Virus record (IMG/VR): IMGVR_UViG_3300021364_000005
Direction: 5' to 3' (one strand)
Source of the DNA: a virus
Taxonomy: Duplodnaviria; Caudoviricetes
Length of the DNA stretch: 64,000 bases
This document shows, one piece after another, positions 1 to 64,000 of this stretch. The position numbers and the translations under genes are program-made. How positions within the stretch are numbered: the stretch's first letter is position 1; each line of letters opens with the position of its first letter. The notes beneath the pieces were generated by a model. The model was given only the letters and a program-made list of their open reading frames with translations. It was not told the DNA's origin and searched no databases.

Positions 1-3000
1 TAATGATACAGAACCTAGTTGTAGTTCTTGCAACCCGCTAACACTAAAGTTGTCAGCATCTAGTGTAGCAGTACCAGTTGCCTGTTCAACAGTAAACAAG
101 TCGCCAACTCTAAAGTTACCATCTTGGTCTGTTGATGTATAGAATACTCTACCACCGCCACCTTCTACAGTTTCATTAGCAGGAGTTGGATTTTGTAGCG
201 GAATACCCGGATAATTGGTTTGTGTGAAATTACCTGTACCAATATCTAGGAAATCGTGTCCTGTTAATCGCACTTGTGAATATCTAATTCTATGTGTTAC
301 TGCCGCAGCGTGAGCAGGTTCCCCATCTACAGGAATCTCTGGACTTAATTGCAATCTAGCAGTATATGGTCCAGAACCACCTAATTCAAATAATTGAACA
401 AGTTTGTAGATTGTACTATCGCCTGCTATTTGAATATTTGCTCCAGGTTGCGGTTCGTCGGTTAAATTTTCTACATAAACATATTTTCCGCTTTGTAAAA
501 TATCAGCATAACCGTCACCAGTTACATCTGCACTTGCTGTCTCATAACCTGTTCCTCTATCAGCAAAGGTAGGTTGTGCAAGCACTCCGCTACCTACTCT
601 TACCGTATGGGGTACATCTACAGTGTTGTTTGGATCTGTAATTGTCATTGTAGGCGGACTTGCAGGATCATATCCAGTGCCCGGTTCTATAATTACAATT
701 TTAAATATTTTATCACCTGCGACTTTTGCTCTTCCTCTTGCAGTTGTTCCAGTTACTGGATCAGCAAACGTAACTCTTGGCTCTATTCTATAGTTTGATG
801 TTTGATCTAATGTAGTTTCAATAGCAGTTCCAGGAACAAGATGGTCCCATCCTGCTGTATCGTCACTCATTTTCTTTACTGTTGCAATTTTTGTACCAGC
901 ATTGTATGTGTCAATATAAGCATATTGTCCTACCCCTACGCCGTCTTCTATATAGATTGCCATACCAACATAGTCTGCACTATTTGCTGTATCTGTGTTC
1001 GAAATAGTAATAGTAGTTGATGTACCGCTTTGAGCATTATTGAGTGCTGTTGTGTAATCTGCACCACCATAGTTATTTGCTGGATTAGTAAGTTGCACTG
1101 CAAAAACACCATTTGTCCTTGTATTTACTGCACTAACACTTGCACCTATACCTTCACCTACAAAGCTATAAGATGCTGTTGTGTAGTTAACACCTGCATT
1201 TTCGTATTCTAGTGCTAATATTCTACTACCATCTGTAAATACGCTATTAATAATAGCTTCTGCATAGTAGTTATTTACTGTACCTGTTATAGGTGTTTCA
1301 GTAGTATCAATACCTTCAGCTACTGATCCAAAATCACCATAAGAGTTGTTTCCGTTTGTAGCACGAATCTTACCACCGTTCTCTGCAAGATATCCAATAT
1401 GGTTGTAATACGTAAACACTGACACAAGTTCTGAGCGGCCTAAGTTTGTTACCCAGTAACCAATACCATCACTTAGAATCTGTGTAAAGTCGTTAGCAAC
1501 AATTGAATCGTTTCCGCCTGCGTGTAGATCACCATCTACTTTTAATCCTATACAAGCTGTACCAAATGTTGAAACGTTTTGAATGTAAGGTGATTTGTTA
1601 TGAATCCATACAAGCCTATCATCTACACCCTCGCCTGGATCTAAACTCACATATGCACCTGCTGATGGACGACTTGTGCCATAAGAATTTGCAGCGCCTA
1701 AAGTACCTGTAAGTCCTGCTAGTGTGCAATTTCTAATACCACATCCGTTTCTAACATAAAACATATTTTCAGTTAGTGAATCACCGTCTGGAGTAATTCT
1801 TGTACTACGTAATTCGTCTCCAACAATAGCTGTATGTGAAGGAACACTAATCGGTAATGCTTCTGCATATGTTCCTGTCTTAACATATAGTGTATTATGA
1901 ATCACTTGTTCTGCAGGTAAACTTGATAAGTTTCCTGCTGTAATCGCTGCTGTTATATGTGAAACAAGTGAGTCGTAAGTGCTTTCAGCATCTGTTTCTG
2001 CTGTGTAGGCTACATCAATTACTTGTGTAACTGGAGTTGCTACACTGTTTTCTGTTTGGTAATTTGTTGCAGGAGGTGTATTTCCTAAAACTGCTGCTAC
2101 AACATCTAAACTGTAATTTATTGCTGCAACTGTTTCTGTTTCCTGGCCAGCAACGTAACTTGCACCAGCTGTTGTAAAATATGACTGCGCTGCTTTTCTT
2201 GTTTCTACATTACCGCCATGTGATATATCATACCCTACGTGTTTTACAATTCTTTTCATATCACGTAAACATTTTGTTTTATCGTATGTAAATGCTCCTG
2301 TAAATGGCGCAATCGCATTTGCAATTTGATAATCAACCCATTCAACTGTTTCTGCTGCAATAAAATCAATATTTTGATCTAAAAGATATTTTGCATTTAC
2401 ACGAGTAGTTGCATTAAGTATTTGTGAACAAGCATATGCAACTGTTAGCCAAGGCCTGTCTGCTGTAATACCATATGTCGGAGCAGGAGAGTCTGTACCT
2501 TGTGGTGAAACATAATAGACATTATCTACAAGTCCAAAATAATCCCATTCTACACCAGTGCCAGCAGTGTCAACTTTTAAAACTTGTCCCGGGTCACCAA
2601 TTGGTAATCTAGTAGGTCCAGCTCCTGAATAATAAAGAATATCACCATCTGTTGTTAAAACATTTTCTTCAGCTGTTGCACCTACTAGATTCCAAAATGT
2701 ACCATTAGAATCCAAGTCCGGTCTATTGCTTGCATTATCTGAAGTATGGTTTTGTTGAGCTACATAAGCGTTGTCGCTATATTTAACAAGATCGCCTATT
2801 TTGTATGCAGTAGCATCTGCCCAGTCGCCCTGCCATGCAAAACCTTCGTTTAGTTTGCTCCAATATGTTGTGTTTGGTGGTTCTTGTCCTGTGCTATCTG
2901 CTGTTGCAAGATATGTGTATCCATTTACTCGGACAACATCGCCCACTTTGTATGCTGTAGCAACATCCCAATCACCTTGTAGGTTAAATCCTGTAATATA

Positions 3001-3981
3001 TACGTCCCAGTCAGTAGTAGCAGTTGAAGGTGTACTACCTGAATGGTTTGTTTTTGCAACATATGTATATCCACCGTACGATACAATATCTCCAGGTTGA
3101 TAAACAGTTGCTACGTTCCAGCTATCTTCAAATTCTAAACCAGGTAAGAAAACTTCCCAATTAGATTGATCTGTTTGGAATAAACTTGTGCTAGTGTGGT
3201 ATGTTGTACAAATCCAAAGACTTGGGCCGTTTTTAACAATGTCGTTTACTACATATCTTGTGTTTTGCTGCCATGCTGATCTATAATTAATACCTTGATG
3301 ATAAACATTCCAATTTGCAATATCATTTTCTAATCCTAAAGCAGCATCAGATGTTGATGTGTGTCCTGTGATAGCAATATAGATAAACCCGTTATATTTT
3401 ACGATGTCATCTTTCTTGTATCTAGTTGATATTGCCCAATCACCTTTCCAATCAATTCCTGGAGTGAATTCATTCCAATTAGCAATATCATCTTCTAAAC
3501 CATCAGTAACAGTTTCGGCACTAGTATGCGCTGTTGCACATATGTATGTTGTACCGCCATACTTAGCAATGTCGTTAACTTTATATTTTGTGTTTATTGT
3601 CCAAGCGCCAGTATATGAAAGCCCTTCAGCAAAAATATCCCACTTAGACTGATCGTCTTCTAAGCCTAGTGCATTTGTAGCAGCAGATGTGTGTCCTGTG
3701 TTACAAATGTAAATGTATCCGCCGTTTCTAACAATGTCGTTAACTTTAAAATATTTGTTAACTACCCAGTCGCCTTCCCATGTTAGACCGTCGCCGAATT
3801 GTTGCCATTTAGGTTGAACATCGTTTAAATCAGTTTCTAGGTTTGCAGCACCTGTGTGTGCAAGTATACATATGAAGGTTTTACCTCCATACTGTACAAT
3901 ATCATCTCGTACGTACTCAGTTCCTGTCGCCCAGGCACCTTTCCAAATAAATCTAATTCTACCAAGTTTAAACTCAGCCAT
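1..3981 (-). CDS. Large virion structural/baseplate-fibre protein, >1327 aa, C-terminus runs off the left edge (absent from the ORF track); paralog of 4032..9146
   Basis: ATG at 3981 (MAEFKLGRIRFIWKGAWATGTEYVRDDIVQYGGKTFICILAH). Segments translated by hand near the start, middle and end are in one frame that reaches base 1 (3981/3=1327); I did not check every codon. N-terminal W..Y..GDIV.Y.G..Y.C...H repeats resemble CBM5/12. Beta-helix lead-in YVKTGTYAEALPISVPSHTAIVGDELRST. C-terminal RYSQVRLTGHDFLDIGTGNF...GGGRVFYTSTDQDGNFRVG matches the paralog. Confidence 0.9.
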   Translation of the reverse strand, partial: MAEFKLGRIRFIWKGAWATGTEYVRDDIVQYGGKTFICILAHTGAANLETDLNDVQPKWQQFGDGLTWEGDWVVNKYFKVNDIVRNGGYIYICNTGHTSAATNALGLEDDQSKWDIFAEGLSYTGAWTINTKYKVNDIAKYGGTTYICATAHTSAETVTDGLEDDIANWNEFTPGIDWKGDWAISTRYKKDDIVKYNGFIYIAITGHTSTSDAALGLENDIANWNVYHQGINYRSAWQQNTRYVVNDIVKNGPSLWICTTYHTSTSLFQTDQSNWEVFLPGLEFEDSWNVATVYQPGDIVSYGGYTYVAKTNHSGSTPSTATTDWDVYITGFNLQGDWDVATAYKVGDVVRVNGYTYLATADSTGQEPPNTTYWSKLNEGFAWQGDWADATAYKIGDLVKYSDNAYVAQQNHTSDNASNRPDLDSNGTFWNLVGATAEENVLTTDGDILYYSGAGPTRLPIGDPGQVLKVDTAGTGVEWDYFGLVDNVYYVSPQGTDSPAPTYGITADRPWLTVAYACSQILNATTRVNAKYLLDQNIDFIAAETVEWVDYQIANAIAPFTGAFTYDKTKCLRDMKRIVKHVGYDISHGGNVETRKAAQSYFTTAGASYVAGQETETVAAINYSLDVVAAVLGNTPPATNYQTENSVATPVTQVIDVAYTAETDAESTYDSLVSHITAAITAGNLSSLPAEQVIHNTLYVKTGTYAEALPISVPSHTAIVGDELRSTRITPDGDSLTENMFYVRNGCGIRNCTLAGLTGTLGAANSYGTSRPSAGAYVSLDPGEGVDDRLVWIHNKSPYIQNVSTFGTACIGLKVDGDLHAGGNDSIVANDFTQILSDGIGYWVTNLGRSELVSVFTYYNHIGYLAENGGKIRATNGNNSYGDFGSVAEGIDTTETPITGTVNNYYAEAIINSVFTDGSRILALEYENAGVNYTTASYSFVGEGIGASVSAVNTRTNGVFAVQLTNPANNYGGADYTTALNNAQSGTSTTITISNTDTANSADYVGMAIYIEDGVGVGQYAYIDTYNAGTKIATVKKMSDDTAGWDHLVPGTAIETTLDQTSNYRIEPRVTFADPVTGTTARGRAKVAGDKIFKIVIIEPGTGYDPASPPTMTITDPNNTVDVPHTVRVGSGVLAQPTFADRGTGYETASADVTGDGYADILQSGKYVYVENLTDEPQPGANIQIAGDSTIYKLVQLFELGGSGPYTARLQLSPEIPVDGEPAHAAAVTHRIRYSQVRLTGHDFLDIGTGNFTQTNYPGIPLQNPTPANETVEGGGGRVFYTSTDQDGNFRVGDLFTVEQATGTATLDADNFSVSGLQELQLGSVSL

Positions 3982-3983
3982 CC

Positions 3984-4023
3984 GGTTCACTCTCCCCTAA
4001 CTGGCGTTATACAGTTATTTATC
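3984..4023 (-). promoter_or_regulatory. Late promoter GATAAATA plus 17-nt leader motif TTAGGGGAGAGTGAACC (copy 1)
   Basis: Minus strand reads GATAAATA ACTG TATAA CGCCAG TTAGGGGAGAGTGAACC GG ATG. An identical 17-mer lies at 27687..27703, at the same distance from its ATG. Confidence 0.75.
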
Positions 4024-4031
4024 ACTTTCCA

Positions 4032-7000
4032 CTACTTAGCTGTGAAAAGGTTTTGTTGTAGTCCCACTCCTGACATTCCTCCAATAGCAGTGACAGGTGC
4101 TGTAACTTTCAAAGACGTGCTTTCGCCCGACGGTAACAATCCTATTGTTTTATTTTGTATTTGAACGTCTCCTGCAATAAGTGTGTTAGCATTAACAACA
4201 GCACCACCACTTGAAATACGTGCTTCAAAATATCCTGCAATCGCTCGTTGAGTAGGCACAATATTGTCGCTATTAGCAACAAATGTTTGGTCTTTTGAAA
4301 ATTCTCTAACAACAGCACTTGTACCGCCTAATACAATACCACCTAATACAAGCTCATCTAATCCAGATAAGTCAAACTGGCTTGCACTAATTGTCACAAC
4401 ACCAGTAGCTTGGTCAACTTTAAACAGTTCGCCAACTCTAAAGTTACCATCTTGATCTGTTGATGTATAGAATACTCTACCACCGCCTGAACCAACTGTT
4501 TCTTGGAACTGTCGAGGTGTATTTTCACTTGTGTATCCAAATACATATCTATTAGGATATGCAGTTTCTGTAAAGTTACCTGTGCCTATATCTAAGAAGT
4601 CATGTCCTGTTAATCTTATTTGACTATATTTTTGTCTAATTTCTACTTGCGTGTCATGTTGTGGAGCAGTATTAGTATCTAAATTTGGAGTAATTTGTAA
4701 TCTAGCTGTAAGATTTGGTTCTGTACCCGTTACATCTTCAATTTTTTGTATACTAAATTGTGCTCCTGGTAATGATCCAAATGTAAGAGCATCACCTGGA
4801 CCAGGAATTCTTAAAAGATCTTTAACAAATATAATACCACTGCTTGGGAATATATCTGCATATCCATCTCCTAATATTTCTACAGATGCCCGTGTATATT
4901 CGATACCGCCACTAGTTAAAAACGGTTGTGCTAAAACGCCATCGTTTACTCTAAATTGATACACAGCATCTATAGTTGAGTTTTGATCGTAAATTATTCC
5001 CTCTGGCAGAGTGTTATACCCAGCACCTGGATTTACAATATTAATCTGGTCTAAGCTCTGACTTCTCACACTACATCTTGCAATAGCAGGTGTACCATAT
5101 GTAATAGGAGTAATAGTGCTTGCACTACTGTTATTGGCAGGAATGTAATAGTGCTGCCCTGTGCATGAAATCAAATTAACTGCTCTAACGTCAACACCTC
5201 CAGTAGGAGTAAGTGGATACCAATTAATTGCATCAACACTAGCAACTGTTGCACCTGTATTTGCCATAGCAAAATATAATCCTTGTTCACCTGTTACATA
5301 CCATGTAGCAATACTTGTTTCTGTAAGATTACTTGGATTTGGTTTAATGCTTTCTTGTAAATTAAATACAGGTGTTTGATCACCTGAAACATGGGCAACT
5401 ACAGTTCTTGCCGGATTAACAGAAGTTGAGTCTCTAACCATTGCTACAAATGATCTCGGTCCACCATCAAAATCTGTTACAATGTAATTAGCAGGTAAAG
5501 GTAATCCTGACTGATTGTTACCTTGTATCCATGAACTTCCACTATCTTTTGATTCGTAGATATTTCCGTTTGTATCGCAAACCATCCAATAATCGCCAGA
5601 TACTCCTACAAAATTAAACCCAGATCCTAATCCAGTTGTTGATGTAGTCCAGCTGCTTCCGCCATCGGTAGATACATAAATGGCATCTGCTGACGGATTA
5701 GTAACCATAACAACATTACCTTGTGCTTTTATGTCGCTAAATGCTGTTCCTGGTATTGTGCCTGCGCTCCAATTTATTCCATCTGCTGATGTTTTACTAT
5801 TTCCACTTGCGCCTATTGCAATAAATTTGTCATTTACCCAAACACATCCTATCCAGTCATCGGAGTCAGAAACTGATGCATTTGTCCAACTTGTACCTCC
5901 GTCTGTACTGTATGAAAACACACTGCCTTGAACACTTGTTAAAACTACAGTATTTTCACCATCAGTAGCAGAAGCACCAATTCTCTTAAAACTACCAGTA
6001 GATACAGATCCAGCGTTAAATCCAGGTTTGTTTATGTCTAAATATGGCTCTATAGAATATCTTGTAGTTCCATCTAAACTAGATTCTATTGGTTTGCCTT
6101 CTATTATTGTATTCCATCCCGGTTGACCCCATATGTTAGTAATTGTTGCAACTTTTGTGGAAAAATCATATGTATCGATTTTGCCCCATTGACCTGCACC
6201 TATACCTTTAATAATCCATATACACATACCTACATAATCATTAGACACATTTTCGTCAGCTGCTGCTAATGTAATTTGTGTTTCAGATCCAGCTTGAGCA
6301 TTATTTTCAATTCTTCTAAATCCAAAACCACCAGCTGTTGAAGAGTCGTCAGCATCTAATAAACGTACTTGAGATACTCCGCGTTTTCTAAAATCGTTAT
6401 AGGTTAAGTTAGCACTTACCCCAGACCCTGTAACTGTTGTAGTTGCGTTTGAATATTCTTGTCCTGCGTGTTCGTACACCAACCCTACAACCCTATCATC
6501 ATTGTCAATAATTGTAGCTTCAACTAGTGCTTCACTTGTTCGGTTATCTAAAACTGCACTAATTGCTGATTCTGCTGTGTTCGATCCTTCTGCAACAGAT
6601 CCATAATCTCCGTAGGAATTATTTCCGTTTGTAGCTCTTAACTTACCGCCGTTTGTAGCAAGATAACCTATATGGCAATAGTATGTAAATACAGAAACAA
6701 GTTCAGACTTTCCTTCTTCATTTGCCCAATAACCGATACCATCACTTAGAATTTGTGTAAAGTCGTTAGCAACCATTGACTTGTTACCACCATCGTGTAA
6801 CTCTCCATCAATTTTCATACCTATACATCCTGTTCCAAATGTTGTAACATTTTGGACGTAAGGAGATTTACTAGTAATCCAAACACTTTGGTCTGTAGGT
6901 CCTGTTCCAGGATCTAGTGCAACATATGCTCCTGCATTAGGTCTACGTGTAAAATATGAATTTTGTTCACCTAATTCACCATTTAATCCTTGTAAAGTAC

Positions 7001-9146
7001 AATTTCTTAACCCTGTTCCATTATGCATTCTAAACATATCACTTAGTTCAAATGTTGGAGCAGGTTTTATTACTGTGCTTCTAAGTTCGTCACCTACTAT
7101 AGCAGTATCTGTAGGAACAACTATAGGAAGAACTTCTGAATATGTACCCGTTTTTACAAATATTGTTGCAGGGCGTCTACCTGCATCAGCACCAACATAT
7201 TCACAAGCATATTTAATTGTTCTAAACGGACTTCCTTCAGTTCCTGCTGTAGGAATATCTTGCCCTCGTAGCGAAACATAATATGTATTATCGGCGAAAT
7301 TTAACGAATCCCAAGTAACAATATTTGTGTTATCTACTACTAATGTAGATCCTACAGAACCTACAGGTTTTCTTACATCTGCTCCGTCTTCTCTAGTTTT
7401 AAGGTCTCCCCTGTTGTTTAGAACGTTTGTTGCACTGCCTTCATAAAAAGTTTCCCAGTAACTGCCGTCGTCAACATTAGGAGCAACTAAACTACTATCA
7501 TCTGACGAGTGAGATTGTATACATACATATGAACTGCCTGCAAAACCGACTACATCGCCTAAAGTATAATATGTTGCTTCTTGCCAAGGGCCTTTCCAAT
7601 CGTTACCTGTAACAATTTTAACCCAACTTGAACTATCACTAGTAAATGTAATACCATTAGTGTCATACATTCCTGAATGGTTAACACATACAATGTAAAT
7701 AGTACCTGCGTTTGGAGCAACTAATTCTATACTTCTTGAGGTTTCAGCATCGTCAAAGTTATCAAAATAATCTTCTCGTGTGCTTGCCACTCCGTCTATT
7801 CTATATGTAACATTTGTTTCATAATAATTGTAACTACCGCCATCATGATGACCGTTTTGTGTTGTGCTAAAATATATTGCGTGTCCTGAATTTGTAATAC
7901 TTGATTGATCAAAAACGTAAGTATTACCAGCTACTAAATTAAGTGCAGGGGATTGAGTATTATTTACAAAATACTTATTAGAAGAATTTACGTTTTCTAC
8001 TGTAACTGTATAAGTTATAGTCTGAATAGGTTCAAAAGGATAAGAACTTGTATCTTGGATTGCACTAAAAATATTACCGCCTTCACGAATTGTATCTCCT
8101 GAATAATAATATGTATTTTCAGTCCATTGACCTCTCCAATTATAACCTTCAACTACGATTTCCCAATTTGGACTTCCTGCAGGTAAGTTACCTAAATTGT
8201 TATCTAGCAAACTTCTATAACTATATCCACCATACATAACAATATCACCATACTGATATGTTGTTAGTGAATTATATAATGTTTCGTATCCTGTTCCTGG
8301 AATATAAAGTTGAAATGCGCCTTGTGGAAACTCTGTAGTGTTTGTAAGTGTGATACATTTTTGGAGACTACTTCCTACTCTTACAACATCGCCTACAAGA
8401 TAAGTTGTATTGGCTGTCCATGTGCCCATGTAACGAACACCATCTAAAATTAATTCCCAGTTGCTACTATTGCCTTCTAAACCTATTAACGCACTTGCAT
8501 CACTTGAATGTCCTACTGTACATCTGTATAGTCTTGCACCATATCTTACAATATTATCTTTATAATATCTAGTTGCTACGGTCCAGGTATTTCTCCATTG
8601 TGACCCTCTGTTTACATAGGTCCAATTTACAATATCGTTTTCTAAGCCTTGCGAAGCATCTGACGCAATATGTCCGGTAGTACAAATATATGTTGATCCG
8701 TTGTAATTTATTACATCACCTAATTCATACTGTCTACCTGCAACCCAAAAATCTCGCCAGTCAAAAGTTGTAGCGACAAAATCCCAATAGTCTATATTTT
8801 CAACTAGTCCGTCTATAGATAAATCAGCACTTGTATGACCTGTATTTGCTTTATATAAAGTTGCACCATACTTGACTATTTCGTTTTGTTCATACTTTGT
8901 TTGTGTTGTCCACAAACCTCTCCATTTTTGTCCATCTGACATTAATTCCCAGCGTGGTTCTGGATTGCCATATTGATCTACTGCGTTTAAATCATTATCA
9001 AATGTGGCCGGATCAGCAATGTGTCCTATTAAACAAACGTAAATTTTACCGCCATTTGATACAATATCGTCTTGATTGTAAGATATGCCAGATCCGTGTG
9101 GACCTCTCCAAACATATTTAAATCGTGTAATATTAAACTCTGCCAT
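4032..9146 (-). CDS. 1704-aa virion structural/adhesin protein: CBM5/12-like repeats, cupredoxin-like domain, pectin-lyase-like beta-helix, BNR/Asp-box propeller, conserved C-terminal module
   Basis: ORF track. Motifs GHAIYF...CVNHSGM, VKTGTYSEVLPIVVP..AIVGDELRS, Asp-boxes YSTDGGTSW/VSTDGGSSW/ESKDSGSSW, and GRVFYTSTDQDGNFRVG. Confidence 0.85.
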   Translation of the reverse strand: MAEFNITRFKYVWRGPHGSGISYNQDDIVSNGGKIYVCLIGHIADPATFDNDLNAVDQYGNPEPRWELMSDGQKWRGLWTTQTKYEQNEIVKYGATLYKANTGHTSADLSIDGLVENIDYWDFVATTFDWRDFWVAGRQYELGDVINYNGSTYICTTGHIASDASQGLENDIVNWTYVNRGSQWRNTWTVATRYYKDNIVRYGARLYRCTVGHSSDASALIGLEGNSSNWELILDGVRYMGTWTANTTYLVGDVVRVGSSLQKCITLTNTTEFPQGAFQLYIPGTGYETLYNSLTTYQYGDIVMYGGYSYRSLLDNNLGNLPAGSPNWEIVVEGYNWRGQWTENTYYYSGDTIREGGNIFSAIQDTSSYPFEPIQTITYTVTVENVNSSNKYFVNNTQSPALNLVAGNTYVFDQSSITNSGHAIYFSTTQNGHHDGGSYNYYETNVTYRIDGVASTREDYFDNFDDAETSRSIELVAPNAGTIYIVCVNHSGMYDTNGITFTSDSSSWVKIVTGNDWKGPWQEATYYTLGDVVGFAGSSYVCIQSHSSDDSSLVAPNVDDGSYWETFYEGSATNVLNNRGDLKTREDGADVRKPVGSVGSTLVVDNTNIVTWDSLNFADNTYYVSLRGQDIPTAGTEGSPFRTIKYACEYVGADAGRRPATIFVKTGTYSEVLPIVVPTDTAIVGDELRSTVIKPAPTFELSDMFRMHNGTGLRNCTLQGLNGELGEQNSYFTRRPNAGAYVALDPGTGPTDQSVWITSKSPYVQNVTTFGTGCIGMKIDGELHDGGNKSMVANDFTQILSDGIGYWANEEGKSELVSVFTYYCHIGYLATNGGKLRATNGNNSYGDYGSVAEGSNTAESAISAVLDNRTSEALVEATIIDNDDRVVGLVYEHAGQEYSNATTTVTGSGVSANLTYNDFRKRGVSQVRLLDADDSSTAGGFGFRRIENNAQAGSETQITLAAADENVSNDYVGMCIWIIKGIGAGQWGKIDTYDFSTKVATITNIWGQPGWNTIIEGKPIESSLDGTTRYSIEPYLDINKPGFNAGSVSTGSFKRIGASATDGENTVVLTSVQGSVFSYSTDGGTSWTNASVSDSDDWIGCVWVNDKFIAIGASGNSKTSADGINWSAGTIPGTAFSDIKAQGNVVMVTNPSADAIYVSTDGGSSWTTSTTGLGSGFNFVGVSGDYWMVCDTNGNIYESKDSGSSWIQGNNQSGLPLPANYIVTDFDGGPRSFVAMVRDSTSVNPARTVVAHVSGDQTPVFNLQESIKPNPSNLTETSIATWYVTGEQGLYFAMANTGATVASVDAINWYPLTPTGGVDVRAVNLISCTGQHYYIPANNSSASTITPITYGTPAIARCSVRSQSLDQINIVNPGAGYNTLPEGIIYDQNSTIDAVYQFRVNDGVLAQPFLTSGGIEYTRASVEILGDGYADIFPSSGIIFVKDLLRIPGPGDALTFGSLPGAQFSIQKIEDVTGTEPNLTARLQITPNLDTNTAPQHDTQVEIRQKYSQIRLTGHDFLDIGTGNFTETAYPNRYVFGYTSENTPRQFQETVGSGGGRVFYTSTDQDGNFRVGELFKVDQATGVVTISASQFDLSGLDELVLGGIVLGGTSAVVREFSKDQTFVANSDNIVPTQRAIAGYFEARISSGGAVVNANTLIAGDVQIQNKTIGLLPSGESTSLKVTAPVTAIGGMSGVGLQQNLFTAK

Positions 9147-9159
9147 ATTCTACTTCTTC

Positions 9160-9528
9160 CTAAACATCGGTTGGATATTCGTAACCTTGGTTAATTCTAA
9201 CAACAAATTCGCCGTCATCGTTTATGTAATAATATACGTTTCTATCATCCCAACGGAATTGTTCATAATTTAAATTCCTATAAACTATATTATGATACGT
9301 ATCTCTACCTTCAAAAAAGTCTTGTCCTGGTTGGAAATTAGGGTAATCTTGGCTAGGATCATCACCAACGTTATTAATTTGAATACCGTCGGCTACGTCA
9401 AGTTGATCAACTTTTGCAAAATGTAAATATCCGTCTGGGTCTCTTCTAAGTCCATAAAAATATCTTGCACCCTGTAAGGAATCTTGTAAAACTCCTACAT
9501 CATTACCTACATAAAAATCTGACATCAT
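9160..9528 (-). CDS. Hypothetical phage protein, 122 aa; paralog of 20468..20974
   Basis: Shares R(Y/F)FYGLR...KVD.LD..DGI.IN..G, DFFEG.D..H and Y.Q(F/Y)..DDR...YY(I/V).D.GE...R with 20468..20974. TAAATA promoter immediately upstream. Confidence 0.8.
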   Translation of the reverse strand: MMSDFYVGNDVGVLQDSLQGARYFYGLRRDPDGYLHFAKVDQLDVADGIQINNVGDDPSQDYPNFQPGQDFFEGRDTYHNIVYRNLNYEQFRWDDRNVYYYINDDGEFVVRINQGYEYPTDV

Positions 9529-9544
9529 TTATCTCCAGTTATTG

Positions 9545-9552
9545 TATTTATC
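9545..9552 (-). promoter_or_regulatory. T4-like late promoter GATAAATA
   Basis: Intergenic, about 17 nt upstream of the ATG at 9528. One of nine intergenic TAAATA copies; the T4 gp55 consensus is TATAAATA. Confidence 0.7.
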
Positions 9553-9562
9553 AAGTTACGTT

Positions 9563-12500
9563 TTATAGATCGCCTGTATTTGTGCTAGGATATGCTCTAT
9601 TTGGTCCCCATATAATTCTTACTGCGCCGTCACCGCCATCACCGCCTCTATGTGTACTACCGTTAACTGTTGCTGCGGATACTGCACCGCCTCCTCCTCC
9701 ATATGAACCGCCATAACCGCCATTTGTTGCGTTATAGCCGCCTGGATTAGAGCCACCGCTATTACCTCCAGATCCTCCACGACCTCCAGACCCAGCACCT
9801 CCTGCTGCACCTGATGACCCTTCACCTAACAATCCAACACCGCCTCCTGCAGGTGCACCTACTAATCCATAAGTTTGTCCGCTACCGCCGCCACCACCTC
9901 CGGCTCCATTAGTACCCGAAGTTGTGCCATACCCGCCATCACCGCCGCGGCCGCTATAACCGCCAGCGCCACCACCGCCACCGCCCCAGCTATTAGGCGC
10001 CGCAACACCACCACTTTGTCCTCCACGACCTCCGAATCCGTTACTTAGAGGACTGGTACTATATATGTAATTTCCACCTTTTGAACTACTGGTACTTGTG
10101 TAGACAACATTTCCGCTTGCTGCAAGGCCGCCTTGTCCGCCACTAGCCCATAGGTAGCCAGTCCCTTGATAATCTATTCTAGATTCACCACCTCTAGCTC
10201 CATTTCCAGTACCACCAGTACCGCCTGCTCCTACAGTAATGTCTAAAACTTGTCCGCCAGTTACAGGTATTGAAACAGCAAATCCAAGGTTGCCTCCGCT
10301 GCCGCCAGACCCAGAATACGATCCTGTGCTGCCGCCGCCACCTGCTCCGCCGCCACCTACTACTACAGCACTTATTGAAGTAACACCTGTTGGTACAGTC
10401 CAAGTAGTTGTTCCTGGAGTAGTAAATGCAACTTGTCCTACTGGATTAGCGGTAATTGTTATATCACTTGATGTGGCTCTAGTAATGCTCGAATCTATTT
10501 CATCGGTTATTTTTACTGTAAATGTTTCATCTGTGTTGTCTGCATCATCAGATGTTCCTACATTAATAACAGCAGAATTATTGTAAACATAAATTTGTTT
10601 GCTGTCTGGATTAGGAGTTTTTATATTTAAAATATTGCTCATTCCATAATGGTATTCACAAATATAGTAAAGAGTGTCAGGAGCAGTCAACGGAACTGTA
10701 AATACAACTGCTCCAGATTCAGCACCATTTCCTGTTACTCCGTTGCTGAACAAACTACCCGTTCCTGTTCCTCGTGCAGTTTTTATGTAAAAAGGATGCC
10801 CTGACGCACTAATATTGAATGTGTACGTAAATCCTCTGTATAATGTCATTTCTGGATTATTTACACTAGACAACTCTTCACCGTTAAATGTATAAGCACT
10901 TGCACCACTATTAGTTACAGCATATGTAAACGAAGTTTGAGCATTTGCAAAATCGCTCTGTGTAGTACCTGTACTCGAAGCTAACCAGTTTAATTTTGTT
11001 CCATCATTAATGTTAGTTGTTGTTAGATTAATTGCTAAACTATTACCTTCCAATACACTAGTACCATTTGGATAAGAAAATGTATAAGTAGGAGCAACAT
11101 TATTATCAGTTATCGTAACAGTAACTAGATTGCCATTTGTAGGATATGTATATCCGCCACTTAAATTGTATATTTCAAAAATATTATTTGTGTCACCTAT
11201 ATAACTTGTTGCATCCGTAGTAGGTACCCCAATAGTGACAGATGTTTGTCCAGCATTAAATTGTCCAGTTCCGCTTGATAAACTAATGCGCTGATCCCCT
11301 GTTCCTACGACTCTCCATGCAAATGTTGGTGTATCGGAATAATTTTCTACTCCGTCTACTGTGCTTGTTCTGGTAACTACAAGGCTAATACTATTACCTT
11401 CTTCTACAGAACTTTCAGCTACTGAAATCGACATTAGTTTTACCACTGCAAGAACATCTTGAATAGTAATTGTACAAGTGTCCCCGACGATAGTATAGTT
11501 ATTAGTTGCTGTTATTAACCTTAGAGTGTTTGTTGTATTAGTTTGGGCACCTGATTCTGACGAAATAGGAATTACAATAGTTGCTGTAGATTCTCCAGAT
11601 ATAAAGTTTACAGTTCCTACATTTTGGCTTATTCTATCATCGTTAGCTGTAGTAATTCTCCAAGAAACAGAAGATCCTTCATTAGGTGTAGCTGCAACTC
11701 CGTTGATTTTGTAAACTCTTGAAACTTCTATTGCAGTGCTGTTGCCTTCTTCTACTGTTTCAGTTGATGCTACACTAATTGACCTAAATACGTTATTTAA
11801 ATTTAATGTTGCTGAAGAAGTTGAAATAGTATATTTAGGATCCGATATATTAGTTATGTTTATAGTATTAGTAGTTGAATCACTGTCGGTGTTACCTGCA
11901 GACATAGAAACGTTAAATGATGCTGTATTTTCTCCTGCAGGAATTACAACTGTTCCTGAAGTGGGCGAAATACGACTATCTGGATTTGATATTGACCAAC
12001 TAACTGTTATGTCATGATTGTTATTTACTATACCATTTCTAGTTGCTGTTCTAGAAACTGTAATTGCACTTGTAGTACCTTCGGTTAAGTTATACGAGTT
12101 AGCTAAAAATCCTGCCGTATATGTAGGAGGATTAGGATTTGCAGTTATTTCTATATCTACTGTAACTCCTGTTTGATTAGCAGTAAATAGATATTGATCG
12201 CTAAGACTTCTTGCACAAACTCTATAAGTTCCTACGCTATTTCCTACTTGTCCAACAGAGTCATCTAACACAGGTATACATAATGTTTTTGTTACAGTAT
12301 TAGCAGATGCATCAGGTTTAAATTGATGAAGTAACCAACAAGTCCCTGTTGCATTTGTTGATAAACTTGAAGGAATACTTAATGTTGATCCGCGTGTGCT
12401 AACATTGTATTCAAAAGTTGGTGTATCGCTAGTATAATAAACAGTTCCTGGTTGAGATGTATTTTCGTACAAATCTTTCGTTCTATTACTAGGATAATTA

Positions 12501-13843
12501 CGGTCATTACCCCAAATAATTCTTACAGCACCTTGTGTACCAGAGTCGCCTGCTCTAGAATCTCCTTGGTCTCCAGGCCAGCCTGCGCCTCCGCCTCCAG
12601 CACCAAAGTAACCATCTCCAACTGTTCCATTGCTTTTGTATCTACCATCTGATCCTAAAGATCCATTTGTACCACCACCGCCGTTTGACAATGTTCCTGC
12701 GCTACCGCTAGTTCCATCAAACCCGTATATTCCAGTACTTCCTGCTTTTCCGTATCTATACCCACCTGCTCCGGCACCACCATTACCATCTTGTGCTGAT
12801 TGATAATTTGCATCACCTACTTCGTATGCAATACCACCTGCGCCACCACTACCTGTATAACCACCAGCGCCGCCTCCAGCACCTGGATATCCTGTTTCTA
12901 TAGCACCTTGTTGCGTGTATAAAACTGATATACCTCCGCCTTGGCCGCCAGCGCCACCACCAGCACAAGTAGATCCTCCAGCAGTTAAATCAGTTATATA
13001 TGTTCCTCCCGAGCCGCCATCATTTGATGTGTTGCCTCTTTGAGAAGTGCCGCCACCGCCACCGCCGGCACATAAAATCATCGAACCACCTGTTATACAA
13101 ACCGCAGAGTCTCCTCCAGCTGATCCGGAAAGTCCTGAATTACCTGTGCCGCCATTACCTACTTCAATTTCAAGAGTTCCTCCTGGAGTTACACTTACAT
13201 CTTGCATCCATGCTAACGCTGCACCTCCGCCACCTTTACCCCAAGATCCAAACTGCCCTGATACTGCTCCGCCACCTGCTCCGCCTCCGCCTATAGCTGC
13301 TATGCTAACAGATGAAACATTTGACGGTATTGTCCATGTGCAGTTTTGGGTAAAGAGCTGTTGTCCTTGAACAGGTTGATTGTCTATTGCAAAGGTTTTG
13401 ATAAAAGGTATTTCAAACTGTGCGCCTGCATTATCGTAAACACTTGTTATAGCAGATCCAAAATCAATAGCTACAGATTTGCCTGTCGGCCCTGTCGCTG
13501 TTTGTGTTAAAACAAATGGTGGCGACATTATAGTTTTAGAACCCACTGTGGCCAGTAATCTTACAGTTTGGTTTGTAAATGTTCCGCTATGCGAAATAGT
13601 TAATTTTGTAACATTATATCCAGTAGTATCTACACCTGCGGCTGCAAAAGCATAATTAGGAGCACTTGCTGTCTCTCCTTCTAATGTTTCTATCGACCAT
13701 ACAGTATTAGTTACGTCGGCCGCTAAATGATAGTCTACAGAAGTATTCGAAGGTGAAATAACAATATAATCATGATCAGTTAAAACAATGCCGTCACCAG
13801 CACTGCTACTTGAAAGTATTGCTAATTTACCTATATCTGCCAT
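9563..13843 (-). CDS. 1426-aa tail fibre/adhesin: two Gly-rich domains, several Calx-beta/Ig-like domains, one cupredoxin-like domain
   Basis: Two WT(I/V)P..V.S(V/I)S....GGGG...GAVRIIWG..R.YPS domains, repeated .EG.S...V.R Ig-like units, and GHPFYIK...YYICEYHYGM. Confidence 0.85.
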   Translation of the reverse strand: MADIGKLAILSSSSAGDGIVLTDHDYIVISPSNTSVDYHLAADVTNTVWSIETLEGETASAPNYAFAAAGVDTTGYNVTKLTISHSGTFTNQTVRLLATVGSKTIMSPPFVLTQTATGPTGKSVAIDFGSAITSVYDNAGAQFEIPFIKTFAIDNQPVQGQQLFTQNCTWTIPSNVSSVSIAAIGGGGAGGGAVSGQFGSWGKGGGGAALAWMQDVSVTPGGTLEIEVGNGGTGNSGLSGSAGGDSAVCITGGSMILCAGGGGGGTSQRGNTSNDGGSGGTYITDLTAGGSTCAGGGAGGQGGGISVLYTQQGAIETGYPGAGGGAGGYTGSGGAGGIAYEVGDANYQSAQDGNGGAGAGGYRYGKAGSTGIYGFDGTSGSAGTLSNGGGGTNGSLGSDGRYKSNGTVGDGYFGAGGGGAGWPGDQGDSRAGDSGTQGAVRIIWGNDRNYPSNRTKDLYENTSQPGTVYYTSDTPTFEYNVSTRGSTLSIPSSLSTNATGTCWLLHQFKPDASANTVTKTLCIPVLDDSVGQVGNSVGTYRVCARSLSDQYLFTANQTGVTVDIEITANPNPPTYTAGFLANSYNLTEGTTSAITVSRTATRNGIVNNNHDITVSWSISNPDSRISPTSGTVVIPAGENTASFNVSMSAGNTDSDSTTNTINITNISDPKYTISTSSATLNLNNVFRSISVASTETVEEGNSTAIEVSRVYKINGVAATPNEGSSVSWRITTANDDRISQNVGTVNFISGESTATIVIPISSESGAQTNTTNTLRLITATNNYTIVGDTCTITIQDVLAVVKLMSISVAESSVEEGNSISLVVTRTSTVDGVENYSDTPTFAWRVVGTGDQRISLSSGTGQFNAGQTSVTIGVPTTDATSYIGDTNNIFEIYNLSGGYTYPTNGNLVTVTITDNNVAPTYTFSYPNGTSVLEGNSLAINLTTTNINDGTKLNWLASSTGTTQSDFANAQTSFTYAVTNSGASAYTFNGEELSSVNNPEMTLYRGFTYTFNISASGHPFYIKTARGTGTGSLFSNGVTGNGAESGAVVFTVPLTAPDTLYYICEYHYGMSNILNIKTPNPDSKQIYVYNNSAVINVGTSDDADNTDETFTVKITDEIDSSITRATSSDITITANPVGQVAFTTPGTTTWTVPTGVTSISAVVVGGGGAGGGGSTGSYSGSGGSGGNLGFAVSIPVTGGQVLDITVGAGGTGGTGNGARGGESRIDYQGTGYLWASGGQGGLAASGNVVYTSTSSSKGGNYIYSTSPLSNGFGGRGGQSGGVAAPNSWGGGGGGAGGYSGRGGDGGYGTTSGTNGAGGGGGGSGQTYGLVGAPAGGGVGLLGEGSSGAAGGAGSGGRGGSGGNSGGSNPGGYNATNGGYGGSYGGGGGAVSAATVNGSTHRGGDGGDGAVRIIWGPNRAYPSTNTGDL

Positions 13844-14772
13844 TAGCTAAATGCCTGTCCTGCTATAAATGCATACCAAGATGTTCCGCCATTAGTAGAA
13901 ATCGCAGAAATTATATCAGTTCCTGATTGAGTAAGCGTTGGTGCAGATCCGTTAGCCCACTGGAAACTAGGAGGCCAAGTTATTCCAAAACTCGCACTAT
14001 TTGTAATTATAAAAGTTAATGTTGTGCCTGACGTTGGTACATTATTAATGCTAACAGTGTTTACAGCACTATCTAAAGATACTGAAAAAACACTAGAAGC
14101 ACTACAATCAACTGTTAAAATATTACTTGCTGGGCTTATTGATGCAACAGGTTCTGTGTTTCTGCCTTTTACGTAAATGTTTCCTTTCATAGTTCCGTGA
14201 ATAGAACATTGATAAGTCCAAGTTTCGCTATTATTATCTGGCGGAGTTGCATATAAAGTACCGTCAACTTTTCCTTGTGCATCGGCTCCTGTGCTTACAG
14301 TACCAGTTGGGCTGACATGAACTATGTAATCACCAGTAATATTCTGTCCATTTTGTTGTAATTGAAAAGGATGTCCATTACAGTCCAAATGAAATGCAAC
14401 AGTATCTCCTGCTGTAACAGATATATTTTGATTAGTATCTCCGCCATCAAAAACATATGCATTTCCTGATGTAGTTACTGCATATGTACGTGCTGCATTT
14501 TTGTAAATTTGATCGTATGTCTTTGTAGCATTCTGCCAAGCTGTTCCGTTATAATATAACAATGCACCTGATGTAGGACTACTAATAAGTGTATCAGTTA
14601 ATCCAGCAAAAGTCGACGATCCTGTGCCGCCGCCGCCACCTCCGCCTCCACTACCAGAGTCAGATATAACTGCTTTCCATAAATTTTTTGCAGATACATA
14701 TGTGTAAACTGTATTTCCTACAACAAATTCTTGGTTGTTTACAGGATTGCTGGGAAAGTCTATTGCTGCCAT
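13843..14772 (-). CDS. 309-aa tail fibre-type protein with cupredoxin-like domain and C-terminal beta domain
   Basis: N-terminus MAAIDFPSNP, Gly linker, GHPFQL...YQCSIHGTM, and C-terminus ITWPPSFQWANGSAPTLT..GTDII of a kind seen in phage tail proteins. The stop overlaps the next start. Confidence 0.8.
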   Translation of the reverse strand: MAAIDFPSNPVNNQEFVVGNTVYTYVSAKNLWKAVISDSGSGGGGGGGGTGSSTFAGLTDTLISSPTSGALLYYNGTAWQNATKTYDQIYKNAARTYAVTTSGNAYVFDGGDTNQNISVTAGDTVAFHLDCNGHPFQLQQNGQNITGDYIVHVSPTGTVSTGADAQGKVDGTLYATPPDNNSETWTYQCSIHGTMKGNIYVKGRNTEPVASISPASNILTVDCSASSVFSVSLDSAVNTVSINNVPTSGTTLTFIITNSASFGITWPPSFQWANGSAPTLTQSGTDIISAISTNGGTSWYAFIAGQAFS

Positions 14773-14790
14773 TGTTTTATTCCTTTTATA

Positions 14791-14796
14791 TATTTA
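14791..14796 (-). promoter_or_regulatory. Late promoter TAAATA overlapping the upstream stop codon
   Basis: CTTAAATA TATAAAAGGAATAAAACA ATG; the TAA is the stop of 14794..16449. Confidence 0.55.
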
Positions 14797-16449
14797 AGTT
14801 AAATCTATTGTAATTATTCCGTCAATAATATCAGTTGATGTACTTCTTGTAGAAGTAAGATTTGCTTCGTTGTCACCACCTAATATGTTATCACCATTAT
14901 AATAAAACGCCCTGCCAAATCCACCATCTGTTCTAGGCGTGCTAGGAGACCATTCTGCAACCTTCAACCAATAGTTACCAGTCTGATACTCGTATGCAAT
15001 TATTTCGCCACATCTATTTACCACTCCGCTATTTGCATTAGGATTTCCTACAAAAAATCTGTTTGCGGTTAGATCTGCATAACTACAAATTCCAAAATCC
15101 GTTGTGCTTATATCAAAATTAAAAATTGTAGAATGATATTGGTAGAAAAATGTTCCTGCATTATAATTATATATTTTAAAATAATATAAATCATTTGCAG
15201 AATCGTAAGTTCTTACTGCAAATTCATTTTCACTATAAATTTTACTAAATTTTTGTTTATCGTTTCCACCTACGTTTACTGTTAGAGTATTTTGTGTTTG
15301 TAATGAATACGACCCTAGAGGACCTGACCATTGTTCGATCCTTGTGTAATCACCGTCATATGTTAATACAAGCAACACATCGTTAAGGAATTGTACATCT
15401 AATATTTTTTTATTAGAAGAATCATTATAATCTAATTTATAGACCTGTTGTTGTCTAGAATACTGCCCTGAAGGATCTGCTCTTGACCATACAGAAACGC
15501 CTCCTAAATATTCTACAACATTATTGACTTCTGTGCCCCAATATTCTCTTGAAATTAATTTATTATCTCTTAGAACAACAGGTTTACCGAAGCCTTCTGG
15601 TCCTGAACCTTCTGTTTCTGGATGACTAATTGTTTCTATAGCAGCTGACCAATTTAATCCTACGTCTTGTTTGATATATTCTACATTTCTGCTGAATGGA
15701 TTGTTATCGCTTGTGACTATTATGCCACTGTCCATAGCAACAAGATCGCCTATGTTTTCCATTACAGAATTTAACGAATATGAACCATTAGTATAATTCC
15801 AAATTAAAGCCTTAGTACCTATTGTTCCTGTATTATTAGTGTTTGTAATTCTATTTGTAAATGTTATGTTTTGTCCATAAGCAGCAACATCTGTCGGCCA
15901 AGCGCCGTGTTGTCCTTGAGTAAAAATATTTGTTTTTACAACAGTTCTGCTTGACCAATACGGATCTCTTATCTGCAAAATCTTGTTATATGCACCTACT
16001 GTTAACACCAAACTTTCTGTCCCTTCAGTAATTGAGTCAGAAATAACTGGTATTTCAATTGTTGCAACACTATTTGTAGTTGTAACATTTCCTGATAAAA
16101 CAACTAGAATATCATTTGCTTGTACTCCTGCTATTTCATAGTTTATAACTGTTCCTGTACCACTGCCATTATATGTTATTTTTGCATATGCAGTGCTTCC
16201 TTCCTCTATATATTCTATAGTTTCACCGTTGGCATTTTGGAATTCTAAAATATACACTTCTGGGGGTGTGTTAGGAAGTAATGGATCTTCTCCTAAAACT
16301 ACTGGCAGGTTTAACCCTCCTACAGATATAAATGCTGTATCTATTGTATTGTCTATTAGCAAACTTCCTTCTGCATACCTTGTTGCAAGATCTACATTGT
16401 CTGATCTAATACCTTTTTTAGTTTTATATCTTTTTTGTCTGTAATCCAT
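14794..16449 (-). CDS. 551-aa putative virion adhesin: Calx-beta/Ig-like domain plus beta-propeller-like (FG-GAP-like) C-terminus
   Basis: Start revised to the ATG at 16449 (MDYRQKRY), which forms a TAATG overlap with the upstream stop; the ORF track used TTG 16488. Motifs FGKPVVL, FFVGNPNANSG and DGGFGRAF. Confidence 0.75.
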   Translation of the reverse strand: MDYRQKRYKTKKGIRSDNVDLATRYAEGSLLIDNTIDTAFISVGGLNLPVVLGEDPLLPNTPPEVYILEFQNANGETIEYIEEGSTAYAKITYNGSGTGTVINYEIAGVQANDILVVLSGNVTTTNSVATIEIPVISDSITEGTESLVLTVGAYNKILQIRDPYWSSRTVVKTNIFTQGQHGAWPTDVAAYGQNITFTNRITNTNNTGTIGTKALIWNYTNGSYSLNSVMENIGDLVAMDSGIIVTSDNNPFSRNVEYIKQDVGLNWSAAIETISHPETEGSGPEGFGKPVVLRDNKLISREYWGTEVNNVVEYLGGVSVWSRADPSGQYSRQQQVYKLDYNDSSNKKILDVQFLNDVLLVLTYDGDYTRIEQWSGPLGSYSLQTQNTLTVNVGGNDKQKFSKIYSENEFAVRTYDSANDLYYFKIYNYNAGTFFYQYHSTIFNFDISTTDFGICSYADLTANRFFVGNPNANSGVVNRCGEIIAYEYQTGNYWLKVAEWSPSTPRTDGGFGRAFYYNGDNILGGDNEANLTSTRSTSTDIIDGIITIDLT

Positions 16450-17957
16450 TATGTTATCTCTGCCAATCTTTTGCAAATATGCCAACAATAATTTTTTATA
16501 GCTGTTTCTATATCATTAACTGTCCATGCTTGATTTCCTGTAAATATATAAACCATATTACCAATAATACTCTGTCTAGCACTATTAGTTTGATTTAACA
16601 TTAATTGTTCGCTACCTGTTCCCGGAGTTGTATTTGTTATTCCACCACTTATTGTCGGATGACTAGTCAAACTTGTGTAGCTTGTTTTATCACTATCTAA
16701 AAATACAGTAGGACTGTTGGCATAAAAACTCCAATCTCCCCAATGTGAAGTTGTTAAAGTAAAACAAACCATTACCATAGAATTAATATTGTTATCGCCT
16801 GACCAACCCCAAATTTGATAAGTAGCTCCAGCTTTTCCTCCTGTGGGTAAAAAGTTGCCTACAGAAAATCCTCTATTAGTGTGTAACTCTACATCTGCTA
16901 TACGTACATTTTTATTATTTGTAAAATTAGCTGTAGCAACAGGACTGGAAAGTCTACCGTAGAATGATTGATTTATAGCCCAAGGTCCATAGTATTGACT
17001 AGAATTACCACTACCAGGGTAATCAGGCTCGTATCGACCTATGCTAGGTTCCATTGCGCTTAAAAAAGTAAATGGATACCTGTCGTTTGACGGTCCATTT
17101 ATTTCAGCAGTTTTGTATAATGTTGCAGGCCAACTAGCCCAGGGTGATCTATGAGTTCCGCCGGTTTGATTATATATTCCATTTCTTAAATTTGAAGAGG
17201 TTCCTCCATGCCAGTTTGAATATATATTTGTTGTGTAATCGTAACCAAAAACACTACTAATGTCATCTGGATATCTTAATCTAATACCATTCACAAATCT
17301 AAGTCCACTGCCGGAAAACACAGCACCTTGTCCTGAAGAAGTGTTACCTGTAGCCCATATATATTCACCTGTACCATCATATGGAGGTTCCCCAGATCCA
17401 GTTAGGTTAATATCAGATTTAAAGTCATCATCATTTCCTAATAAGGCTGTTATTGTAAATAAATCATCAAAATAACTTCTATCATAATCTGGATTGGTTG
17501 GCGCTGTATTAGAACTATCTGTAATACTAATACTAAATGCACTTCCTGGGTCAACATCTAGCTGTACTGTTAGAGTTTCTGTTTCAACTGTTGTATCTGA
17601 TGCTAATTCGATGTCAAATGAACCTAAGCCTTCTGTAATTGTTACAGTTCCAGTTAAATTTCCGACTATATCTTCAGCCTGGACACCCGAAATTGTATAT
17701 GCTAAACTAGTACCATCAGGAATTAGAGATGTAGATACTTGTATAGTTATGGTGTTTCCTTCTGCTAAACTTACAGACTCAGAACTTAAACTATAAGTAG
17801 GTTGACTTATTGAAATTTTTCTCCATCCTGTTCCCCCATATATAAACAAATCTGTACCTATAAATGCTTTTTCTCCAATGTAAGCAACAGGAGGTAAGTC
17901 TGGTACTGAATTGTAATACTTAATATCAACATTTTTTACTACATTATATCTTGCCAT
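16449..17957 (-). CDS. 502-aa putative virion adhesin: short N-terminal anchor, Calx-beta/Ig-like domain, unassigned C-terminal domain
   Basis: ORF track. YSLSSESVSLAEGNTITIQVSTSLIPDGTSLAYTISGV...ETETLTV is homologous to the neighbouring genes. Confidence 0.75.
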   Translation of the reverse strand: MARYNVVKNVDIKYYNSVPDLPPVAYIGEKAFIGTDLFIYGGTGWRKISISQPTYSLSSESVSLAEGNTITIQVSTSLIPDGTSLAYTISGVQAEDIVGNLTGTVTITEGLGSFDIELASDTTVETETLTVQLDVDPGSAFSISITDSSNTAPTNPDYDRSYFDDLFTITALLGNDDDFKSDINLTGSGEPPYDGTGEYIWATGNTSSGQGAVFSGSGLRFVNGIRLRYPDDISSVFGYDYTTNIYSNWHGGTSSNLRNGIYNQTGGTHRSPWASWPATLYKTAEINGPSNDRYPFTFLSAMEPSIGRYEPDYPGSGNSSQYYGPWAINQSFYGRLSSPVATANFTNNKNVRIADVELHTNRGFSVGNFLPTGGKAGATYQIWGWSGDNNINSMVMVCFTLTTSHWGDWSFYANSPTVFLDSDKTSYTSLTSHPTISGGITNTTPGTGSEQLMLNQTNSARQSIIGNMVYIFTGNQAWTVNDIETAIKNYCWHICKRLAEIT

Positions 17958-17965
17958 TATATTTC

Positions 17966-19495
17966 CTATGTTGCAGAACTAGGATAACTTCTGCCTTGCC
18001 CCCAAATAATTCTTACTGCGCCAGGTAACGGAGTAGAACCGTCTTGTCCCAAAAACCATCTATAATAAAATCTAGCACCATAACTAGTTATAATTGCTTG
18101 ATCTCGAATTCTACCACCAGCGCCACCACCACCACCGCCGCCGGCTCCAGAACCATTATTTGGAGCAGTTGAGCCGATTGCACTACTACCTGTGCCACCT
18201 TTAGTTCCACTATTGTAATTAATTACAAGTGGATTTGTACTAGTTACAAGATTAGGCGCACTGGTTCCGCCACCACCTGTGCCACCTTGTCCATAAATAT
18301 TTGTTCCGCCGCCCGGACCACCGCTGGCTTGTTTGTAATAGTTATATCCACCAGTACTTCTATAAAAGTCACCTAATCCACTACCGCCTTGGCCGCCACC
18401 GCCTCCGGTGCCATATCCTCCGGCTCCGCCACCGCCGCCAGGCCTTACACCACTGTTGCCACTCGCGCCTGCATTACCATTTGATCCATTAGATCCTCCA
18501 CTAGAGGTGCCATAGCTAGGATTTGTATAATATGCTCCTCCTGCTCCTCCACTAGTAATAGTGCTAGGCCGATTGCCTCCTTCGCCTCTAATATAAACAA
18601 CCGAATCTTTTGCAAGAAAACTCTGTCCACCATTGCTAGGATAATTGTAATTGTTCATTGTCGGATAAAAAGTTAGATATGAACCTGAATTGCTAGAAAC
18701 ATATTCAAAAGGAGTATTATAACTTGTAGATCCTCTGCTTCCTGCTGATCCTACTTGTACGGTAAAGGTATCTCCTGGTTGACATGATATACCATTCATC
18801 CAAGCAAGGCCTCCGCCTCCGCCTCCACCACCACTTCCGTTACTGTAATATCCTGTTGCTCCTCCAGCACCTCCTCCTATAACAACAGCACTTATGTCAA
18901 CAACACCGGAAGGAACAGTAAAGGTATAGGAACCAGGACTTACATAAATTTGTTCTCCTGAAACTACAGTAGTTGTTACATCATTAATAACAACAGTTTG
19001 AGATAAGGAGCCTGTAGGATTTCCTAAACTATCATTTTGAGCAAGGGTTAAAGTAAAAGATTCAGCCCCTTCAGTAGCACCATCTAAACTAATACTACAA
19101 AATAATGATGCAACTCCACTGCCAATTGTTAAAGTACCAGTGAGCGAACTTAGTCCTAAATCTGCTGCTGTTACACCATCTCCTGTAATTGTATAAGCTA
19201 TAGTGACACCATCTTCTGTGTATGGAGCAACTAGTTCGAATACTACAGACTGTCCTTCATCGACAGTTGTTTTGTTTGCAGTCAGTGTAAACGGAGCAGC
19301 AACTTCTTGAGATTCTAATATCTTCCAAACACTGCCGTTGAATACTACAAAATCTTCTAAACTATCAATATAAGCAATTTGTCCTATATCTACATCATAT
19401 TCGAGATCATCAGGAGTTGCATAAATTAAAGTATTGGCAATATTATCAACTTCGTTACCGTCGATGTCGTACCGCAATTTTTTATAAACTGCCAT
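17966..19495 (-). CDS. 509-aa tail adhesin: anchor, Calx-beta/Ig-like domain, Gly-rich domain
   Basis: FTLTANKTTVDEGQSVVF...EGAESFTLTL; FTVPSGVVDISAVVIGGG...GAVRIIWGQGRSYPS. Confidence 0.8.
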   Translation of the reverse strand: MAVYKKLRYDIDGNEVDNIANTLIYATPDDLEYDVDIGQIAYIDSLEDFVVFNGSVWKILESQEVAAPFTLTANKTTVDEGQSVVFELVAPYTEDGVTIAYTITGDGVTAADLGLSSLTGTLTIGSGVASLFCSISLDGATEGAESFTLTLAQNDSLGNPTGSLSQTVVINDVTTTVVSGEQIYVSPGSYTFTVPSGVVDISAVVIGGGAGGATGYYSNGSGGGGGGGGLAWMNGISCQPGDTFTVQVGSAGSRGSTSYNTPFEYVSSNSGSYLTFYPTMNNYNYPSNGGQSFLAKDSVVYIRGEGGNRPSTITSGGAGGAYYTNPSYGTSSGGSNGSNGNAGASGNSGVRPGGGGGAGGYGTGGGGGQGGSGLGDFYRSTGGYNYYKQASGGPGGGTNIYGQGGTGGGGTSAPNLVTSTNPLVINYNSGTKGGTGSSAIGSTAPNNGSGAGGGGGGGAGGRIRDQAIITSYGARFYYRWFLGQDGSTPLPGAVRIIWGQGRSYPSSAT

Positions 19496-20475
19496 TACTT
19501 CTCCTTCAGTAACCAGCCAACTGACGTGTTTACGTATACAAGACTTGATCCTGCATAATCAACATCAACTGTTAAACTTTCTGCAAGACCTTGAATAAAG
19601 TGTTGTGAACTTGAAACAGTCAAATTGTTAGTAGCAAAAGTGCCTCCTATATCTAAAAACCTTACTTCGTCTCCTGTTGAAGGATTTGTAGGTAGGTTAA
19701 TTGTAATAGCACCAGATGATGTATTTGTAAACACTAGAGTATTTGCAGCAACATTATACGGACTATCGGAACTTGTAATAGTGACATTTGACAAATTTTG
19801 TCCTCCACCACTGCCACTACCTCCTGTGTTGTCTATAAATTCAATTGCTGTTCCGGTTGCATTTACTGCTAGTATTTTATTAGCCGCAGCTGACATAGAA
19901 GACGGAGTATCTGTCAGTCCAACAAATGAACTACTTCCACTACCACCGCCTGTGCCATTATATGTTTCAATTATACCACTGCCATTTGTTTGTACCCATA
20001 CACTTTCAGTGCTGTACCATACAGCTAATATACCTAATTCACTATCGTACCACAAATCACCAGCAGCCGGGCTAGTAGGAGGAGTTGTCGAAACTGTTAC
20101 ACTTGCGCCACCTGAACCACCTGAACCACCGCTGCCTGTTATTGTTAAAATATTATTAGTCAAAGAAGTTGTTATACCAGTGCCGCCTACAATCGCAAAT
20201 GTAGTGCTTCCTGGTGCTGCTGCTGAAGTTCCTGTATCTGCTTGAATAGAGTTGTATGCAGTGCTTGAACTTGTAGTAGGAACAAAACCTGTACCGTTGT
20301 ATGCTAAAACTTGTCCATTCGTAGCATTATCTATACTAATTTTTAAACTAGATCCGTCACCTATTGCATTATAAACTTCACTAAAATTACTGTTTACTTT
20401 TCCTGCACCCGAACGTAGGCTATCACCTGTTCCGTCGTTAGCTGCTAATCCTGTTTGTATTTCTTGTCTAGCCAT
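19495..20475 (-). CDS. T4 gp9/gp10-family baseplate wedge / tail-fibre connector, 326 aa
   Basis: Start revised to ATG 20475. N-terminus MARQEIQTGLAANDGTGDSLRSGAGKVNSNFSEVY matches the T4 gp10/gp9 N-terminal motif (DDGTGD.LR.GG.KIN.NF.E.Y). C-terminal ITINLP..P..GD.V...D..G.F..NNLTV module. Confidence 0.75.
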   Translation of the reverse strand: MARQEIQTGLAANDGTGDSLRSGAGKVNSNFSEVYNAIGDGSSLKISIDNATNGQVLAYNGTGFVPTTSSSTAYNSIQADTGTSAAAPGSTTFAIVGGTGITTSLTNNILTITGSGGSGGSGGASVTVSTTPPTSPAAGDLWYDSELGILAVWYSTESVWVQTNGSGIIETYNGTGGGSGSSSFVGLTDTPSSMSAAANKILAVNATGTAIEFIDNTGGSGSGGGQNLSNVTITSSDSPYNVAANTLVFTNTSSGAITINLPTNPSTGDEVRFLDIGGTFATNNLTVSSSQHFIQGLAESLTVDVDYAGSSLVYVNTSVGWLLKEK

Positions 20476-20974
20476 TTGGATCCTCGTTATCAAATTTCAA
20501 GTCTTTATTATCAAATGTAATTGTTACTAAGTCAAATGTAGGAAATACACTTAACTTTCTATAATCTTTTTGTGGAGGATTCAGCGGGACATCTGGTATT
20601 GTTATTGTTCCTTCGCCAATTCCTTGGAAAACTCTTAATGTAAGTTCTCCGTTGTCGTCTACATAATAATTAAAGTCTCTATCATCAAATTTATACTGAC
20701 TGTAAATTAAATTTCCGTATCTAGTTTCATGAAATTCATCTATACCTTCGAAAAAATCGCTTCCTGGGATAAAATGGGGGAAGTCTTGATCTGCATAATC
20801 TCCGATTCCGTTAATTACAATTCCGTCATCACTATCTAAACTATCAACTTTACCTAAAATAAGTTCACCTTCTTCGGCACGTAGCCCGTAGAAAAATCTT
20901 TGCCCGGCTGTTTGTTTTGCAACAATCCTCGGATTATTTCCTACATACCATTTAGTTGCTTTGCTACGAGCCAT
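20468..20974 (-). CDS. Hypothetical phage protein, 168 aa; paralog of 9160..9528
   Basis: See the paralog. Extra C-terminus ends FD..TITFDNKDLKFD. Confidence 0.75.
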   Translation of the reverse strand: MARSKATKWYVGNNPRIVAKQTAGQRFFYGLRAEEGELILGKVDSLDSDDGIVINGIGDYADQDFPHFIPGSDFFEGIDEFHETRYGNLIYSQYKFDDRDFNYYVDDNGELTLRVFQGIGEGTITIPDVPLNPPQKDYRKLSVFPTFDLVTITFDNKDLKFDNEDPNG

Positions 20975-20981
20975 GATGATC

Positions 20982-21311
20982 CTACAATATTTCTACATAA
21001 CTTACAATACAATCTACACTAGCTGCAAGATTGCTTTTAACAGCTAGTTGGTTGTCATTTGCTAATATAAGTTTTTCACCACCATTTATTGCTCTTAAAC
21101 TACTATTTGGTGGTAGAGGTACTTGTTTTAAATAAAATACTTCTGTATCTGTGCTATCAGTTACAGTTACGTCTACAAAAAGATTACTTTCACTTACATT
21201 AGCTAAACTTATACCAATTACAGTAAGTTTACTGTTATTAGTATTATCTAAAACAGTTTGCTTTGTTGTTCCTATATCTTTAAATGTTGCATTTCTAAAA
21301 TATGTTGCCAT
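20982..21311 (-). CDS. Small beta-rich virion-associated protein, 109 aa; paralog of 57426..57770
   Basis: Shared pattern (I/V)..I.(L/I).N.....K..PL....(S/T)......EK(L/I)(I/V)L...D...V.S......(V/L)SYVEI, with the same C-terminal SYVEI. Confidence 0.75.
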   Translation of the reverse strand: MATYFRNATFKDIGTTKQTVLDNTNNSKLTVIGISLANVSESNLFVDVTVTDSTDTEVFYLKQVPLPPNSSLRAINGGEKLILANDNQLAVKSNLAASVDCIVSYVEIL

Positions 21312-21315
21312 TTTT

Positions 21316-24300
21316 TTATCCCATAATTAACGCTGCTGCGAACGCTTGATCTTCAGATGCTTGTTGTGTTATTCCACCTGTACTAGATGCTGCGACAGGC
21401 GTCCATGCACTTCCGTCCCACTGTAAATAATCTCCAACTTGTTTTCCTGTTGTATCAATATCTCCAATTTGATCTAAAATAATACTAACATTAGCACCAT
21501 CAATAGTACCAGGCTGCCATCTATTATTTGCATCATTCCAAACAAGTGCTTGCGCATCATTTGCACCAACTTGTTCAAGCTGGTGTGTTTTTATTAAACT
21601 ATTTACTGCATCTATCAATAATACCGAGTCATCTCCGAACACACTACCTTTTAGATCGCCGATCATATCATCGCCTGCGCTGTAAAATCCTACATCATCA
21701 GTAAACGAAGATAGCAATGTAGGAACATTCAATAGATCGCCGTAATCTCCACTAAATGCTACATTAGCAAAAGAAGGAATATTACTTAAACTTGTATAGC
21801 TTAATTGACCAAAAGAAGTATTGCCTGATCCGTCTGTTATTAATGCCTCGCCGACATTACCGTCTGCTGTTGGTAAGTTGTATGCATTGTTAATTCTAAT
21901 TGAACCATCAATACCACTTATTTTAATTCTTTCAGAGGAAAGATTAAGAACATTATTATTTGCCGATCCTTGGTCACCAGTTTTAAATATTATGTCACCG
22001 CTTGCTGCATTACCTGTACTTGTACCAGCTTCGATAGTCAAGTTACTGCCGCTTACATTGGTTCCTGATGAATTAGGAGTTTTTATTGTTCTATTAACAG
22101 ACCCAGTAGTAGTTGTTGCTGTTTCGTTTAAATAGATATTTCCGTCTGCAAAAATGTCAGTTGTATTTGCAAGAACAATACTGTTAGCATTTAATTCAAT
22201 TTGAGGTACATTTGCTTGGTTAGCATATTTTAACGCAACACCTTGAGAGAATATTTCATTCTGCATAGTAAGCGTACTATTAATTGTAATAGCACTATTA
22301 GATGTGCCTCCTCTTGCTGCAACATCGCCAAATGTATCTGTTAAACTTGCACTTGTTAAATATCCGCTTGTATTATTAAAGCTGATTACACCGGTACTTT
22401 GATCAAAACTAATATCACCAGTGCCGCTAATTGCAGTTAGAGTAATTACGCCTATGTCATCATTAAGATCGCCTAAGTCTGTTGCAATCTTTTGATAGGC
22501 ACTTCCATCGTTTGTAAATTCCCATTCACCGTTTGTTTCATTCCAACGTAGAGCAACATCAGTTTGGTTACCCCTGTTAATTTCAATACCAGCATTTTCG
22601 GTAGGAGCAGTAGCTGATCCCACATCACTGTTTAGCGTAATTAAGTTGTCGCCAACATTTAACGTAGTTGAATTAACAGTTGTTGTTGTACCGCTGACTG
22701 TTAAGTTACCATTAACAGTCATGTCATTGACTGTAATGTTATTTGTTGTAGTGTTGCCGCGGCCTGTTACACTGTCAAGTGTATCGGTTTCATTAATATT
22801 TGCACTTGTTAAGTATCCACTTGTGTTGTTGAAACTAATTTCACCTGTTGTGCTGTTATAACTAATGTCGCCAACACCGCTTACTAATCCACGTACTTCG
22901 GCATCTGTTCTCTCAGTGAAAGATATTGTACCAGTTGCACTATCGTATGATAAATCACCTGACGCACTTATCAATCCACGTACTTCTGCATCAGTACGCT
23001 CTGTAAAACTAAACGTACCTGTTGCATTATCATATGATAAGTCGCCACCAGCTGCAAACAATGCTCTTACTTCTGCATCAGTACGTTCTGTAAAACTATA
23101 TGTACCGCTTGCATTGTCATAAGTTAAATCACCGCCAGCTGATAAATCAGTAAGAGTAATAAAGTTTGCGTTGTTTGTTAAATCACTAGTATCAACTGCA
23201 AATACTTTGTAATCTGTACCGTTATTAGTGAATGTCCACTGTGTATTAGATTCGTCCCATTGTATTTTTACAGTGTTTTCAACACCACGTCTTACAGCAA
23301 TCCCTGCATCTTCTGTAGGATTACCAGTAACATCGCTGTTTAGTGTTATTTCGTTATCTGCAACATCTAAAGTTGTAGTATTAATTGTAGTTGTTGTACC
23401 ACTAACTGTAAGATTTCCGCTCACTGTCATATTATTAACAGTAATATCGTTAGTTGTAGTGTTACCTCTACCGGTTACACTATCTAGTGTATCTGTTTCT
23501 GAATAACTTGTTAAATATCCTGTGGTATTATTAAAACTTATAACACCAGTTGTATTGTTATATGAGATATCTCCAGTGCCGCTTATAAGTCCACGTATTT
23601 CTGAATCAGATCGTTTTGTATAAGACATAACACCTGTTGAAGCATTATATGTAAGATCTCCACCAGCACTTATAAGTCCACGCACTTCTGCATCAGTGCG
23701 CTCTGTAAACGACACAACTCCTGTTGCACTATCGTATGATAAATCACCACCTGCGCTAATTGCACCTCTTGCTCTAGCAGTAGTAAAGTAAAGATTAGAT
23801 CCTGATTCGCTAATATCACCTGTTCCTAAAACAACAGCACCTGTTTTAGTATTAACACTCGAAACTGCTTGAGCACCAGCAGTAAAGCTAATCACACCAG
23901 TTGTAGAATTATATGAAATATCTCCACTTGCACTTATTAATCCTCTAATCTCAGCATCTGTTCTTTCAGTGTAACTAAATTGTCCAGATGTAGAATTATA
24001 AGAAAGACTGCCTGCTGCGCTAAACAAACTTCTAATATTTGCATCTGTGCGCTGTGTCGGAGTATTAATTAAGTCAGTATAATCTCCTGTAGTAGCAACA
24101 GTTGCTAGAGTAGGAGTACCGCTTACTTCTGTGTATGCAACTTTTCCAAATGTTACAGCACCGCTACCATCAGTAACCATTGCTTGTCCTGATGTACCAT
24201 CACTTGAAGGTAAGCTATATGCTGCGTTAATTGTAACTGCACCGTTGCTACCGCTTATCTTTAAACGTTCAGATAGCGCATTTGTTGTAGATCCTGTTGA

Positions 24301-27300
24301 ACCTGTGCTACCTGTTTTAAATATTATGTTACCACCGGCACCTGTACCAGTCGAACTACCTGCTTCGATACTTAAATTATTACCAGCAACGTCAGTACCT
24401 AATGCATTTGCAGTTGCAATTTTCTTTGTGTCACCGCCACTTGTATTAGTTTGCTGATTTGCTAACCATAAATCACCATCTGAATAAAGTTGGTTGATAT
24501 AATTAAGTTGAATGTAGCCATTGTACATTCCCACATTTGTTTTATTAGTACCTACTTCAGTTTGTAAAATAGTACCGTTAGTAAATATTTCATTACCTAC
24601 AGTCATATTTCCGCTAAACGTTACATTATCTGTTGTAGTTGCACCTCTGCCAGTAACAGTTGCTAAGGTATCTGTTTCAGCAGTAAGATATCCTGCTCCG
24701 TTAGAAAAACTTATAACACCTGTAGAGCTATCGTACGAAATATCTCCAGTGGCACTTATACCAGCTCGTGTAATAAAGTTACTATCGTTAGTAAATGTAC
24801 TTAAATTTGCACCAACAAGTGCAACGTCTGTTCCGCCAACTGTTAATCCACCAAATTCTGCAGAATTTGTTGTTGTTGCTCCTCGCCCTGTAACCGTATC
24901 AAGCGTGTCAGTTTCAGTATAACTTGTTAGATAATTGCTAGTATTGTTAAAACTTATTTGTCCTGTTGCACTATCATAAGAAATATCACCAGTTCCGCTT
25001 ATTCCTGCTCTAGTAATATATCCTGTGTTATTATTAAAAGTTATGATACCTGTATTTGTGTCATAACTAATATCACCTGTAGCACTTATTCCACTTCTTG
25101 AGATAAAATTACTATCGTTAGATAACTGACTTACTGCATTGGCAAGCACATAATATGTAGAACCATCATTTGTAAATTCCCATTTATCGCTTGTTTCATT
25201 CCAACGTATATCAACATTAGTTGATGTTCCACGTTCTACTATAAATCCTGCATTTTCGCTAGGTGCACCTGTAACATCTGAATTTAAAACTATTTGATTG
25301 TCTGCTACATTTAAGGTTGCAGTGTTTATTGTAGTTGTAGTGCCACTAACTGTTAAATTACCAGAAACAGTCATGTCGCCTACAGTAATATTATTTGTTG
25401 TAGTTGCACCTCGCCCAGTTACACTATCTAGTGTATCTGTTTCTGTATAATTTGTTAGATATCCACTATTATTTGCAAAACTTATAACACCTGTGCTATT
25501 ATCATATGAAATATCACCTGTTGCACTAATTAATCCTCTTACTTCTGAGTCTGTACGCTCAGTAAAGCTAATTACACCAGTAGAATTGTTATAACTTATA
25601 CTTCCACTTGCACTAATAAGCCCACGTACTTCTGAATCTGTACGCTCAGTAAAGCTAAATGTTCCGTTAGTATTGTTATAACTTAAACTTCCAGTAGCAC
25701 TTAAACTTGCTAATGTAATAAAGTTTGTATCATTTGTAAAACTACTTAAAGTTGTTGGAGTAGAATAACTTATAACACCAGTTGAACTATTATAACTTAA
25801 ATCTCCAGCAACACTTATTGCTGCCCTAGCTCTTGTATTAGTAAAATATAAGTTTGTAGAACCTTCAGATAGATCATCTGTTGTTTTTGAAGCGAAATCT
25901 GTATCAAAACTGTTAGATACATAAGGATCTGCAGGTTCCCAGTACTGATTTGCATTATCCCATACTAAAAATTGTCCGTTTGCCGGTGTTGTTGTATAAT
26001 TTACATCAGTTAAATCAGCAATACTTGCAGCAGCTATTCTTGCATCTGCTTCTGTATCTGTATATTTTGTAATACTGAATACACCCGTTGTGCTATTATA
26101 TGCAAGATCTCCACCTGCACTAACTAGGCCTCTTACCTCTGCATCTGTTCTTTCAGTAAAAGATATAACACCAGATGAGTTGTCGTATGAAATATCACCA
26201 CTTGCACTAAGATCAGCAAGTTTTATATATCCTGCATTGTTAGTTAGATCACCTAAGTCTACAGGTGCGGTGTAACTTATAACACCAGTGGTGCTATTAT
26301 AACTTATATCGCCTGTTGCACTAATCAGTCCTCGTACTTCTGCATCTGTGCGTTCTGTAAAACTAAAGATTCCAGTTGCACTATCATAAGATAAATCTCC
26401 AGTTGCACTTACTGCTGCCCTAACTCTTGCATCTGTGTAATATAAATTTGTGCCTTCGCTAAGATCAGTTGTAGATTTTGCTGCAAATGCTGTGTTAAAT
26501 CTAGCCTGTGTATAGTATAAGTTGTTTGTTCCCTCAGCAAGGTCATCTGTTGTAACACCACTAAGGTCTAGATTTGAACCAGTATTAGATTGAATACGTG
26601 CATCAACTCTTGCATCTGTGTAATAAAGATTTGTACTACCTTCACTAAGTGCATCTGTGTCGTGATTTGAAATATCACTTACTGTACCTGTAACATCACC
26701 TGTTAAATTTCCAGTAAATCCTGTGCTTGCTGTAACAGTTGTACCTGTAATTGCAGCAGCAGATGTGCCACCTATAATAGTTCCGTCTATTGTACCGCCA
26801 TTTATATCTACAGTGGCAAATGTGCTTGTTCCAGAACTAGTAATATCGCCTGTAACATTACCAGTTACATTACCTGTTAGATCACCTGTGACATTACCAG
26901 TTACATTACCGGTGACATTACCTACTAAATTAGTTGCTAAATCTTTATTTGCTGTCCATCTATCATTTGTTGAGTCGTATGTAAAGGTTGCATTTGCACC
27001 ATCTACAGTCAAACCTGCTCCATCTGCTGCCGCAGCATTTGCTGCACCGCTTGCAACAACTATATTAAGGTCATCAACAGTCAGTGTTGTGCTATTAAGT
27101 GTTGTTGTAGTGCCGTTTACAGTAAGATCGCCTTCAACAATCAAACTATCGTCAATAGTTACAGTTGTGCCTGTTCCTGTAGCTGTGATTGTATCTGTTA
27201 AAACAGTGCCTGTTGCAGTTACATTAACAAATGTAGGACTATCAGTAGTTTCAATTCCCTGTCCAATGCTAATTTGCCCTGTAGTATTGTCATAGGTGAT

Positions 27301-27684
27301 GCCAGTGCCGCCGCTTAGGCTTGTAAGAGTGATGTAACCAGTTGAATTATTAAAACTAAATGTTCCGTTTGTGCTTTCGTAGCTTATATCGCCTGTAGCA
27401 CTGAACAACCCACGGACTTGTGCGTCTGTTCTTTGTGTAAAACTAAAAACACCTGTTGACGAGTTATATGTTAAATCGCCTCCAGCACTTAAACTACCTA
27501 ATGTTATGTAGTTTGCATCGTTAGTTAATGAGCTTACATTGTCAGCATCTGTTAAAACAGTATCTGTACCAATGTTTATTGTAAATCCTGAAGCGAATGC
27601 AGCGGTATCATTATCAATATCAATTGAGAAATCGCCCGGCCCTACCTGCAGACCTTTTTTGATTTTAAAATCACTAGTTGCCAT
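21316..27684 (-). CDS. 2122-aa repetitive long tail fibre-like protein
   Basis: Start revised to ATG 27684 (MATSDFKIKKGL; GGAG about 10 nt upstream). About 12 copies of a 29-aa FTERTDAEVRGLISATGDISYNSTTGVIS repeat, five ETDTL..VTGRG units, three ...DN.I.LNSDV...NAG..V.RG...WEFTN.G modules, and GNVT repeats. Confidence 0.85.
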   Translation of the reverse strand: MATSDFKIKKGLQVGPGDFSIDIDNDTAAFASGFTINIGTDTVLTDADNVSSLTNDANYITLGSLSAGGDLTYNSSTGVFSFTQRTDAQVRGLFSATGDISYESTNGTFSFNNSTGYITLTSLSGGTGITYDNTTGQISIGQGIETTDSPTFVNVTATGTVLTDTITATGTGTTVTIDDSLIVEGDLTVNGTTTTLNSTTLTVDDLNIVVASGAANAAAADGAGLTVDGANATFTYDSTNDRWTANKDLATNLVGNVTGNVTGNVTGDLTGNVTGNVTGDITSSGTSTFATVDINGGTIDGTIIGGTSAAAITGTTVTASTGFTGNLTGDVTGTVSDISNHDTDALSEGSTNLYYTDARVDARIQSNTGSNLDLSGVTTDDLAEGTNNLYYTQARFNTAFAAKSTTDLSEGTNLYYTDARVRAAVSATGDLSYDSATGIFSFTERTDAEVRGLISATGDISYNSTTGVISYTAPVDLGDLTNNAGYIKLADLSASGDISYDNSSGVISFTERTDAEVRGLVSAGGDLAYNSTTGVFSITKYTDTEADARIAAASIADLTDVNYTTTPANGQFLVWDNANQYWEPADPYVSNSFDTDFASKTTDDLSEGSTNLYFTNTRARAAISVAGDLSYNSSTGVISYSTPTTLSSFTNDTNFITLASLSATGSLSYNNTNGTFSFTERTDSEVRGLISASGSISYNNSTGVISFTERTDSEVRGLISATGDISYDNSTGVISFANNSGYLTNYTETDTLDSVTGRGATTTNNITVGDMTVSGNLTVSGTTTTINTATLNVADNQIVLNSDVTGAPSENAGFIVERGTSTNVDIRWNETSDKWEFTNDGSTYYVLANAVSQLSNDSNFISRSGISATGDISYDTNTGIITFNNNTGYITRAGISGTGDISYDSATGQISFNNTSNYLTSYTETDTLDTVTGRGATTTNSAEFGGLTVGGTDVALVGANLSTFTNDSNFITRAGISATGDISYDSSTGVISFSNGAGYLTAETDTLATVTGRGATTTDNVTFSGNMTVGNEIFTNGTILQTEVGTNKTNVGMYNGYIQLNYINQLYSDGDLWLANQQTNTSGGDTKKIATANALGTDVAGNNLSIEAGSSTGTGAGGNIIFKTGSTGSTGSTTNALSERLKISGSNGAVTINAAYSLPSSDGTSGQAMVTDGSGAVTFGKVAYTEVSGTPTLATVATTGDYTDLINTPTQRTDANIRSLFSAAGSLSYNSTSGQFSYTERTDAEIRGLISASGDISYNSTTGVISFTAGAQAVSSVNTKTGAVVLGTGDISESGSNLYFTTARARGAISAGGDLSYDSATGVVSFTERTDAEVRGLISAGGDLTYNASTGVMSYTKRSDSEIRGLISGTGDISYNNTTGVISFNNTTGYLTSYSETDTLDSVTGRGNTTTNDITVNNMTVSGNLTVSGTTTTINTTTLDVADNEITLNSDVTGNPTEDAGIAVRRGVENTVKIQWDESNTQWTFTNNGTDYKVFAVDTSDLTNNANFITLTDLSAGGDLTYDNASGTYSFTERTDAEVRALFAAGGDLSYDNATGTFSFTERTDAEVRGLISASGDLSYDSATGTISFTERTDAEVRGLVSGVGDISYNSTTGEISFNNTSGYLTSANINETDTLDSVTGRGNTTTNNITVNDMTVNGNLTVSGTTTTVNSTTLNVGDNLITLNSDVGSATAPTENAGIEINRGNQTDVALRWNETNGEWEFTNDGSAYQKIATDLGDLNDDIGVITLTAISGTGDISFDQSTGVISFNNTSGYLTSASLTDTFGDVAARGGTSNSAITINSTLTMQNEIFSQGVALKYANQANVPQIELNANSIVLANTTDIFADGNIYLNETATTTTGSVNRTIKTPNSSGTNVSGSNLTIEAGTSTGNAASGDIIFKTGDQGSANNNVLNLSSERIKISGIDGSIRINNAYNLPTADGNVGEALITDGSGNTSFGQLSYTSLSNIPSFANVAFSGDYGDLLNVPTLLSSFTDDVGFYSAGDDMIGDLKGSVFGDDSVLLIDAVNSLIKTHQLEQVGANDAQALVWNDANNRWQPGTIDGANVSIILDQIGDIDTTGKQVGDYLQWDGSAWTPVAASSTGGITQQASEDQAFAAALIMG

Positions 27685-27686
27685 CT

Positions 27687-27727
27687 GGTTCACTCTCCCC
27701 TAAAGTGGCTTATATAATGTATTTATC
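27687..27727 (-). promoter_or_regulatory. Late promoter GATAAATA plus 17-nt leader motif TTAGGGGAGAGTGAACC (copy 2)
   Basis: GATAAATA CATTA TATAA GCCACT TTAGGGGAGAGTGAACC AG ATG. Confidence 0.75.
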
Positions 27728-27729
27728 GG

Positions 27730-30700
27730 TTACACAGTTATCATAGTCTTAGCTACCTTGTAAACTAAAGTGTTTGCTGTATTTGGAGTAGATAACAACT
27801 CTATATTGCCCCCCGATACTTGTGTACTAAACGCTGCCAAAGCTGCTGATCCTGTAAACAATATTGCGTATTCAGTTGATTTTACACCAGCATTATTTGA
27901 GCTATCATGTATAATTAACATTTCCTGTGCTTGGTATTCACCATTTGTGCTGTCCGTAACTTGTATTAAAACTTTTGCAGTTCTAAAATCTGCTACAGCC
28001 CATTCAGCAACTTTTGCTGTACTTGTTCCGCTTGCGCTTGTAGTTTCTGTATCCATTGCAACGTCTTGTACTTGTAATGGTGCTTTCGGAGTACTTGTTT
28101 GTATGCCTACCGAGTCTGCACTACCGTCTACAAATAAAGCGTGTGTCTGTGCATTAGATTCAACTCTAAAATCATAGCTTGCGCCAGCTTCGTTTATAGT
28201 AACATCGCCTTCAATAATTGCACCTGCATCTGCTGTAAGTTGATTTTGTATATCAACTGTGCCTGTGCCTGCTGCTCTTAATTCTAAGTTACTATTAGAT
28301 ACAGTTGTAGTAATATAACTTGAATTTATTTCTATATCACTAACATTTAATTTTGTAAATCCGCTTTCGGTTAATTCAGCTGCTAATACATTATTAGTAT
28401 AAAATTTAAGTGTATCATTATCTGCACCTGGAGAATCTTCTGCTGTAATAAAAGTATCGCCGTCAACATCTCTTGCACTTTGCAAGTTTACCCATGAGTT
28501 TCCGGAATATCCTTCAAAACTGTTTATTGTTGAATTATATCTCATATATCCGTCAACAGGACTTGCAGGTCTTTGAACTGTAGTACCTACAGGTATTCTT
28601 ATAGAGTCAGTTGCATTAATATCTACAGTAATTTGAGGACTTGTTGTATTAACACCTATTCTATGTTCAGTACCGTCAACATATAAAGTATCAGTATCTA
28701 CTATTAAATCATCTAGTTCTAATGCACCTAATGTAATACTGTTAGACCATTCAGGTATACTTCCATTACTTTTTAATACATAACCTGCAGGACCAATTGC
28801 TAATGTATTCAGGCTATCTGAATTTAAACTTAAATTACTTGCTGCATAGAGCATATCACCAGCTGTATACCCAGTTAAGTTTGTACCACCTTTAGTAATT
28901 GGCATTGCTCTAGTATTATTTTCTGGATTAAGATAGTAAGAACCTGCTTGTCCGTTTAGTGTACTTGCATCTAATGCACCGCCGTCTGCTGTACTTGTAA
29001 TACTAATTTCTCCGTCGGCTGTAATGCTAAATTGACTTTTGTTAAATGCAGCAACACCTAAGTTAGTATAAGTAACATCACCTGCTGTTGGATCTACAGG
29101 ATCTACTTCAATGTTTACTTCCCCAAAGAACTTTTCTTCACCACCTTCTGTAACACTGTCACCTACAAGTGAAATAGGATTTCCATCTGTAACTGTCATA
29201 CTTCTAATTGTACGTTTAAAAGTACCGTCTCCGTATAAAGCTGTATTTTGGTTAGCTGTTCCTGTTCCTAAACGTGTAGCACTAATAATGCCAGATACAA
29301 TATTAGTTGCATCAATATTCAAACTATTCAAACTAGAATAATTATCTAAGTTCCTGCTTGATGTGTTTATTGTACCTGTAATTTTTACATTCTGTTCTCT
29401 TAAACTTAGTGTACCTGTATTAACGGCTGTAATATCTACAGCTGATTGTGTAACGCCATTAACACTTTCTTGGGCATCATTTCTTAATGTGTGTAATGTA
29501 AAGGAATTTGTAGTTACACTACCTATAAAGAAAAAGTTTCCTGATGTAATACCAGTTGGCAAAGTATCACCTGTAATCTTTACTGGTGTGCCGGCTGTAT
29601 ATCCGTGTGCAGGCAAATAAATCCTATCACCGTTTACACTAATATTCCTTAACCTAAATACATGATTACCTGTACTACTTGACCCAAAATCAACTTGGTT
29701 AGCTTCTGCCAGATCATAAGATGTGTAAACTTCAAAATTATCACTGTCTATTACTTTTGCAAAATAAACAACACCGTTTTCTAAATTACCAATTTCGGTA
29801 TTTCCGTTTGCATTGTATTCTATAGGGTCACCATTTGTTAATCCATGGCTAGTGTTTGTAATTATATCAGTAGTATAATCTATTTCATTATTTACAGCGT
29901 TTGCACTAAATGTAATTGTACTAAATGCAGCTTGGTTTACTGTTTGCGTTGTAGCATTATTATCTTGTATAAATTCATTTGTTGTTGCACTTGCTTCAAA
30001 CTTAACAAAATTGCCTGCTAAATCAACATATAGTCTATTTTCAACTTGTGAAATGTCTACAGTAAATGCACTTCCTCCCGAACGCCCGCCTAAATCTGAA
30101 TCAGACGCACTTAAAGTATCTCCTGCTGTATAACCTGTTCCTCCTCTTACCAAATCAACTACAGTAACAGTGCCTGTACCATCAACAGTTATATCTGCTT
30201 TTGCACCACTTCCTGTACCTCCAGTAAGTGTAACATTTGTGTATATGCCTGCTGTACCATAACCACTTCCGCTAGGTAGTGTGTTTGTATTTGTAAATGT
30301 AGCAACACCTTCTCTATATTCAGTTATATCGCCTTCTGCTAGAGTGTTAGCTCCTTGAACTCTAGATCCTACTACAAAATTATGAACTGTTGAATCTTCT
30401 GGATCTTCAACAATTAAAAATTGAGATTCTGAATCATCTGATAAGAAATAATTATCTTGTGTGCTAACACTACCACTTGCAACAGTCGGATAAACGCTTA
30501 AAGCACCTGCTGTACTTGCTGTTAATGTATCTGCTGCATTAGTTGTAAATGTTCCTGTGCCTTTAACTAGTGTTACACTTGAATCTGCTGTCACTGCTGC
30601 TTTTACAATACCAGTTGCTCCACTGTTTGCCTGAGTTATTGTTTCACCTTTGGCAACAGTAATATTTCCGCTTAATGTAAGAACTTCTTGATTATAGGCT

Positions 30701-33700
30701 TCAATAACGTTATCGCCTGCTAAAACTTCATCAGCAGGAATATTTTCAAATAACGTAATTCTTTCTTCAAATTCATCTAGTGTATAGTTGTTGTTTGTTC
30801 TAATCGGAGGAATAAGATCAGGATTAATTTTACCACTAGAGTTAAGTTGCACAACTGCTCCTGGAACAGCACTTGATGTAACTTGTTTGTCAAGGAAGTC
30901 ACCTAGCCTGTTATTCATAAATGAACGTTGTGCTAATTGTGTTGTTAAACGTCCATGACTTGCACCGCCAGGATCGTTATCACCTAATGTAACATCAGTA
31001 GAAATTGCTTCAATAGTAACATCCGATAAACTTAACTGCAAACTATCTAGCTGTGCAATACTCACTTTGTTTGTAAATGTAACATTACCAGTTCTGTTTT
31101 GGGCAGTAATAAATTTACCAACTTTAAAATCACCTAGTTCGGTTGTACCTGATGTATAAACACGACCTGGTAGATCTTCGTATTGCTCATACTCTGCATT
31201 TCCTTGTCCGCCATTTACTGGCATAGCATTATAATCTGTACCAGAACCTGCATATTCCCATGTGTGAGCAGATGAATTAACAATTGAAGGTCTGTGCAAG
31301 AATATTTGGAAGCCCGGTAATAATGCAATATTATCAATACTACCGGCAGTTTTTGTGCTTCTCATTAATAATGTTGCACTATATAAGTCTGTTCTGTCTG
31401 TTACACTTGAAATTCCAATATCTGTAGTACCGTCAGCATCAACATCTATTGTGCTATCTGCTGTGAATTTTACATAACTTGTTACTCCAGAAACAACAAC
31501 TTGGTTTATACTTACAACAAGTGTGTTAGTAGTATTGTCCCAACTATACACATATGCATTATTAGTATTTCCGCTAACAGTTCCAGTTATCTCTTGTCCG
31601 ACTGTAAAGTTATAACTACCAGCATCTAAAACAATAGTTTGGTATGTTGCATGAGGTTTTTTAATTTCGTTAATATAAAACTCTTCATCACCTGAAATAA
31701 ATTTATGTGTTCCTGATGATGTAGATCCTAGTTCGGCTAAATTTGTTAATTCTTCATCTTCAAATAATTTAAATTCATCAGTATTAATTAGACTAACATA
31801 GTAATAAGTTTCATCGTAAATTCCAAATATATCCGGATTTCCGTTACTATCATATCTAACTCTATCACCATTAGACAGTCCGTGTGCAGTAATTACAAAC
31901 TTGTTATTTGCTGTGTCAACAGTTGTGCTATTTGCACTAAAAGTTTTTGTTGTTGTGCTTGATTTGAAATTGTCTGTAACATCAACATCACTAGAGTTAA
32001 CAAATCTTGTAACAAAATGTTCTACAGGAGGTCTTTGAAATCCAATTACATCAAATGTTTGGAACACACCATCTACACCATTAGTTGCAATAATACCTCT
32101 ATCAAATTCAAAAGCTGTAGTTCTAAAACCTCCTGCACGTAATGCATATGTACCAAAGTTTGTTGCAGAGTTTGTAATAGATAGATAGCCGCCCGATTGA
32201 GCATATGATCCATTTTTACAGAAAATTTGGAAGCAACTAACAATTTGCGAATATGCTTCATTCCTTACTCTATAACCAGTTCCGTTAAATGATAGAATAG
32301 TAAATGCATTACCTACCATTGATGGGTTTTGTACTGGAGCATCACCTGCTACTGGATTTTCAGATTCAATTTGATTTGCAGGTGTGTTAGGACTGAATAT
32401 CTTGGCACCATCAACATCGCATCCATTGCCACCCAAGAAAGAAATGATAGAACAGTTTTGCACATATGGCGATACTGTAATAAGTGGTTTTTGTATTGGT
32501 AAGTCTGGATATTCGTGTCTACTTAATGTAAAATCTTCTACATCATCAAATGCAACAGCAAACGCATAAGTTCCGATAGGAACACCACTTGAATTTAGTT
32601 TATCTCTAAATGTAAATCCGCTCATATATGTAGCATTACGCAAACGGAAAATATCTTTTTGTAAATTTTGAGGGCGTATAACTACTGCACGTAAGGCATC
32701 TCCCATAATACAAACGTTATCAGGAATTATAATTGGATTGTCTTCCAAATATTCACCTGTACCAATTTTAATTGTAATTAGATTTACATTGTATTCACCG
32801 TATACGGTTGTACTAGCTTGTCCTACTCCTAAGTTTAGAATTGTTATTGTTTCGTCCCACAGATCGTCATGTGCTGTTTTTGAACTTGCGCCGTCGTCGT
32901 ACGAATTATCAGTTACTTGTGTTACTGTGCTTTGGAAAGGAGCATTTGTGTTACCGTCTTGATCATCAGTTAGTGCTATATTCCTAATAATATCGCCAGC
33001 AATATGTTTTGCATATTCTAACGCTGCAACAGTTTGAGCTTTTTGGTTATTAATAACTTCTTCAGTTGATGTTGTACCTCTGTAGTAACTTTTACCTGCC
33101 TCGATAGATTTTGCATTTCCGCCATATTTTAAATCATAAATTACAGCTTCAACAATATAACCTGTGTCTCTTTCACAAGTTGTACTATCATATGTAAAAT
33201 TTTCCCAAATACTTCCTGTAGTTGCATTAGTAATTTGGTAATCAATATATGCAATAACTTCTTTTTGTATAAATGTTTTGTTTAAAGTTAAAAGTTGTAT
33301 AACATCATTTTTTGTATCTGTAACTGCTGTTTTTGGAACATAAACATTTTCACTAGCAATTAGTGCAGCTTTCTTAATTGTTGCAACTGGTTTTAAAAAT
33401 CCATCGTTGGTATCATCGCCTAAGACACTATCTACATAAATCATGTTTGATGTTATACCAGGATTATTAAATGACAAGTTTCCACTACCGTCAGTTGTTA
33501 GAACTTGTCCTGCACTACCTGCGTTAGGAGGCAATTTAAAATTGTATGTGCTAGTGATACTATCTGGTACAGTAATTACAACACCATTGGTTCCGTTGGC
33601 GCTACCTTCCCTAATTGTTATAGTATTATTATCTTCAACAACTACAGGAACTTTTATATTCATTGCTGCTGCTGTTACCTCAGCAACGTTAGAACCATCT

Positions 33701-33921
33701 GCTTCAAATACAACTATTCCGTTAGCACCGCTTTCGTCAATGCTAACACTTGTATCTCCATCATGGATTTGTTTTGTTATTTCTCTTACTGTGCTGTCGG
33801 ACTTTTTCATAAACAACTTGCCATCGGCTGTGTTTAATGCTAATTGTCCTTCGTCCATTTGTGCAGCAGTAGGTGCTCTACCTGCAACGCTAGAACGTAA
33901 ATGTTTTATCTTACTTGCCAT
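27730..33921 (-). CDS. 2063-aa tail fibre/tailspike-like protein with T4 gp37-like N-terminus and beta-helix domain
   Basis: N-terminus IKHLRSSVAGRAPTAAQMDEGQLALNTADGKLF resembles T4 gp37 IQFKRSK.AG.RPAAS.LAEGELAINL.D. Also IKIGTGEYLEDNPI.IP.NVCIMGD.LR, SPYVQNCS, HTWEYAGSG...GRVYTSGTTELGDFKVG, and three HG...G..(V/I)...........G......Y(Y/F).....D.F.(L/V) small barrels. Confidence 0.85.
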   Translation of the reverse strand: MASKIKHLRSSVAGRAPTAAQMDEGQLALNTADGKLFMKKSDSTVREITKQIHDGDTSVSIDESGANGIVVFEADGSNVAEVTAAAMNIKVPVVVEDNNTITIREGSANGTNGVVITVPDSITSTYNFKLPPNAGSAGQVLTTDGSGNLSFNNPGITSNMIYVDSVLGDDTNDGFLKPVATIKKAALIASENVYVPKTAVTDTKNDVIQLLTLNKTFIQKEVIAYIDYQITNATTGSIWENFTYDSTTCERDTGYIVEAVIYDLKYGGNAKSIEAGKSYYRGTTSTEEVINNQKAQTVAALEYAKHIAGDIIRNIALTDDQDGNTNAPFQSTVTQVTDNSYDDGASSKTAHDDLWDETITILNLGVGQASTTVYGEYNVNLITIKIGTGEYLEDNPIIIPDNVCIMGDALRAVVIRPQNLQKDIFRLRNATYMSGFTFRDKLNSSGVPIGTYAFAVAFDDVEDFTLSRHEYPDLPIQKPLITVSPYVQNCSIISFLGGNGCDVDGAKIFSPNTPANQIESENPVAGDAPVQNPSMVGNAFTILSFNGTGYRVRNEAYSQIVSCFQIFCKNGSYAQSGGYLSITNSATNFGTYALRAGGFRTTAFEFDRGIIATNGVDGVFQTFDVIGFQRPPVEHFVTRFVNSSDVDVTDNFKSSTTTKTFSANSTTVDTANNKFVITAHGLSNGDRVRYDSNGNPDIFGIYDETYYYVSLINTDEFKLFEDEELTNLAELGSTSSGTHKFISGDEEFYINEIKKPHATYQTIVLDAGSYNFTVGQEITGTVSGNTNNAYVYSWDNTTNTLVVSINQVVVSGVTSYVKFTADSTIDVDADGTTDIGISSVTDRTDLYSATLLMRSTKTAGSIDNIALLPGFQIFLHRPSIVNSSAHTWEYAGSGTDYNAMPVNGGQGNAEYEQYEDLPGRVYTSGTTELGDFKVGKFITAQNRTGNVTFTNKVSIAQLDSLQLSLSDVTIEAISTDVTLGDNDPGGASHGRLTTQLAQRSFMNNRLGDFLDKQVTSSAVPGAVVQLNSSGKINPDLIPPIRTNNNYTLDEFEERITLFENIPADEVLAGDNVIEAYNQEVLTLSGNITVAKGETITQANSGATGIVKAAVTADSSVTLVKGTGTFTTNAADTLTASTAGALSVYPTVASGSVSTQDNYFLSDDSESQFLIVEDPEDSTVHNFVVGSRVQGANTLAEGDITEYREGVATFTNTNTLPSGSGYGTAGIYTNVTLTGGTGSGAKADITVDGTGTVTVVDLVRGGTGYTAGDTLSASDSDLGGRSGGSAFTVDISQVENRLYVDLAGNFVKFEASATTNEFIQDNNATTQTVNQAAFSTITFSANAVNNEIDYTTDIITNTSHGLTNGDPIEYNANGNTEIGNLENGVVYFAKVIDSDNFEVYTSYDLAEANQVDFGSSSTGNHVFRLRNISVNGDRIYLPAHGYTAGTPVKITGDTLPTGITSGNFFFIGSVTTNSFTLHTLRNDAQESVNGVTQSAVDITAVNTGTLSLREQNVKITGTINTSSRNLDNYSSLNSLNIDATNIVSGIISATRLGTGTANQNTALYGDGTFKRTIRSMTVTDGNPISLVGDSVTEGGEEKFFGEVNIEVDPVDPTAGDVTYTNLGVAAFNKSQFSITADGEISITSTADGGALDASTLNGQAGSYYLNPENNTRAMPITKGGTNLTGYTAGDMLYAASNLSLNSDSLNTLAIGPAGYVLKSNGSIPEWSNSITLGALELDDLIVDTDTLYVDGTEHRIGVNTTSPQITVDINATDSIRIPVGTTVQRPASPVDGYMRYNSTINSFEGYSGNSWVNLQSARDVDGDTFITAEDSPGADNDTLKFYTNNVLAAELTESGFTKLNVSDIEINSSYITTTVSNSNLELRAAGTGTVDIQNQLTADAGAIIEGDVTINEAGASYDFRVESNAQTHALFVDGSADSVGIQTSTPKAPLQVQDVAMDTETTSASGTSTAKVAEWAVADFRTAKVLIQVTDSTNGEYQAQEMLIIHDSSNNAGVKSTEYAILFTGSAALAAFSTQVSGGNIELLSTPNTANTLVYKVAKTMITV

Positions 33922-33989
33922 TACAATTTCCTATATAGTGTGGGTCAGGTCCTAAGACGCCCGTTGGTCAAAAGTATTTTATGTATTTA
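33922..33989 (-). promoter_or_regulatory. Late promoter GTAAATA and GC-rich hairpin leader of the 2063-aa fibre gene
   Basis: GGTAAATA...GGG C GTC TTAG GAC CTGA CCC ACACTATATAGGAAATTGTA ATG. Confidence 0.5.
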
Positions 33990-33995
33990 CCGCAT

Positions 33996-36900
33996 TTAGA
34001 AAGTACCTTCGTCAATTACGTCTGTCCAAACAGGCGTTCCGTTTGAATCTGTAGTTAAAATCTCGTTTGAAGTTGTAGCATCGCTTGTTCCAGCTGCTGC
34101 TGTTACTTGGACTGCACTTGTTCCATTACCATAAAGTATACCTTTTGCTGTAAATGAACTTACTCCTGTACCGCCGTGTTCAACTGCTAGATCACCGGTT
34201 GTAACAATACTGTTTACTGTTAAGTCTTGTGCGTATATGTTGTTAAATTCTGCATCACCAGCTGTTCCACTAAACACTTCAGAAGTATTTGTTGAATCTG
34301 GTTTGAATGTAAATCTACCAGTAGACTCGTCAAATCCGAAGAATCCTAATTTCGCTGCTGTTCCGTTATGCCAACGGAACTCAATACCTTTATCCTTAGC
34401 ATCATTTACTGTAGGAGCAGTGTTGCCACCTAGTGTAAACACAGGATCATCAATAGTAACTGTTGTACTATCTACAGTAGTTGTTGTGCCTTGTACAGTT
34501 AAGTTACCTGCAATAGTTACTGTTCCGCCGCTGCCTGCTGTATCAGGATCTATTGTAATTGCACCAGTTGTTGAACCAATTGTACCGCCATTAATATTAA
34601 TATCATCGATATTTGCTTCGCCGGTAACATCTAATGTGCCTACTAGTGTTAAAGTGTTACTTGCAAATGTTAGATTGCTATCATCTACAAGTCTTCCGTC
34701 AACACCTGCAAATGTAATTCTGCTTTGTGTTAAATCTTCAACTTTTGCTTGAGCAAGTGTAGCAAGTCCGTCAACATCTATTGTTGTTGATACTGTAACA
34801 TCTCCTGTAACTGCTAAAGTTGTACCATCAAATGTTAAGTTACCACTATCTTCTATTTCACCAGCTGTGCCTGCTAGTACAACTCTACCTGCTGTTAAGT
34901 CACTTATTTTAGCACTTGACATAGTTGTTGCTGCTAATGTACTTGCACCAGTAACTCCGAATGTTCCTGATATAGCAGCATCGCCTGTTATGTTTGTGCT
35001 GTCTTGTAATTCAATTGTTCCTGCGCCATTTGTTCTTAATTCAAGATCAGTTGCACTTACAGTAGTTTGTATAACGTTTGTATCAATTAAAATATCACCA
35101 ACATCTACTCTATTTGAATATGTAGTATCATTATACATATCCATCATAGTTGATGTGCCTGGCATATGCACCATTATACCGTTATCGTGTGTGCTAACTG
35201 TTGCATAGCCTAAGTAAATTGAACTACCGTTTAGATATAGATCGTTCCAGCGTAAATCGCTTGTTCCTAAATCGTATGTGTTAGTTGCACTAGGAACAAT
35301 GTTACTATCAACTCTACCACCAAATGTAATTGTTTGAGCTGTTGTTGCACCTAAATCAACATTACCATTAATTTGTGTATTACCTGTAATTGTTGCTGCT
35401 GCGTCAACTGTTAACAAAGAACTTGCAAAAGTTAATTGTGCGCTATCTTCGATAGTACCGCCTGTTCCAGCTAGTACTACTCTGCCAGCTGTTAGATTTG
35501 TAATATCTATGCCTGGGAATGTTGCACTTGATCCTGCACTTACTTGTGGTACAGTAAGAGTAGTTCCATCAAATGTAAAGTTTGCACTATCAGTAAGAGA
35601 ACCATTTGTGCCAGCAAATGTTACTCTACCTGCTGTTAGATCTGAAACAGTTGCACTTGCAAGAGTTGCTTCACCGGTTACACCTAATGTTCCGCCAACT
35701 GCTGTGTTTCCGTTTGCACTTGTAACTGTAAATGCGTTTGACCCTACAACAAATGTTGTTCCATCGTAGGTTAAGTTTGCACTTCCTTCAAGCTCACCAT
35801 TAGTACCAGGTACAACAATTTGATTGCTTGTTAGGTCTTCAACATTTAAACTTGCTAAGGTTGCTTGTCCATTAACATCAAATGTGCCGCTTACAGTAGC
35901 ATCTCCAGTTATATTTGTACTGTCAATTAATTCAATAGTGCCAGTACCTGCTACTGTCAATTCTAAGTTTGCATTACTTGCTGTTGTTCTAATTTGATTT
36001 CCGCTGATTGTTATATCATCTAATTCAATAGTATTTGAACCTAATATAGTACCACCAACTGTTAGCGCACCTGCGATACTAAAGTCGCCTGTTACGCCGC
36101 CTATGTTGATATCATTTCCTGGCTTAAATGAATCTGACTTTGCTTCATATATTAAAACTTGTCCGTCAATAATATTAGTTGTGTCAACATCAACTAAATC
36201 GTTTATTTCAGGTGTTACATTTTCAAATGCTGTACCCAATGTACCTGCAAATGTGTAAGCAGCTCTATCCGGAGTAACATAGTTTGTTGCACCATAACGA
36301 GCAGCAGTTGTAACTCTAAAGTCATCAATGTTACCATTTACATATCCTGCACTGCCATTAGTACCATCATTACCACCGATATTCCAATCCGTAGCAGTAA
36401 GATCTGTTGCATAAGTTGCACTTGTGCTTAGAGTTCCGTTAATATGTCTATAAAGTGTACCATTGTCTCTTGTAAAACTTACGTAATACCATGTGTTCGG
36501 AGTCAATGAAGTAGCAGTCATTATGTTACCTGTAGAGTCTGTAACTGCTAAACTTCCGCTTATTTGAAACTCTGTAGCATCATTTGCAGAGTAAATATAA
36601 CCTTGTACACTGCTATCATGATAGATCCAAAAATCAATAGTAAAGTCACTTGTACCAATTGCTGTTCTAGTTACGCTAAGGTAGTCGTCTGTACCGTCTA
36701 ATAGTAAACTACCTGTACCAAACTTTTTAGTTGCTTGTGTAATTTGTGCATCACCATTTGCAGTAATTGTTCCTGCTACAGTACTTTCGTCTAAGAACGA
36801 TGTGCTGGCTTCTGATCCGTTTGCTGGAATCAATAACAGTGTATTTGCATACTCAACATCACCAAATGATCCACCGTAACGTAGATATTGCCCCGGTTTA

Positions 36901-39900
36901 ATATCAGCAATAGTAACATCACCAATTCCGTCTACACTTGCCGCTGCTAAGTCAGTTGTAAAATCTGCTGTTTTGTATGTTGTTACACTAAATTCACCGC
37001 TTGTACTGTTGTATGATAAATCGCCTGCTGCACTTAATGCAGATCTTGCTCTTGCATCTGTAAAGTATAAATTTGTAGATCCTTCACTTAGTGCATCTGT
37101 ATCATGATTTGAAATATCACTTACTGTTCCTGTTACATTTCCTGTTACATTTCCTACTAAGTTAGTTGCAAGCGACTTGTTCATTGCCCAACGATCGTTT
37201 GTACTATCATATGTAAATGTAGCAGTGCCGTCTGTACCTAGATCAGCAGTAATACCTGCACCATTTGCAGCAGTAGCATCTGCACTGCCGTTTGCAATAG
37301 TAATGTTTATATCGTCAACAACTAGTTCTGTAGAATTTACAGTTGTAGTTGTACCACTAACTGTTAAGTTTCCAGTAACAGTTAAGTTACCTGCTGCACT
37401 AATATTAGTTGCTGTAATATCGTCTGAGTTAAGAGATCCATTTACTGTAACATCATTAAATGTAACATTATCAGTTGTACCTACAGCTTGGCCAATACTT
37501 ATTTCACCATTACTTATAGAAACACCAGTTCCTGCACTTAGATCATTTAAAGTAACAAAATTTGTTACAGTGTTATCAAAACCTATTTCGCCAGTTGTAT
37601 TATTGTAAGTTATACCAGTTGTAGTATCTGCGCTAATTAGTCCTCGTACTTCAGCATCTGTACGTTCTGTAAAGCTAACAATACCAGTATTAGCATCATA
37701 TGCTAGATCACCACCTGCACTAATATGAGCTCTTACTTCTGCTGCACTTGGTCCGGTATATGTAAACGCACCAGTTGCACTGTCGTAAGTCATGCTACCG
37801 TCGCCGCCAGCATCTGTAAGCGATATTGCGCTTCTTGCTCTTGTATTTGTGAAGTAGATGTTAGTTGAGCCTTCAGATAAATCATCACTAGTTTTGTTTC
37901 CAAAATCAGTGTTAAAATCTGCTGTTTTGTATGTTGTTACACTAAATTCGCCTGTTGCTTGTGTATAAGTTAAGTCTCCGCTTGCGCTAAAATGTGCTCT
38001 AACTTCAGTTGAGCTAGGCCCTGTATATGTAAACGCACCAGTTGCACTATCATACGTCATGCTGCCGTCACCACCAGCATCAGTTAAACTAATTGCACTT
38101 CTTACTCTTGTGTCAGTGTAATATAAATTTGTAGAACCTTCTGATAAATCATCTGTTGTATGATTGCTTATGTCTGATACTGTTCCTGTAACATTTCCTG
38201 AAAGTGTAGCATAAACTGTACCAAACTGTGCATCACCTAAATCTCCAGTGAATACTTCTGAAGTATTAGTTGCATTTGGAATAAAGCTAAAACGTCCTGT
38301 GCCTTCATCAAGTCCAAAGAACCCAGTCTTTGCTGCTGTATCCCACCATAAGAATTCAATACCCCTGTCTTTGCCGTCACTTGAACTTAGTCCACTTACT
38401 CCAACTCTTAATACCGGATCTTCAGTTGTTGTAACTGTAGATTCAACAGTTGTTGTAGTACCTTGTACTGTAAGATTACCTGCAACAGTCAATCCGTTGC
38501 TTATAGTTACATCATCAATATATGCATTTGCAAAATATTTTGTTGTGCTACCTAGATCAATTGCACTGTCAGCGTTTGGTACTAGATTACCTAACAGTGT
38601 TGCATTACTGAAATTAACTGTATCGCTTGCGGCATCATTGCCAATCACAACATTACCGTTTAGTGTTGTTACACCACTTACAGTTAGTGTTCCTGTGATA
38701 TCTGTGTTTGTTAAATTACTGTCACCGGTAACATTTAAAACACCGCCTATTGTGGCTTGGCCACTTGTTTCAAACGGGCTACCTACTACACTTACAGAAC
38801 CAGTTCCTGCTGCACGTAGTTCCAAATCAGTGTTTGTATTATATGTTTCGATAATATTATCATCTATGCGTATTTGATCTGTTTCAATAATTGCAGAACT
38901 AATTGTACCACTTGCATTAATGTCTACACCACTTAGTGTTGCATATGTTAAAGTTCCACCTGCTGTAATGTTACCTGTAACAACTAAGTTACGACCAATT
39001 GTTGCATCTTGTGTAACTGTTAAATTATTGCCAATAGTAACATCGTCAGTAAGAGCTACTGTAAATGCATTATCACTTACTGTTACACCTATTTCGTTTG
39101 CTGTTCCGTTTACAGTTAATGTTTCGGTAAGTAAATCAATTGTTGTTGAATTTGTACCGTCAGTAATATCTAATGTCTCTACAAGAGCAGCAGTTGATGC
39201 TGCTGTTACTCTACCATAAACATCAATTGTTAGTACCGGTATTGCAGTTGCACTACCATATGTACCGCTTGGATCAGCGCCTAGTGCGTCTAAAGCAAAT
39301 GTTACTTCGTTGTTTGAAACTGTACTTGCAAGTCCTGTGCCACCTGTAAATGTAAGTGTTTCACCGCCTGCTACTGTATCAGTTGTTGATCCGTCAGTAA
39401 TATCAAAACTTGTTGCAATAGCTTGTGTTGTGACTGCTGTTACACGCCCTTGTGCATCAACTGTAATAACAGGTACTGCTGTATTAGACCCGTATGATGC
39501 TGCTGTAACTCCAGTTGCTGGTAGGCTTAGTACAGGTGTACTTCCTTCACCAGTTCCTCCTGTCACAGTAATATGTCCAGATGTTGCACTAATTGATTCT
39601 ACATAATCGCCTGTAGTATCTGTACCTAGTGTTAGCGATCCTGGATTGAAAACAGTGTTAAATTGTACATCGCCAGTTCCGTCAAAAGTTATGCCGGTTG
39701 CAGTAACATCTCCTACCATACTAAACGTTCTAGCAGTTGCTAATGCAGTTGCAGTATCAGCATTTCCTGTTAAATTACCAGTAACATCTCCTGTTACATT
39801 TCCTGTAAAAGTAGCATCTGTTCCATCAGTGCCGCTTTCTAGTACTTTATTAGTTCCGTCTGCTGCATATATGTCGCCAATGATATTACCAGTTAGATAG

Positions 39901-42900
39901 TTTGTTCCGATACTTAACGACTTATTAAATTCGATACGTTGATTTGCATGGCTCCATGTCATCGACGCATCGCCGTTTGTACCTAAATCAATAGTAAGTC
40001 CTGCACCGTTTGCAGTAGAACTATCTGTTGTTCCTTTAGCAACAGTTATGTTTACATCGTCAACATCTAGTGTTGTGCTGTTAATTGTTGTAGTTGCACC
40101 GTTAACTGTTAAGTTACCTGTAATTACAACATTACCACTTGCTGTAACAGTTGTTGCTGTAATATCATCAGTGTTAAGTGTTCCACTTACATTAACATTA
40201 TTAAATGTAACATCGTCTGTTGTACCAACAGACTGTCCAATTGCTATTGTAGGAGTAGCAGCTTCGCCTGTGTTATTTGTAATTGTTACACCTGTGCCAG
40301 CTACTAATGATTCTACATAATCACCTGTAGTATCTGTTCCTAATTCTAATGCTCCCGGGTTGAAAACTGTAGTAAGCTCTACGTTTCCTGTTCCGTCAAA
40401 TGTTACACCAGTTGCTGTAATATCGCCTGTTAAGCTAAACGTTCTTGCGGTTTCTAGTGCAGTTGCAGTATCTGCATTACCTGTTAAATCACCTGTTACG
40501 TTACCAGTAAATGTTGCAGGAGTTGTTGTACCATCTCCGCCATCAAGTACTTTAGTTGTGCCGTTACTTGCAAATACATCCCCTGTTAAGTTACCAACAA
40601 CGTTACCAACAACGTTACCTGTTACATTACCTGTTACGTTTCCTGTAAGTGCTCCTGTAATTCCGTTAGATGCTGCAAGTGTTGTAAAGGAACCAGCAGC
40701 AGGTGTAGTACCACCTATTATAGTTCCATCTATTGCACCACCATTTATGTCTACAGTTGTGAAAGTACTTGTACCGGTTGAAGTGATATTACCTGTTACA
40801 TTACCTGTTACGTTTCCTGTAACATCACCTGTTAATGCGCCTGTAAATGTAGCGTCAGTGCCATCTGTACCGTTTTGAACAACAATACTTGTTCCGTCGG
40901 CTGCTAATACATCACCTATAAGATTACCTGTTACGTTACCTGTTACGTTACCAGTAGTATTACCTGTTAAGTTACCTTCAAATGTTGCTGCTTTTACGGT
41001 TTGATAAACAGGCGTACCAGCTGTATCTACAAATTCAAACTTGTCGTCAGTTTCATTCCACTGTATAACAACATCAACTAGTGATCCTCTGTTTATTAAT
41101 AATCCTGCATCTTGTGTAGGTGCAGTTCCTGATCCTAAGTTACTGTTTAGTTCTATTATATTGTCTGCCAATTTAATAGTTTCAGTATTAACAGTTGTAG
41201 TTGTGCCGTTGACTGTAAGGTCGCCTGTGATTATGACGTTTCCACTTGCTGTAACTGTTGTTGCTGTTAAATCATCAGTGCTTAATGTTCCACCAACAGT
41301 AACATTGTTAAATTCAACATCGTCTGTAGTACCAACAGCCTGTCCGATTTCTATAGTTGCAGTTGAGCCTTCGCTAGGTGTATGTGTAATTGTAACACCT
41401 GTTCCTGCTGTTAAATCTACAAGATAATTTCCAGTAGTATCCGTTCCAAGTGCTACACTATTTGGTTGAATAGTGGTTGCTAAGTTAAAGTTTGCACTAC
41501 CGTCAAAACTTGCTGTACCTTGAACATCTCCAGTGAGGTTGATGCTTCTAGCTGTTGCCCATTTACTTGCTTCTGATGCAAGTCCTGTAAACACAGCATC
41601 AGTGCCATCTGTACCATTTTCTAATATTTTTGTACCGTCATCTGCATATATGTCGCCTGTAATATCACCTGATATTGTTGCTGTGACTATATTGTTAATT
41701 GCGTCAACAAGTAATGTGCTATCGTCACCAAATACACTACCTTTGAGGTCACCTACTACACTACCAGTTACATTACCGGTTAAGTCTCCAGTTACATTAC
41801 CAGTTACATTACCAGTGACGTTACCTGTTACGTTACCAGTGACACTACCAGTAAATGAAGCATCAGTACCGTCAGTTCCAGCATCAAGAACTGTTGTCCC
41901 AGTAGGTGCTTTTACATCTGCTTTAATAAATGCATCTGTTCCATCAGTACCGTTATCTAGTATAGTTTGTCCGCCACTTGATTTAACATCACCTTGCAAA
42001 TTACCTATAAACAAAGTAGTTGTTAGTTCGTTGCCTAAAGGATTATATGTAAGTCCTGTGTCAGTTTCTATACCTTGAGCACCACTTACACCGTCTACAA
42101 AAGTAAGATATACTGTTTCATTTGTAGCATTGTTTGCAGTAGCAGTTATTTCAGTTGCTAGGCTTGCTGTTCCTGTTAAATCAGCAGTAATTGTGCCAGC
42201 AGCAAAGTTACCGCTTGCATCTCTAAATACTGTTGTGCTGCCTGTATTAGATGCTGTTGCGTCAGAAGTAATTGTATATTGTGTTCCTTCGCCAGCTGTA
42301 CCTGTGATTGTTAAACCATTGCCGCTTACACTAACATCTTGTGCATAGTTTCCTGTTGTATCTGTACCAAGTGCTACACTATCTGGTTGTATTGTAAGTG
42401 CAATATTCCCTACGTCTGCACTTCCGTCAATACTAAATGTGCCGGTTACATCACCACCTGCAAATGTTACTGATCTTGCTGTTGCCCAGTTTGCTGCGGT
42501 TCCGCTAACGTTACCTGTTACATTACCAGTAAGGTTTGCATAAACCATTCCAAATTCTGCATCACCTCTAGTTCCTGTGAAGTTTTCACTAGTATTTGTC
42601 GCATCAGGTATAAAAGTAAATCTGTTAGTTGCGTTATCCCATCCAAAGAATCCAGTTTTAGCAGCTATGCCTGTATGGTAAAGGAATTCACTACCTCTGT
42701 CTTTACCATCGTTAGATGTAAGTGAACTTACACCTAATCTAATAACAGGATCTTCTAAAGTAACAACAGTTGTATCAACAGTTGTAGTAGATCCACTTAC
42801 AGTTAAATTACCTGTAACTGTTAAATCGTTTCCTACAGTTAAGTTTGTATTAACATTTACACTATTAGGTAATCCAATTTTAACTTGATTGTTCGAAACT

Positions 42901-44690
42901 GTTGCTTCAATTTCGTTTGTTGTACCTGCAAAAGTTAGTGTGTCTGTTAATAGGTTAACAGTATCAGTATTTGGAGTGCCTTGATCATCTGAAATATTAA
43001 GAACTGTTGCAACATTTGTTTCGCTGGCAGCAGTAATTCTACCATAATCGTCAACTGTAAAAGATGGTATTGCAGTAGCACTTCCGTATGAACCAGCTGT
43101 TACAGCAGTTGTGCTTAAATCAACTGTAGCTGCTGCTGTTTCTGTTCCACTGTTTGCTACAACAATATTTCCATTACCTGCGTCTGCTAATGTAGCAATA
43201 TAGTTTCCAGTTGTATCTGTACCAAGTGCTACACTATTTGCTTGAATAGTAGCAGTTATAGTTACATCACTTGTACCATTAAATGTTGTTGTACCACCTA
43301 AATCTCCAGCTAGTGTTATCGATCTAGCAGTTTGTAATGCAGTTGCAGTATCTGCGTTTCCGGTTAATGCACCTGTAAATGTAGTTGCTGTAACATCAGT
43401 TGCTGTAATAGCTCTGATAAAACCTTCTGACCATCTAAAAGTAGCACTACCTAAGTCTCTAGCATTATCTGTAGTTGGTAGTAAATTTGAATTAATTTTA
43501 GAATTTACTGTAAGAACATCAGTATCTGCATCGCCTATTGTTACTGCGCCAGTAATAGATAACGCAGGTGCTGTTATTGTTCCTTGAGCTAAAGTTAACC
43601 CTGTAGATTCAAATCTTGCAACCTCTGTATTACTAATTTCAAATACAGTAGCATTGCCTGCATCTAATACAATATTAGTAACACTTTCAATAGTAGGTGT
43701 GCCTGTGCCGTCACTTATAAAACTTTCTGCTGTAACAGTTCCATTAACTTCAAATGTTGTTCCGTCAAATGTTACATCTGTGCTTGTGGTTAGTTCTCCG
43801 TCTGTTGATGCTATCACAATACCTTCAGCAGTTAGATTACTTACTTTTAATCCTGTAACAGTTGCATCACTAAGGATATCAATTATTCCTGCACCTGATG
43901 CTAGTAATTCTACATTTGCGTCACTATTAATAGTTTCTATTCTATTACCGTTTATAGCAATTTGATCAAGTATTAAATTACCGTTAGGATCGATTACAAC
44001 AGTATCATTAATAGTTGTAGAACCGCCACCACCGCCAATATTTGTATTACCGCCATCGCCTGCACCAACGTTAAGATCATCGCCTTCACCTGTTGAAATA
44101 TCTGTGCCACCGTCGCCACCACCTATTGTAATTCCGCCAAATGATGAACCGTCAGATGAGGCAGGTCCAAATGCTCCTGTATATACAGCACCTACAACAT
44201 AAATTGATTTACCTGTTGTAACATTGCTAGGTAGGTTATCACCGATAAAGTGTACAGTACCTGCTTGATAGTCGAAGAACCATTCATCACTGTCTCCTGC
44301 ACCAACAGCAAATAACTGTGTACCTGTGCTTGTTGGATCTGCTGCGTTTGCATTATCAACATAAACTTTTACATTATATGTTGCACCAAATTCTGTTGGG
44401 ATCCAATCAGTATATCCTGTTAGCCAAGTTCTTCTTGGTTGTGCTGTTCCGTCCTCTGTACACTCAACTGCGTTTGCACCTAAGTATACTGTTACCGGAT
44501 TAGCACTTGTTGTTGGTATAACATCTGGGATGTCAGCTGCATCGCCCCAAATTTTATCACTTCTTAAAAGTAATGGGCTTGGTATCGCTTCGTTTGTAGC
44601 ATCTTTGTTTGATTGTACATCCGATTTACTAACACCATAACCTATCTTCTTCCAGAGGTAATCGATTTTTTGTATATCGCTAATTGCCAT
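33996..44690 (-). CDS. 3564-aa giant tail fibre-like protein with LamG/ConA-like domain; N-terminal ~200 aa paralogous to 44694..53348
   Basis: MAISDIQKIDYLWKKIGYG start. T/G/N/D-rich beta repeats (GNVT; TAGRVVLAGT.G.IEDSGNLTFDGT). KFGTGSLLLDGTDDYL...FTIDFWIY...GNIDDFRVT LamG-like domain at about 36280-36860. C-terminus WTDVIDEGTF. Confidence 0.85.
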   Translation of the reverse strand: MAISDIQKIDYLWKKIGYGVSKSDVQSNKDATNEAIPSPLLLRSDKIWGDAADIPDVIPTTSANPVTVYLGANAVECTEDGTAQPRRTWLTGYTDWIPTEFGATYNVKVYVDNANAADPTSTGTQLFAVGAGDSDEWFFDYQAGTVHFIGDNLPSNVTTGKSIYVVGAVYTGAFGPASSDGSSFGGITIGGGDGGTDISTGEGDDLNVGAGDGGNTNIGGGGGSTTINDTVVIDPNGNLILDQIAINGNRIETINSDANVELLASGAGIIDILSDATVTGLKVSNLTAEGIVIASTDGELTTSTDVTFDGTTFEVNGTVTAESFISDGTGTPTIESVTNIVLDAGNATVFEISNTEVARFESTGLTLAQGTITAPALSITGAVTIGDADTDVLTVNSKINSNLLPTTDNARDLGSATFRWSEGFIRAITATDVTATTFTGALTGNADTATALQTARSITLAGDLGGTTTFNGTSDVTITATIQANSVALGTDTTGNYIATLADAGNGNIVVANSGTETAAATVDLSTTAVTAGSYGSATAIPSFTVDDYGRITAASETNVATVLNISDDQGTPNTDTVNLLTDTLTFAGTTNEIEATVSNNQVKIGLPNSVNVNTNLTVGNDLTVTGNLTVSGSTTTVDTTVVTLEDPVIRLGVSSLTSNDGKDRGSEFLYHTGIAAKTGFFGWDNATNRFTFIPDATNTSENFTGTRGDAEFGMVYANLTGNVTGNVSGTAANWATARSVTFAGGDVTGTFSIDGSADVGNIALTIQPDSVALGTDTTGNYAQDVSVSGNGLTITGTAGEGTQYTITSDATASNTGSTTVFRDASGNFAAGTITADLTGTASLATEITATANNATNETVYLTFVDGVSGAQGIETDTGLTYNPLGNELTTTLFIGNLQGDVKSSGGQTILDNGTDGTDAFIKADVKAPTGTTVLDAGTDGTDASFTGSVTGNVTGNVTGNVTGNVTGDLTGNVTGSVVGDLKGSVFGDDSTLLVDAINNIVTATISGDITGDIYADDGTKILENGTDGTDAVFTGLASEASKWATARSINLTGDVQGTASFDGSANFNLATTIQPNSVALGTDTTGNYLVDLTAGTGVTITHTPSEGSTATIEIGQAVGTTDDVEFNNVTVGGTLSTDDLTATTVTASGNVIITGDLTVNGTTTTVNTETIKLADNIIELNSNLGSGTAPTQDAGLLINRGSLVDVVIQWNETDDKFEFVDTAGTPVYQTVKAATFEGNLTGNTTGNVTGNVTGNLIGDVLAADGTSIVVQNGTDGTDATFTGALTGDVTGNVTGNVTGNITSTGTSTFTTVDINGGAIDGTIIGGTTPAAGSFTTLAASNGITGALTGNVTGNVTGNVVGNVVGNLTGDVFASNGTTKVLDGGDGTTTPATFTGNVTGDLTGNADTATALETARTFSLTGDITATGVTFDGTGNVELTTVFNPGALELGTDTTGDYVESLVAGTGVTITNNTGEAATPTIAIGQSVGTTDDVTFNNVNVSGTLNTDDITATTVTASGNVVITGNLTVNGATTTINSTTLDVDDVNITVAKGTTDSSTANGAGLTIDLGTNGDASMTWSHANQRIEFNKSLSIGTNYLTGNIIGDIYAADGTNKVLESGTDGTDATFTGNVTGDVTGNLTGNADTATALATARTFSMVGDVTATGITFDGTGDVQFNTVFNPGSLTLGTDTTGDYVESISATSGHITVTGGTGEGSTPVLSLPATGVTAASYGSNTAVPVITVDAQGRVTAVTTQAIATSFDITDGSTTDTVAGGETLTFTGGTGLASTVSNNEVTFALDALGADPSGTYGSATAIPVLTIDVYGRVTAASTAALVETLDITDGTNSTTIDLLTETLTVNGTANEIGVTVSDNAFTVALTDDVTIGNNLTVTQDATIGRNLVVTGNITAGGTLTYATLSGVDINASGTISSAIIETDQIRIDDNIIETYNTNTDLELRAAGTGSVSVVGSPFETSGQATIGGVLNVTGDSNLTNTDITGTLTVSGVTTLNGNVVIGNDAASDTVNFSNATLLGNLVPNADSAIDLGSTTKYFANAYIDDVTISNGLTVAGNLTVQGTTTTVESTVTTTEDPVLRVGVSGLSSSDGKDRGIEFLWWDTAAKTGFFGLDEGTGRFSFIPNATNTSEVFTGDLGDAQFGTVYATLSGNVTGTVSDISNHTTDDLSEGSTNLYYTDTRVRSAISLTDAGGDGSMTYDSATGAFTYTGPSSTEVRAHFSASGDLTYTQATGEFSVTTYKTADFNTDFGNKTSDDLSEGSTNIYFTNTRARSAISLTDAGGDGSMTYDSATGAFTYTGPSAAEVRAHISAGGDLAYDANTGIVSFTERTDAEVRGLISADTTTGITYNNTTGEIGFDNTVTNFVTLNDLSAGTGVSISNGEISIGQAVGTTDNVTFNDVTVNGSLNSDDITATNISAAGNLTVTGNLTVSGTTTTVNSTELVVDDINITIANGSADATAANGAGITADLGTDGTATFTYDSTNDRWAMNKSLATNLVGNVTGNVTGTVSDISNHDTDALSEGSTNLYFTDARARSALSAAGDLSYNSTSGEFSVTTYKTADFTTDLAAASVDGIGDVTIADIKPGQYLRYGGSFGDVEYANTLLLIPANGSEASTSFLDESTVAGTITANGDAQITQATKKFGTGSLLLDGTDDYLSVTRTAIGTSDFTIDFWIYHDSSVQGYIYSANDATEFQISGSLAVTDSTGNIMTATSLTPNTWYYVSFTRDNGTLYRHINGTLSTSATYATDLTATDWNIGGNDGTNGSAGYVNGNIDDFRVTTAARYGATNYVTPDRAAYTFAGTLGTAFENVTPEINDLVDVDTTNIIDGQVLIYEAKSDSFKPGNDINIGGVTGDFSIAGALTVGGTILGSNTIELDDITISGNQIRTTASNANLELTVAGTGTIELIDSTNITGDATVSGTFDVNGQATLASLNVEDLTSNQIVVPGTNGELEGSANLTYDGTTFVVGSNAFTVTSANGNTAVGGTLGVTGEATLASATVSDLTAGRVTFAGTNGSLTDSANFTFDGTTLTVPQVSAGSSATFPGIDITNLTAGRVVLAGTGGTIEDSAQLTFASSLLTVDAAATITGNTQINGNVDLGATTAQTITFGGRVDSNIVPSATNTYDLGTSDLRWNDLYLNGSSIYLGYATVSTHDNGIMVHMPGTSTMMDMYNDTTYSNRVDVGDILIDTNVIQTTVSATDLELRTNGAGTIELQDSTNITGDAAISGTFGVTGASTLAATTMSSAKISDLTAGRVVLAGTAGEIEDSGNLTFDGTTLAVTGDVTVSTTIDVDGLATLAQAKVEDLTQSRITFAGVDGRLVDDSNLTFASNTLTLVGTLDVTGEANIDDININGGTIGSTTGAITIDPDTAGSGGTVTIAGNLTVQGTTTTVDSTTVTIDDPVFTLGGNTAPTVNDAKDKGIEFRWHNGTAAKLGFFGFDESTGRFTFKPDSTNTSEVFSGTAGDAEFNNIYAQDLTVNSIVTTGDLAVEHGGTGVSSFTAKGILYGNGTSAVQVTAAAGTSDATTSNEILTTDSNGTPVWTDVIDEGTF

Positions 44691-44693
44691 GTC

Positions 44694-47600
44694 TTATGCG
44701 CCTTCTAATATTGACAAACTCGTTATGCTGTTTCCAGCATTTAATGCTATTCTTACTAATACAACGTTACCTGTTGCACTAGTTGTACTTACGGTCCCTA
44801 AAGTCATTTGGTAATTACCACTTAGACTTGTGTTAGATAATATTCTATTTGCAGGACCATCGGCGACTCCATCACTTCCGTTACCACCTGTTGATGATCC
44901 AGGTGCACCTGATCCACCAAATGCTGTGTCGGCTCTAAGCCAACCATTTAATCCACTTGTTGTATCAGTTGTACTACCTGGAACTGCTATCCATAATCCG
45001 CCTATTCCACTAGACGTAATATTGATTCTAAATTTACTAACTGCACTTCTTCTAAATGCAAATGTAAAATACTGTGTACCTGAATCGCCCGTTCTGTTAG
45101 GGCCTGCAGGTAAAAATGTGCTATAATTTGTTGTATCGTGTTTTAATACACCTAACCTTACAGTTGCTTCTTGTGTTCCTTCAACTCCTGGATCACTTGC
45201 TTCTGTGAAAACATTACTTGTATAAAAATTAGTTGCTCCGTTAAATGCTGGAGTACTAGTTGTCTCTGAAAGGAATGCTGCGCTTCGCTTACCATCATCT
45301 GTGTAAGTTGCGCCTAAGCTATCTGATACCGGAATTGCAGTTTCATTAATACCAGTTTGTGCTGCTGTATGAACTTGGATTTTTTCGTTTGAATCTACAT
45401 AATCACTAAATCCGTTTACATTCGCACTTCTCACTTGTAAATTTGCTATAGAAATTTGGTCAGTTGCACCAGCAACGTTAACTGTAATATTATTCATTGT
45501 GTAAGGTGTTCCTCCTGTTCCTACATTTGCTATAACATTGCTTCCGTTTAACATAGGATTGCTAGGATTACTCATTTGTGCGAGAGTATAATTTTGTATA
45601 ACAGCTACAACATCAGATGTGCCTTCATAATCTGTGCCAGAGCTAACAGTCACAGGATGACCCCAACCGGTAGAATAATCGTTATATACTTGTCCACAAA
45701 AATCTTCTACTTGCCAGTTTTGTAAAATAACTGTGTTACCGCCTGCATAATATGGAACACCACTAATATACTTTTTAGTTCCTGCTGTACCTTCTACTAC
45801 AGTACCAGCTAATACAGTTGCATCTCCTATAGGATCATGTACAAATTCTTCTACATTTGTGCTTCCTGTTACACTATGCTCTAGCTGGAATGTGTGTATG
45901 CCTGCTGCAAAAGTACTTGCATCATGATTGACTCTTGCTTTGAACCCTTTATATAGATTTGGTGTATAAATTGTGCTACTAAATGAAAGATCACTACCGT
46001 CTGTGTTTAGTAGGTTATAATCTGATTCTTCTACAATTTCAAGTGAGGTAGCAGAGCCTGTATTATCTGAACTAGATAGTGTTATTGTTCCTGCGTTTGT
46101 GCCATCAACAAGTGCTGACAAATCTCCGCTATCTGCATCATAAGCAAATGTAGGTTGTGCTTTTGTAAACACTGCTACAGTAGAATTTGTTCTTTTTACT
46201 GTAGATCCTGCTGTTAGTGTACTGCTTCCTGTATTGTCTGTAAATCCATATGCTAGTCTTGGATTACTGTTTATAGACTCTTGCACAATAAGAGTTTTTG
46301 TTCCTAAACCGTCCGGTGCAGTAATATTAGGATCATAAACTTTTAAATCTTCTGTAACAGTTAGAGGAAATATACTCGGAGTTGCTGTTGTATGTGTTAG
46401 TAATGACAGTGTTAATGTATCAGTACCGTTACCAGTTGCTGTACCTGTTCCCCATGTGTGTTGTAATCTTGCGCCTAATACTCCGCCTGCATCTGCATCA
46501 CTTCCAATAGCGTCAGCTGTTGTGCCATCACCCCAATCCATAGAGTATGTTACATCAGCCATTGTGGTGTTTGTAGTTATGTTTTCCATATACAAACTAT
46601 CGCCTTCGTTAACATACAAATCATTTCCTGTTAATGCAGTTCCACCTGATGATGCTCTGTATAATCTAAATGCCATTACAGGATCAGCTGTATAAATGAT
46701 TACATAATCTTCTCTAGTTTGTGTTGCTTCACTTCCGTATCCAGCACCGTCGCTGTGATAAGCTCTTACAACTACAGTGTAAGGACTATTTGTATTTGAT
46801 GTGTAAGTGTGGCTTGGTGTTAAACTAGTAACTGTTTCAGTTGTACCATCACCCCAGTCAATATCATAATTATTTGGATTGCCTTCTTTTACTATGGTTA
46901 GTGTAACTGATGTCCCTTCGCCTCCTGCTAAAGGTGTTCCTGTAAATGTTACGCTTCTGACAAATGTATTGTTAGCAACATTTAACATAGTTTCATTTAG
47001 TTGATCCATTGCTTCTGCTATATTTCCTGTTCCACTTAATAATTTATATGCACCGTCGGTGTAACTACTATCAGTTGGATCGCCTAGTGTAATTTGATCG
47101 CCTGACAAACCTCCTTGTACAGCACCGATGTTTGCATCAACATATGCTTTTACACTTTGCTGTGTTGGTATAGCAGTATCACTGTCACTTACAAGATCGT
47201 CTTCGTCAAGTATTTCTTCTACTTCAGTAGTTGAACCTACAGTAAATTTACCAACTACATCAACTGCTCCTGTACCTGCTGCTGCAAGTTCCAGTGTGTC
47301 GTTAGTGTTTAAAGCAGTTATTCTGTTATCACTAATTTTTAATGAATGAGTTAGAATATCATCATTTACAATTAAATTAGATCCAACTGTGGTATTTCCT
47401 GTAGATTCTATAGTATTTGCTGTAAATGCAAGTGCATTTAAATCACCTGTTGTAACTGTGCCACTTACATCTAATGTGCCTGTAATGTTTGTATCTGCAA
47501 GTAAATCAACACTTCCTGTGCCGCCGGTTGCTAGTTCTAAATTACTATTAGACTCTGTAGTTGTAATTAAGTTACCATCAACTCTAATATTGTCTAATAG

Positions 47601-50600
47601 TAGTGTACCTGCATTTACTTGTGCAGCATACAGATCCATCATAGTAGAAGTTCCTGGCATATGTACCATCATACCGCCACTATGTTGACTCATTGTTACA
47701 TCACCTAAGTATATTGAATTTCCGCTTAGGTATAAATCACGCCATCTTTTAGTATCACTACCTAAATCATATGTATGAGTATCATTTGGTATTAGATGTG
47801 AATCAAATTCACCTGCAATAGTAATACCGTCAGTATCTGCATCGCCAATTGTAATGTTACCGCCGATTGTAACATTACCTGTAGCATTAATATCTACAGC
47901 GTCAATATTACCAAATTTAACGTTACCTGCTGTTCCTGAAAAAACTTCTGAACTATTTGTAGCATCTGGAATGAATGTAAATTTTTCATCTGTTCGGTCA
48001 AATCCAAAAAAGCCTACCTTTGCATCTGTCCCTGTGTGCCAACGGAATTCTATACCCTTGTCTTTAGTATCATCTGTTGTTGGTGCAGTATCACCGCCTA
48101 ATGTTAATATAGGATCATCTAATGTTGTAACTGTACTATTAATTGTAGTTGTAGTACCCATAACTTGCAAGTCGCCTTGTATAGTCACTGTACCTGCACT
48201 ACCTGCTGGTGTTGGATCAATAGTAAGTGTTCCGGTTGTTGTAGCAATAGTATTACCGTCAATAGTTATATTGTCTAATGCTAACGCAGTTGTAGTTAAT
48301 GTTGTACCGTCAAAAGTTAAATTTGCACTATCTTCTACAGATCCATTAGTTCCTGCTAAAACAACACGACCAGCTGTTAAATTTCCTAGCTCGACAGTTG
48401 CAAATGTACTTGCTCCTGTTACATCTAATGTTCCTGCAATAGCAGTATTTCCTGTTGCAGATGCTACTGTAAAGTTGCCTTGTCCTATGTCAAATGTTGT
48501 ACCATCAAAAGTTAAATCTGCACTATCTTCTATTGCACCTGATGTACCTGCTAATACAATTCTGTTATCTGTTAGATCACTTACAATAGCACTTGCTAAA
48601 GTAGTTTCACCTGTAACACCTAGTGTGCTGCTTAAAGTTGTAGCACCTGTAACACCTAGTGTGCCTCCTACAGTTGCATTGTCAGTGACATCTAAAGCAC
48701 CTGCAACATTTAATGTTCCACCTGTTCCTGTTGGATTCGGATCAATAGTAATATCAGTACTTGCGCCGATTGTGCTTCCATCAATGTCAATGTTATCAAC
48801 TGATATACTTCCAGTTACAGTTAAAATTCCTGTAATGTTTGTATCAGCTAATGTTGATGTTCCTGTAACACCTAGTGTGCTACTTAATGTAGTTGCTCCA
48901 GTAACTCCTAGTGTACCGCCTACAGTTGCATTACTTGATAATGTTGTATCGCCTGTAACACCCAAAGTATCACTTAATGTAGTTGCACCTGTAACTCCTA
49001 ATGTGCTGCTTAATGTAGTAGCACCAGTTACACCTAATGTATCATTAAGTGTTGTTGCACCTGTAACTCCTAATGTATCATTAAGTGTTGTTGCACCAGT
49101 TACACCTAATGTATCACTTAATGTAGTAGCACCAGTTACACCTAATGTATCACTTAATGTAGTTGCGCCAGTTACACCCAGTGTGCTACTTAGTGTAGTT
49201 GCACCAGTAACACCTAGAGTATCACTTAATGTTGTTGCGCCTGTAACTCCTAATGTAGAAGAAACTGTAGCTGCGCCTGTTATGTTTGTATCTGTAAGGA
49301 GTTCTAATGTACCTGTTCCAGCTGTGGCAAATTCCAAATCACTGTTACTAGAATTAGTTTGTATTCTATTTCCGTCAATAGTAATATCTTCACCAATTAA
49401 TCTATCAGCAAAAATTGTTCCACCAGTAATATCCATTTCGTTACCACTAGCATCAACAACTTTAAATCCGCCATTTTCTTCTTTTAACTGAATGCCACCT
49501 AGATGAATTGTTTGCCCTGCAACATAAAGGTTACGCCATTTCTTTGTAGCACTACCTAAGTCATAAGTTTCGTCCTCATTAGGAATTAAGTGTGATTCGA
49601 AATCAGCAGCAACAGTAATTGCATCTGTATCTGCATCACCAATTTGAATATTACCACCAATTGTAACATCACCACTAACATCAATATTACCAGTTATACC
49701 TAATGTTGTTCCGTCAAATGTTAAGTTACCGCTATCTTCTATTTCTCCACCTGTACCTGCAAGTACAACTCTACCAGCAGTTAAATCTTCAATTTTTGCT
49801 GTAGCTATAGTTGCATCAGTATTGACATCAAGTGTTCCAGAAAGTGTTACGTTTCCTGTAACATCCAGTAACGTACCATCAAATGTTAAGTTACCACTAT
49901 CTTCGATTGCTCCAGCTGTGCCTGCAAGTACAACACGGCCTGTTGTTAGATCTGATACTGTTGCACTACTTAAAGTTGTCTCTTGTGCATCTAAATTTGC
50001 AAGTGTTGTATCGCCTGTAACATCTAGTGTTGCACCAATTGTAGTATTACCGTTAGTAGCAACATTATAAAGATCGTTTACGTTTATGCCGCCATCTAAA
50101 GAAGCAAGTCCTGAAGCAGTAACAGTTGTAATTGTAGTATCACCTGTTACGTCTAGTGTGCCACTTACGGTTGCATCACCTGTAATATTTGTATCACTTT
50201 GCAGTTCTATAGTTCCTGCACCAGCTGTGTCTATTTCTAAATTGCTATCAGAATTAATTGTTTCAATTCTATTGCCGTTGATGCTAATATCTTCAATAGT
50301 TAATTCACCGGCTTCAATATTTTGAACAAATAGATTTTTCCATTGCTTTGTATTTGAACCTAAATTATATGTTTCGTCAGCATCTGGTACTAAATCACTT
50401 TCAAAGTCTGCTGCTACTGTGATAGAATCAGTATCTGCATCACCAATAGTAATATTACCACCTAGTACTAAATTTCCTGTAATGTCTACATTACCTGAAA
50501 TATTAGTATCTCCATTTACTGTTAAATCTTGTCCAACAGTTAGTGTTCCACTTACTGAAGTATCTGCACTTAGATTTATTACTGCTGTTCCTGCAGGAGT

Positions 50601-53348
50601 TACATTTATATCTCCTGTAATACTAGAGATTGTATTTCCTGCAAGTCTAATATTTCCAGTTTCAATCTTAAAAGGATCAACTGTGCTTGAGTTTACACCG
50701 CTTACAAAATTAATACCTGTTAGTGTTGTAACATCAAATGTTCCACCTTGGAATGTTGTGTTGCCTGTCTGTTGATCTACTGTAAAGTGATCTCCTATTC
50801 TAAAATCACCTCTTTGGTCAACACTTGAATAATAAACACGGCCTCCATTTGCTTCAGTGATTTCGTTTGCTTGTATTACTGCGCTATCATCGTTATCAAG
50901 TCTTTTGCCAACACCAATGTATCCGAAGTTATGAGATACCATTCTCAAACTTGTGTCCGCACCATCGGCTACTAAACCAAAGTTACCGTATACGTTTGCA
51001 GATGCAATTGAACGCATTTCAGCAGCAAACTCTTTTCTATCATACCTTAAAATACTTGTTGCAGTTGCACCGCCACTAAATGTAATTGATGCAGGAGTAG
51101 TATCAAATCCTTCTAAGTCATCTACTTTTCCGTCTTGTACAAGCGTTGTAGAATTTTCAACAGCGTCTACTGTAAGTGTAACTACAGTAGAACCGTCAGT
51201 TGATGTAAATGTAGCAGTATCACCTTGTGCTATTGTACCTACAACTCCGCCTAAAGTAATTCTTGTCTTACCTGCTCCGCCACGGCCTTGTGTACCTGTT
51301 ATACCTTTAATAGCTTCATGTGCAAAATAAGTAAAACAATTAAGCCATTCTACTCTAGCACCGTTTGTCATTATCAAACCAACACTGTTTGGTACTATGA
51401 ACGTACAACTATCAAATAACATTGCCGGTTCAATCGATCCAGTTGCTATACTTGCTCCATCTACTAATGCGCCACGACCAGCATCTCCTGCATCAAAGCC
51501 GTATGGATCATCTGCTGCATTTGTGCCTTGTCTAACACTAGAGCCAAAGTTAGCTACAGTTATATCTTTCATATACGCTGAACGGATAGTTACACTTGCT
51601 GTTGGCTTGTAACGTATTGCATAACCTGTGTCATTAGTTGTATTGTATTCCATTTCACGGATGGTCATACCTTCTATAACTACACCACCGTCTACACGGA
51701 AACAGTCTAAGTCTCTTGTTGCTGCACTTGGTTTTATTTGTGTAGCACGTAATCCTGCGCCTCTAACAGTAACGTTTGCAGGTACATCTAATGGAAATGT
51801 TTCTTCAAATGTGCCTGCAGAAATATTTACAATATCGCCTGTTGTAGCTTGCGATAATGCATATCTTATAGTAGCATATGCATCGTTTGGCAAAGCACCA
51901 CTGTTATTGTCATCTCCGTTTGCTGTAACATATATTACATTACCTTCAGGTTTTACAATATCTATACCCTGAGCTGTAATAGTTCCAGTACCGTTAGCTA
52001 ACAATTCTAAGTTTGCATTAGTATTAAGAGTTCTAATTCTGTTGCCATCGATTTCTATTTCATCTACAACTATTCTTTCTGCATCAACAACACTTGCTTC
52101 AAAGTTTGTTCTTGTTCCATCTTCGCTTACTATGACAAGTCCGCCTGCGCCATTGTCTTGTAGTTGTAGTGTTCCTAGATATATTGTTTGTCCGCTTACA
52201 TATAATGAACGCCATTTTTTAGTAGCACTACCTAAATCATATGTTCCGTCTGCATCAGGTATAAGATGCGATTCAAAATCTGCTGCTACTGTGATAGAAT
52301 CAGTGTCTGCGTCACCTATTGTAATGTTACCACCTAATGTTAGGTCACCTGTGATATTTGCATCACCTGTTAATGTTAATGTAGTGCCATCAAATGTTAA
52401 GTTACCACTATCTTCTATTTCGCCATCTGTTCCTGCAAGCAAAACTCTAGAAGCAGTCAAGTCGCTGACTTTTAAACTAGGTACAACAGTGTCACTTAGT
52501 ATATCAATAATACCAGTTCCTGCTGCTTGCAATTCCATGTTAGCATTAGAATTGTAAGTTTCTATCCTGTTACCATTAATAGCAATCTCGGATAATTTCA
52601 TATTACCGTTTGGATCAACTTCTACGTTTTCGCCTATTCTAGTAGTGCCGCCACCTTGACCAATTGAGGTATTACCACCGTCGTCAATAACTATATCATC
52701 ATTATTACCTAATTTAGTTTCACCACCGTCTCCAGCACCTATCTCTAAATCTTCTCCTGGTCCTGTAGTAATACTACCTCCGCCGCCACCGCCGACTATA
52801 ACTTCACCAAACTGTCCACCATCTCCACTTGCTGGACCGAGTAGTCCTGAATATACAGCACCTTGTATGTAAATAGATTTGCCACTAGTTAATCCGCTAG
52901 GTAAGTTTTCTCCAATAAAATTTAAAGTTCCGGAAGCATAGTCAAAGAACCATTCGTCGTTGTTGCCACTACCTGCTGCAAATATTTTATTCCCTGTACT
53001 TGCAGGATTTGCAGCGCCAGGATTATCTATAAAGACATTTACAAGATAAGTTGCACCAAATTGCGGAGGAATCCAGTTTTCATATCCAGAACTCCATGTT
53101 CTTCTAGGAGTAGCTGTTGCATCTTCAGTTGCTTCAACAGTTTCTAAAGTAACCACACTTGTGCTTGTAGTAGGAATCGTTGCAGGAATACTTGCAGCAT
53201 CACCCCATATTTGGTCTGCCCGTAAAAGCAATCCGCTTGCAATACTTTCGTTAACAGCACTCTTAATACTGTTTACATCAGTTTTTGCAACACCGTAACC
53301 TACTTTTTTCCAAAGCCAGTCAATTTTTTGTATATCACTAATTGCCAT
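44694..53348 (-). CDS. 2884-aa giant structural/fibre protein: shared N-terminus, beta-helix, 12-aa tandem repeat, PKD-like domain, C-terminal ~870 aa paralogous to 53359..56736
   Basis: MAISDIQKIDWLWKKVGYG; IYVTANGDDNNSG...AGTFEETFPL.VP; GRVYYSSVDQRGDFRIG; PKD-like YDIDWGDGT.....PSHTY; C-terminus TQYFTFAFRR...GNVVLVRIAL.AG.SITSLSI. Confidence 0.85.
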   Translation of the reverse strand: MAISDIQKIDWLWKKVGYGVAKTDVNSIKSAVNESIASGLLLRADQIWGDAASIPATIPTTSTSVVTLETVEATEDATATPRRTWSSGYENWIPPQFGATYLVNVFIDNPGAANPASTGNKIFAAGSGNNDEWFFDYASGTLNFIGENLPSGLTSGKSIYIQGAVYSGLLGPASGDGGQFGEVIVGGGGGGSITTGPGEDLEIGAGDGGETKLGNNDDIVIDDGGNTSIGQGGGTTRIGENVEVDPNGNMKLSEIAINGNRIETYNSNANMELQAAGTGIIDILSDTVVPSLKVSDLTASRVLLAGTDGEIEDSGNLTFDGTTLTLTGDANITGDLTLGGNITIGDADTDSITVAADFESHLIPDADGTYDLGSATKKWRSLYVSGQTIYLGTLQLQDNGAGGLVIVSEDGTRTNFEASVVDAERIVVDEIEIDGNRIRTLNTNANLELLANGTGTITAQGIDIVKPEGNVIYVTANGDDNNSGALPNDAYATIRYALSQATTGDIVNISAGTFEETFPLDVPANVTVRGAGLRATQIKPSAATRDLDCFRVDGGVVIEGMTIREMEYNTTNDTGYAIRYKPTASVTIRSAYMKDITVANFGSSVRQGTNAADDPYGFDAGDAGRGALVDGASIATGSIEPAMLFDSCTFIVPNSVGLIMTNGARVEWLNCFTYFAHEAIKGITGTQGRGGAGKTRITLGGVVGTIAQGDTATFTSTDGSTVVTLTVDAVENSTTLVQDGKVDDLEGFDTTPASITFSGGATATSILRYDRKEFAAEMRSIASANVYGNFGLVADGADTSLRMVSHNFGYIGVGKRLDNDDSAVIQANEITEANGGRVYYSSVDQRGDFRIGDHFTVDQQTGNTTFQGGTFDVTTLTGINFVSGVNSSTVDPFKIETGNIRLAGNTISSITGDINVTPAGTAVINLSADTSVSGTLTVGQDLTVNGDTNISGNVDITGNLVLGGNITIGDADTDSITVAADFESDLVPDADETYNLGSNTKQWKNLFVQNIEAGELTIEDISINGNRIETINSDSNLEIDTAGAGTIELQSDTNITGDATVSGTLDVTGDTTITTVTASGLASLDGGINVNDLYNVATNGNTTIGATLDVTGDTTLANLDAQETTLSSATVSDLTTGRVVLAGTAGAIEDSGNLTFDGTLLDVTGNVTLSGTLDVNTDATIATAKIEDLTAGRVVLAGTGGEIEDSGNLTFDGTTLGITGNIDVSGDVTIGGNIQIGDADTDAITVAADFESHLIPNEDETYDLGSATKKWRNLYVAGQTIHLGGIQLKEENGGFKVVDASGNEMDITGGTIFADRLIGEDITIDGNRIQTNSSNSDLEFATAGTGTLELLTDTNITGAATVSSTLGVTGATTLSDTLGVTGATTLSSTLGVTGATTLSDTLGVTGATTLSDTLGVTGATTLNDTLGVTGATTLNDTLGVTGATTLSSTLGVTGATTLSDTLGVTGDTTLSSNATVGGTLGVTGATTLSSTLGVTGTSTLADTNITGILTVTGSISVDNIDIDGSTIGASTDITIDPNPTGTGGTLNVAGALDVTDNATVGGTLGVTGATTLSSTLGVTGETTLASAIVSDLTDNRIVLAGTSGAIEDSADLTFDGTTFDIGQGNFTVASATGNTAIAGTLDVTGASTFATVELGNLTAGRVVLAGTNGSVEDSANLTFDGTTLTTTALALDNITIDGNTIATTTGTLTIDPTPAGSAGTVTIQGDLQVMGTTTTINSTVTTLDDPILTLGGDTAPTTDDTKDKGIEFRWHTGTDAKVGFFGFDRTDEKFTFIPDATNSSEVFSGTAGNVKFGNIDAVDINATGNVTIGGNITIGDADTDGITIAGEFDSHLIPNDTHTYDLGSDTKRWRDLYLSGNSIYLGDVTMSQHSGGMMVHMPGTSTMMDLYAAQVNAGTLLLDNIRVDGNLITTTESNSNLELATGGTGSVDLLADTNITGTLDVSGTVTTGDLNALAFTANTIESTGNTTVGSNLIVNDDILTHSLKISDNRITALNTNDTLELAAAGTGAVDVVGKFTVGSTTEVEEILDEDDLVSDSDTAIPTQQSVKAYVDANIGAVQGGLSGDQITLGDPTDSSYTDGAYKLLSGTGNIAEAMDQLNETMLNVANNTFVRSVTFTGTPLAGGEGTSVTLTIVKEGNPNNYDIDWGDGTTETVTSLTPSHTYTSNTNSPYTVVVRAYHSDGAGYGSEATQTREDYVIIYTADPVMAFRLYRASSGGTALTGNDLYVNEGDSLYMENITTNTTMADVTYSMDWGDGTTADAIGSDADAGGVLGARLQHTWGTGTATGNGTDTLTLSLLTHTTATPSIFPLTVTEDLKVYDPNITAPDGLGTKTLIVQESINSNPRLAYGFTDNTGSSTLTAGSTVKRTNSTVAVFTKAQPTFAYDADSGDLSALVDGTNAGTITLSSSDNTGSATSLEIVEESDYNLLNTDGSDLSFSSTIYTPNLYKGFKARVNHDASTFAAGIHTFQLEHSVTGSTNVEEFVHDPIGDATVLAGTVVEGTAGTKKYISGVPYYAGGNTVILQNWQVEDFCGQVYNDYSTGWGHPVTVSSGTDYEGTSDVVAVIQNYTLAQMSNPSNPMLNGSNVIANVGTGGTPYTMNNITVNVAGATDQISIANLQVRSANVNGFSDYVDSNEKIQVHTAAQTGINETAIPVSDSLGATYTDDGKRSAAFLSETTSTPAFNGATNFYTSNVFTEASDPGVEGTQEATVRLGVLKHDTTNYSTFLPAGPNRTGDSGTQYFTFAFRRSAVSKFRINITSSGIGGLWIAVPGSTTDTTSGLNGWLRADTAFGGSGAPGSSTGGNGSDGVADGPANRILSNTSLSGNYQMTLGTVSTTSATGNVVLVRIALNAGNSITSLSILEGA
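48860..49270 (-). repeat. Tandem 36-nt/12-aa repeat (GVTGATTLSDTL), about 11 copies, inside the 2884-aa gene
   Basis: Visible in the translation: TLGVTG occurs 11 times at mostly 12-residue spacing, with variable synonymous positions. Confidence 0.9.
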
Positions 53349-53358
53349 TTACTTTACC

Positions 53359-56300
53359 CTATGATATAGAAAGTGCTGTTACACTTTCTCCTGCTGCTAA
53401 TGCTATCCTTACTAAAACAACATTACCTGTCGAATTAGTCATGTTTTCTGTACCTAATGTCATTGTAAATCCGCCGCTCAACGACTGTCCAGGAATAATC
53501 CTTTCACCACTATTTGATGCACAGCCGTTAGAACCATTACCACCTGCGCCTGCGCCTGGTACACCGCTACCGTTATAAACTGCTGATGTATCTAGCCAGC
53601 CATTTATAGTACTAGTTGAGTCTATTGCTGTTCCCGGAGCAGCTATCCAACATCCTGTAATACCTGATGAACTTGTTATATTAATGTCAAAGTTTGCAAC
53701 AACTTGACGTCTAAATGCCATTGTAAAATATTGTGTTCCTGTGTCTGCACTTCTATCAGGTCCTGCAGGAAGCAAAGCACTATAATCATCTACATTATGT
53801 TCAATTACACCATAACGTACGGTTGCTTCTTGTGTACCTGCTACTCCTGGATCTGCTGACTCTGTATAAGGATTGCTTGTGTAAAAGTTTGTAGCACTGT
53901 TAAATGTCGGAGTATCACCTGTTGCAGATGCTAGATCAAATATTCTAACAGCATCATCTGTAAAACCTGTACCTAAACTGTTGCTTACATTTACAGCAGT
54001 TTCATTTATACCACTTTGGTTTGCTGTATGTACTTGTATAACTTCTGGTAAAGTTACATATGAACTGTATCCGTTTATGTTACGAACTCTGTAACGTAAT
54101 TGTTCTGTTACTCTAGCATTATTTGCATTTACATTGATAGTTAAGTCTCCAAATGCATATGGAGTTCCTATACCAGTATTTGCATTTGGTATGCCTCCTG
54201 TTAGCATTGTAGTTGCGCCATCAACGGCTGCATAGTTGTAGTTTTGTTCTACAATTCCACTACCACTTCCGTCTGTATCTGCACCGCTTGTTACTTCTAT
54301 AACATCGTTAATATTAGAATATGTTTGTCCTACTAAATTTGTACCTGTTGCACCACTTAATGTTAAGCTGGCTCCTACATTATAATATGGAATTCCGCTA
54401 ACATAACGCACTGTACCTGCGTTTGCTTCAGTTAACGTGCCTCCTGCTGCTACAGGATTTGCAGTTAAATCATCTTTTACAAATTCAACCGTGTTTGTGT
54501 CACCTGTTATACTATGACTTAGCTGATAACTGTTAACGCCTACTGACAAACTTGATCTAGTTTTGTTTACACCAGCAGTAAATCCTTGGTACAATCCTGG
54601 ATGATATATGCTACTGTTAAAGTTTACTTGGCTACCGCTTGCGTTGTAAAGATTAAAATCTGCTTCTAATGGAACAGTAAGAGCAGAATATGTTCCACTG
54701 TTACTACCTGAAGTAAATGTTACAGATCCATCAGCTGTTCCGTTAACTAGAGCTGATAAAGTTCCTGCTGCTGCATCATAAACAAGAGTGCTTAATGTTT
54801 GTGTTTGAACTACTCCGCTATCACCTTCGTATCTAGTAATACTTGATCCTGCTGTTAAACTTGTGCCGCCGGTATTGTCTGTAAATCCTGCTGCAAGTAA
54901 TCCAGTACCGTCTGAGCCTGTTAAATTAATTGTTTTAGAACTTAACCCAGCAGGTGCTGCAATATTAGGATCGTATACTTTAAGTTGTTTTGTTACAGAT
55001 AAAGGAAAGATTCCTGGAGTAGCAGTGGTATGCGTATCTAATCTTAGAGTAAGAGTGTCTCTGCTTGTTCCTGTATTTGTACCTGTAGCCCAAGTATGTT
55101 GTAATCTTGACCCTGTTACGCCTCCTGGATCGTTATCACTTGCTATAGCATCGTCACTTGATCCATCTCCCCATAGCATAGTATATGTAACATCTGCCAT
55201 AGTTGTATTTGTTGTATTGTTCTGCATATACAGGCTGTTGCCTTCAATCACATATAATGTAGACCCGCTTAATGCAGTTCCGCCAGTAGCAGCATTGTAA
55301 AGATCAAACAGCACGTCTGGATCTGCTGTGTAAATTATTATATAATCTTCTTGCGTTGCACTTGCTTCACTGCCATAGCCGCTGCCTTGATTGTTAAATG
55401 CTCTAACTGTAATTGTGTAAGGACTATCTGTATTTGAAGTATATGTATGACTCGGAGTGCTATCTGTTATTCCTAAGTCAACACTACCGTCGCCCCATGT
55501 TACATCATATCTATTAGCTGTACCATCAACTGTTAAACTTAAAGTTACTGTTGTTCCTTCACCTCCTGCTGTTGGTGAGCCAGTAAATGAAATTGAACGC
55601 ACATATGTTGCATTCCTAATGTTTAACATAGTTTCGTTAAGTTGATCTATAGCTTCTGCTATATCACCGTCTGATGCTATCGCAGTATATGCACCGTCTG
55701 TAAATGTTCCATCACTAGGAGCACCAACTACAATTTGATCACCTACTAAAGCGCCTACTGTATCTGAGATATTACTGTCTACATATGCTTTTATGCTTTG
55801 TTGTGTTGCTAAAGCAGTAGCACTATCACTTACTAGGTCGTCTTCATCAAGGATATTATCAACACTTATACCTGCATTTATTCTTAAACTTCCAATTACT
55901 TGAATTAATCCTGTACCAGATGCAGTTAATGTTAAATCGCTGTTGCTTGCTGTTGTCTTAATAACATTGCCGTCGATCTCAATGTCATCATTAATAGTAA
56001 TTTTACCTGTTCTAATAGGCGAACCAAAAACAACATCACCTGTGCCTGCTGCATTAATAAACAAATCGCTGTTGCTAATAGTTGTTTGTAATGTATCACC
56101 AGTGATTAAAATGTTTTCAGCAATTCTTGCACTATCAGCTTCGGTTAATCCACCTAGTTCGCCTACTAATTCACCATCTTCGTTAAATACCTGTAAACTG
56201 CCGTCACCTGAATCTTTTAATTCAATTCCACCTAACGTAATTGATTGCCCTGATAGGTAAATATCTCTCCATCTTTTAGATGCAGAACCTAAGTCATAAA

Positions 56301-56736
56301 CTTCTGTTTGATCAGGAATAAGATGACTTCCTATATCTGCTGCAAAAGTAACAGTATCAGTATCAGCGTCACCTAAGGTAAGGTCACCGTCTGCTGTTAT
56401 AGACCCTGTTGCATGAAGATTACCTGTTACTTCTACGTTGCCGTTTAGATTTATAAAGTCTGTTCCTGTAGCTGCGCCAATGTTAATATCGCCTACAGTA
56501 GTTGAGATAGAGTTATTATCTAAAAGAAGATCATCAATTGTTAGAGATCCTGCTCTTAGTTCAGTTGCGTTGATTGTTCCGGTAACGTCTAATTCGTATC
56601 CAGGAGTGCCGTTGCTAATGCCAATGCGATCATTTGTGACATCAAGGTATAATAAATTTGTGTTTACTGCCAGATCATCGTCACGTAAGAGATTGCTCTT
56701 AAGTAACGGACCTGAGATTCTTCCTACATTGGCCAC
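53359..56736 (-). CDS. 1125-aa structural protein; shares the PKD-like and C-terminal domains with 44694..53348
   Basis: GTG start with GAGGAG SD; MANVGRISGPLLKSNLLRD. Shared ILDEDDLVSDS.TA..TQQS.KAYVD, YD..WGDG...PSHTY and TQYFT.AFRR...GNVVLVRIALAAGESVTALSIS. Confidence 0.85.
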   Translation of the reverse strand: MANVGRISGPLLKSNLLRDDDLAVNTNLLYLDVTNDRIGISNGTPGYELDVTGTINATELRAGSLTIDDLLLDNNSISTTVGDINIGAATGTDFINLNGNVEVTGNLHATGSITADGDLTLGDADTDTVTFAADIGSHLIPDQTEVYDLGSASKRWRDIYLSGQSITLGGIELKDSGDGSLQVFNEDGELVGELGGLTEADSARIAENILITGDTLQTTISNSDLFINAAGTGDVVFGSPIRTGKITINDDIEIDGNVIKTTASNSDLTLTASGTGLIQVIGSLRINAGISVDNILDEDDLVSDSATALATQQSIKAYVDSNISDTVGALVGDQIVVGAPSDGTFTDGAYTAIASDGDIAEAIDQLNETMLNIRNATYVRSISFTGSPTAGGEGTTVTLSLTVDGTANRYDVTWGDGSVDLGITDSTPSHTYTSNTDSPYTITVRAFNNQGSGYGSEASATQEDYIIIYTADPDVLFDLYNAATGGTALSGSTLYVIEGNSLYMQNNTTNTTMADVTYTMLWGDGSSDDAIASDNDPGGVTGSRLQHTWATGTNTGTSRDTLTLRLDTHTTATPGIFPLSVTKQLKVYDPNIAAPAGLSSKTINLTGSDGTGLLAAGFTDNTGGTSLTAGSSITRYEGDSGVVQTQTLSTLVYDAAAGTLSALVNGTADGSVTFTSGSNSGTYSALTVPLEADFNLYNASGSQVNFNSSIYHPGLYQGFTAGVNKTRSSLSVGVNSYQLSHSITGDTNTVEFVKDDLTANPVAAGGTLTEANAGTVRYVSGIPYYNVGASLTLSGATGTNLVGQTYSNINDVIEVTSGADTDGSGSGIVEQNYNYAAVDGATTMLTGGIPNANTGIGTPYAFGDLTINVNANNARVTEQLRYRVRNINGYSSYVTLPEVIQVHTANQSGINETAVNVSNSLGTGFTDDAVRIFDLASATGDTPTFNSATNFYTSNPYTESADPGVAGTQEATVRYGVIEHNVDDYSALLPAGPDRSADTGTQYFTMAFRRQVVANFDINITSSSGITGCWIAAPGTAIDSTSTINGWLDTSAVYNGSGVPGAGAGGNGSNGCASNSGERIIPGQSLSGGFTMTLGTENMTNSTGNVVLVRIALAAGESVTALSIS

Positions 56737-56866
56737 ATCAGCTCCTCAAATACGGCGATCCTGTCGCTCCAACCACTTTTTCATCCGCTTGGTTACGGCT
56801 CTTTGCGGGTTGACCACAGTTTGACCCTGCAACTAGACCAAGTTTGTTGCATTAATAGTATTTATC
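56737..56866 (-). promoter_or_regulatory. Late promoter GATAAATA (56859-56866) followed by a ~120-nt structured 5' leader
   Basis: Helices UGCAAC/GUUGCA (56828-56851), CAACC/GGUUG, CCGC/GCGG, and GCGA-CAGGA-UCGC (56755-56767) just before the SD. Confidence 0.6.
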
Positions 56867-56872
56867 CAATCA

Positions 56873-56903
56873 AAAAAATAAGGGCTAGTAACTGCCCTTA
56901 TTT
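56873..56903 (-). terminator. Rho-independent terminator
   Basis: AATAAGGGC-AGTTACTA-GCCCTTATT followed by a T-run, overlapping the stop of 56898..57425. Confidence 0.85.
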
Positions 56904-57425
56904 GTCGAAGTTATGAATAACTGTGATGTTCTTTCCTGTAGGGGGAGCAGTACCAAAATCTAAATAATATCCTGCTGTTTTTCCTGCAGGATTTTGTACT
57001 AATGTATAGTTTGTTGTAGGTACTTGGTATACGTTTTCGATAAAAACAAATAAACTTTGTGGGTTGTTTGCAAAACTTGTAGGATCTTCTGGATCTTGAT
57101 TGTCTAAAGGTCCAAATTGTGTTTCTACATCATCAGCACCAGTAAATGTTTGTTGATGAATTACTGTAGCAGTACCCATTCTTATCTTTTTCCAGTCGCC
57201 TCCAATATATGCTTCCAACTTTCCATCTATAGGATCGCCTGGATTTGACTCGATTAAATATCTCATCATACCTTCTTCTGGTACAAGAGGTCTTTCAGTA
57301 GTATCACCTCTAGGCACAGTAACACTTTTTCTACCTTCTAAAGAAAACTCTCCATTAGGTCTAACGACATAACCTCTGCCTTCGACATTTTTAATGTTTG
57401 TTACTTGTTTTCTATAAAATTTCAT
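56898..57425 (-). CDS. Hypothetical virion-associated protein, 175 aa
   Basis: ORF track. VPRGDTTERP...GMMRY....LEAY.GGDW motif, similar to IPVGTTVQRP...GYMRYN...FEGYSGNSW in the 2063-aa protein. Confidence 0.75.
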   Translation of the reverse strand: MKFYRKQVTNIKNVEGRGYVVRPNGEFSLEGRKSVTVPRGDTTERPLVPEEGMMRYLIESNPGDPIDGKLEAYIGGDWKKIRMGTATVIHQQTFTGADDVETQFGPLDNQDPEDPTSFANNPQSLFVFIENVYQVPTTNYTLVQNPAGKTAGYYLDFGTAPPTGKNITVIHNFDK

Positions 57426-57770
57426 TTAAATTTCCACGTAACTTAATGTGCCTGATAAGTTGTTTGGTGTTGTACTAAACACTACAATGCTGTCTCCAGC
57501 TTCTAAAACAATTTTTTCAGTATCCATTACAAATGTTTCACCAGCTGATAAAGGTAATTCTTTAATTACCATATTAGCATTTCCAATACTACCTGTGCCA
57601 CCATTGTTTACAATGTGCATAGTTAGCTTTGTTAAGCCCGCTAGGTCATTTGTAGGGTCTGGTGCTGCTGTATTAACTATCATTATAGTTGTAACAACAT
57701 AGCTTTTATCAACAGGAACAGTAATTATTGTTTGTGCTGTGTTAGTTATATCTAAATTATTAATAGCCAT
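57426..57770 (-). CDS. Small beta-rich virion-associated protein, 114 aa; paralog of 20982..21311
   Basis: See the paralog. Confidence 0.75.
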   Translation of the reverse strand: MAINNLDITNTAQTIITVPVDKSYVVTTIMIVNTAAPDPTNDLAGLTKLTMHIVNNGGTGSIGNANMVIKELPLSAGETFVMDTEKIVLEAGDSIVVFSTTPNNLSGTLSYVEI

Positions 57771-57780
57771 TTACTTTTCC

Positions 57781-58752
57781 TTAAAATATTAGTCCAAATA
57801 GCACAGCAGTTCTATAACTTGCAAGTTCACCTGTCCTAGTTGCAGTTTGATATTTAACACCTGTGTCTTTAATACTTGTTGTATCGTGATATAATTGCAC
57901 ACCTGCTGTTGGAGCAGGTGGAGAGCTACCACTTACATCACTGTCTATTTGTAAAACATCGGCAACCTTAACGACTCCTCCTCCAGCAGCAATAAGATTT
58001 AAGTCATCGCCACTATTAGTTGAACTTATTGTAGTTCCTTGTATGGTTAAATCGTATATACTAGCTGAAGATGTACCGTATACTGCACGGTTGAATCCAT
58101 CAACTTGTATTCTTACAATACTATCAACACCTGTATTATCAAAATCTTCAGCAGATACTAATGTATCTCCTTGTGCAATCGAGCTAGGAGGGTTAGCACC
58201 TGTAAAACCAGTAATATAATCAATTACCCATTTTCTATTTGGTATATCGTCGTCACCTACAACATAATTTTCGTAGTCAGCAGCCATAGCTCTAAGAGGA
58301 TTACTACCTGCATCAAATACAAGAGGACCTCCTCCTGAGTCTATGCTATTAGTTACAATACCTGCTGTATTTTCTGTGCCGTTACTGTCAACTAGTTTAA
58401 ACTTAAATGCGCCTAATCCTTGTGTTGCGTTTACAGGATCATCATAAGGCGCACTCTCGTCAAAAACTAATCTGGCATTTGGTAAATTACCACGCACAAT
58501 TTCAATACCTGATTCGGCAGCAATACCACTTCCTGGTGTTATTCCCAATCCAGTTTCATTAATATTTAAACGAACAATTCTATCTTCAACATCTAATTCA
58601 GTTGTGTTAATAGTTGTTTGCTCGCCTTGGACAATTAAATCACCTGAAATAATCACTCTACCAACATCAACACCTGTATGTAATACAATGTCGCCGCCTG
58701 GTTGAACTGCTATTCTATAATCGCCGCCGGGTATATCAAGCATTTTACTCAT
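57781..58752 (-). CDS. 323-aa structural protein with fibre-type module
   Basis: TTINTTELDVEDRIVRLN...SGIEIVRG module shared with the giant fibres. Confidence 0.75.
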   Translation of the reverse strand: MSKMLDIPGGDYRIAVQPGGDIVLHTGVDVGRVIISGDLIVQGEQTTINTTELDVEDRIVRLNINETGLGITPGSGIAAESGIEIVRGNLPNARLVFDESAPYDDPVNATQGLGAFKFKLVDSNGTENTAGIVTNSIDSGGGPLVFDAGSNPLRAMAADYENYVVGDDDIPNRKWVIDYITGFTGANPPSSIAQGDTLVSAEDFDNTGVDSIVRIQVDGFNRAVYGTSSASIYDLTIQGTTISSTNSGDDLNLIAAGGGVVKVADVLQIDSDVSGSSPPAPTAGVQLYHDTTSIKDTGVKYQTATRTGELASYRTAVLFGLIF

Positions 58753-58766
58753 ACGTCATTATGCCT

Positions 58767-59153
58767 TTATTGTGAGTCTACGTTTGCACCTGCATCGTCT
58801 GCACCAGGATGCTCGCCTGCTGACCAACTTACTTTTGCAACATCAGCTGTTCCGCCTTCGTATTGGATCTTACGATTGTAAAATCTTGTAACTTGAACTG
58901 TTGATGAATCGTCAAGTGTTGCGTGTACTGTAAAATCACCTGCTACTAATGAAGCATTTGCTTTATTAACAAGGGTTAATACTTCTGATGTTGTACCATC
59001 TGTTACAGTAAATTTGTTTGCTGATCTTTGGTTTACAATCCAAGCTGGTGTTGTTGCACCTGCTACTTCACTGCCACCTGTAAAAAAGTAACGTGTGACT
59101 AGGATTTTGCCTGCGCCTTGACCAAAATGTCTTTTATTTAATGGACGTCCCAT
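58767..59153 (-). CDS. Hypothetical phage protein, 128 aa (MGRPLNKRHFG...)
   Basis: ORF track; AAGGAG SD; late promoter and structured leader upstream. Confidence 0.8.
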   Translation of the reverse strand: MGRPLNKRHFGQGAGKILVTRYFFTGGSEVAGATTPAWIVNQRSANKFTVTDGTTSEVLTLVNKANASLVAGDFTVHATLDDSSTVQVTRFYNRKIQYEGGTADVAKVSWSAGEHPGADDAGANVDSQ

Positions 59154-59241
59154 TTGTTTCTCCTTTTTGACGTTCTAAGTCTACGGGGTTGGTTCCCCAT
59201 AAGTCCTCATCAAGAGGTTCTCCTCTGACAATGTATTTATC
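59154..59241 (-). promoter_or_regulatory. Late promoter GATAAATA (59234-59241) and ~80-nt structured leader, possibly containing a 9-codon uORF
   Basis: AGAGG-AGAA-CCUCU; UAUGGGG-AACCAA-CCCCGUA; GAC/GUC or UUGAU/GUCAA; GAGGAG-N9-ATG AGG ACT TAT GGG GAA CCA ACC CCG TAG (59181-59210). Confidence 0.6.
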
Positions 59242-59277
59242 AAAAAAGAAAAAAGCTCGCACAGCGGCGAGCTTTTT
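59242..59277 (-). terminator. Rho-independent terminator (near-symmetric, possibly bidirectional) ending the putative ncRNA
   Basis: AAAAAGCTCGC-CGCTGT-GCGAGCTTTTT followed by further T-runs. Confidence 0.85.
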
Positions 59278-59280
59278 AAA

Positions 59281-59490
59281 TAAAAGGTGGGTGAAGGACT
59301 TGGGTATACCTCCAACTGCACGTCTAGATACCTGTCTATGTTACGTACAGAACCTTGCTCCGCTTAGTATTGCGATGTGCGTACTGCTTGTCTCCAAACT
59401 CTACGCCGGGCACTACCCCTAGCAAGTGCGCTTACCTTCTCTAGAAACAAAGTTATTAGCGCCAACCCATATAACAACGTCTTGTTATGT
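59281..59490 (-). ncRNA. Candidate ~200-nt structured non-coding RNA of unknown family
   Basis: Bounded by a sigma70 promoter and an intrinsic terminator. More GC-rich than its flanks, with no minus-strand ORF carrying a good SD. 5' hairpin AUAACAA-GACG-UUGUUAU; stems GCGCU/AGCGC, GGGU-AGU-GCCC, UAGA/UCUA and GGAGG/CCUUC; possible closing UGGGU/ACCCA. Confidence 0.6.
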
Positions 59491-59494
59491 TATT

Positions 59495-59522
59495 AATATA
59501 ACACAACTAAAATAAAAGTCAA
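59495..59522 (-). promoter_or_regulatory. Host sigma70-type promoter TTGACT-N16-TATATT with extended -10 (TGn)
   Basis: GGTTGACT TTTATTTTAGTTGTGT TATATT; the only clear sigma70 promoter I noticed in the window. Confidence 0.7.
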
Positions 59523-59605
59523 CCTTTTTTTAATAAAAAGTTAATCTTTTTTTCACGATGTTGTTTGATTAGTTGCTTGAAGCACCAAAACGTGAATCTA
59601 TCCAT
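59519..59605 (-). CDS. 28-aa basic peptide MDRFTFWCFKQLIKQHREKKINFLLKKG, downstream of the glutamine riboswitch (not in the ORF track)
   Basis: GAGGAG SD 7 nt before the ATG. The TGA stop overlaps the -35 box of the next promoter. Confidence 0.65.
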   Translation of the reverse strand: MDRFTFWCFKQLIKQHREKKINFLLKKG

Positions 59606-59634
59606 AACACTTCTCCTCGTTAAAGGTTAAAGTG

Positions 59635-59676
59635 CGTTCCTTCGCCTTATGCTACTTCCGTCCCGTAGGATGAACG
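59635..59676 (-). ncRNA. glnA RNA motif / glutamine-I riboswitch aptamer
   Basis: CGUUC A UCC-UACG-GGA CGGAAGUA GC-AUAAG-GC GAAG GAACG. P1 is CGUUC/GAACG, P2 has a UACG tetraloop, the junction is CGGAAGUA, and there is an E-loop AGUA/GAA. This is the architecture of the known glnA aptamer. Confidence 0.85.
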
Positions 59677-59682
59677 TAATAA

Positions 59683-59690
59683 TATTTAGT
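59683..59690 (-). promoter_or_regulatory. Late promoter ACTAAATA placing +1 at about the riboswitch 5' end
   Basis: TAAATA ends 6 nt upstream of aptamer P1, directly after the capsid terminator. Confidence 0.65.
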
Positions 59691-59720
59691 CAAAAAAATA
59701 GGCCCCGTAGGGCCTATTTC
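59691..59720 (-). terminator. Rho-independent terminator after the major capsid gene
   Basis: AATAGGCCC-TACG-GGGCCTATT followed by TTTTT. Confidence 0.9.
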
Positions 59721-59739
59721 TATTCTGTTAAAGCTAAAC

Positions 59740-60906
59740 TTAGCTAAAGCTAACTGCACCGTTAGTAATAGCAACTTTACCTAAGTAATCAGCTGCGTTA
59801 CCAAGCGATGATGCTGTGTTTGATAGCTCGACATATCCGTAACGTGTCATGAAGCTCACGACTGGCTCGAATGTGCCTGGATCAAGTACAACACCTGAAC
59901 TCATTAGCGGGATGTATGGGCAATAGAACGCTGGTGCGTCTGACTCGCTTGATCCTTTGTAACCAATAAGTACAGCTTCGCTGTCTGCTGCATATGAATC
60001 TACATATACACGCATTGCATTGTTTAGTGTACCAACCATTTTTGTGTTAGTTGGTGCTTCAAATGTTCCCTCAGTTGTACGTGCAAACGCTGAAGTTGTT
60101 GCAGACTGTAGGATTGTTAGTGCAAATGGGCTAACAACCGCATAGTTACCTGCGCCTCTACGTGTACGCTGAGCGATCAAGTTTGCAACTCTGTTGACTT
60201 GTACTGCTAGTGCAGCGTGTTCGTCACCAACGAATGTTGCAGTACCTGAAACTGCTGACTGATCATATGTTTCAGATGCTGTTCCAGCTAGTGAACGTAG
60301 TGAAGCAAGAACTTCTTGGTCGATCTCAGCAGTAATTTCCTGCGCAAGAGCTGCCATGATTTCAGCTTCAATATCGATACCATGCTGTGACTGTGCATCC
60401 TGAGCTGCCTCAAAGGTCCAACGTGCTGATAGCTTACGTGTTTTAGCTTCAACAGTTTGCTTTAAGATCTGAATGCTTAGTCTGTTACCAGCTACACCTT
60501 CTAGCGATCCTGTTGTGCTTGGAGCAGCAGAGGAGCTTGGTGCACCTGAATATGATTCAGCGATTTTGAACGGTGATAGAGCCTCTTCACCTGCTGTTGC
60601 GCCGTTGTTTCCATCAGCGTAACGAACACGTAAAGTGTGGATCTGACCAACTGGTCCTGTCATCGGCTGCACACCAACTAGTTCATTTGCAATGACTGTT
60701 GGCATAACACGTCTGATGACTGGTAAAATAACTCTGTTTAGAGTTGCGACATTACCGGCAGAAGTAGCACCAGCTGTAGCAGATTCTGAAAGATACTTGC
60801 GAGTATTTTCTAGTGTTGATTCCATTACAGCTTTCTTGTTGCCTTGTAGGCCTTCGACAAGAGCGGCTTTTGTTTCCTGCCAGCGACTTTCTAGTAGTTC
60901 TGACAT
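59740..60906 (-). CDS. gp23: Major capsid protein, T4 gp23 family (compact, 388 aa)
   Basis: RRVMPTVIANELVGVQPMTGPVGQIHTLR, VEAKTRKLSARWTFEAAQD, EITAEIDQE, FYCPYIPL and P.....TRYG are gp23 hallmarks; GGAG SD. Confidence 0.95.
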   Translation of the reverse strand: MSELLESRWQETKAALVEGLQGNKKAVMESTLENTRKYLSESATAGATSAGNVATLNRVILPVIRRVMPTVIANELVGVQPMTGPVGQIHTLRVRYADGNNGATAGEEALSPFKIAESYSGAPSSSAAPSTTGSLEGVAGNRLSIQILKQTVEAKTRKLSARWTFEAAQDAQSQHGIDIEAEIMAALAQEITAEIDQEVLASLRSLAGTASETYDQSAVSGTATFVGDEHAALAVQVNRVANLIAQRTRRGAGNYAVVSPFALTILQSATTSAFARTTEGTFEAPTNTKMVGTLNNAMRVYVDSYAADSEAVLIGYKGSSESDAPAFYCPYIPLMSSGVVLDPGTFEPVVSFMTRYGYVELSNTASSLGNAADYLGKVAITNGAVSFS

Positions 60907-60916
60907 TATAATCTCC

Positions 60917-62011
60917 TTAATTAATTCCAGCTAGACGTTTAATGTCCACGACATTATTATCGTCTGCCTTACTACTAACGTTAGTATTTTCTCTGTTGCC
61001 TGTTACTTCTTTGCCTTCTGTTAATGGTGCCTTCTGCTTTGCTGGAGTTTTACCGTCGATAACTGCCGGTAGGTACTTATCAAACGATTCACGAAGTTTC
61101 TTCGTTTGAACACTTTCCAGTAAGTCTGTCATGATTTCGCGCTGGTCTTTTCCTAATGGACCTACCAACTCGTTCATAATTTTGTTGCGTTCTGCTGATT
61201 CAATTAGTTGCATTTTTTCTGCTTCTTTTGATTCAGCTAGTGCTTTTGCTTCATCAGCTGCTGCTTTTGCTTCTGCAAGTTGTTGATCTTTAACATCTAC
61301 AACTTTTAGTAGTTTAGCAGTTTCACTCTTTTCGTTAAGATAAGAGTTTGTATATTCTGAAGCAAACGCTTCGAATAACTTACGACCGAAGTCGTTTTGA
61401 CGTGCAGTGTCAATGTCTTCTTTAAGAGCTGTAATTTCATTTTTCAATGTGTTTTGTACAGTTTCAGAAACCATTTTTGCACTGCGTTCAATGAACTTAG
61501 CTTTTACTTTGTTAATATGCTCTTTACCTTCGCGGATTAGGCGTACCTTAGTTTCGGCTAAATCTTTTTTGTCGATATCAAATTCTGCAATTTCTTTAGC
61601 TAGAGCCTCTACAACAAATTCTTCTAGTTTGGCAAAGTTTTCCGCCATTCTAACTTGATCTTCGTGTAGTTCGTTAATTTCTTTACCTAGCTGCTCCATT
61701 ACAAAACCTTTAAGTAGATCTGCATTTTCACGCTGAGCAACAGCATATTTTGCTTTTGCTTCAGCTAATTGTGCGCGATCTTCTACAAATTCTGCAACTT
61801 CTGCTGTTAGTTTTTCAGAAACCATTGCATCGATTGCTTCAACCATAGTTGCCTTGTCATGCTCGTATTTTTGAGCAAATTCCTCACGGAGTTCGGCAGT
61901 TACAGCTAAACGATTCTCTTGAATCTTAGCATTCCATGCTTCTTCGATTTGAGCTCTGATGTCTTCGGAAACTACGTCATTTTCAAATAGTGTCTTCAGT
62001 GCATCTATCAT
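60917..62011 (-). CDS. gp22: Prohead core scaffold protein (gp22-like), 364 aa
   Basis: Lies between protease and capsid genes; long Glu/Ala/Lys coiled coil. Start revised to ATG 62011 (AGGAG SD); the track used GTG 62029. Confidence 0.75.
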   Translation of the reverse strand: MIDALKTLFENDVVSEDIRAQIEEAWNAKIQENRLAVTAELREEFAQKYEHDKATMVEAIDAMVSEKLTAEVAEFVEDRAQLAEAKAKYAVAQRENADLLKGFVMEQLGKEINELHEDQVRMAENFAKLEEFVVEALAKEIAEFDIDKKDLAETKVRLIREGKEHINKVKAKFIERSAKMVSETVQNTLKNEITALKEDIDTARQNDFGRKLFEAFASEYTNSYLNEKSETAKLLKVVDVKDQQLAEAKAAADEAKALAESKEAEKMQLIESAERNKIMNELVGPLGKDQREIMTDLLESVQTKKLRESFDKYLPAVIDGKTPAKQKAPLTEGKEVTGNRENTNVSSKADDNNVVDIKRLAGIN

Positions 62012-62025
62012 TACATTCTCCTTGT

Positions 62026-62649
62026 TCACTGGAGTTTGTTGATTATGTTAATCAACGATTCTTTTAAGTATTTTTGTGCCTTGTCATCATGTTTTGTTGC
62101 CTGAGCTAATTCGTATGCCTTATATCCGCCACGAGCATTCATTAAATGTTCGTAGATTGGTGTTGGGTATGCACCAGGGGCGCTTGGTTGTGCCACAACG
62201 TCCACAGTGATTATTTCAAAGTCCGATACTTCACCGGACCCATCTTCTCTTACGTTACCAGATCCCCTAGAGGAGACACCTAGTTTAACTCCGCTTTCAA
62301 GCATTGTTTTAACTAACTGTCCCATAGGGGTTGGTAGAATTTTTAACTTGCCGTATCCGTTAGCATCGTCCATCCAAGTTTCAGATATCATATGACTAAC
62401 ACGATCTAAGTTAATATTAAGTCCTTCAGGATGATCAACTTCTCCGAGAACACTATATCCTCCATTAATTTGATCATTGAGAGTTTTGACAGCCCTGCCA
62501 ATTTCATTTACAGGATATACACGCTGGTTAGCATTACGTATACCACCTTGAATGATAATGCCCTTCATATAAAGGTCTTTACCTTCATTAGCAGACTCTA
62601 CAACCATCTTAGCCTGGTCGAATGTCAAGTTCTCTCGTAAGTTTTTCAT
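62026..62649 (-). CDS. gp21: Prohead maturation protease, T4 gp21 family
   Basis: N.NQRVYP, LGEVDHP, DRVSH, G.KLGVSSRGSG, D.V..PSAPGAY. Confidence 0.93.
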   Translation of the reverse strand: MKNLRENLTFDQAKMVVESANEGKDLYMKGIIIQGGIRNANQRVYPVNEIGRAVKTLNDQINGGYSVLGEVDHPEGLNINLDRVSHMISETWMDDANGYGKLKILPTPMGQLVKTMLESGVKLGVSSRGSGNVREDGSGEVSDFEIITVDVVAQPSAPGAYPTPIYEHLMNARGGYKAYELAQATKHDDKAQKYLKESLINIINKLQ

Positions 62650-62659
62650 ACCCTAGTCC

Positions 62660-63649
62660 TTACTTTGCTCTACGGCTGTCACCGTTGAGTGGGCTGTCTG
62701 CATCAGCTTTTGATGGAGCAGCACCTTTTTTCTCAGCACCGTGTCCTGGCTCAGTTTTACCAGCTTTTGCTGCTTTACCGCCTGGAACATTAACGTTACC
62801 TGCTGTTTCGTCTTTTGCGTTTAGATCACCTAAGCCTGCGTGGTCGCCTGCTTCGTTGTCTTTACCTTGTGCAATGTTTGCTGTAGTTCCGCCCATATCG
62901 TTTTTGCCTGCAACTACTGATTTTGAGTTTGCACCGTTGTCTCCCATTTTACCAAATCCTGGATACTGGTCGCCACCGATTTTTTCTACATACTCACGCA
63001 TTTCTTCAGCTGCTGACTTTGGCTGCTTTGATTCTTCGACTTCATCTTCTTCGTCTTCATCTTTGTCAGCTTCAAACGCATATGCTTCTTCTTCAGGCTT
63101 GTCCATGTCCATGTCCATGTCCATATCGCCTTCGTCGTCACCTTCGTCGTCGTCACCTTTGTCGTCGCCCATCATAGCTGCAAACTCATCTTTAAGCGCA
63201 TCAAGTGCTGCTTCAAGATCGTCAAGTGCTGCTTCTGCGCCTTCAGGGGCATCGCCTTCATCACCTGGTTCTTCATCACCCATATCGCCAAGCTCTTTTT
63301 CTAGCTCATCGGTTGGATCTGCTTCCATTGCTACTGGCTCATCCATAAACTCGTCTAGATCTTCGTCTGACTCATCTACTTCTTCGTCTGTTGCTTCATC
63401 AAGGTCTTCGTCTGACTCGTCTACTTCTTCGTCAGCTGCTTCGTCTAGATCTTCATCTGACTCATCAACTTCTTCTTCTGACTCATCTACTTCTTCGTCA
63501 GTTGTTTCTTCAACTTCTTCGTCCTCTAAAAGACCTTCGTAAATTTCTCTTGATTTTTCTACCACAATCTCGTGGAATAGTTCTTCAGCACCTTCTTTAT
63601 CTTCGTTGATTAGGCGCTCAAGCATTTCTTCAAATTTGTTTGTTGACAT
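62660..63649 (-). CDS. Highly acidic 329-aa prohead core/internal protein
   Basis: Asp/Glu-rich with repeated EEVDESDEDLDE and DMDMDMD; directly upstream of the protease; AGGAG SD and TAAATA promoter. Confidence 0.75.
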   Translation of the reverse strand: MSTNKFEEMLERLINEDKEGAEELFHEIVVEKSREIYEGLLEDEEVEETTDEEVDESEEEVDESDEDLDEAADEEVDESDEDLDEATDEEVDESDEDLDEFMDEPVAMEADPTDELEKELGDMGDEEPGDEGDAPEGAEAALDDLEAALDALKDEFAAMMGDDKGDDDEGDDEGDMDMDMDMDKPEEEAYAFEADKDEDEEDEVEESKQPKSAAEEMREYVEKIGGDQYPGFGKMGDNGANSKSVVAGKNDMGGTTANIAQGKDNEAGDHAGLGDLNAKDETAGNVNVPGGKAAKAGKTEPGHGAEKKGAAPSKADADSPLNGDSRRAK

Positions 63650-63695
63650 TGCTTTCTCCTATAAATGTATTATCCTATGGCTAGGCTGTCAATAG

Positions 63696-63703
63696 TATTT
63701 AAC
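63696..63703 (-). promoter_or_regulatory. Late promoter GTTAAATA of the head operon
   Basis: About 46 nt upstream of the ATG at 63649; the leader contains a CCUA-GCCA-UAGG hairpin. Confidence 0.6.
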
Positions 63704-63725
63704 ATTATGAGGGAAATATGCGTAG

Positions 63726-63750
63726 AAATAGGCTCAAAACGAGCCATTTT
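63726..63750 (-). terminator. Possible weak terminator hairpin
   Basis: GGCTC-GTTTT-GAGCC followed by TATTT. Confidence 0.4.
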
Positions 63751-63780
63751 GCTTAATCTAAAGGTATTTACCATATAGAT

Positions 63781-64000
63781 TTAATCATTATACACTAGTT
63801 TTTTATGAAAAAAGTCATTTATTCTTTGTTGCTCTACACCTTTTGAGCATGATTGTAAGCAACGATAGCATACATTTTCTTTACTTGTAAAACTTTTTGG
63901 CAAATAATTTACAAAAAAATCATGTTCTAATAAGTTTTTAAAATTATTTGTTTGCAGATCATTAAAATTCTTTCCGTAAAGTTTTTCTATATTTTTCCAC
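63781..64000 (-). CDS. C-terminal 72 aa of a protein entering from the right edge; probable radical-SAM SPASM/Twitch-type tail
   Basis: WKNIEKLYGKNFNDLQTNNFKNLLEHDFFVNYLPKSFTSKENVCYRCLQSCSKGVEQQRINDFFHKKLVYND*, with a CxxCxxxC motif. The N-terminal radical-SAM core is not visible, so the family call is tentative. Confidence 0.5.
   Translation of the reverse strand, partial: WKNIEKLYGKNFNDLQTNNFKNLLEHDFFVNYLPKSFTSKENVCYRCLQSCSKGVEQQRINDFFHKKLVYND

What the first reader, a model, noticed from the sequence alone, without database searches (positions are those of the whole stretch)
7650..14480. Three type-1-copper (cupredoxin) motifs in neighbouring virion-type proteins
Seen in sequence: GHAIYF...CVNHSGM (7668-7688), GHPFYI...CEYHYGM (10640-10660) and GHPFQL...CSIHGTM (14188-14208). 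Established: His plus C-x2-H-x2-M is the amicyanin-type blue-copper ligand loop. All four ligands are intact in three otherwise divergent copies, which suggests selection. Inference: the virion displays copper sites. These could serve redox or ROS protection, metal-mediated receptor binding analogous to the iron-in-fibre hypothesis, or structure only.
Basis: partly seen in the sequence, partly recalled or inferred. Interest (0 to 1): 0.65.

Follow-up and report, generated by a model that had tools for sequence, protein, structure and literature searches.

The report
Blue-copper-type domains on phage tail fibres
Three neighbouring tail-fibre genes of an uncultured 300-kb marine phage each carry a small domain with the predicted fold and all four metal-binding residues of blue copper proteins such as plastocyanin, so the virus particle probably displays bound copper, which nobody has yet tested.

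Summary
Composition predicts 0.004 such motifs; three are present.

Two of the three domains were modelled, and nearly all their structural matches are cupredoxins. The third fits the family profile at E 1e-49.

The family is large: 6,404 cluster representatives. It has no fitting Pfam model. It occurs in tail and baseplate proteins of marine cyanophages, including the C-terminus of their "gp9", in many uncultured viruses, and in secreted Flavobacteriaceae lipoproteins.

The ligands are under selection:
- 206 of 234 complete copies keep all four.
- No copy that lost the Cys keeps the second His.
- Orthologues of the most divergent window copy keep them down to 43% identity.

Copper binding, and any role for it, remain inference. 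My best reading is a metal-locked, surface-exposed module. Redox sensing, metal mimicry and an unloaded site are not excluded.

I found no paper describing this. This scan has already reported the same module at least eight times on other genomes. New here are a GAP32/Rak2-like jumbo phage as carrier, the coupled-loss statistics and the flavobacterial CHRD-lipoprotein relatives.

The parts
4032..9146 (-). P0001, a 1704-aa tail-fibre-type protein. An N-terminal array of CBM5/12-type repeats is followed by the cupredoxin domain. By eye, one more such repeat follows, then a beta-helix-like region, Asp-box (BNR-like) repeats and a C-terminal fibre domain.
   Evidence: Pfam CBM_5_12, 7 stretches, E 5e-32. 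phrog_9851 tail fiber, E 1e-170.
7617..8024 (-). Cupredoxin domain of P0001 (aa 375-510), the most divergent of the three copies. Ligand codons: His422 7881-7883, Cys487 7686-7688, His490 7677-7679, Met493 7668-7670.
   Evidence: Family HMM E 1e-16. AlphaFold model pLDDT 74; almost all of the top 50 structural matches are cupredoxins, best Z 8.2. Ligands invariant in 5 orthologues at 43-84% identity.
9563..13843 (-). P0002, a 1426-aa fibre-type protein. It has two glycine-rich domains (aa 166-380 and about 1124-1425) and central repeated beta domains, with the cupredoxin domain between them.
   Evidence: Pfam Gly_rich_2. phrog_4474 and phrog_677.
10589..10966 (-). Cupredoxin domain of P0002 (aa 960-1085), the copy closest to the family consensus. 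Ligand codons: His1016 10796-10798, Cys1062 10658-10660, His1065 10649-10651, Met1068 10640-10642.
   Evidence: Family HMM E 1e-49. 57-61% identical to the C-terminal domain of Flavobacteriaceae CHRD lipoproteins. 49% identical to Prochlorococcus phage P-SSM5. Not modelled; placed by homology.
13843..14772 (-). P0003, a 309-aa short fibre or spike protein. Order of parts: N-terminal attachment-type segment, Gly linker, cupredoxin domain, C-terminal beta-sandwich. Its stop codon overlaps the P0002 start codon by one base.
   Evidence: AlphaFold pLDDT 77 overall. An 88%-identical homologue is named 'plastocyanin' by JGI.
14143..14520 (-). Cupredoxin domain of P0003 (aa 85-210). Ligand codons: His134 14371-14373, Cys189 14206-14208, His192 14197-14199, Met195 14188-14190. 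Cys189 ends the second-last strand, and His192 and Met195 lie in the loop before the last strand.
   Evidence: pLDDT 81-93 across the domain, with strands at 184-189 and 196-202. Residues 84-204 match nitrite reductase and multicopper oxidase cupredoxin domains at Z 9-11, auracyanin B at Z 7.8, rusticyanin at Z 7.7 and amicyanin at Z 6.8. Pfam Copper-bind scores 16.6 bits, below its 21.2 cut-off.
13846..14157 (-). C-terminal beta-sandwich of P0003 (aa 206-309), a phage spike or fibre-tip-type domain that also occurs without the cupredoxin domain.
   Evidence: Matches Pseudomonas phage Pa223 capsid spike at Z 8.3, Klebsiella phage KP1 baseplate at Z 7.4 and CBA120 TSP4 at Z 6.6. Shared with P0019 and P0021, which lack the cupredoxin part. 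phrog_9017 tail fiber.

Best explanation
Each of the three adjacent tail-fibre-type proteins carries one copy of a mobile 110-130-residue cupredoxin module. The module belongs to a very large family with no fitting Pfam model. The family is shared by structural proteins of marine and freshwater viruses and by secreted bacterial lipoproteins.

The module keeps a complete mononuclear type-1 (blue) copper site. The upstream His follows a Gly, and Cys-x2-His-x2-Met spans the loop between the last two strands, which is the shortest natural loop type, as in amicyanin.

Shown here: the motifs, the predicted fold, family membership, and selection on the four ligands as a unit.

Inferred: each domain holds one metal ion, most likely copper, on the outside of the virion. 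The ion's main job would be to lock a small, protease-resistant, rigid knob that projects from the fibre and helps it survive, and possibly touch the host surface. Catalysis is unlikely. Because copies without ligands keep the fold inside the same proteins, the fold has a use of its own, and the metal site is a frequent but not obligatory addition.
For: - Motifs: exact coordinates, with a chance expectation of 0.0036 against 3 seen.
- Fold: P0003 residues 84-204 match only cupredoxins, Z up to 11.2. The P0001 domain gives almost only cupredoxins, Z up to 8.2. Foldseek's top hits are all copper nitrite reductases, laccases and related multicopper-oxidase-type proteins, best E 1.5e-6.
- Topology: the ligand positions fit a type-1 site.
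- Sequence profile against PDB: most of the 16 hits are cupredoxins, with auracyanin B best at E 0.004. hhalign places the family's Cys, His and Met on those of phage S-SSM5 plastocyanin.
- Family size: 6,404 representatives at E<=1e-3 and 2,941 at E<=1e-10.
- Ligand conservation: 206 of 234 complete copies read HCHM. This holds for 65 of 86 'further' copies, which are less biased by ranking. The Cys-versus-second-His table is 208/3/0/23.
- Loop length is fixed in 233 of 250 copies.
- P0001 orthologues keep the ligands down to 43% identity while neighbouring positions vary.
- All nine copies sampled from cultured cyanophages at 31-49% identity read HCHM.
- Cellular relatives are exported lipoproteins, the compartment where real cupredoxins work.
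Against: - No metal was measured. Everything about copper is inference.
- The three window domains do not reach Pfam's Copper-bind cut-off: 16.6 bits against 21.2 for P0003, and no match for the other two.
- Similarity to plastocyanin is marginal (hhalign probability 2%).
- The proteins have no signal peptide and must fold in the host cytoplasm. By general knowledge, free copper is extremely scarce there, and recombinant cupredoxins often pick up zinc.
- The residue after the first His is Pro, not the Asn of classical cupredoxins.
- I had no model coordinates, so the geometry of the site could not be measured.
- The ligand counts come from the 150 best-scoring representatives and are biased towards intact copies. 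In further copies 24% are degenerate, so the site is dispensable in some contexts.
- The 'stabilising knob' role is my inference, with no direct test.
Confidence: 0.6

Rival explanations
1. The copper centre is used as a redox centre. The virion-displayed type-1 site would exchange electrons with, or sense the redox state of, something at the host surface or in the water, such as reactive oxygen species. Its oxidation state would modulate fibre or baseplate behaviour, for example adsorption.
For: Electron transfer is the only established function of type-1 sites (general knowledge). The exposed C-terminal His and the short amicyanin-type loop are kept. Pfam's nearest model, PF25489, is named after At5g54830, a gene listed among the T-DNA lines in a paper on plant CYBDOM (cytochrome b561-DOMON) redox proteins. 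Among cultured phages the module is almost confined to phages of photosynthetic hosts. Some cyanophages adsorb only in the light, by an unknown mechanism (bioRxiv 10.1101/167650).
Against: No partner is known. P-GSP1 carries an intact copy yet adsorbs in the dark, while P-HM2, which also carries one, does not, so presence does not track light dependence. Degenerate copies persist in the same proteins. The host of this phage is unknown, and its capsid is related to phages of heterotrophs.
Confidence: 0.13
2. Metal mimicry, a copper version of the Ferrojan Horse idea. The copper-loaded domain would imitate a copper-carrying protein or ligand that a host outer-membrane uptake receptor recognises, helping the fibre to dock.
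For: The iron version has been proposed for phage tail fibres (bioRxiv 10.1101/674382). The closest cellular copies are surface or periplasmic lipoproteins of Flavobacteriaceae, so a host could plausibly have a partner for this fold. The domains sit in fibre proteins, the parts that touch the host.
Against: No receptor is known. The flavobacterial genes have no conserved copper or TonB-receptor neighbour in the three loci examined. The module occurs in proximal baseplate proteins (gp9, gp7) as well as in fibres, which does not look like a dedicated receptor-binding tip.
Confidence: 0.07
3. The fold is what counts. On real virions the site would be empty or hold zinc, and the four residues would be retained for folding or by recent descent from cellular cupredoxins. 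The domain would be one more Ig-like decoration.
For: Assembly in the cytoplasm without an export signal argues against copper loading (sequence; general knowledge). About 12% of all complete copies, and 24% of further copies, have lost the ligands and still keep the fold. Many cupredoxin-fold domains in nature bind no copper, for example SufI and EfeO among the structural matches.
Against: The four residues are among the best-conserved columns, at or above the level of most conserved core positions, across thousands of diverged clusters. Cys and the second His are lost together (208/3/0/23), which is what a site that works as a unit predicts. A lone exposed Cys in otherwise Cys-poor extracellular proteins (57 Cys in 20,668 residues) is costly unless it is liganded.
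Confidence: 0.2

Closest known systems
Amicyanin and other single-domain type-1 blue copper proteins (plastocyanin/azurin family PF00127; auracyanin, rusticyanin, pseudoazurin)
   Same: Greek-key cupredoxin fold. The ligand set is His plus Cys, His and Met in the loop between the last two strands. The C-x2-H-x2-M spacing is the same as in amicyanin. Auracyanin B is the best profile hit in the PDB (E 0.004). Structural Z scores are 6.8-7.8 to amicyanin, rusticyanin and auracyanin B.
   Different: It is not a free, exported electron carrier. It is a module inside giant phage fibre proteins made in the cytoplasm. It scores below Pfam's cut-off. Pro replaces the usual Asn after the first His. No redox partner is known.
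C-terminal domain of cyanophage 'gp9' (baseplate wedge tail fiber connector; T4-like gene cluster 398) and related gp7, gp10-like and proximal-fibre proteins of Kyanoviridae
   Same: The same module at 31-49% identity with the same four ligands. It is part of the tail or baseplate. phrog_677 matches P0003 and P0002 through this domain.
   Different: This phage is not a T4-like cyanophage. Its capsid protein is about 70% identical to those of GAP32, CBB and similar jumbo phages, and in the cultured-phage search the module was found almost only in cyanophages, with no Cronobacter, Pectobacterium, Erwinia or Vibrio phage among the hits. P0003 lacks the T4 gp9/10 N-terminal domain, so it is not a gp9 orthologue. 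The records annotate the cyanophage proteins without any mention of copper.
Flavobacteriaceae lipoproteins with CHRD repeats and a C-terminal cupredoxin-like domain (e.g. Muriicola marianensis, Polaribacter irgensii 23-P)
   Same: They are the closest cellular copies of the P0002 domain, at 57-61% identity, with an intact HCHM set.
   Different: They are exported lipoproteins of unknown function, fused to CHRD domains rather than to fibre domains. Their neighbouring genes are uninformative.
Metal sites and decoration domains already known on phage fibres: iron-binding sites proposed for tail fibres, the basis of the Ferrojan Horse hypothesis (bioRxiv 10.1101/674382), and Ig-like decoration domains (own knowledge)
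   Same: A metal-ligand set or a small beta-sandwich is displayed on a fibre. A structural role for the metal is plausible.
   Different: The metal would be copper, not iron, in a classic redox-type site inside an autonomous monomeric domain. It is not an inter-chain site along the fibre axis.

Membership tests
Cupredoxin fold / type-1 blue copper proteins | Greek-key beta-sandwich of the cupredoxin type | tested here: met
   P0003 residues 84-204: the matches are cupredoxin domains, Z up to 11.2, rmsd 2.5 A over 109 residues. P0001 domain: almost all of the top 50 matches are cupredoxins, Z up to 8.2. The P0002 domain was not modelled; it is placed by the family HMM at E 1e-49.
Cupredoxin fold / type-1 blue copper proteins | Four ligands in canonical positions: an upstream His, a Cys at the end of the second-last strand, and His and Met in the loop to the last strand | tested here: met
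   The sequences show them. In the P0003 model Cys189 ends strand 184-189, His192 and Met195 precede strand 196-202, and His134 precedes strand 136-140. The distances between the four side chains could not be measured, because no coordinates were available.
Cupredoxin fold / type-1 blue copper proteins | Sequence match to Pfam PF00127 (Copper-bind) at the curated cut-off | tested here: not met
   P0003 domain scores 16.6 bits against a cut-off of 21.2. The P0001 and P0002 domains give no match. One multi-copy relative, P0023, reaches 23.5 bits.
Cupredoxin fold / type-1 blue copper proteins | Binds one copper ion, with intense absorption near 600 nm and narrow EPR hyperfine splitting | not testable with these tools
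   This needs protein chemistry; see the next steps.
Cupredoxin fold / type-1 blue copper proteins | Ligands conserved in relatives (site under selection) | tested here: met
   206 of 234 complete copies read HCHM, with coupled loss of Cys and the second His. P0001 orthologues keep them. Nine of nine cultured cyanophage copies keep them.
Pfam PF25489 (At5g54830-like domain) | Match at the curated cut-off of 27 bits | tested here: inconclusive
   Relatives P0022 (41.8 bits) and P0023 (29.5 bits) pass. Five of 14 short members match at E<=0.01. The P0001 domain has no match at that threshold, and the per-member results for the other two window domains were not printed.
T4 gp9 baseplate wedge / tail fibre connector | T4 gp9/10 N-terminal domain (PF07880) | tested here: not met
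   It is absent from P0003 and P0002 and present in S-SSM5 gp9. The phrog_677 matches cover only the cupredoxin part: profile positions 266-409.

The most novel reading that the evidence does not exclude
The virion-displayed blue-copper centre is a working redox sensor or electron 'handshake'. Its oxidation state, set by the host surface, by light-driven redox chemistry or by reactive oxygen in seawater, would gate fibre or baseplate triggering. Many marine viruses would then carry a metal-based environmental sensor on their tails. That could underlie the unexplained light-dependent adsorption of some cyanophages, and it would make viruses a small but distinct pool of ligand-bound copper in the ocean.
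Probability: 0.1. Interest if true: 0.9.

Novelty: new variant of a known kind. Interest (0 to 1): 0.6.

Why it matters
Blue copper sites are textbook electron-transfer centres of respiration and photosynthesis, and none has been described on a virus particle. This module lies in thousands of protein clusters. It sits in the baseplate or fibres of most cultured marine T4-like cyanophages, which are among the most abundant viruses in the sea, and its ligands are clearly under selection.

If the site is loaded, it would show a new way for virions to use metals, whether for stability, sensing or docking. It would also link phage particles to marine copper chemistry, in waters where free copper is scarce and, by general knowledge, toxic to cyanobacteria. 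The idea is directly testable with existing cultured phages.

For annotation, a domain model for this family would explain a recurrent 'hypothetical' or 'gp9-like' region. It would also correct automatic 'plastocyanin' labels on structural proteins, which could be mistaken for photosynthesis genes carried by the virus.

Tried and rejected
- Chance motif: rejected. Composition predicts 0.0036; three are seen.
- DNA-level search of the region against 50,697 phage records: no match.
- Direct Pfam, NCBIfam and PDB sequence searches with single window proteins gave only sub-threshold or irrelevant hits. Examples are nanobodies and a chemokine receptor matched through the Gly run, and amicyanin TIGR02657 at E 0.026.
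- The search for related loci with the 14-sequence alignment failed for lack of a conserved stretch. A closer 6-sequence alignment worked, but its search patterns contain the ligand motifs. The loci were therefore not used for ligand statistics.
- Gene neighbourhoods of three flavobacterial homologues showed nothing related to copper or electron transfer.
- hhalign against a genuine phage plastocyanin aligned only the ligand loop (probability 2%). The family is a distant branch, not a plastocyanin copy.
- The idea that P0003 is a gp9 orthologue was rejected, because it has no gp9/10 N-terminal domain.
- A simple link between the module and light-dependent adsorption was rejected. P-GSP1 has the module and adsorbs in the dark.
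- Literature searches on cupredoxin, plastocyanin-like or copper-binding together with phage, tail fibre, baseplate or cyanophage found no description. Subscription journals are not covered.
Full report
**What is there**

The region holds three adjacent genes on the minus strand:
- P0001: 4032-9146, 1704 aa.
- P0002: 9563-13843, 1426 aa.
- P0003: 13843-14772, 309 aa. Its stop codon overlaps the P0002 start by one base.

Translation and a motif scan put CVNHSGM, CEYHYGM and CSIHGTM at 7668-7688, 10640-10660 and 14188-14208. Each is preceded 45-65 residues upstream by GHAI or GHPF.

Cysteine is rare in the window's long ORFs (57 in 20,668 residues). Composition predicts 0.0036 C-x2-H-x2-M motifs against three seen. 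A family HMM finds these three copies in the six-frame translation and no others (E 1e-49, 8e-28, 1e-16).

**Context**

All three proteins match phage tail-fibre or baseplate PHROGs.
- P0001 also has an array of CBM5/12-type repeats (Pfam, 7 stretches). By eye, the copper-type domain is spliced between the seventh repeat and one further repeat.
- P0002 has two glycine-rich fibre domains.
- P0003 is a short fibre. Its C-terminal 100 residues resemble phage spike and baseplate domains: Pa223 capsid spike at Z 8.3 and KP1 baseplate at Z 7.4.

The same gene block contains the major capsid gene. It is about 70% identical to those of the GAP32, CBB, Vibrio 2.275.O and Phosso jumbo phages. The protein collection records P0003 on a 303,728-base contig. 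The carrier is therefore an uncultured marine jumbo myovirus of the GAP32/Rak2-like lineage. Its host is unknown.

**Fold**

AlphaFold2 of P0003 with 16 homologues gives pLDDT 81-93 over residues 91-200. An all-against-representatives structural search aligns residues 84-204 to cupredoxin domains only:

| Match | Z |
|---|---|
| Copper nitrite reductases | 11.2-9.6 |
| Multicopper oxidases | about 9-10 |
| AcoP | 8.2 |
| Auracyanin B | 7.8 |
| Rusticyanin | 7.7 |
| Amicyanin | 6.8 |

Foldseek's top hits are all copper nitrite reductases, laccases and related multicopper-oxidase-type proteins (best E 1.5e-6).

The most divergent copy, in P0001, was modelled with 34 relatives (pLDDT 74). Almost all of its top 50 matches are again cupredoxins, best Z 8.2. 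That Z is middling by the tool's own note. The uniformity of the list is the argument here, not the score.

In the P0003 model, Cys189 ends the second-last strand. His192 and Met195 lie in the loop before the last strand, and His134 follows a Gly just before a central strand. This is the canonical type-1 arrangement. I had no coordinates, so I could not measure the distances.

**Sequence relationship to known copper proteins**

The relationship is distant.
- Pfam Copper-bind scores 16.6 bits for P0003, below its 21.2 cut-off, and nothing for the other two.
- A profile of 14 short family members hits mostly cupredoxins in the PDB, but weakly: auracyanin B at E 0.004, then laccases, auracyanin A, plastocyanin and pseudoazurin.
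- hhalign against the genuine plastocyanin of phage S-SSM5 aligns only the ligand loop. Cys, His and Met fall on Cys, His and Met, with the two-residue difference expected between C-x2-H-x2-M and C-x2-H-x4-M (E 0.023, probability 2%).
- Some multi-copy relatives do reach Pfam cut-offs, for PF25489 'At5g54830-like domain' (41.8 bits) and for Copper-bind (23.5 bits).

**Size and spread of the family**

A profile of the three window domains finds 6,404 cluster representatives at E<=1e-3 and 2,941 at E<=1e-10 among 1.84 billion. Copies often occur in tandem: the 149 best proteins hold 250 copies.

Among 50,697 cultured phage records, 357 carry the module. Of these, 349 are Synechococcus, Prochlorococcus or 'Cyanophage' records. 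It usually lies under 'gp9 baseplate wedge tail fiber connector'. It also occurs in gp7, gp10-like and proximal-fibre genes and in the podovirus P-GSP1. IMG/VR holds at least 573 viral contigs with close copies.

Cellular genomes hold it too. Of 157 loci, most are in Flavobacteriaceae. In those examined it is the C-terminal domain of lipoproteins with CHRD repeats. Other short members carry signal peptides or membrane anchors.

No GAP32-like cultured phage appears among the hits. The distribution therefore follows habitat, not phage lineage.

**Are the ligands under selection?**

In the 250 copies from the best 149 representatives, the four ligand columns are 89-95% conserved. That places them among the best-kept columns, alongside core positions such as G44, F49 and Y100. 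The Cys-to-Met segment is seven residues long in 233 of 250 copies.

Of 234 complete copies, 206 read His-Cys-His-Met. Ranking favours intact copies, so I split the set:
- The best copy of each protein is intact in 141 of 148.
- Further copies in the same proteins, a less biased sample, are intact in 65 of 86.

Losses are coupled. Cys is replaced in 23 copies, mostly by Ser, and none of these keeps the second His. Only 3 of the 211 copies with Cys lack it. The table is 208/3/0/23, Fisher p 7e-29, although related sequences inflate this.

The same pattern shows in close relatives:
- Five orthologues of P0001 at 43-84% identity keep His and C-x-N-H-x-x-M while flanking residues vary.
- A sixth relative at 35% identity has one intact copy and one with Ser and Thr in place of Cys and His.
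- Fourteen homologues of P0003 at 30-90% identity all keep the set.
- All nine full copies sampled from cultured cyanophages by tblastn, at 31-49% identity, read HCHM.

The all-or-none pattern is what a site that works as a unit predicts.

**How it most likely works**

Shown:
- a cupredoxin module with a complete, selected type-1 ligand set;
- its location in proteins that are, by homology, exposed tail parts.

Inferred:
- it binds one copper ion per domain.

My preferred role is a metal-locked, rigid, degradation-resistant knob that projects from the fibre and may contribute weak contacts with the host surface. The reasons are these:
- No partner or catalytic residues are apparent.
- The module appears in proximal baseplate proteins as well as in distal fibres.
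- Ligand-free copies keep the fold in the same proteins, so the fold has a use of its own.
- From general knowledge, copper greatly stabilises cupredoxins.

The main difficulty is loading. These proteins have no signal peptide and fold in the cytoplasm, where free copper is very scarce. The site might instead be filled after lysis, because type-1 sites bind copper extremely tightly (general knowledge). It might also hold zinc or stay empty.

The rivals are:
- a true redox or sensing role;
- copper mimicry of a host ligand, by analogy with the Ferrojan Horse idea for iron (bioRxiv 10.1101/674382);
- a fold-only decoration.

A link to the unexplained light-dependent adsorption of some cyanophages (bioRxiv 10.1101/167650) is tempting. 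Presence of the module does not track that trait, though. P-GSP1 has an intact copy and adsorbs in the dark, while P-HM2 also has one and does not.

**Comparison with what is known**

By fold and ligand set the domain is a cupredoxin of the type-1 kind, with amicyanin-like loop spacing. It fails the Pfam sequence threshold, so I file it as a distant, un-named branch rather than a member of PF00127.

It is not a gp9 orthologue. The phrog_677 matches cover only the shared module, and the gp9/10 N-terminal domain is absent.

JGI's pipeline already labels two relatives 'plastocyanin'. On a structural protein that label could be misread as a photosynthesis gene carried by the virus.

**Novelty**

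Six full-text searches found no description of a cupredoxin or copper site in phage tail or baseplate proteins. Subscription journals are not covered.

Within this scan the same module has already been followed up at least eight times on other genomes, with the same conclusion. I checked the central claims independently.

This window adds:
- a new carrier lineage, a GAP32/Rak2-like jumbo phage with three single copies in adjacent genes;
- the coupled-loss statistics;
- the flavobacterial CHRD-lipoprotein relatives;
- the Pfam PF25489 link.

**Limits**

- Only the 150 best representatives could be inspected.
- The P0002 domain was not modelled.
- Metal binding is untested.

Noticed in passing
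window 14380-14382 (P0003 Cys131): P0003 has a second Cys ('LDCNGHPF') three residues before the ligand His134. Its close homologues P0004 and P0005 share it, but the wider family does not. It could be an extra ligand, a disulfide partner of the ligand Cys in the oxidising outside world, or nothing.
   Followed up: no
window about 5550-5915 (P0001 aa about 1078-1200): Four Asp-box-like repeats (S/T-x-D-G-G-x-S/T-W, e.g. STDGGTSW, STDGGSSW, SKDSGSSW) suggest a BNR or sialidase-type beta-propeller inside the 1704-aa fibre protein. No Pfam match was reported.
   Followed up: no
window 7500-9146 (P0001 aa 1-550): The cupredoxin domain appears spliced into an array of CBM5/12-type repeats. Pfam finds seven stretches. 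By eye, one more repeat (aa 514-549) follows the domain directly. This fits a plug-in module.
   Followed up: partly
L002:1762-3345, L044:2515-3315, L017:1741-3315: Flavobacteriaceae (Muriicola, Polaribacter, Flavobacterium) encode lipoproteins made of one to three CHRD domains plus a C-terminal cupredoxin-like domain. That domain is 57-61% identical to the P0002 copy and has intact ligands. The function is unknown, the genes look monocistronic, and the neighbours are uninformative.
   Followed up: partly
P0177 (2110-aa relative of P0001), aa 575-711 and 1627-1764: One protein holds two copies. The first has an intact site (THPL...CYNHTGM). The second has Ser and Thr in place of Cys and the second His but keeps Met. 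It is a natural pair, one copy with the site and one without, that could be compared directly.
   Followed up: partly
window 13841-13845: The stop codon of P0003 and the start codon of P0002 overlap by one base, so the two genes are probably translationally coupled.
   Followed up: no
window 9160-9528 (-): A 122-aa ORF lies between the two giant fibre genes. It was not examined and could be a fibre chaperone or assembly factor.
   Followed up: no
window 17966-19495 and 19495-20493 (-): Two more fibre-module genes. One has the same glycine-rich family as P0002 (phrog_4474). The other starts with a gp9/gp10-type N-terminal segment (phrog_677 positions 1-71) but has no cupredoxin domain.
   Followed up: partly
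L165 (Prochlorococcus phage P-HM2 gp7): Beside its intact copy, the giant gp7 baseplate protein has a weak, partial, ligand-free copy (KDHT at the four positions, E 0.009).
   Followed up: no

What the first reader, a model, noticed from the sequence alone, without database searches (positions are those of the whole stretch)
59242..59522. Stand-alone ~200-nt ORF-less RNA with its own sigma70 promoter and terminator inside the late region
Seen in sequence: TTGACT-N16-(TGT)TATATT, then a 7-bp 5' hairpin, several further helices and a possible 5'/3' closing stem ending ...CACCCACC, then a strong terminator. The stretch is GC-richer than its flanks and has no credible minus-strand ORF. All other promoters I found here are TAAATA-type, so this unit is probably expressed early. 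I could not match it to tmRNA, RNase P, 6S, SRP or the small ribozymes. Inference: a functional phage ncRNA of unknown family. The peptide's stop codon overlaps its -35 box, so peptide and RNA may form one module (regulator/target or toxin/antitoxin-like).
Basis: partly seen in the sequence, partly recalled or inferred. Interest (0 to 1): 0.8.

Follow-up and report, generated by a model that had tools for sequence, protein, structure and literature searches.

The report
Free-standing manA RNA gene in jumbo phage
The ORF-less stretch is a real RNA gene, but of a known family: the "manA" RNA, an orphan riboswitch candidate recently shown to build RNA cages in vitro. Here and in related giant phages it has its own promoter and terminator, so it looks like an independent RNA product rather than a switch for a neighbouring gene.

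Summary
On the minus strand, TTGACT-N16-TGT-TATATT (59522-59495) is followed by a 205-nt structured RNA (59487-59283) and then an 11-bp terminator (59277-59250).

The RNA does belong to a known family. It is a full-length match to Rfam manA (RF01745): 80.9 bits against a gathering score of 55.2, E 5e-19.

Uncultured relatives (capsid protein 80-94% identical) carry 21 full-length copies at the same site, downstream of the capsid gene.
- All but one or two keep a TTGAC -35, and all keep the -10 element.
- 19 of 21 are followed within 3-9 nt by a terminator whose stem sequence differs between loci. One is followed by a tRNA.
- The helices covary (26 pairs with changes on both sides; 0/500 shuffles reach this).
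- No antiterminator is predicted, and the next gene usually has its own TAAATA-type promoter and freshwater-2 leader.

Classic marine manA RNAs also start right at a sigma70 promoter (46/60). About half of them, however, abut an ORF.

Best reading: a host-RNAP-transcribed, free-standing RNA of about 240 nt that acts in trans. It probably self-assembles through the loop-loop contacts seen by cryo-EM in other manA RNAs.

The suggested peptide/RNA "module" amounts only to shared transcription architecture.

It is a new, divergent member of a known family. This scan has flagged manA-like RNAs in other phages before.

The parts
59495..59522 (-). Sigma70-type promoter with extended -10: TTGACT (59522-59517), 16-nt spacer, TGT, TATATT (59500-59495). 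Predicted start at about 59488.
   Evidence: 10/12 match, TG present. An equivalent GGTTGAC-N16/17-TGnTATAnT lies upstream of manA in the relatives. In 46/60 classic manA loci a strict promoter ends 3-10 nt before manA nt 1, against 0.045 expected.
59283..59487 (-). manA RNA (Rfam RF01745), full model 1-192. Elements: P1 hairpin 59488-59471; closing helix 59469-59465 with 59292-59288; four-way junction; loop L5 59416-59411; L7 59370-59365; L8 59334-59329; L9 59308-59298.
   Evidence: 80.9 bits, gathering score 55.2, E 5e-19. The MFE fold reproduces the helices, z -3.1. Covariation in 13 relatives.
59241..59277 (-). Intrinsic terminator: 11-bp stem (59277-59267 with 59260-59250), 6-nt loop, then the T-rich tail TCTTTTTTG (59249-59241).
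   Evidence: Hairpin dG is -14.3 kcal/mol and mean pair probability is 0.95 in the full transcript. 19 of 21 relatives have a terminator of different sequence at the same place.
59519..59605 (-). 28-aa basic peptide ORF. Its TGA stop overlaps the manA -35 box. It belongs to the upstream cassette and has no terminator before manA.
   Evidence: The peptide is conserved in L009, L010, L011, L047, L059 and L063. There are no Pfam or PHROG hits.
59631..59678 (-). Glutamine riboswitch aptamer (RF01739). It lies about 5 nt after a TAAATA motif (59688-59683) and upstream of the peptide's ribosome-binding site.
   Evidence: 49.2 bits, gathering score 35. The same arrangement is seen in 10 relatives.
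59234..59241 (-). GATAAATA, a T4-late-promoter-like motif between the manA terminator and the next gene's leader.
   Evidence: all 5 copies in the window are on the coding strand. The motif is conserved after the manA terminator in most relatives.
59151..59219 (-). freshwater-2-like leader (RF02980, below the gathering score here). It covers the ribosome-binding site and ATG of the 128-aa gene (59153-58767).
   Evidence: 45.0 bits, gathering score 49.9. The syntenic element scores above threshold in relatives (54-77 bits) and is found in 56 loci by nhmmer.

Best explanation
The stretch is a free-standing gene for a manA-class RNA (Rfam RF01745).

How it is made (inferred from sequence): host sigma70 RNA polymerase starts at about 59488 from an extended -10 promoter. 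It transcribes the 205-nt manA fold and stops at the intrinsic terminator near 59245, giving an RNA of about 240 nt. When the upstream late (TAAATA) promoter fires, the glutamine-riboswitch/peptide transcript probably reads into the same RNA and ends at the same terminator.

How it acts (inferred): the RNA itself is the product. It is not a leader that controls the next gene. That gene is separated from it by the terminator and has its own late-type promoter and its own freshwater-2 leader.

Likely mechanism (by analogy): cryo-EM structures of other manA RNAs show pentamer-based decamers and a 60-mer cage held by L5-L7' and L8-L9' kissing loops. This RNA most likely also self-assembles through those loop-loop contacts, whose complementarity is kept here. 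It would then act in trans during infection as an RNA scaffold or decoy. Its cellular target is unknown.

Genomic setting: the unit is an optional cassette in a variable spacer downstream of the major capsid gene, in a clade of uncultured aquatic jumbo phages related to Rak2/CBB/GAP32-type phages.
For: Identity:
- Full-length Rfam match above the gathering score.
- The MFE fold reproduces the model.

Selection on structure, in 13 aligned relatives:
- 27/37 RNAalifold pairs show compensatory changes.
- For the Rfam-derived structure, 79.4% of cells are paired against 67.5% in shuffles.
- 26 pairs have changes on both sides against 17 in shuffles (0/500 reach this).
- The covariation score is 0.374, against 0.165 in shuffles and at most 0.125 when slid.

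Free-standing unit:
- 21 full-length copies lie in relatives, with the promoter conserved upstream.
- 19 of 21 have a terminator 3-9 nt after the RNA, with unrelated stem sequences.
- One copy is followed 5 nt later by a tRNA.
- Terminator pair probability is at least 0.93 in full transcripts, so no antiterminator is predicted.
- The downstream gene varies between loci. It may be the freshwater-2 gene, an 89-aa ORF with its own sigma70 promoter, or a 356-aa ORF.
- Where manA is absent, the freshwater-2 leader is still present, in 56 loci.

Family-wide:
- 46/60 classic manA RNAs begin 3-10 nt after a strict sigma70 promoter.
- Some classic copies are followed by terminators or tRNAs.

Self-assembly:
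- The cryo-EM preprint 10.64898/2026.07.01.735769 describes the oligomers and kissing loops.
- L5-L7 pairing is 92% kept in the clade, with a G-C/A-U switch at one pair (8 against 5 sequences).
- L8-L9 complementarity of 4-6 Watson-Crick pairs is seen in 11/21 copies, using at least 6 different duplex sequences.

Presence in RNA libraries: identical contigs occur in RNA libraries from three studies.
Against: - No transcript ends or strand were measured. The RNA-library evidence is assembled contigs that may break at strain variation and may include DNA.
- About half of classic manA RNAs abut an ORF start within 11-50 nt. This fits the original cis-regulatory proposal, so the family as a whole may act in cis. 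This clade could instead be a case of read-through control that folding energies do not reveal.
- Oligomerisation is shown only in vitro, for other family members. Loop complementarity cannot tell intramolecular from intermolecular pairing.
- L8-L9 support is only suggestive (own mean 3.6 bp against a cross-pairing mean of 2.8 bp).
- No biological target is known.
Confidence: 0.6

Rival explanations
1. Cis-acting riboswitch or attenuator. The manA fold senses a ligand, and the terminator is its expression platform, setting read-through into the freshwater-2 leader and the 128-aa structural gene.
For: - Rfam and Weinberg et al. 2010 class manA as a cis-regulatory riboswitch candidate.
- The terminator follows within 5 nt of the fold.
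- Roughly half of classic manA RNAs directly precede ORFs.
Against: - Terminator stems differ completely between loci and show no conserved complementarity to manA. They keep a pair probability of at least 0.93 in the full transcript.
- A late-promoter-like GATAAATA and a separate leader lie between the terminator and the gene. They are also present in the many relatives that lack manA.
- The downstream gene is not constant. In one locus it is a tRNA.
Confidence: 0.1
2. 3'-UTR element, or functional partner, of the glutamine-riboswitch-controlled peptide. manA would stabilise, localise or respond to the peptide mRNA.
For: - The peptide cassette has no terminator of its own, and its stop codon overlaps the manA -35 box.
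- All 8 glutamine-riboswitch cassettes with readable flank are followed by manA.
- One RNA-library contig bridges the peptide and the manA 5' end.
Against: - 13 of 21 manA units lack the cassette, including the closest relative L001.
- The peptide differs between groups, while manA keeps its own promoter everywhere.
- The OM43 phage Melnitz has the riboswitch and a similar peptide but no manA.
- The 8 co-occurrences reduce to about 3 independent lineages.
Confidence: 0.12
3. Trans-acting monomeric small RNA or protein decoy. It would be free-standing as above, but would work as a single molecule (for example by binding a host or phage protein) rather than as an assembly.
For: - The promoter/terminator architecture is the same as in the best explanation.
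- L5-L7 and L8-L9 complementarity could equally be intramolecular tertiary contacts.
- The preprint's assemblies were formed in vitro at about 3 mg/mL RNA and 10 mM Mg.
Against: - In all five manA RNAs examined by cryo-EM these loops make contacts between molecules, and discrete oligomers formed.
- The same loops are complementary here.
Confidence: 0.15
4. Chance match or decaying remnant with no function.
For: - The promoter pattern alone is not enriched in the window.
- Most relatives score below the Rfam gathering threshold.
Against: - E 5e-19 and a full-length match.
- 21 syntenic copies with compensatory changes and conserved promoter and terminator.
Confidence: 0.01

Closest known systems
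manA RNA motif (Rfam RF01745; Weinberg et al. 2010, PMC2864571), classic marine/cyanophage form
   Same: - Same fold over the full model: P1, closing helix, four-way junction, P8 and P9.
- Complementary L5/L7 and L8/L9 loops.
- It begins a few nt after a sigma70 promoter, as 46/60 classic copies do.
- It is phage-borne and aquatic.
   Different: - It scores 81 bits here, and 37-58 bits in most clade members, against 159-197 bits for classic copies.
- It sits in jumbo phages related to Rak2/CBB/GAP32-type phages of Proteobacteria, not in T4-like cyanophages.
- It is almost always closed by its own terminator rather than abutting an ORF.
manA assemblies solved by cryo-EM (bioRxiv 10.64898/2026.07.01.735769)
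   Same: Same family. The loops that form the L5-L7' and L8-L9' kissing contacts are complementary here too, and L5-L7 covaries in the clade.
   Different: No structure or oligomer data exist for this subfamily. The preprint still describes manA as a putative cis-regulatory element and does not address transcription units.
Large self-assembling ornate RNAs of phages and bacteria (ROOL, GOLLD) and phi29 pRNA. This comparison is from my own knowledge.
   Same: Free-standing, often phage-encoded RNAs that multimerise through loop-loop contacts. GOLLD and ROOL often lie near tRNA genes, as some manA copies do.
   Different: There is no sequence or fold relationship. Those RNAs are 400-800 nt (pRNA about 120-170 nt). 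pRNA has a defined role in the packaging motor, which is not indicated here.
Transcription-terminating riboswitches
   Same: A structured aptamer-like domain at the 5' end of a transcript, followed closely by a terminator hairpin.
   Different: There is no overlap or alternative pairing between domain and terminator. Terminator sequences are unconstrained. The downstream gene has its own promoter.

Membership tests
manA RNA (Rfam RF01745) | Covariance-model score at or above the curated gathering score (55.2 bits), over the full model | tested here: met
   80.9 bits, E 5e-19, model positions 1-192 of 192, minus strand.
manA RNA (Rfam RF01745) | The model's helices (P1, closing helix, P3, four-way junction P4-P7, P8, P9) can form and are kept by compensatory change | tested here: met
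   The MFE fold reproduces them. In 13 relatives, 26 pairs have changes on both sides (0/500 shuffles reach this) and the covariation score is 0.374 against 0.165. The P3 apical stem is poorly supported in my MAFFT alignment (41% paired).
manA RNA (Rfam RF01745) | Complementary L5/L7 and L8/L9 loops (the kissing contacts of the cryo-EM structures) | tested here: met
   L5-L7: UAGUG with UACUA in the window, 92% kept in the clade, with G-C (8 sequences) or A-U (5 sequences) at one pair. L8-L9: GGUAU with AUACC in the window, and at least 4 bp in 11/21 relatives, which is suggestive only.
manA RNA (Rfam RF01745) | Homo-oligomerisation into pentamer-based assemblies | not testable with these tools
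   Known only from cryo-EM of five other manA RNAs.
manA RNA as a cis-regulatory 5' UTR element (Rfam type 'Cis-reg') | Lies in the 5' UTR of, and is co-transcribed with, the downstream protein gene | tested here: not met
   A strong terminator lies 5 nt after the fold, followed by a separate promoter-like motif and leader. 19 of 21 relatives are the same.
Riboswitch (generic) | An expression platform whose structure competes with the aptamer | tested here: not met
   The terminator forms with mean pair probability of at least 0.93 in full-length transcripts. There is no conserved complementarity between it and manA.
Riboswitch (generic) | Specific ligand binding | not testable with these tools
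   No ligand is known for manA.

The most novel reading that the evidence does not exclude
manA RNAs are not riboswitches. They would be a class of free-standing phage RNAs transcribed early by host RNA polymerase, working as self-assembled RNA particles (pentamer-based rings or cages) inside the infected cell. This jumbo-phage clade gives the cleanest genetic evidence: nearly every copy is a promoter-RNA-terminator cassette. In the classic cyanophage copies that precede ORFs or tRNAs, the same RNA would simply sit at the 5' end of a longer early transcript.
Probability: 0.35. Interest if true: 0.8.

Novelty: new member of a known kind. Interest (0 to 1): 0.5.

Why it matters
manA has been an orphan 'riboswitch candidate' since 2010, and a 2026 preprint shows it can build a 60-subunit RNA cage in vitro. 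No biological role or transcript architecture has been described for it.

Three points from this locus and its relatives bear on that.
- The RNA starts exactly at a sigma70 promoter across the family.
- In one phage lineage it is nearly always closed by its own terminator, so it is made as a discrete product.
- A divergent subfamily, mostly below Rfam's threshold, is common in uncultured jumbo phages of non-cyanobacterial hosts.

Together these shift the question from 'what ligand does it sense' to 'what does the RNA particle do in infection'. They also define exact ends for constructs.

Tried and rejected
- Own-genome search: no genome is held for this window.
- Cultured systems: three cultured jumbo relatives (Vibrio 2.275.O, Sinorhizobium Phosso, Pectobacterium CBB) and the OM43 phage Melnitz have no manA match. 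The tool warns that its control genomes found nothing either, so absence is not proven. blastn of the spacer against GenBank phages found only the glutamine-riboswitch part.
- RNA evidence: laying four RNA runs gave contigs only, with no read ends or strand. A 194-nt contig identical to 59286-59468 looks like a discrete RNA, but it may simply end where strains diverge.
- Promoter significance from the window alone: not significant.
- Literature: searches for the freshwater-2 motif and for cyanophage transcript maps covering manA gave nothing usable. The Weinberg supplements held no further text on manA.
- Proteins: the 28-aa peptide and the 128-aa downstream protein have no Pfam or PHROG family.
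- First nhmmer profile: it missed divergent copies. A second round with the 13-sequence profile was needed.
- Covariance model: I did not build my own. The counts rest on MAFFT alignments, which misalign P1 and the 5' strand of the closing helix between subtypes.

Full report
**What is there**

Reading the minus strand, the spacer between the major capsid gene (60906-59740) and the next gene (59153-58767) holds four units in a row.
- The capsid gene's terminator (59719-59696).
- A TAAATA motif (59688-59683), a glutamine riboswitch (59678-59631) and a 28-aa ORF (59605-59519).
- TTGACT-N16-TGT-TATATT (59522-59495), then a 205-nt ORF-less stretch, then an 11-bp terminator with a T-run (59277-59241).
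- GATAAATA (59241-59234), then a structured leader that runs into the ATG of the 128-aa gene.

The core is GC-richer than its flanks (0.49 against 0.28-0.43). Only short, unconserved ORFs overlap it.

**Identity**

cmscan of the whole window gives two hits above the curated thresholds.
- manA RNA (RF01745) at 59487-59283 on the minus strand: 80.9 bits (gathering score 55.2), E 5e-19, model positions 1-192 of 192.
- The glutamine riboswitch (RF01739) at 59678-59631.

A permissive scan adds a sub-threshold freshwater-2 match (RF02980, 45.0 against 49.9 bits) at 59219-59151.

Its '5'/3' closing stem ending CACCCACC' is the helix that Rfam writes in square brackets (UGGGU 59469-59465 with ACCCA 59292-59288).

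An unconstrained MFE fold of 59488-59245 reproduces P1, the closing helix, the four-way junction, P8, P9 and the terminator (-79.4 kcal/mol, z -3.1).

**The phage**

No genome is held for the window.
- The capsid gene is 68% identical in DNA, and 70-71% in protein, to jumbo phages of Proteobacteria. These include Rak2/CBB/GAP32-type phages, Vibrio phage 2.275.O and Sinorhizobium phage Phosso.
- IMG/VR holds hundreds of relatives. I kept 80 loci with 80-94% capsid identity, some on contigs of 175-210 kb.
- Runs that hold the sequence are from seawater, estuary and marsh samples.
- The lineage is therefore an uncultured aquatic jumbo phage, not a T4-like cyanophage, where manA was described.

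**Relatives**

The capsid-to-next-gene spacer varies from about 160 to 1380 nt. The freshwater-2 leader is almost universal there (56 loci; 54-77 bits in Rfam).

manA is an optional cassette. Two rounds of nhmmer plus Rfam give 21 full-length copies and 3 truncated ones.
- 7 score at or above the gathering score.
- 12 are full-length at 37-53 bits.
- 2 are seen by nhmmer only.

Classic marine copies score 159-197 bits. This is therefore a divergent subfamily that standard Rfam annotation mostly misses.

**A self-contained transcription unit**

- In the relatives, manA is preceded by GGTTGAC-N16/17-(TGn)TATAnT, ending about 7 nt before the RNA. One locus has TTGCTT and one has TTGATT as the -35.
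- In 19 of 21 copies a terminator follows within 3-9 nt. Its stem (9-18 bp, -12 to -20 kcal/mol) has a different sequence in nearly every locus while the RNA is conserved.
- In L042 a tRNA gene starts 5 nt after manA. L044 shows no terminator.
- Folded within the full transcript, the terminator pairs keep a mean probability of at least 0.93. No competing antiterminator is therefore predicted.
- A GATAAATA motif usually follows the terminator. All five copies of this motif in the window lie on the coding strand.
- The gene after the cassette differs between loci. It can be the freshwater-2 gene, an 89-aa ORF with its own sigma70 promoter, or a 356-aa ORF.

These facts argue against control of a particular downstream gene.

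**Structure under selection**

On a 13-sequence alignment, RNAalifold finds 27 of 37 pairs with compensatory changes. For the Rfam-derived structure:
- 79.4% of cells pair, against 67.5% in shuffles.
- 26 pairs carry changes on both sides, against 17 in shuffles (0/500 shuffles reach this).
- The covariation score is 0.374, against 0.165 in shuffles and at most 0.125 when the partners are slid.

Indels are not multiples of three, and there is no coding pattern.

**The wider family**

A pattern scan for the conserved 3' end returned 119 viral loci. All 20 that I tested are manA at 159-197 bits.
- All 20 have TTGACA-N17-TATAnT ending a few nt before manA nt 1. Often an upstream terminator hairpin carries the -35 in its loop.
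- Over 60 distinct copies with complete 5' ends, 46 have a strict promoter ending 3-10 nt upstream, against 0.045 expected.
- Downstream the picture is mixed, across 93 extracts.
  - About half have an ORF start within 11-50 nt, which is the published '5' UTR' picture. About 15 of these have a TAAATA motif in between.
  - About 21 have a conserved AGACCTAAGATGCAA...GGTCT element.
  - About 22 have a terminator-like hairpin, about a dozen of them that same element ending in a T-run.
  - Five have a tRNA within 10-52 nt.

Promoter-proximity is thus a family trait. A terminator on nearly every copy is the special feature of this clade.

**Mechanism**

Weinberg et al. proposed a riboswitch, but no ligand is known.

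A 2026 preprint reports cryo-EM of five manA RNAs.
- They form decamers, an octamer and a 60-mer icosahedral cage, all built from pentamers.
- The pentamers are held by L5-L7' kissing loops, together with L8-L9' or L3-L8' kissing loops and, in one RNA, a GNRA loop-receptor contact.

In the Rfam consensus, L5/L7 (UGGU/ACCA) and L8/L9 (ACUGUA/UACAGU) are complementary.

In the window:
- L5 UAGUG can pair with L7 UACUA.
- L8 GGUAU can pair with L9 AUACC.

Across the clade:
- RNAalifold picked the L5-L7 pairing on its own. It is 92% kept, with G-C in 8 sequences and A-U in 5 at one position.
- L8-L9 complementarity of 4-6 Watson-Crick pairs occurs in 11/21 copies, against 19.5% of cross-pairings. 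It uses at least six different duplex sequences. This is suggestive, not conclusive.

I therefore commit to a free-standing, trans-acting RNA that self-assembles.
- Shown: family membership, conservation, and the promoter/terminator architecture.
- Inferred: early timing, discrete ends, oligomerisation in vivo, and any function.

**RNA evidence**

Four RNA-library runs from three studies hold the sequence as contigs.
- A 194-nt contig is identical to 59286-59468, with no cover of the flanks in that run.
- A 175-nt contig is identical to 59336-59501.
- One contig bridges the peptide ORF and the manA 5' end.

Contigs carry no strand or end information. They can break at strain-variable flanks, and the libraries may contain DNA. 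This shows presence only.

**The peptide link**

- The glutamine-riboswitch cassette lacks its own terminator. In all 8 loci with readable flank it is followed by manA.
- 13 of 21 manA units lack the cassette, including the closest relative L001.
- The riboswitch drives different small basic ORFs in different loci.
- Melnitz has the riboswitch and a similar peptide but no manA.

The link is best read as two adjacent cassettes that share a terminator. It does not look like a toxin-antitoxin or regulator-target pair.

**Verdict**

This scan has already flagged manA-like RNAs as free-standing genes in other phages. The present case differs in being a bona fide, above-threshold manA.

Novelty: a new, divergent member of a known kind. 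Interest is moderate, because it bears on what the cage-forming manA RNA does.

Noticed in passing
window 59519-59690 (-); L203:1500-1669 (+): The glutamine riboswitch drives a small basic peptide with a shared F/Y-x-x-W-C-F/Y...KG pattern. The peptide occurs in this jumbo-phage clade and also in the OM43 phage Melnitz (32 aa after an internal ATG). The Melnitz record instead annotates a minus-strand ORF there, and its tmRNA feature overlaps the riboswitch by about 38 nt. Other clade members put 50-77 aa basic ORFs behind the same riboswitch.
   Followed up: partly
window 59151-59219 (-); 56 of loci L001-L080: The freshwater-2 RNA (RF02980) is the near-universal 5' leader of the gene that follows the capsid gene in this clade. 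That gene encodes an MGRPLNKR... protein with no Pfam or PHROG family. The leader is preceded by GATAAATAC, and the motif includes the ribosome-binding site and ATG.
   Followed up: partly
L063:4456-4527; L076:4322-4396: Phage-encoded PqqA (PQQ precursor peptide, PF08042; E 1e-11, above the cutoff), with good ribosome-binding sites, in the capsid-downstream spacer of two relatives. This hints at a PQQ-using, perhaps methylotrophic, proteobacterial host. It is not present in the window's spacer.
   Followed up: partly
L081-L199 (classic manA loci), e.g. upstream of L087:3525 and downstream of L086:3486: Two recurring features flank classic manA. First, an upstream terminator hairpin whose loop is the -35 TTGACA of the manA promoter. 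Second, in about 21 loci, a conserved downstream element AGACCTAAGATGCAA...GGTCT, often followed by a T-run. This element matched no Rfam family at gathering score in the 20 loci scanned.
   Followed up: no
L001-L080, capsid gene to next gene: The spacer after the capsid gene is a hot spot for small cassettes and ranges from 160 to 1380 nt. Contents include manA, the glutamine riboswitch with its peptide, pqqA, a tRNA (L042:4499-4570), small ORFs, and a Cys-rich 356-aa ORF not identified here (L031:4766-5836, true start probably later).
   Followed up: partly
window 4016, 9545, 27720, 56859, 59234 (all minus strand): All five GATAAATA motifs in the window lie on the coding strand. The count itself is not above chance (5 against 4.3 expected), but the strand bias fits a T4-type late promoter.
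   Followed up: no

What the first reader, a model, noticed from the sequence alone, without database searches (positions are those of the whole stretch)
59519..59690. Phage glutamine riboswitch controlling a 28-aa basic peptide right after the capsid gene
Seen in sequence: a complete late transcription unit. It runs TAAATA promoter, then a 42-nt glnA-type aptamer, then a hairpin GCACUU(UAA)CCU-UUAACG-AGG(AG)AAGUGU that overlaps the end of P1 and buries the GAGGAG SD, then MDRFTFWCFKQLIKQHREKKINFLLKKG. P2's UCCU could alternatively pair with the SD. Established: glnA/glutamine-I riboswitches bind L-glutamine, and in cyanobacteria they control nitrogen genes such as gifB, a glutamine-synthetase inactivating factor (small basic proteins). 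Inference: during late infection the phage senses host nitrogen status and makes a peptide that may inhibit glutamine synthetase or tune assembly or lysis timing. The target is unknown, and I cannot confirm this unit is undescribed.
Basis: partly seen in the sequence, partly recalled or inferred. Interest (0 to 1): 0.9.

Follow-up and report, generated by a model that had tools for sequence, protein, structure and literature searches.

The report
Phage glutamine riboswitch driving a micro-peptide
Just after its capsid gene, an uncultured large marine phage carries a real glutamine-sensing RNA switch that most likely turns on a conserved, never-annotated 28-residue basic peptide of unknown target; the switch class was already known in phages, but the peptide family was not.

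Summary
On the minus strand, 59678-59631 is a full type-1 glutamine riboswitch aptamer (Rfam RF01739, 49.2 bits against a gathering score of 35). A conserved CTAAATA promoter-like box precedes it. An SD-burying hairpin follows, and its outer stem covaries across 63 distinct related sequences. Next comes a 28-codon ORF that stays open and conserved. The hairpin starts with the last P1 base and the conserved "linchpin" C, so under the published gifB model this is most likely a glutamine-ON translational switch.

The peptide is predicted to be a single basic helix with an invariant Cys. It belongs to an unnamed family that followed 51 of 121 sampled aptamers. These include phage Melnitz, where the published annotation missed the ORF and assigned the riboswitch to a tmRNA. 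One tandem copy lies on a gammaproteobacterial chromosome. The peptide is not DUF4278/IF17.

In close relatives of this phage, the same slot after the capsid gene holds two other peptide families with no detectable similarity. A second, different capsid lineage also places the cassette directly after its capsid gene.

The target (GS, PII or anything else) is untested. The unit has no terminator of its own and runs into a manA RNA. This scan had already flagged similar phage and SAR86 units on other DNA. Verdict: a new variant of a known kind, of moderate to high interest.

The parts
59740..60906 (-). Major capsid protein gene (388 aa, gp23 type); the unit starts directly after it
   Evidence: phrog_138 major head protein, E 3.5e-100. 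Best isolate matches are about 70% identical capsid proteins of jumbo phages GAP32, CBB, Vibrio 2.275.O and Phosso.
59690..59719 (-). Intrinsic terminator of the capsid gene (stem 59719-59696, then a T run)
   Evidence: The hairpin at 59696-59719 is a palindrome. The scanner listed it on the + strand (10 pairs). Read on the minus strand it is followed by the T run 59697-59691. It is conserved in relatives.
59683..59689 (-). CTAAATA late-promoter-like box, 6 nt before P1
   Evidence: Kept at the same position in 35 of 38 capsid-linked relatives. nTAAATA(c/t) boxes sit in nearly every intergenic gap of the window: 9 of 28 minus-strand copies lie in about 2.4% of the sequence. Promoter function is inferred.
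59631..59678 (-). Type-1 glutamine riboswitch aptamer (glnA RNA)
   Evidence: RF01739, 49.2 bits against gathering 35, full model 1-53. P3 covaries among relatives (CG 38, GC 17, AU 8).
59607..59635 (-). Expression platform: SD-sequestering hairpin. It starts with the last P1 base (G59635) and the linchpin C59634.
   Evidence: -9.9 kcal/mol, z -3.7. The outer stem is 99.4% paired over 63 distinct sequences with compensatory changes (UA 31, CG 28, UG 4); slid controls give 27-53% for the whole structure. Stability falls from -9.4 to -5.4 kcal/mol when G59635 and C59634 are withheld.
59613..59618 (-). Shine-Dalgarno GAGGAG, 7 nt before the AUG
   Evidence: Read from the sequence. Five of its six bases pair in the MFE hairpin; the modelled unpaired probabilities are 0.19, 0.04, 0.01, 0.02, 0.99 and 0.06.
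59519..59605 (-). 28-codon ORF (stop included) encoding MDRFTFWCFKQLIKQHREKKINFLLKKG, family A
   Evidence: The ORF is open in all 15 distinct close homologues, with many synonymous differences. Family alignments A2 and A3 show an invariant Cys8 and aromatics at positions 4 and 7. 16 clusters were found among 1.84 billion representatives. A variant in RNA libraries keeps the frame.
59495..59522 (-). Sigma-70-like promoter (TTGACT, 16 nt, TG-TATATT) whose -35 box overlaps the peptide's last codon and stop
   Evidence: 10 of 12 consensus positions with an extended -10. Conserved after the slot in relatives carrying peptide families A, B or C.
59283..59487 (-). manA RNA motif, lying in the same terminator-bounded interval
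   Evidence: RF01745, 80.9 bits against gathering 55.2. Contigs covering 59275-59499 occur in four RNA libraries.
59250..59277 (-). First intrinsic terminator downstream of the riboswitch and ORF
   Evidence: 11-pair stem followed by a T run.

Best explanation
This is a genuine type-1 glutamine riboswitch in the late structural region of an uncultured marine large myovirus.

**Proposed mechanism**
- Transcription probably starts a few bases after the conserved CTAAATA box, just downstream of the capsid-gene terminator (inferred).
- Without glutamine, the bases right after P1 (G59635, the linchpin C59634 and ACUUU) pair with the stretch between the SD and the AUG. This hairpin covers the SD GAGGAG, so translation is off.
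- When glutamine binds, P1 closes and C59634 is drawn into the long-range G-C pair described for this riboswitch class. The hairpin loses its base pairs (about 4 kcal/mol) and ribosomes can load, so translation is on.

**Product**
The product is a 28-residue peptide with net charge +6, predicted to be a single helix. It belongs to a conserved family (aromatic-x-x-aromatic-Cys-[aromatic/Arg]-[Lys/Arg]...) that phages of several lineages, and at least one gammaproteobacterium, place behind this same riboswitch.

**Shown versus inferred**
- Shown: aptamer membership, covariation of the hairpin, and conservation of the ORF and of its genomic slot.
- Inferred by analogy to gifB: the ON direction.
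- Unknown: the target. My best guess, at about 25-30%, is a host nitrogen-assimilation protein, which would make the peptide a functional analogue of IF17 rather than a homologue.
For: - **Aptamer:** 49.2 bits, full length.
- **Platform hairpin:** z -3.7. Its outer stem is 99.4% paired with compensatory changes across 63 distinct sequences, and the slid controls collapse.
- **Linchpin C:** the C that opens the hairpin is invariant. It corresponds to C60/C68 in the published model, where glutamine binding melts the helix attached to P1 and frees the RBS; gifB reporters switch ON (PMC6212724). Constrained folding gives -9.4 to -5.4 kcal/mol.
- **ORF:** an SD-proximal short ORF follows nearly every viral aptamer. 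Family A follows 51 of 121 aptamers, with 35 distinct peptides. The frame is open in all 15 close homologues. An independent HMM search found 16 clusters of 29-72 aa.
- **Melnitz:** it has the same aptamer, hairpin and a 32-codon family-A ORF.
- **Bacterial copy:** it sits behind tandem aptamers on a contig that also carries ftsK, lolA, trxB, PII and nadE.
- **Promoter box:** conserved.
- **RNA libraries:** contigs cover 59470-59717, and none cover the next two genes.
- **Structure:** the AF2 model of a 32-aa homologue is one helix with pLDDT 91.
Against: - There is no ligand-binding, translation or peptide-detection data for any family-A unit.
- In the nearest-neighbour model the SD stays mostly paired even in the bound-like state (unpaired probability rises only from about 0.02 to about 0.13). 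The switch therefore depends on 3D effects or ribosome-assisted opening that were not modelled.
- The aptamer core is invariant in my set by construction, because I retrieved the loci with an exact pattern.
- RNA-library contigs are unstranded and may contain DNA. Their ends (59679, 59716, 59717) do not fix a transcription start.
- The synonymous share of codon differences is only modestly raised (537 synonymous against 1087 non-synonymous).
- No known family, fold or partner was found for the peptide.
Confidence: 0.7

Rival explanations
1. The peptide is a glutamine-synthetase inactivating factor. When glutamine is high, the phage shuts down host GS as IF7/IF17 do in cyanobacteria.
For: - The same riboswitch class controls gifB/IF17 (PMC6212724).
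- Other viral loci in my sample carry YRG-repeat, DUF4278-like peptides behind the same aptamer.
- The peptide is small and basic like IF7.
- The one bacterial homologue lies about 4.5 kb from PII and the glutamine-dependent NAD synthetase gene.
Against: - There is no DUF4278 hit and no YRG motif.
- The capsid's nearest isolates infect Proteobacteria, where no GS-inactivating peptides are known to me (own knowledge).
- The Melnitz authors state that its OM43 host lacks glnA (PMC9004378; I did not check this), yet Melnitz carries a family-A ORF.
- No binding test was possible.
Confidence: 0.2
2. The peptide serves virion morphogenesis or late-stage timing (for example a capsid-associated or DNA-binding basic helix) rather than host metabolism. 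Glutamine sensing would then simply gate a nitrogen-costly late step.
For: - The cassette sits directly after the major capsid gene in two different capsid lineages. 43 sampled loci, counting this window, have the gp23-type capsid gene upstream, and 13 loci have a phrog_267 capsid gene upstream.
- It follows a late-type promoter box.
- The peptide is strongly basic.
Against: - In close relatives the same slot holds two other peptide families with no detectable similarity, which is unusual for a structural component.
- Family A also occurs away from capsid genes: in Melnitz-like phages before the late-transcription coactivator gene, and elsewhere after a virion structural protein gene that follows the terminase gene.
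- Family A also occurs in a bacterial chromosome.
Confidence: 0.15
3. The switch is glutamine-OFF. Ligand-stabilised P1 stacks on and stabilises the SD hairpin, so the peptide is made only when glutamine is scarce.
For: - P1 and the hairpin are directly adjacent and could stack coaxially.
- Secondary-structure modelling leaves the hairpin largely intact in the bound-like state.
Against: - The hairpin's first two pairs use G59635 (needed for P1) and the linchpin C59634 (needed for the ligand-induced long-range pair), so the full hairpin and the bound aptamer exclude each other.
- Both tested glutamine riboswitch types raise expression when nitrogen rises (PMC6212724).
Confidence: 0.1
4. The short ORF is only a leader. 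The act of translating it, not the peptide, matters, for example by modulating the overlapping sigma-70-like promoter, the downstream manA RNA or transcript stability.
For: - The ORF's last codon and stop form the -35 box of a conserved promoter.
- No terminator separates it from the manA RNA.
- Three different peptide families can occupy the slot.
Against: - The amino-acid pattern (invariant Cys8, aromatics at positions 4 and 7, a basic and hydrophobic periodicity) is kept across lineages whose flanks are unrelated. These include Melnitz, a podovirus-like capsid lineage and a bacterium.
- In those contexts no manA RNA follows.
Confidence: 0.07

Closest known systems
Type-1 glutamine riboswitch of Synechocystis gifB controlling IF17 (Klahn et al. 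2018, PMC6212724)
   Same: Same aptamer class (RF01739). The conserved C after P1 takes part in pairing with the ribosome-binding region. It controls translation of a small basic protein. It has been shown to be glutamine-ON.
   Different: The product here is a 28-aa single helix with no DUF4278 or YRG motif. The unit is phage-borne, sits after a capsid gene and follows a late-type promoter box rather than an NtcA-controlled promoter. The host is probably not a cyanobacterium. The target is unknown.
Glutamine riboswitch of Methylophilales phage Melnitz, published as controlling a two-piece tmRNA (Buchholz et al. 2022, PMC9004378)
   Same: The aptamer plus platform is 87% identical over 75 nt, the only close hit among 50,697 phage records. 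It has the same SD hairpin and a family-A ORF of 32 codons.
   Different: In Melnitz the unit lies immediately 3' of the tmRNA. The Rfam tmRNA models end at L001 2947 and 2992, and the aptamer starts at 3000. It lies before the late-transcription coactivator gene, not after the capsid gene. The published annotation has no plus-strand ORF there and calls a minus-strand hypothetical gene instead. My reading is that the riboswitch controls the unannotated peptide, not the tmRNA.
Glutamine-II (Downstream-peptide) riboswitch with DUF4278 mini-proteins in Prochlorococcus/Synechococcus (Weinberg 2010, PMC2864571; PMC6212724)
   Same: A glutamine aptamer in the 5' UTR of a very short conserved ORF.
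   Different: The aptamer architecture differs: RF01704 scores only 18.5 bits here against a gathering score of 33. The peptide family differs too.
Tandem glutamine riboswitches before small basic proteins in SAR86 and other marine heterotrophs
   Same: Same aptamer class and the same style of platform, with the sequence right after P1 pairing just 3' of the SD. The products are small basic peptides.
   Different: These are cellular, usually have tandem aptamers, and encode other peptide families (52-56 aa). Family A was not found in the 5 genomes holding those loci, nor at significance in 401 sampled genomes of the same class.
glnA RNA copies reported in T4-like cyanophages (for example S-CREM1, PMC9964418)
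   Same: A phage-borne RF01739 element, often found together with manA RNA.
   Different: Those reports list the RNA only, without a downstream gene or platform. Here the phage lineage has a capsid closest to jumbo phages of Proteobacteria.

Membership tests
Glutamine riboswitch, type 1 (glnA RNA, Rfam RF01739) | Covariance-model score at or above the curated gathering score over the full model | tested here: met
   49.2 bits against 35, model positions 1-53 of 53.
Glutamine riboswitch, type 1 (glnA RNA, Rfam RF01739) | P1, P2 and P3 helices plus the conserved junction bases (CGUUCA, ACGGAAGUAG, GAAGGAACGC) | tested here: met
   All upper-case consensus positions match. P2 is short (3 bp with a UACG loop). 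P3 covaries among relatives.
Glutamine riboswitch, type 1 (glnA RNA, Rfam RF01739) | Conserved C directly 3' of P1, available for the ligand-induced long-range G-C pair | tested here: met
   C59634 is invariant in 64 aligned sequences. The retrieval pattern forced this, however. Its role comes from PMC6212724.
Glutamine riboswitch, type 1 (glnA RNA, Rfam RF01739) | Selective binding of L-glutamine with a structural change | not testable with these tools
   Needs in-line probing, ITC or a reporter assay.
Glutamine riboswitch, type 1 (glnA RNA, Rfam RF01739) | Sits in the 5' UTR of a gene, with an expression platform | tested here: met
   The covarying SD hairpin and the ORF start 26 nt after the aptamer.
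GS inactivating factors IF7/IF17 and IF17-like proteins (Pfam DUF4278, PF14105) | Match to the DUF4278 profile or YRG-type repeats | tested here: not met
   The window peptide and its Melnitz homologue give no DUF4278 hit even at E up to 10. Other viral peptides behind the same aptamer do match weakly: 19.9-23.2 bits, below the 25.3 cut-off.
GS inactivating factors IF7/IF17 and IF17-like proteins (Pfam DUF4278, PF14105) | Binds and inactivates glutamine synthetase | not testable with these tools
   The host and its GS are unknown. A biochemical assay is needed.
Glutamine-II riboswitch (Downstream-peptide, RF01704) | Covariance-model score at or above the gathering score | tested here: not met
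   18.5 bits against 33.
T4-type late promoter (TATAAATA) | Consensus octamer a few bases upstream of the transcript start, recurring before late genes | tested here: inconclusive
   The box here is CTAAATA, not TATAAATA. nTAAATA(c/t) is strongly enriched in the intergenic gaps of the window and is positionally conserved in relatives. No transcript 5' end was mapped.
Peptide family A (unnamed; defined here by alignments A2 and A3) | About 28-38 aa, aromatics at positions 4 and 7, Cys at 8, basic at 10, then a basic and hydrophobic helix; located directly behind an RF01739 aptamer | tested here: met
   The profile search recovered 16 clusters at E 1e-3 or better.

The most novel reading that the evidence does not exclude
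Family A is a glutamine-induced micro-protein regulator of nitrogen assimilation in marine Proteobacteria, acting on GS, PII or a glutamine-dependent enzyme. Phages of several lineages would have captured it together with its riboswitch and would deploy it late in infection. That would make it a non-cyanobacterial, phage-exploited counterpart of IF7/IF17. The families that share its slot would be interchangeable effectors on the same pathway.
Probability: 0.25. Interest if true: 0.8.

Novelty: new variant of a known kind. Interest (0 to 1): 0.6.

Why it matters
Glutamine riboswitches were long treated as a cyanobacterial device for controlling GS-inactivating factors. This unit shows the same sensor and the same switching logic wired to a different micro-peptide, one that gene callers and published annotations missed.

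- The cassette recurs directly after the capsid gene in two different phage capsid lineages.
- It also occurs in an isolated, culturable phage-host pair (Melnitz/OM43) and in a bacterial chromosome.
- It gives a concrete, testable reading of the published Melnitz riboswitch: it controls a peptide, not a tmRNA.
- It identifies a set of interchangeable peptide payloads. Their targets would show what a phage gains by reading the host's glutamine level during late infection.

If the target is a nitrogen-assimilation protein, this would be the first such inhibitor family outside cyanobacteria.

Tried and rejected
- **Pfam, PHROGs and ESM Atlas on the peptide:** nothing usable.
- **Profile-profile comparison of families A, B and C:** no relation detected (probabilities 1.3% or less). 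I therefore dropped the idea that they share an N-terminal module.
- **Search for the A/B/C-type platform in 185,579 species genomes:** 0 hits. I first read this as phage exclusivity. I withdrew that once the HMM search led to bacterial contig L221, whose second aptamer does not fit my exact pattern.
- **Family A in 401 sampled genomes of the SAR86 class:** only chance-level hits of 21 bits or less. It was absent from the 5 genomes that hold cellular aptamers.
- **Complex prediction of the L221 PII trimer with the L221 peptide:** no verdict (score 0.02). This is not evidence either way.
- **First structure prediction:** I rebuilt the alignment without that row.
- **Whole-leader RNA folding:** no better than shuffles (z -0.54), as expected for a pseudoknotted aptamer. 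Only the platform hairpin stands out.
- **CTAAATA as an exact 7-mer:** not enriched in the window. The shorter TAAATA core is enriched in the intergenic gaps.
- **Own-genome search:** no genome is held for this window.
- **Host identity:** could not be established. There are no tRNAs in the window, and sequencing-run names are coded.

Full report
**1. What is in the sequence**

All genes in the window lie on the minus strand. Read on that strand, the region runs in this order:

- A 388-aa gp23-type major capsid gene at 60906-59740 (phrog_138, E 3.5e-100).
- A hairpin terminator, stem 59719-59696 followed by a T run.
- A CTAAATA box at 59689-59683.
- The aptamer at 59678-59631.
- A hairpin at 59635-59607 containing the SD GAGGAG (59618-59613).
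- AUG at 59605, then a 28-codon ORF ending with the stop at 59521-59519.

Rfam scores the aptamer as a full-length glutamine riboswitch: RF01739, 49.2 bits against a gathering score of 35. The related Glutamine-II model scores only 18.5 bits against 33.

**2. The expression platform is real**

On its own, the hairpin folds at -9.9 kcal/mol, z -3.7 against shuffles.

I then aligned 64 aptamer-to-AUG sequences that carry this platform type.

- The five outer-stem pairs are 99.4% paired.
- They show compensatory changes: pair 51:73 is UA 31, CG 28, UG 4, and pair 52:72 is UG 38, UA 16, CG 7.
- Sliding the 3' partners drops pairing over the whole structure to 27-53%.
- Caveat: the aptamer core is invariant by construction of the search, so only P3 and the platform carry information.

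The hairpin's first two pairs use G59635, the last base of P1, and C59634, the conserved C directly after P1. Klahn et al. summarise the structural work on this class. Glutamine binding creates a long-range G-C pair involving exactly this C and melts a short helix attached to P1. In gifB that C and its neighbours pair with the RBS, and the authors postulate translational activation. Their reporters rise after an ammonium upshift (PMC6212724).

Withholding G59635 and C59634 weakens the hairpin from -9.4 to -5.4 kcal/mol. By the usual dependence of initiation on hairpin stability (own knowledge), that is a large effect. However, the nearest-neighbour model still leaves the SD mostly paired. I therefore read the unit as a glutamine-ON translational switch. 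The direction is an inference by analogy and has not been demonstrated.

**3. The promoter**

CTAAATA sits 6-10 nt before P1 in 35 of 38 relatives that share the capsid gene, always just after the capsid terminator. Within the window, 9 of the 28 minus-strand TAAATA copies lie in the roughly 1.5 kb of intergenic sequence, one in nearly every gap before a gene. This fits a T4-like late promoter variant, but it is not the T4 octamer.

Contigs from metatranscriptome libraries cover 59470-59679, 59539-59717 and 59650-59716. None cover the next two genes (58700-59084). The manA stretch, 59275-59499, appears in four RNA libraries. These contigs are unstranded and their ends disagree, so the transcription start is not fixed. 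The variant seen in the RNA libraries keeps the ORF intact, with K14R, F23S and two synonymous changes.

**4. The ORF encodes a conserved peptide**

Nearly every viral aptamer in the sample is followed by an SD and a short ORF. The products sort into the following families:

| Family | Size | Count or note |
|---|---|---|
| A (this window) | 28-51 aa in the sample | 51 of 121 aptamer instances, 35 distinct peptides |
| B | about 64 aa | 24 instances |
| C | about 50 aa | 12 instances |
| D | YRG repeats | Weak, sub-threshold DUF4278 matches |
| E | small, Cys-rich | By eye it aligns with one branch of family A |

Family A features:
- An invariant Cys at position 8 (33 of 33 in alignment A3).
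- Aromatic residues at positions 4 and 7.
- Lys or Arg at position 10.
- His, Tyr or Trp at position 16.
- A basic and hydrophobic tail.

All 15 distinct close homologues keep the frame. AlphaFold2 on a 32-aa homologue with the family alignment gives one helix (residues 3-31, pLDDT 91). The window peptide has net charge +6.

An exhaustive profile search of 1.84 billion cluster representatives found 16 clusters at E 1e-3 or better, all 29-72 aa. Pfam, PHROGs and the ESM Atlas give nothing. In particular there is no DUF4278 match, so the peptide is not a GifB/IF17 homologue.

**5. Where the cassette sits**

The capsid protein is about 70% identical to those of jumbo phages of Proteobacteria (GAP32, CBB, Vibrio 2.275.O, Phosso). 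The window is filled with giant structural ORFs.

- 43 sampled loci, counting this window, carry a capsid gene 74-89% identical directly upstream of the aptamer.
- In that same slot, different relatives carry family A, B or C. The terminator, promoter box, aptamer and platform stay alike, and so does a downstream sigma-70-like promoter.
- Profile-profile comparison detects no relation among A, B and C. The payload therefore appears to be exchangeable behind a constant sensor.
- A second lineage, with a different 310-aa capsid protein (phrog_267), also places a family-A cassette directly after its capsid gene and before a tail-fibre gene (13 loci).
- Elsewhere, family A lies before the late-transcription coactivator gene (Melnitz type) or after a virion structural protein gene that follows the terminase gene.

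**6. Melnitz**

Melnitz is the only close match among 50,697 phage records (87% over 75 nt). The paper states that the riboswitch lies in the 3' domain of a two-piece tmRNA and controls it (PMC9004378).

- In the record, the Rfam tmRNA models end at L001 2947 and 2992.
- The aptamer is at 3000-3048, and the same SD hairpin follows.
- A 32-codon family-A ORF lies at 3071-3169, where only a minus-strand hypothetical gene is annotated.

The simplest reading is that the Melnitz riboswitch controls this peptide.

**7. Not phage-only**

My exact pattern for the A/B/C-type platform found nothing in 185,579 species genomes. The generic aptamer pattern found 97 cellular loci:
- Cyanobacteria, with gifB-type YRG proteins.
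- SAR86, SAR116 and other marine heterotrophs, with tandem aptamers, a similar platform and yet other small basic peptides.

One profile hit, P0009, is a tandem duplication of family A on a 22-kb contig. That contig carries rarA, lolA, ftsK, trxB, a PII gene, glutamine-dependent NAD synthetase, pdxA and a CobW-like gene. Two RF01739 aptamers (62 and 58 bits) sit in front of the peptide gene.

Family A therefore exists in at least one gammaproteobacterial chromosome. It was not found at significance in 401 sampled genomes of the SAR86 class. The direction of transfer is unknown. The bacterial copy tilts the odds towards a role in host physiology rather than a purely virion-related one.

**8. 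Function**

Nothing here identifies the target.
- In favour of a nitrogen-assimilation target: the analogy with gifB, the presence of DUF4278-like payloads behind the same aptamer in other phages, and the bacterial copy a few kb from PII and nadE.
- Against GS specifically: the lack of homology to IF7/IF17, and the Melnitz authors' statement that OM43 lacks glnA (not checked).
- The recurrent position after the capsid gene keeps a morphogenesis-linked role open.

**9. Surroundings**

The ORF has no terminator of its own. Its last codon and stop form the -35 box of a sigma-70-like promoter (59522-59495). After that come:
- A manA RNA (RF01745, 80.9 bits, 59487-59283).
- A terminator (59277-59250).
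- Another TAAATA box (59239-59234).
- A slightly sub-threshold freshwater-2 RNA (45.0 bits against 49.9, 59219-59151).
- The 128-aa gene.

Relatives carry manA, freshwater-2 or both in the same interval.

**10. Novelty**

Known already:
- The riboswitch class.
- Its ON control of a small protein.
- Its presence in cyanophages, Melnitz and pelagimyophage genomes assembled from metagenomes (PMC6212724, PMC9964418, PMC9004378).

I found no paper covering the following:
- Peptide family A.
- The covarying phage platform.
- The exchangeable payloads in a fixed post-capsid slot.
- The re-reading of the Melnitz unit.
- The bacterial homologue.

This scan had already flagged similar phage and SAR86 units on other DNA. 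I rate the finding a new variant of a known kind, with interest 0.6.

Noticed in passing
window 59283-59487 (-), with promoter 59522-59495 and terminator 59277-59250: This is a manA RNA (RF01745, 80.9 bits) with its own conserved sigma-70-like promoter and terminator. Other first-reader notes on this window described the same stretch as an unidentified stand-alone ncRNA. Contigs matching it occur in four RNA libraries.
   Followed up: partly
window 59151-59219 (-): A freshwater-2 RNA motif lies just below threshold (45.0 bits against gathering 49.9), directly before the AUG of the 128-aa gene and after a TAAATA box at 59239-59234. Relatives have above-threshold copies at the same place. The capsid-to-next-gene interval therefore stacks three cis-regulatory RNA motifs.
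   Followed up: partly
loci L002, L022, L110 and others (family B); L005, L037, L066, L088 and others (family C): Close relatives (capsid 84-89% identical) carry different peptides of about 64 aa or about 50 aa in the same riboswitch slot. Alignments A4 and A5 show strong conservation within each family. Neither family has a Pfam match.
   Followed up: partly
L001 3094-3195 (Melnitz gene 89, minus strand) against 3071-3169 (plus strand): The annotated minus-strand hypothetical gene overlaps the plus-strand family-A ORF that follows the riboswitch. The annotation is probably on the wrong strand. ARAGORN's tmRNA range (to 3038) overlaps the aptamer, whereas the Rfam tmRNA models stop before it.
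   Followed up: yes
L221 9854-10219 (same DNA as L218 3854-4219): A bacterial contig carries two tandem glutamine aptamers and then a 72-aa ORF that is an in-frame duplication of a family-A peptide. The duplication includes a copied 3' aptamer end and platform between the two copies. A PII gene and a glutamine-dependent NAD synthetase gene lie about 4.5 kb upstream.
   Followed up: partly
L131, L132, L150, L160, L187, L194, L201, L216 (SAR86 genomes); L123, L152, L200, L205: In cellular genomes, tandem glutamine aptamers are followed by the same style of SD hairpin and by 52-54-aa basic peptides. These end in FFPYYL or DGSYGL and make up two further small-protein families.
   Followed up: no
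L136, L141, L151, L158, L186, L206 (SAR86): A single glutamine aptamer lies upstream of a roughly 200-aa protein with a signal-peptide-like N-terminus. It resembles the riboswitch-plus-porin pairing reported for SAR86 in PMC12379486.
   Followed up: no
L021, L044, L064, L070, L079, L080 (viral); L137, L182, L190 (MAG labelled Rickettsiales): Here the aptamer is followed by a very short hairpin and what looks like a GTG start inside the hairpin's 3' arm (GAAGUGCGUGAAA...). This is another platform and payload type that my ATG-based ORF caller skipped.
   Followed up: no
window 4021 and 27725 (-): Two TAAATA boxes are followed by near-identical leaders (…ttaggggagagtgaacc…) ahead of giant structural genes. 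This suggests a shared 5' UTR element.
   Followed up: no
window 58700-59084: Four RNA libraries show zero contig depth over the 128-aa and 323-aa genes, while the intergenic RNAs and the capsid gene are covered. This may reflect real expression differences or sequence divergence between strains.
   Followed up: no
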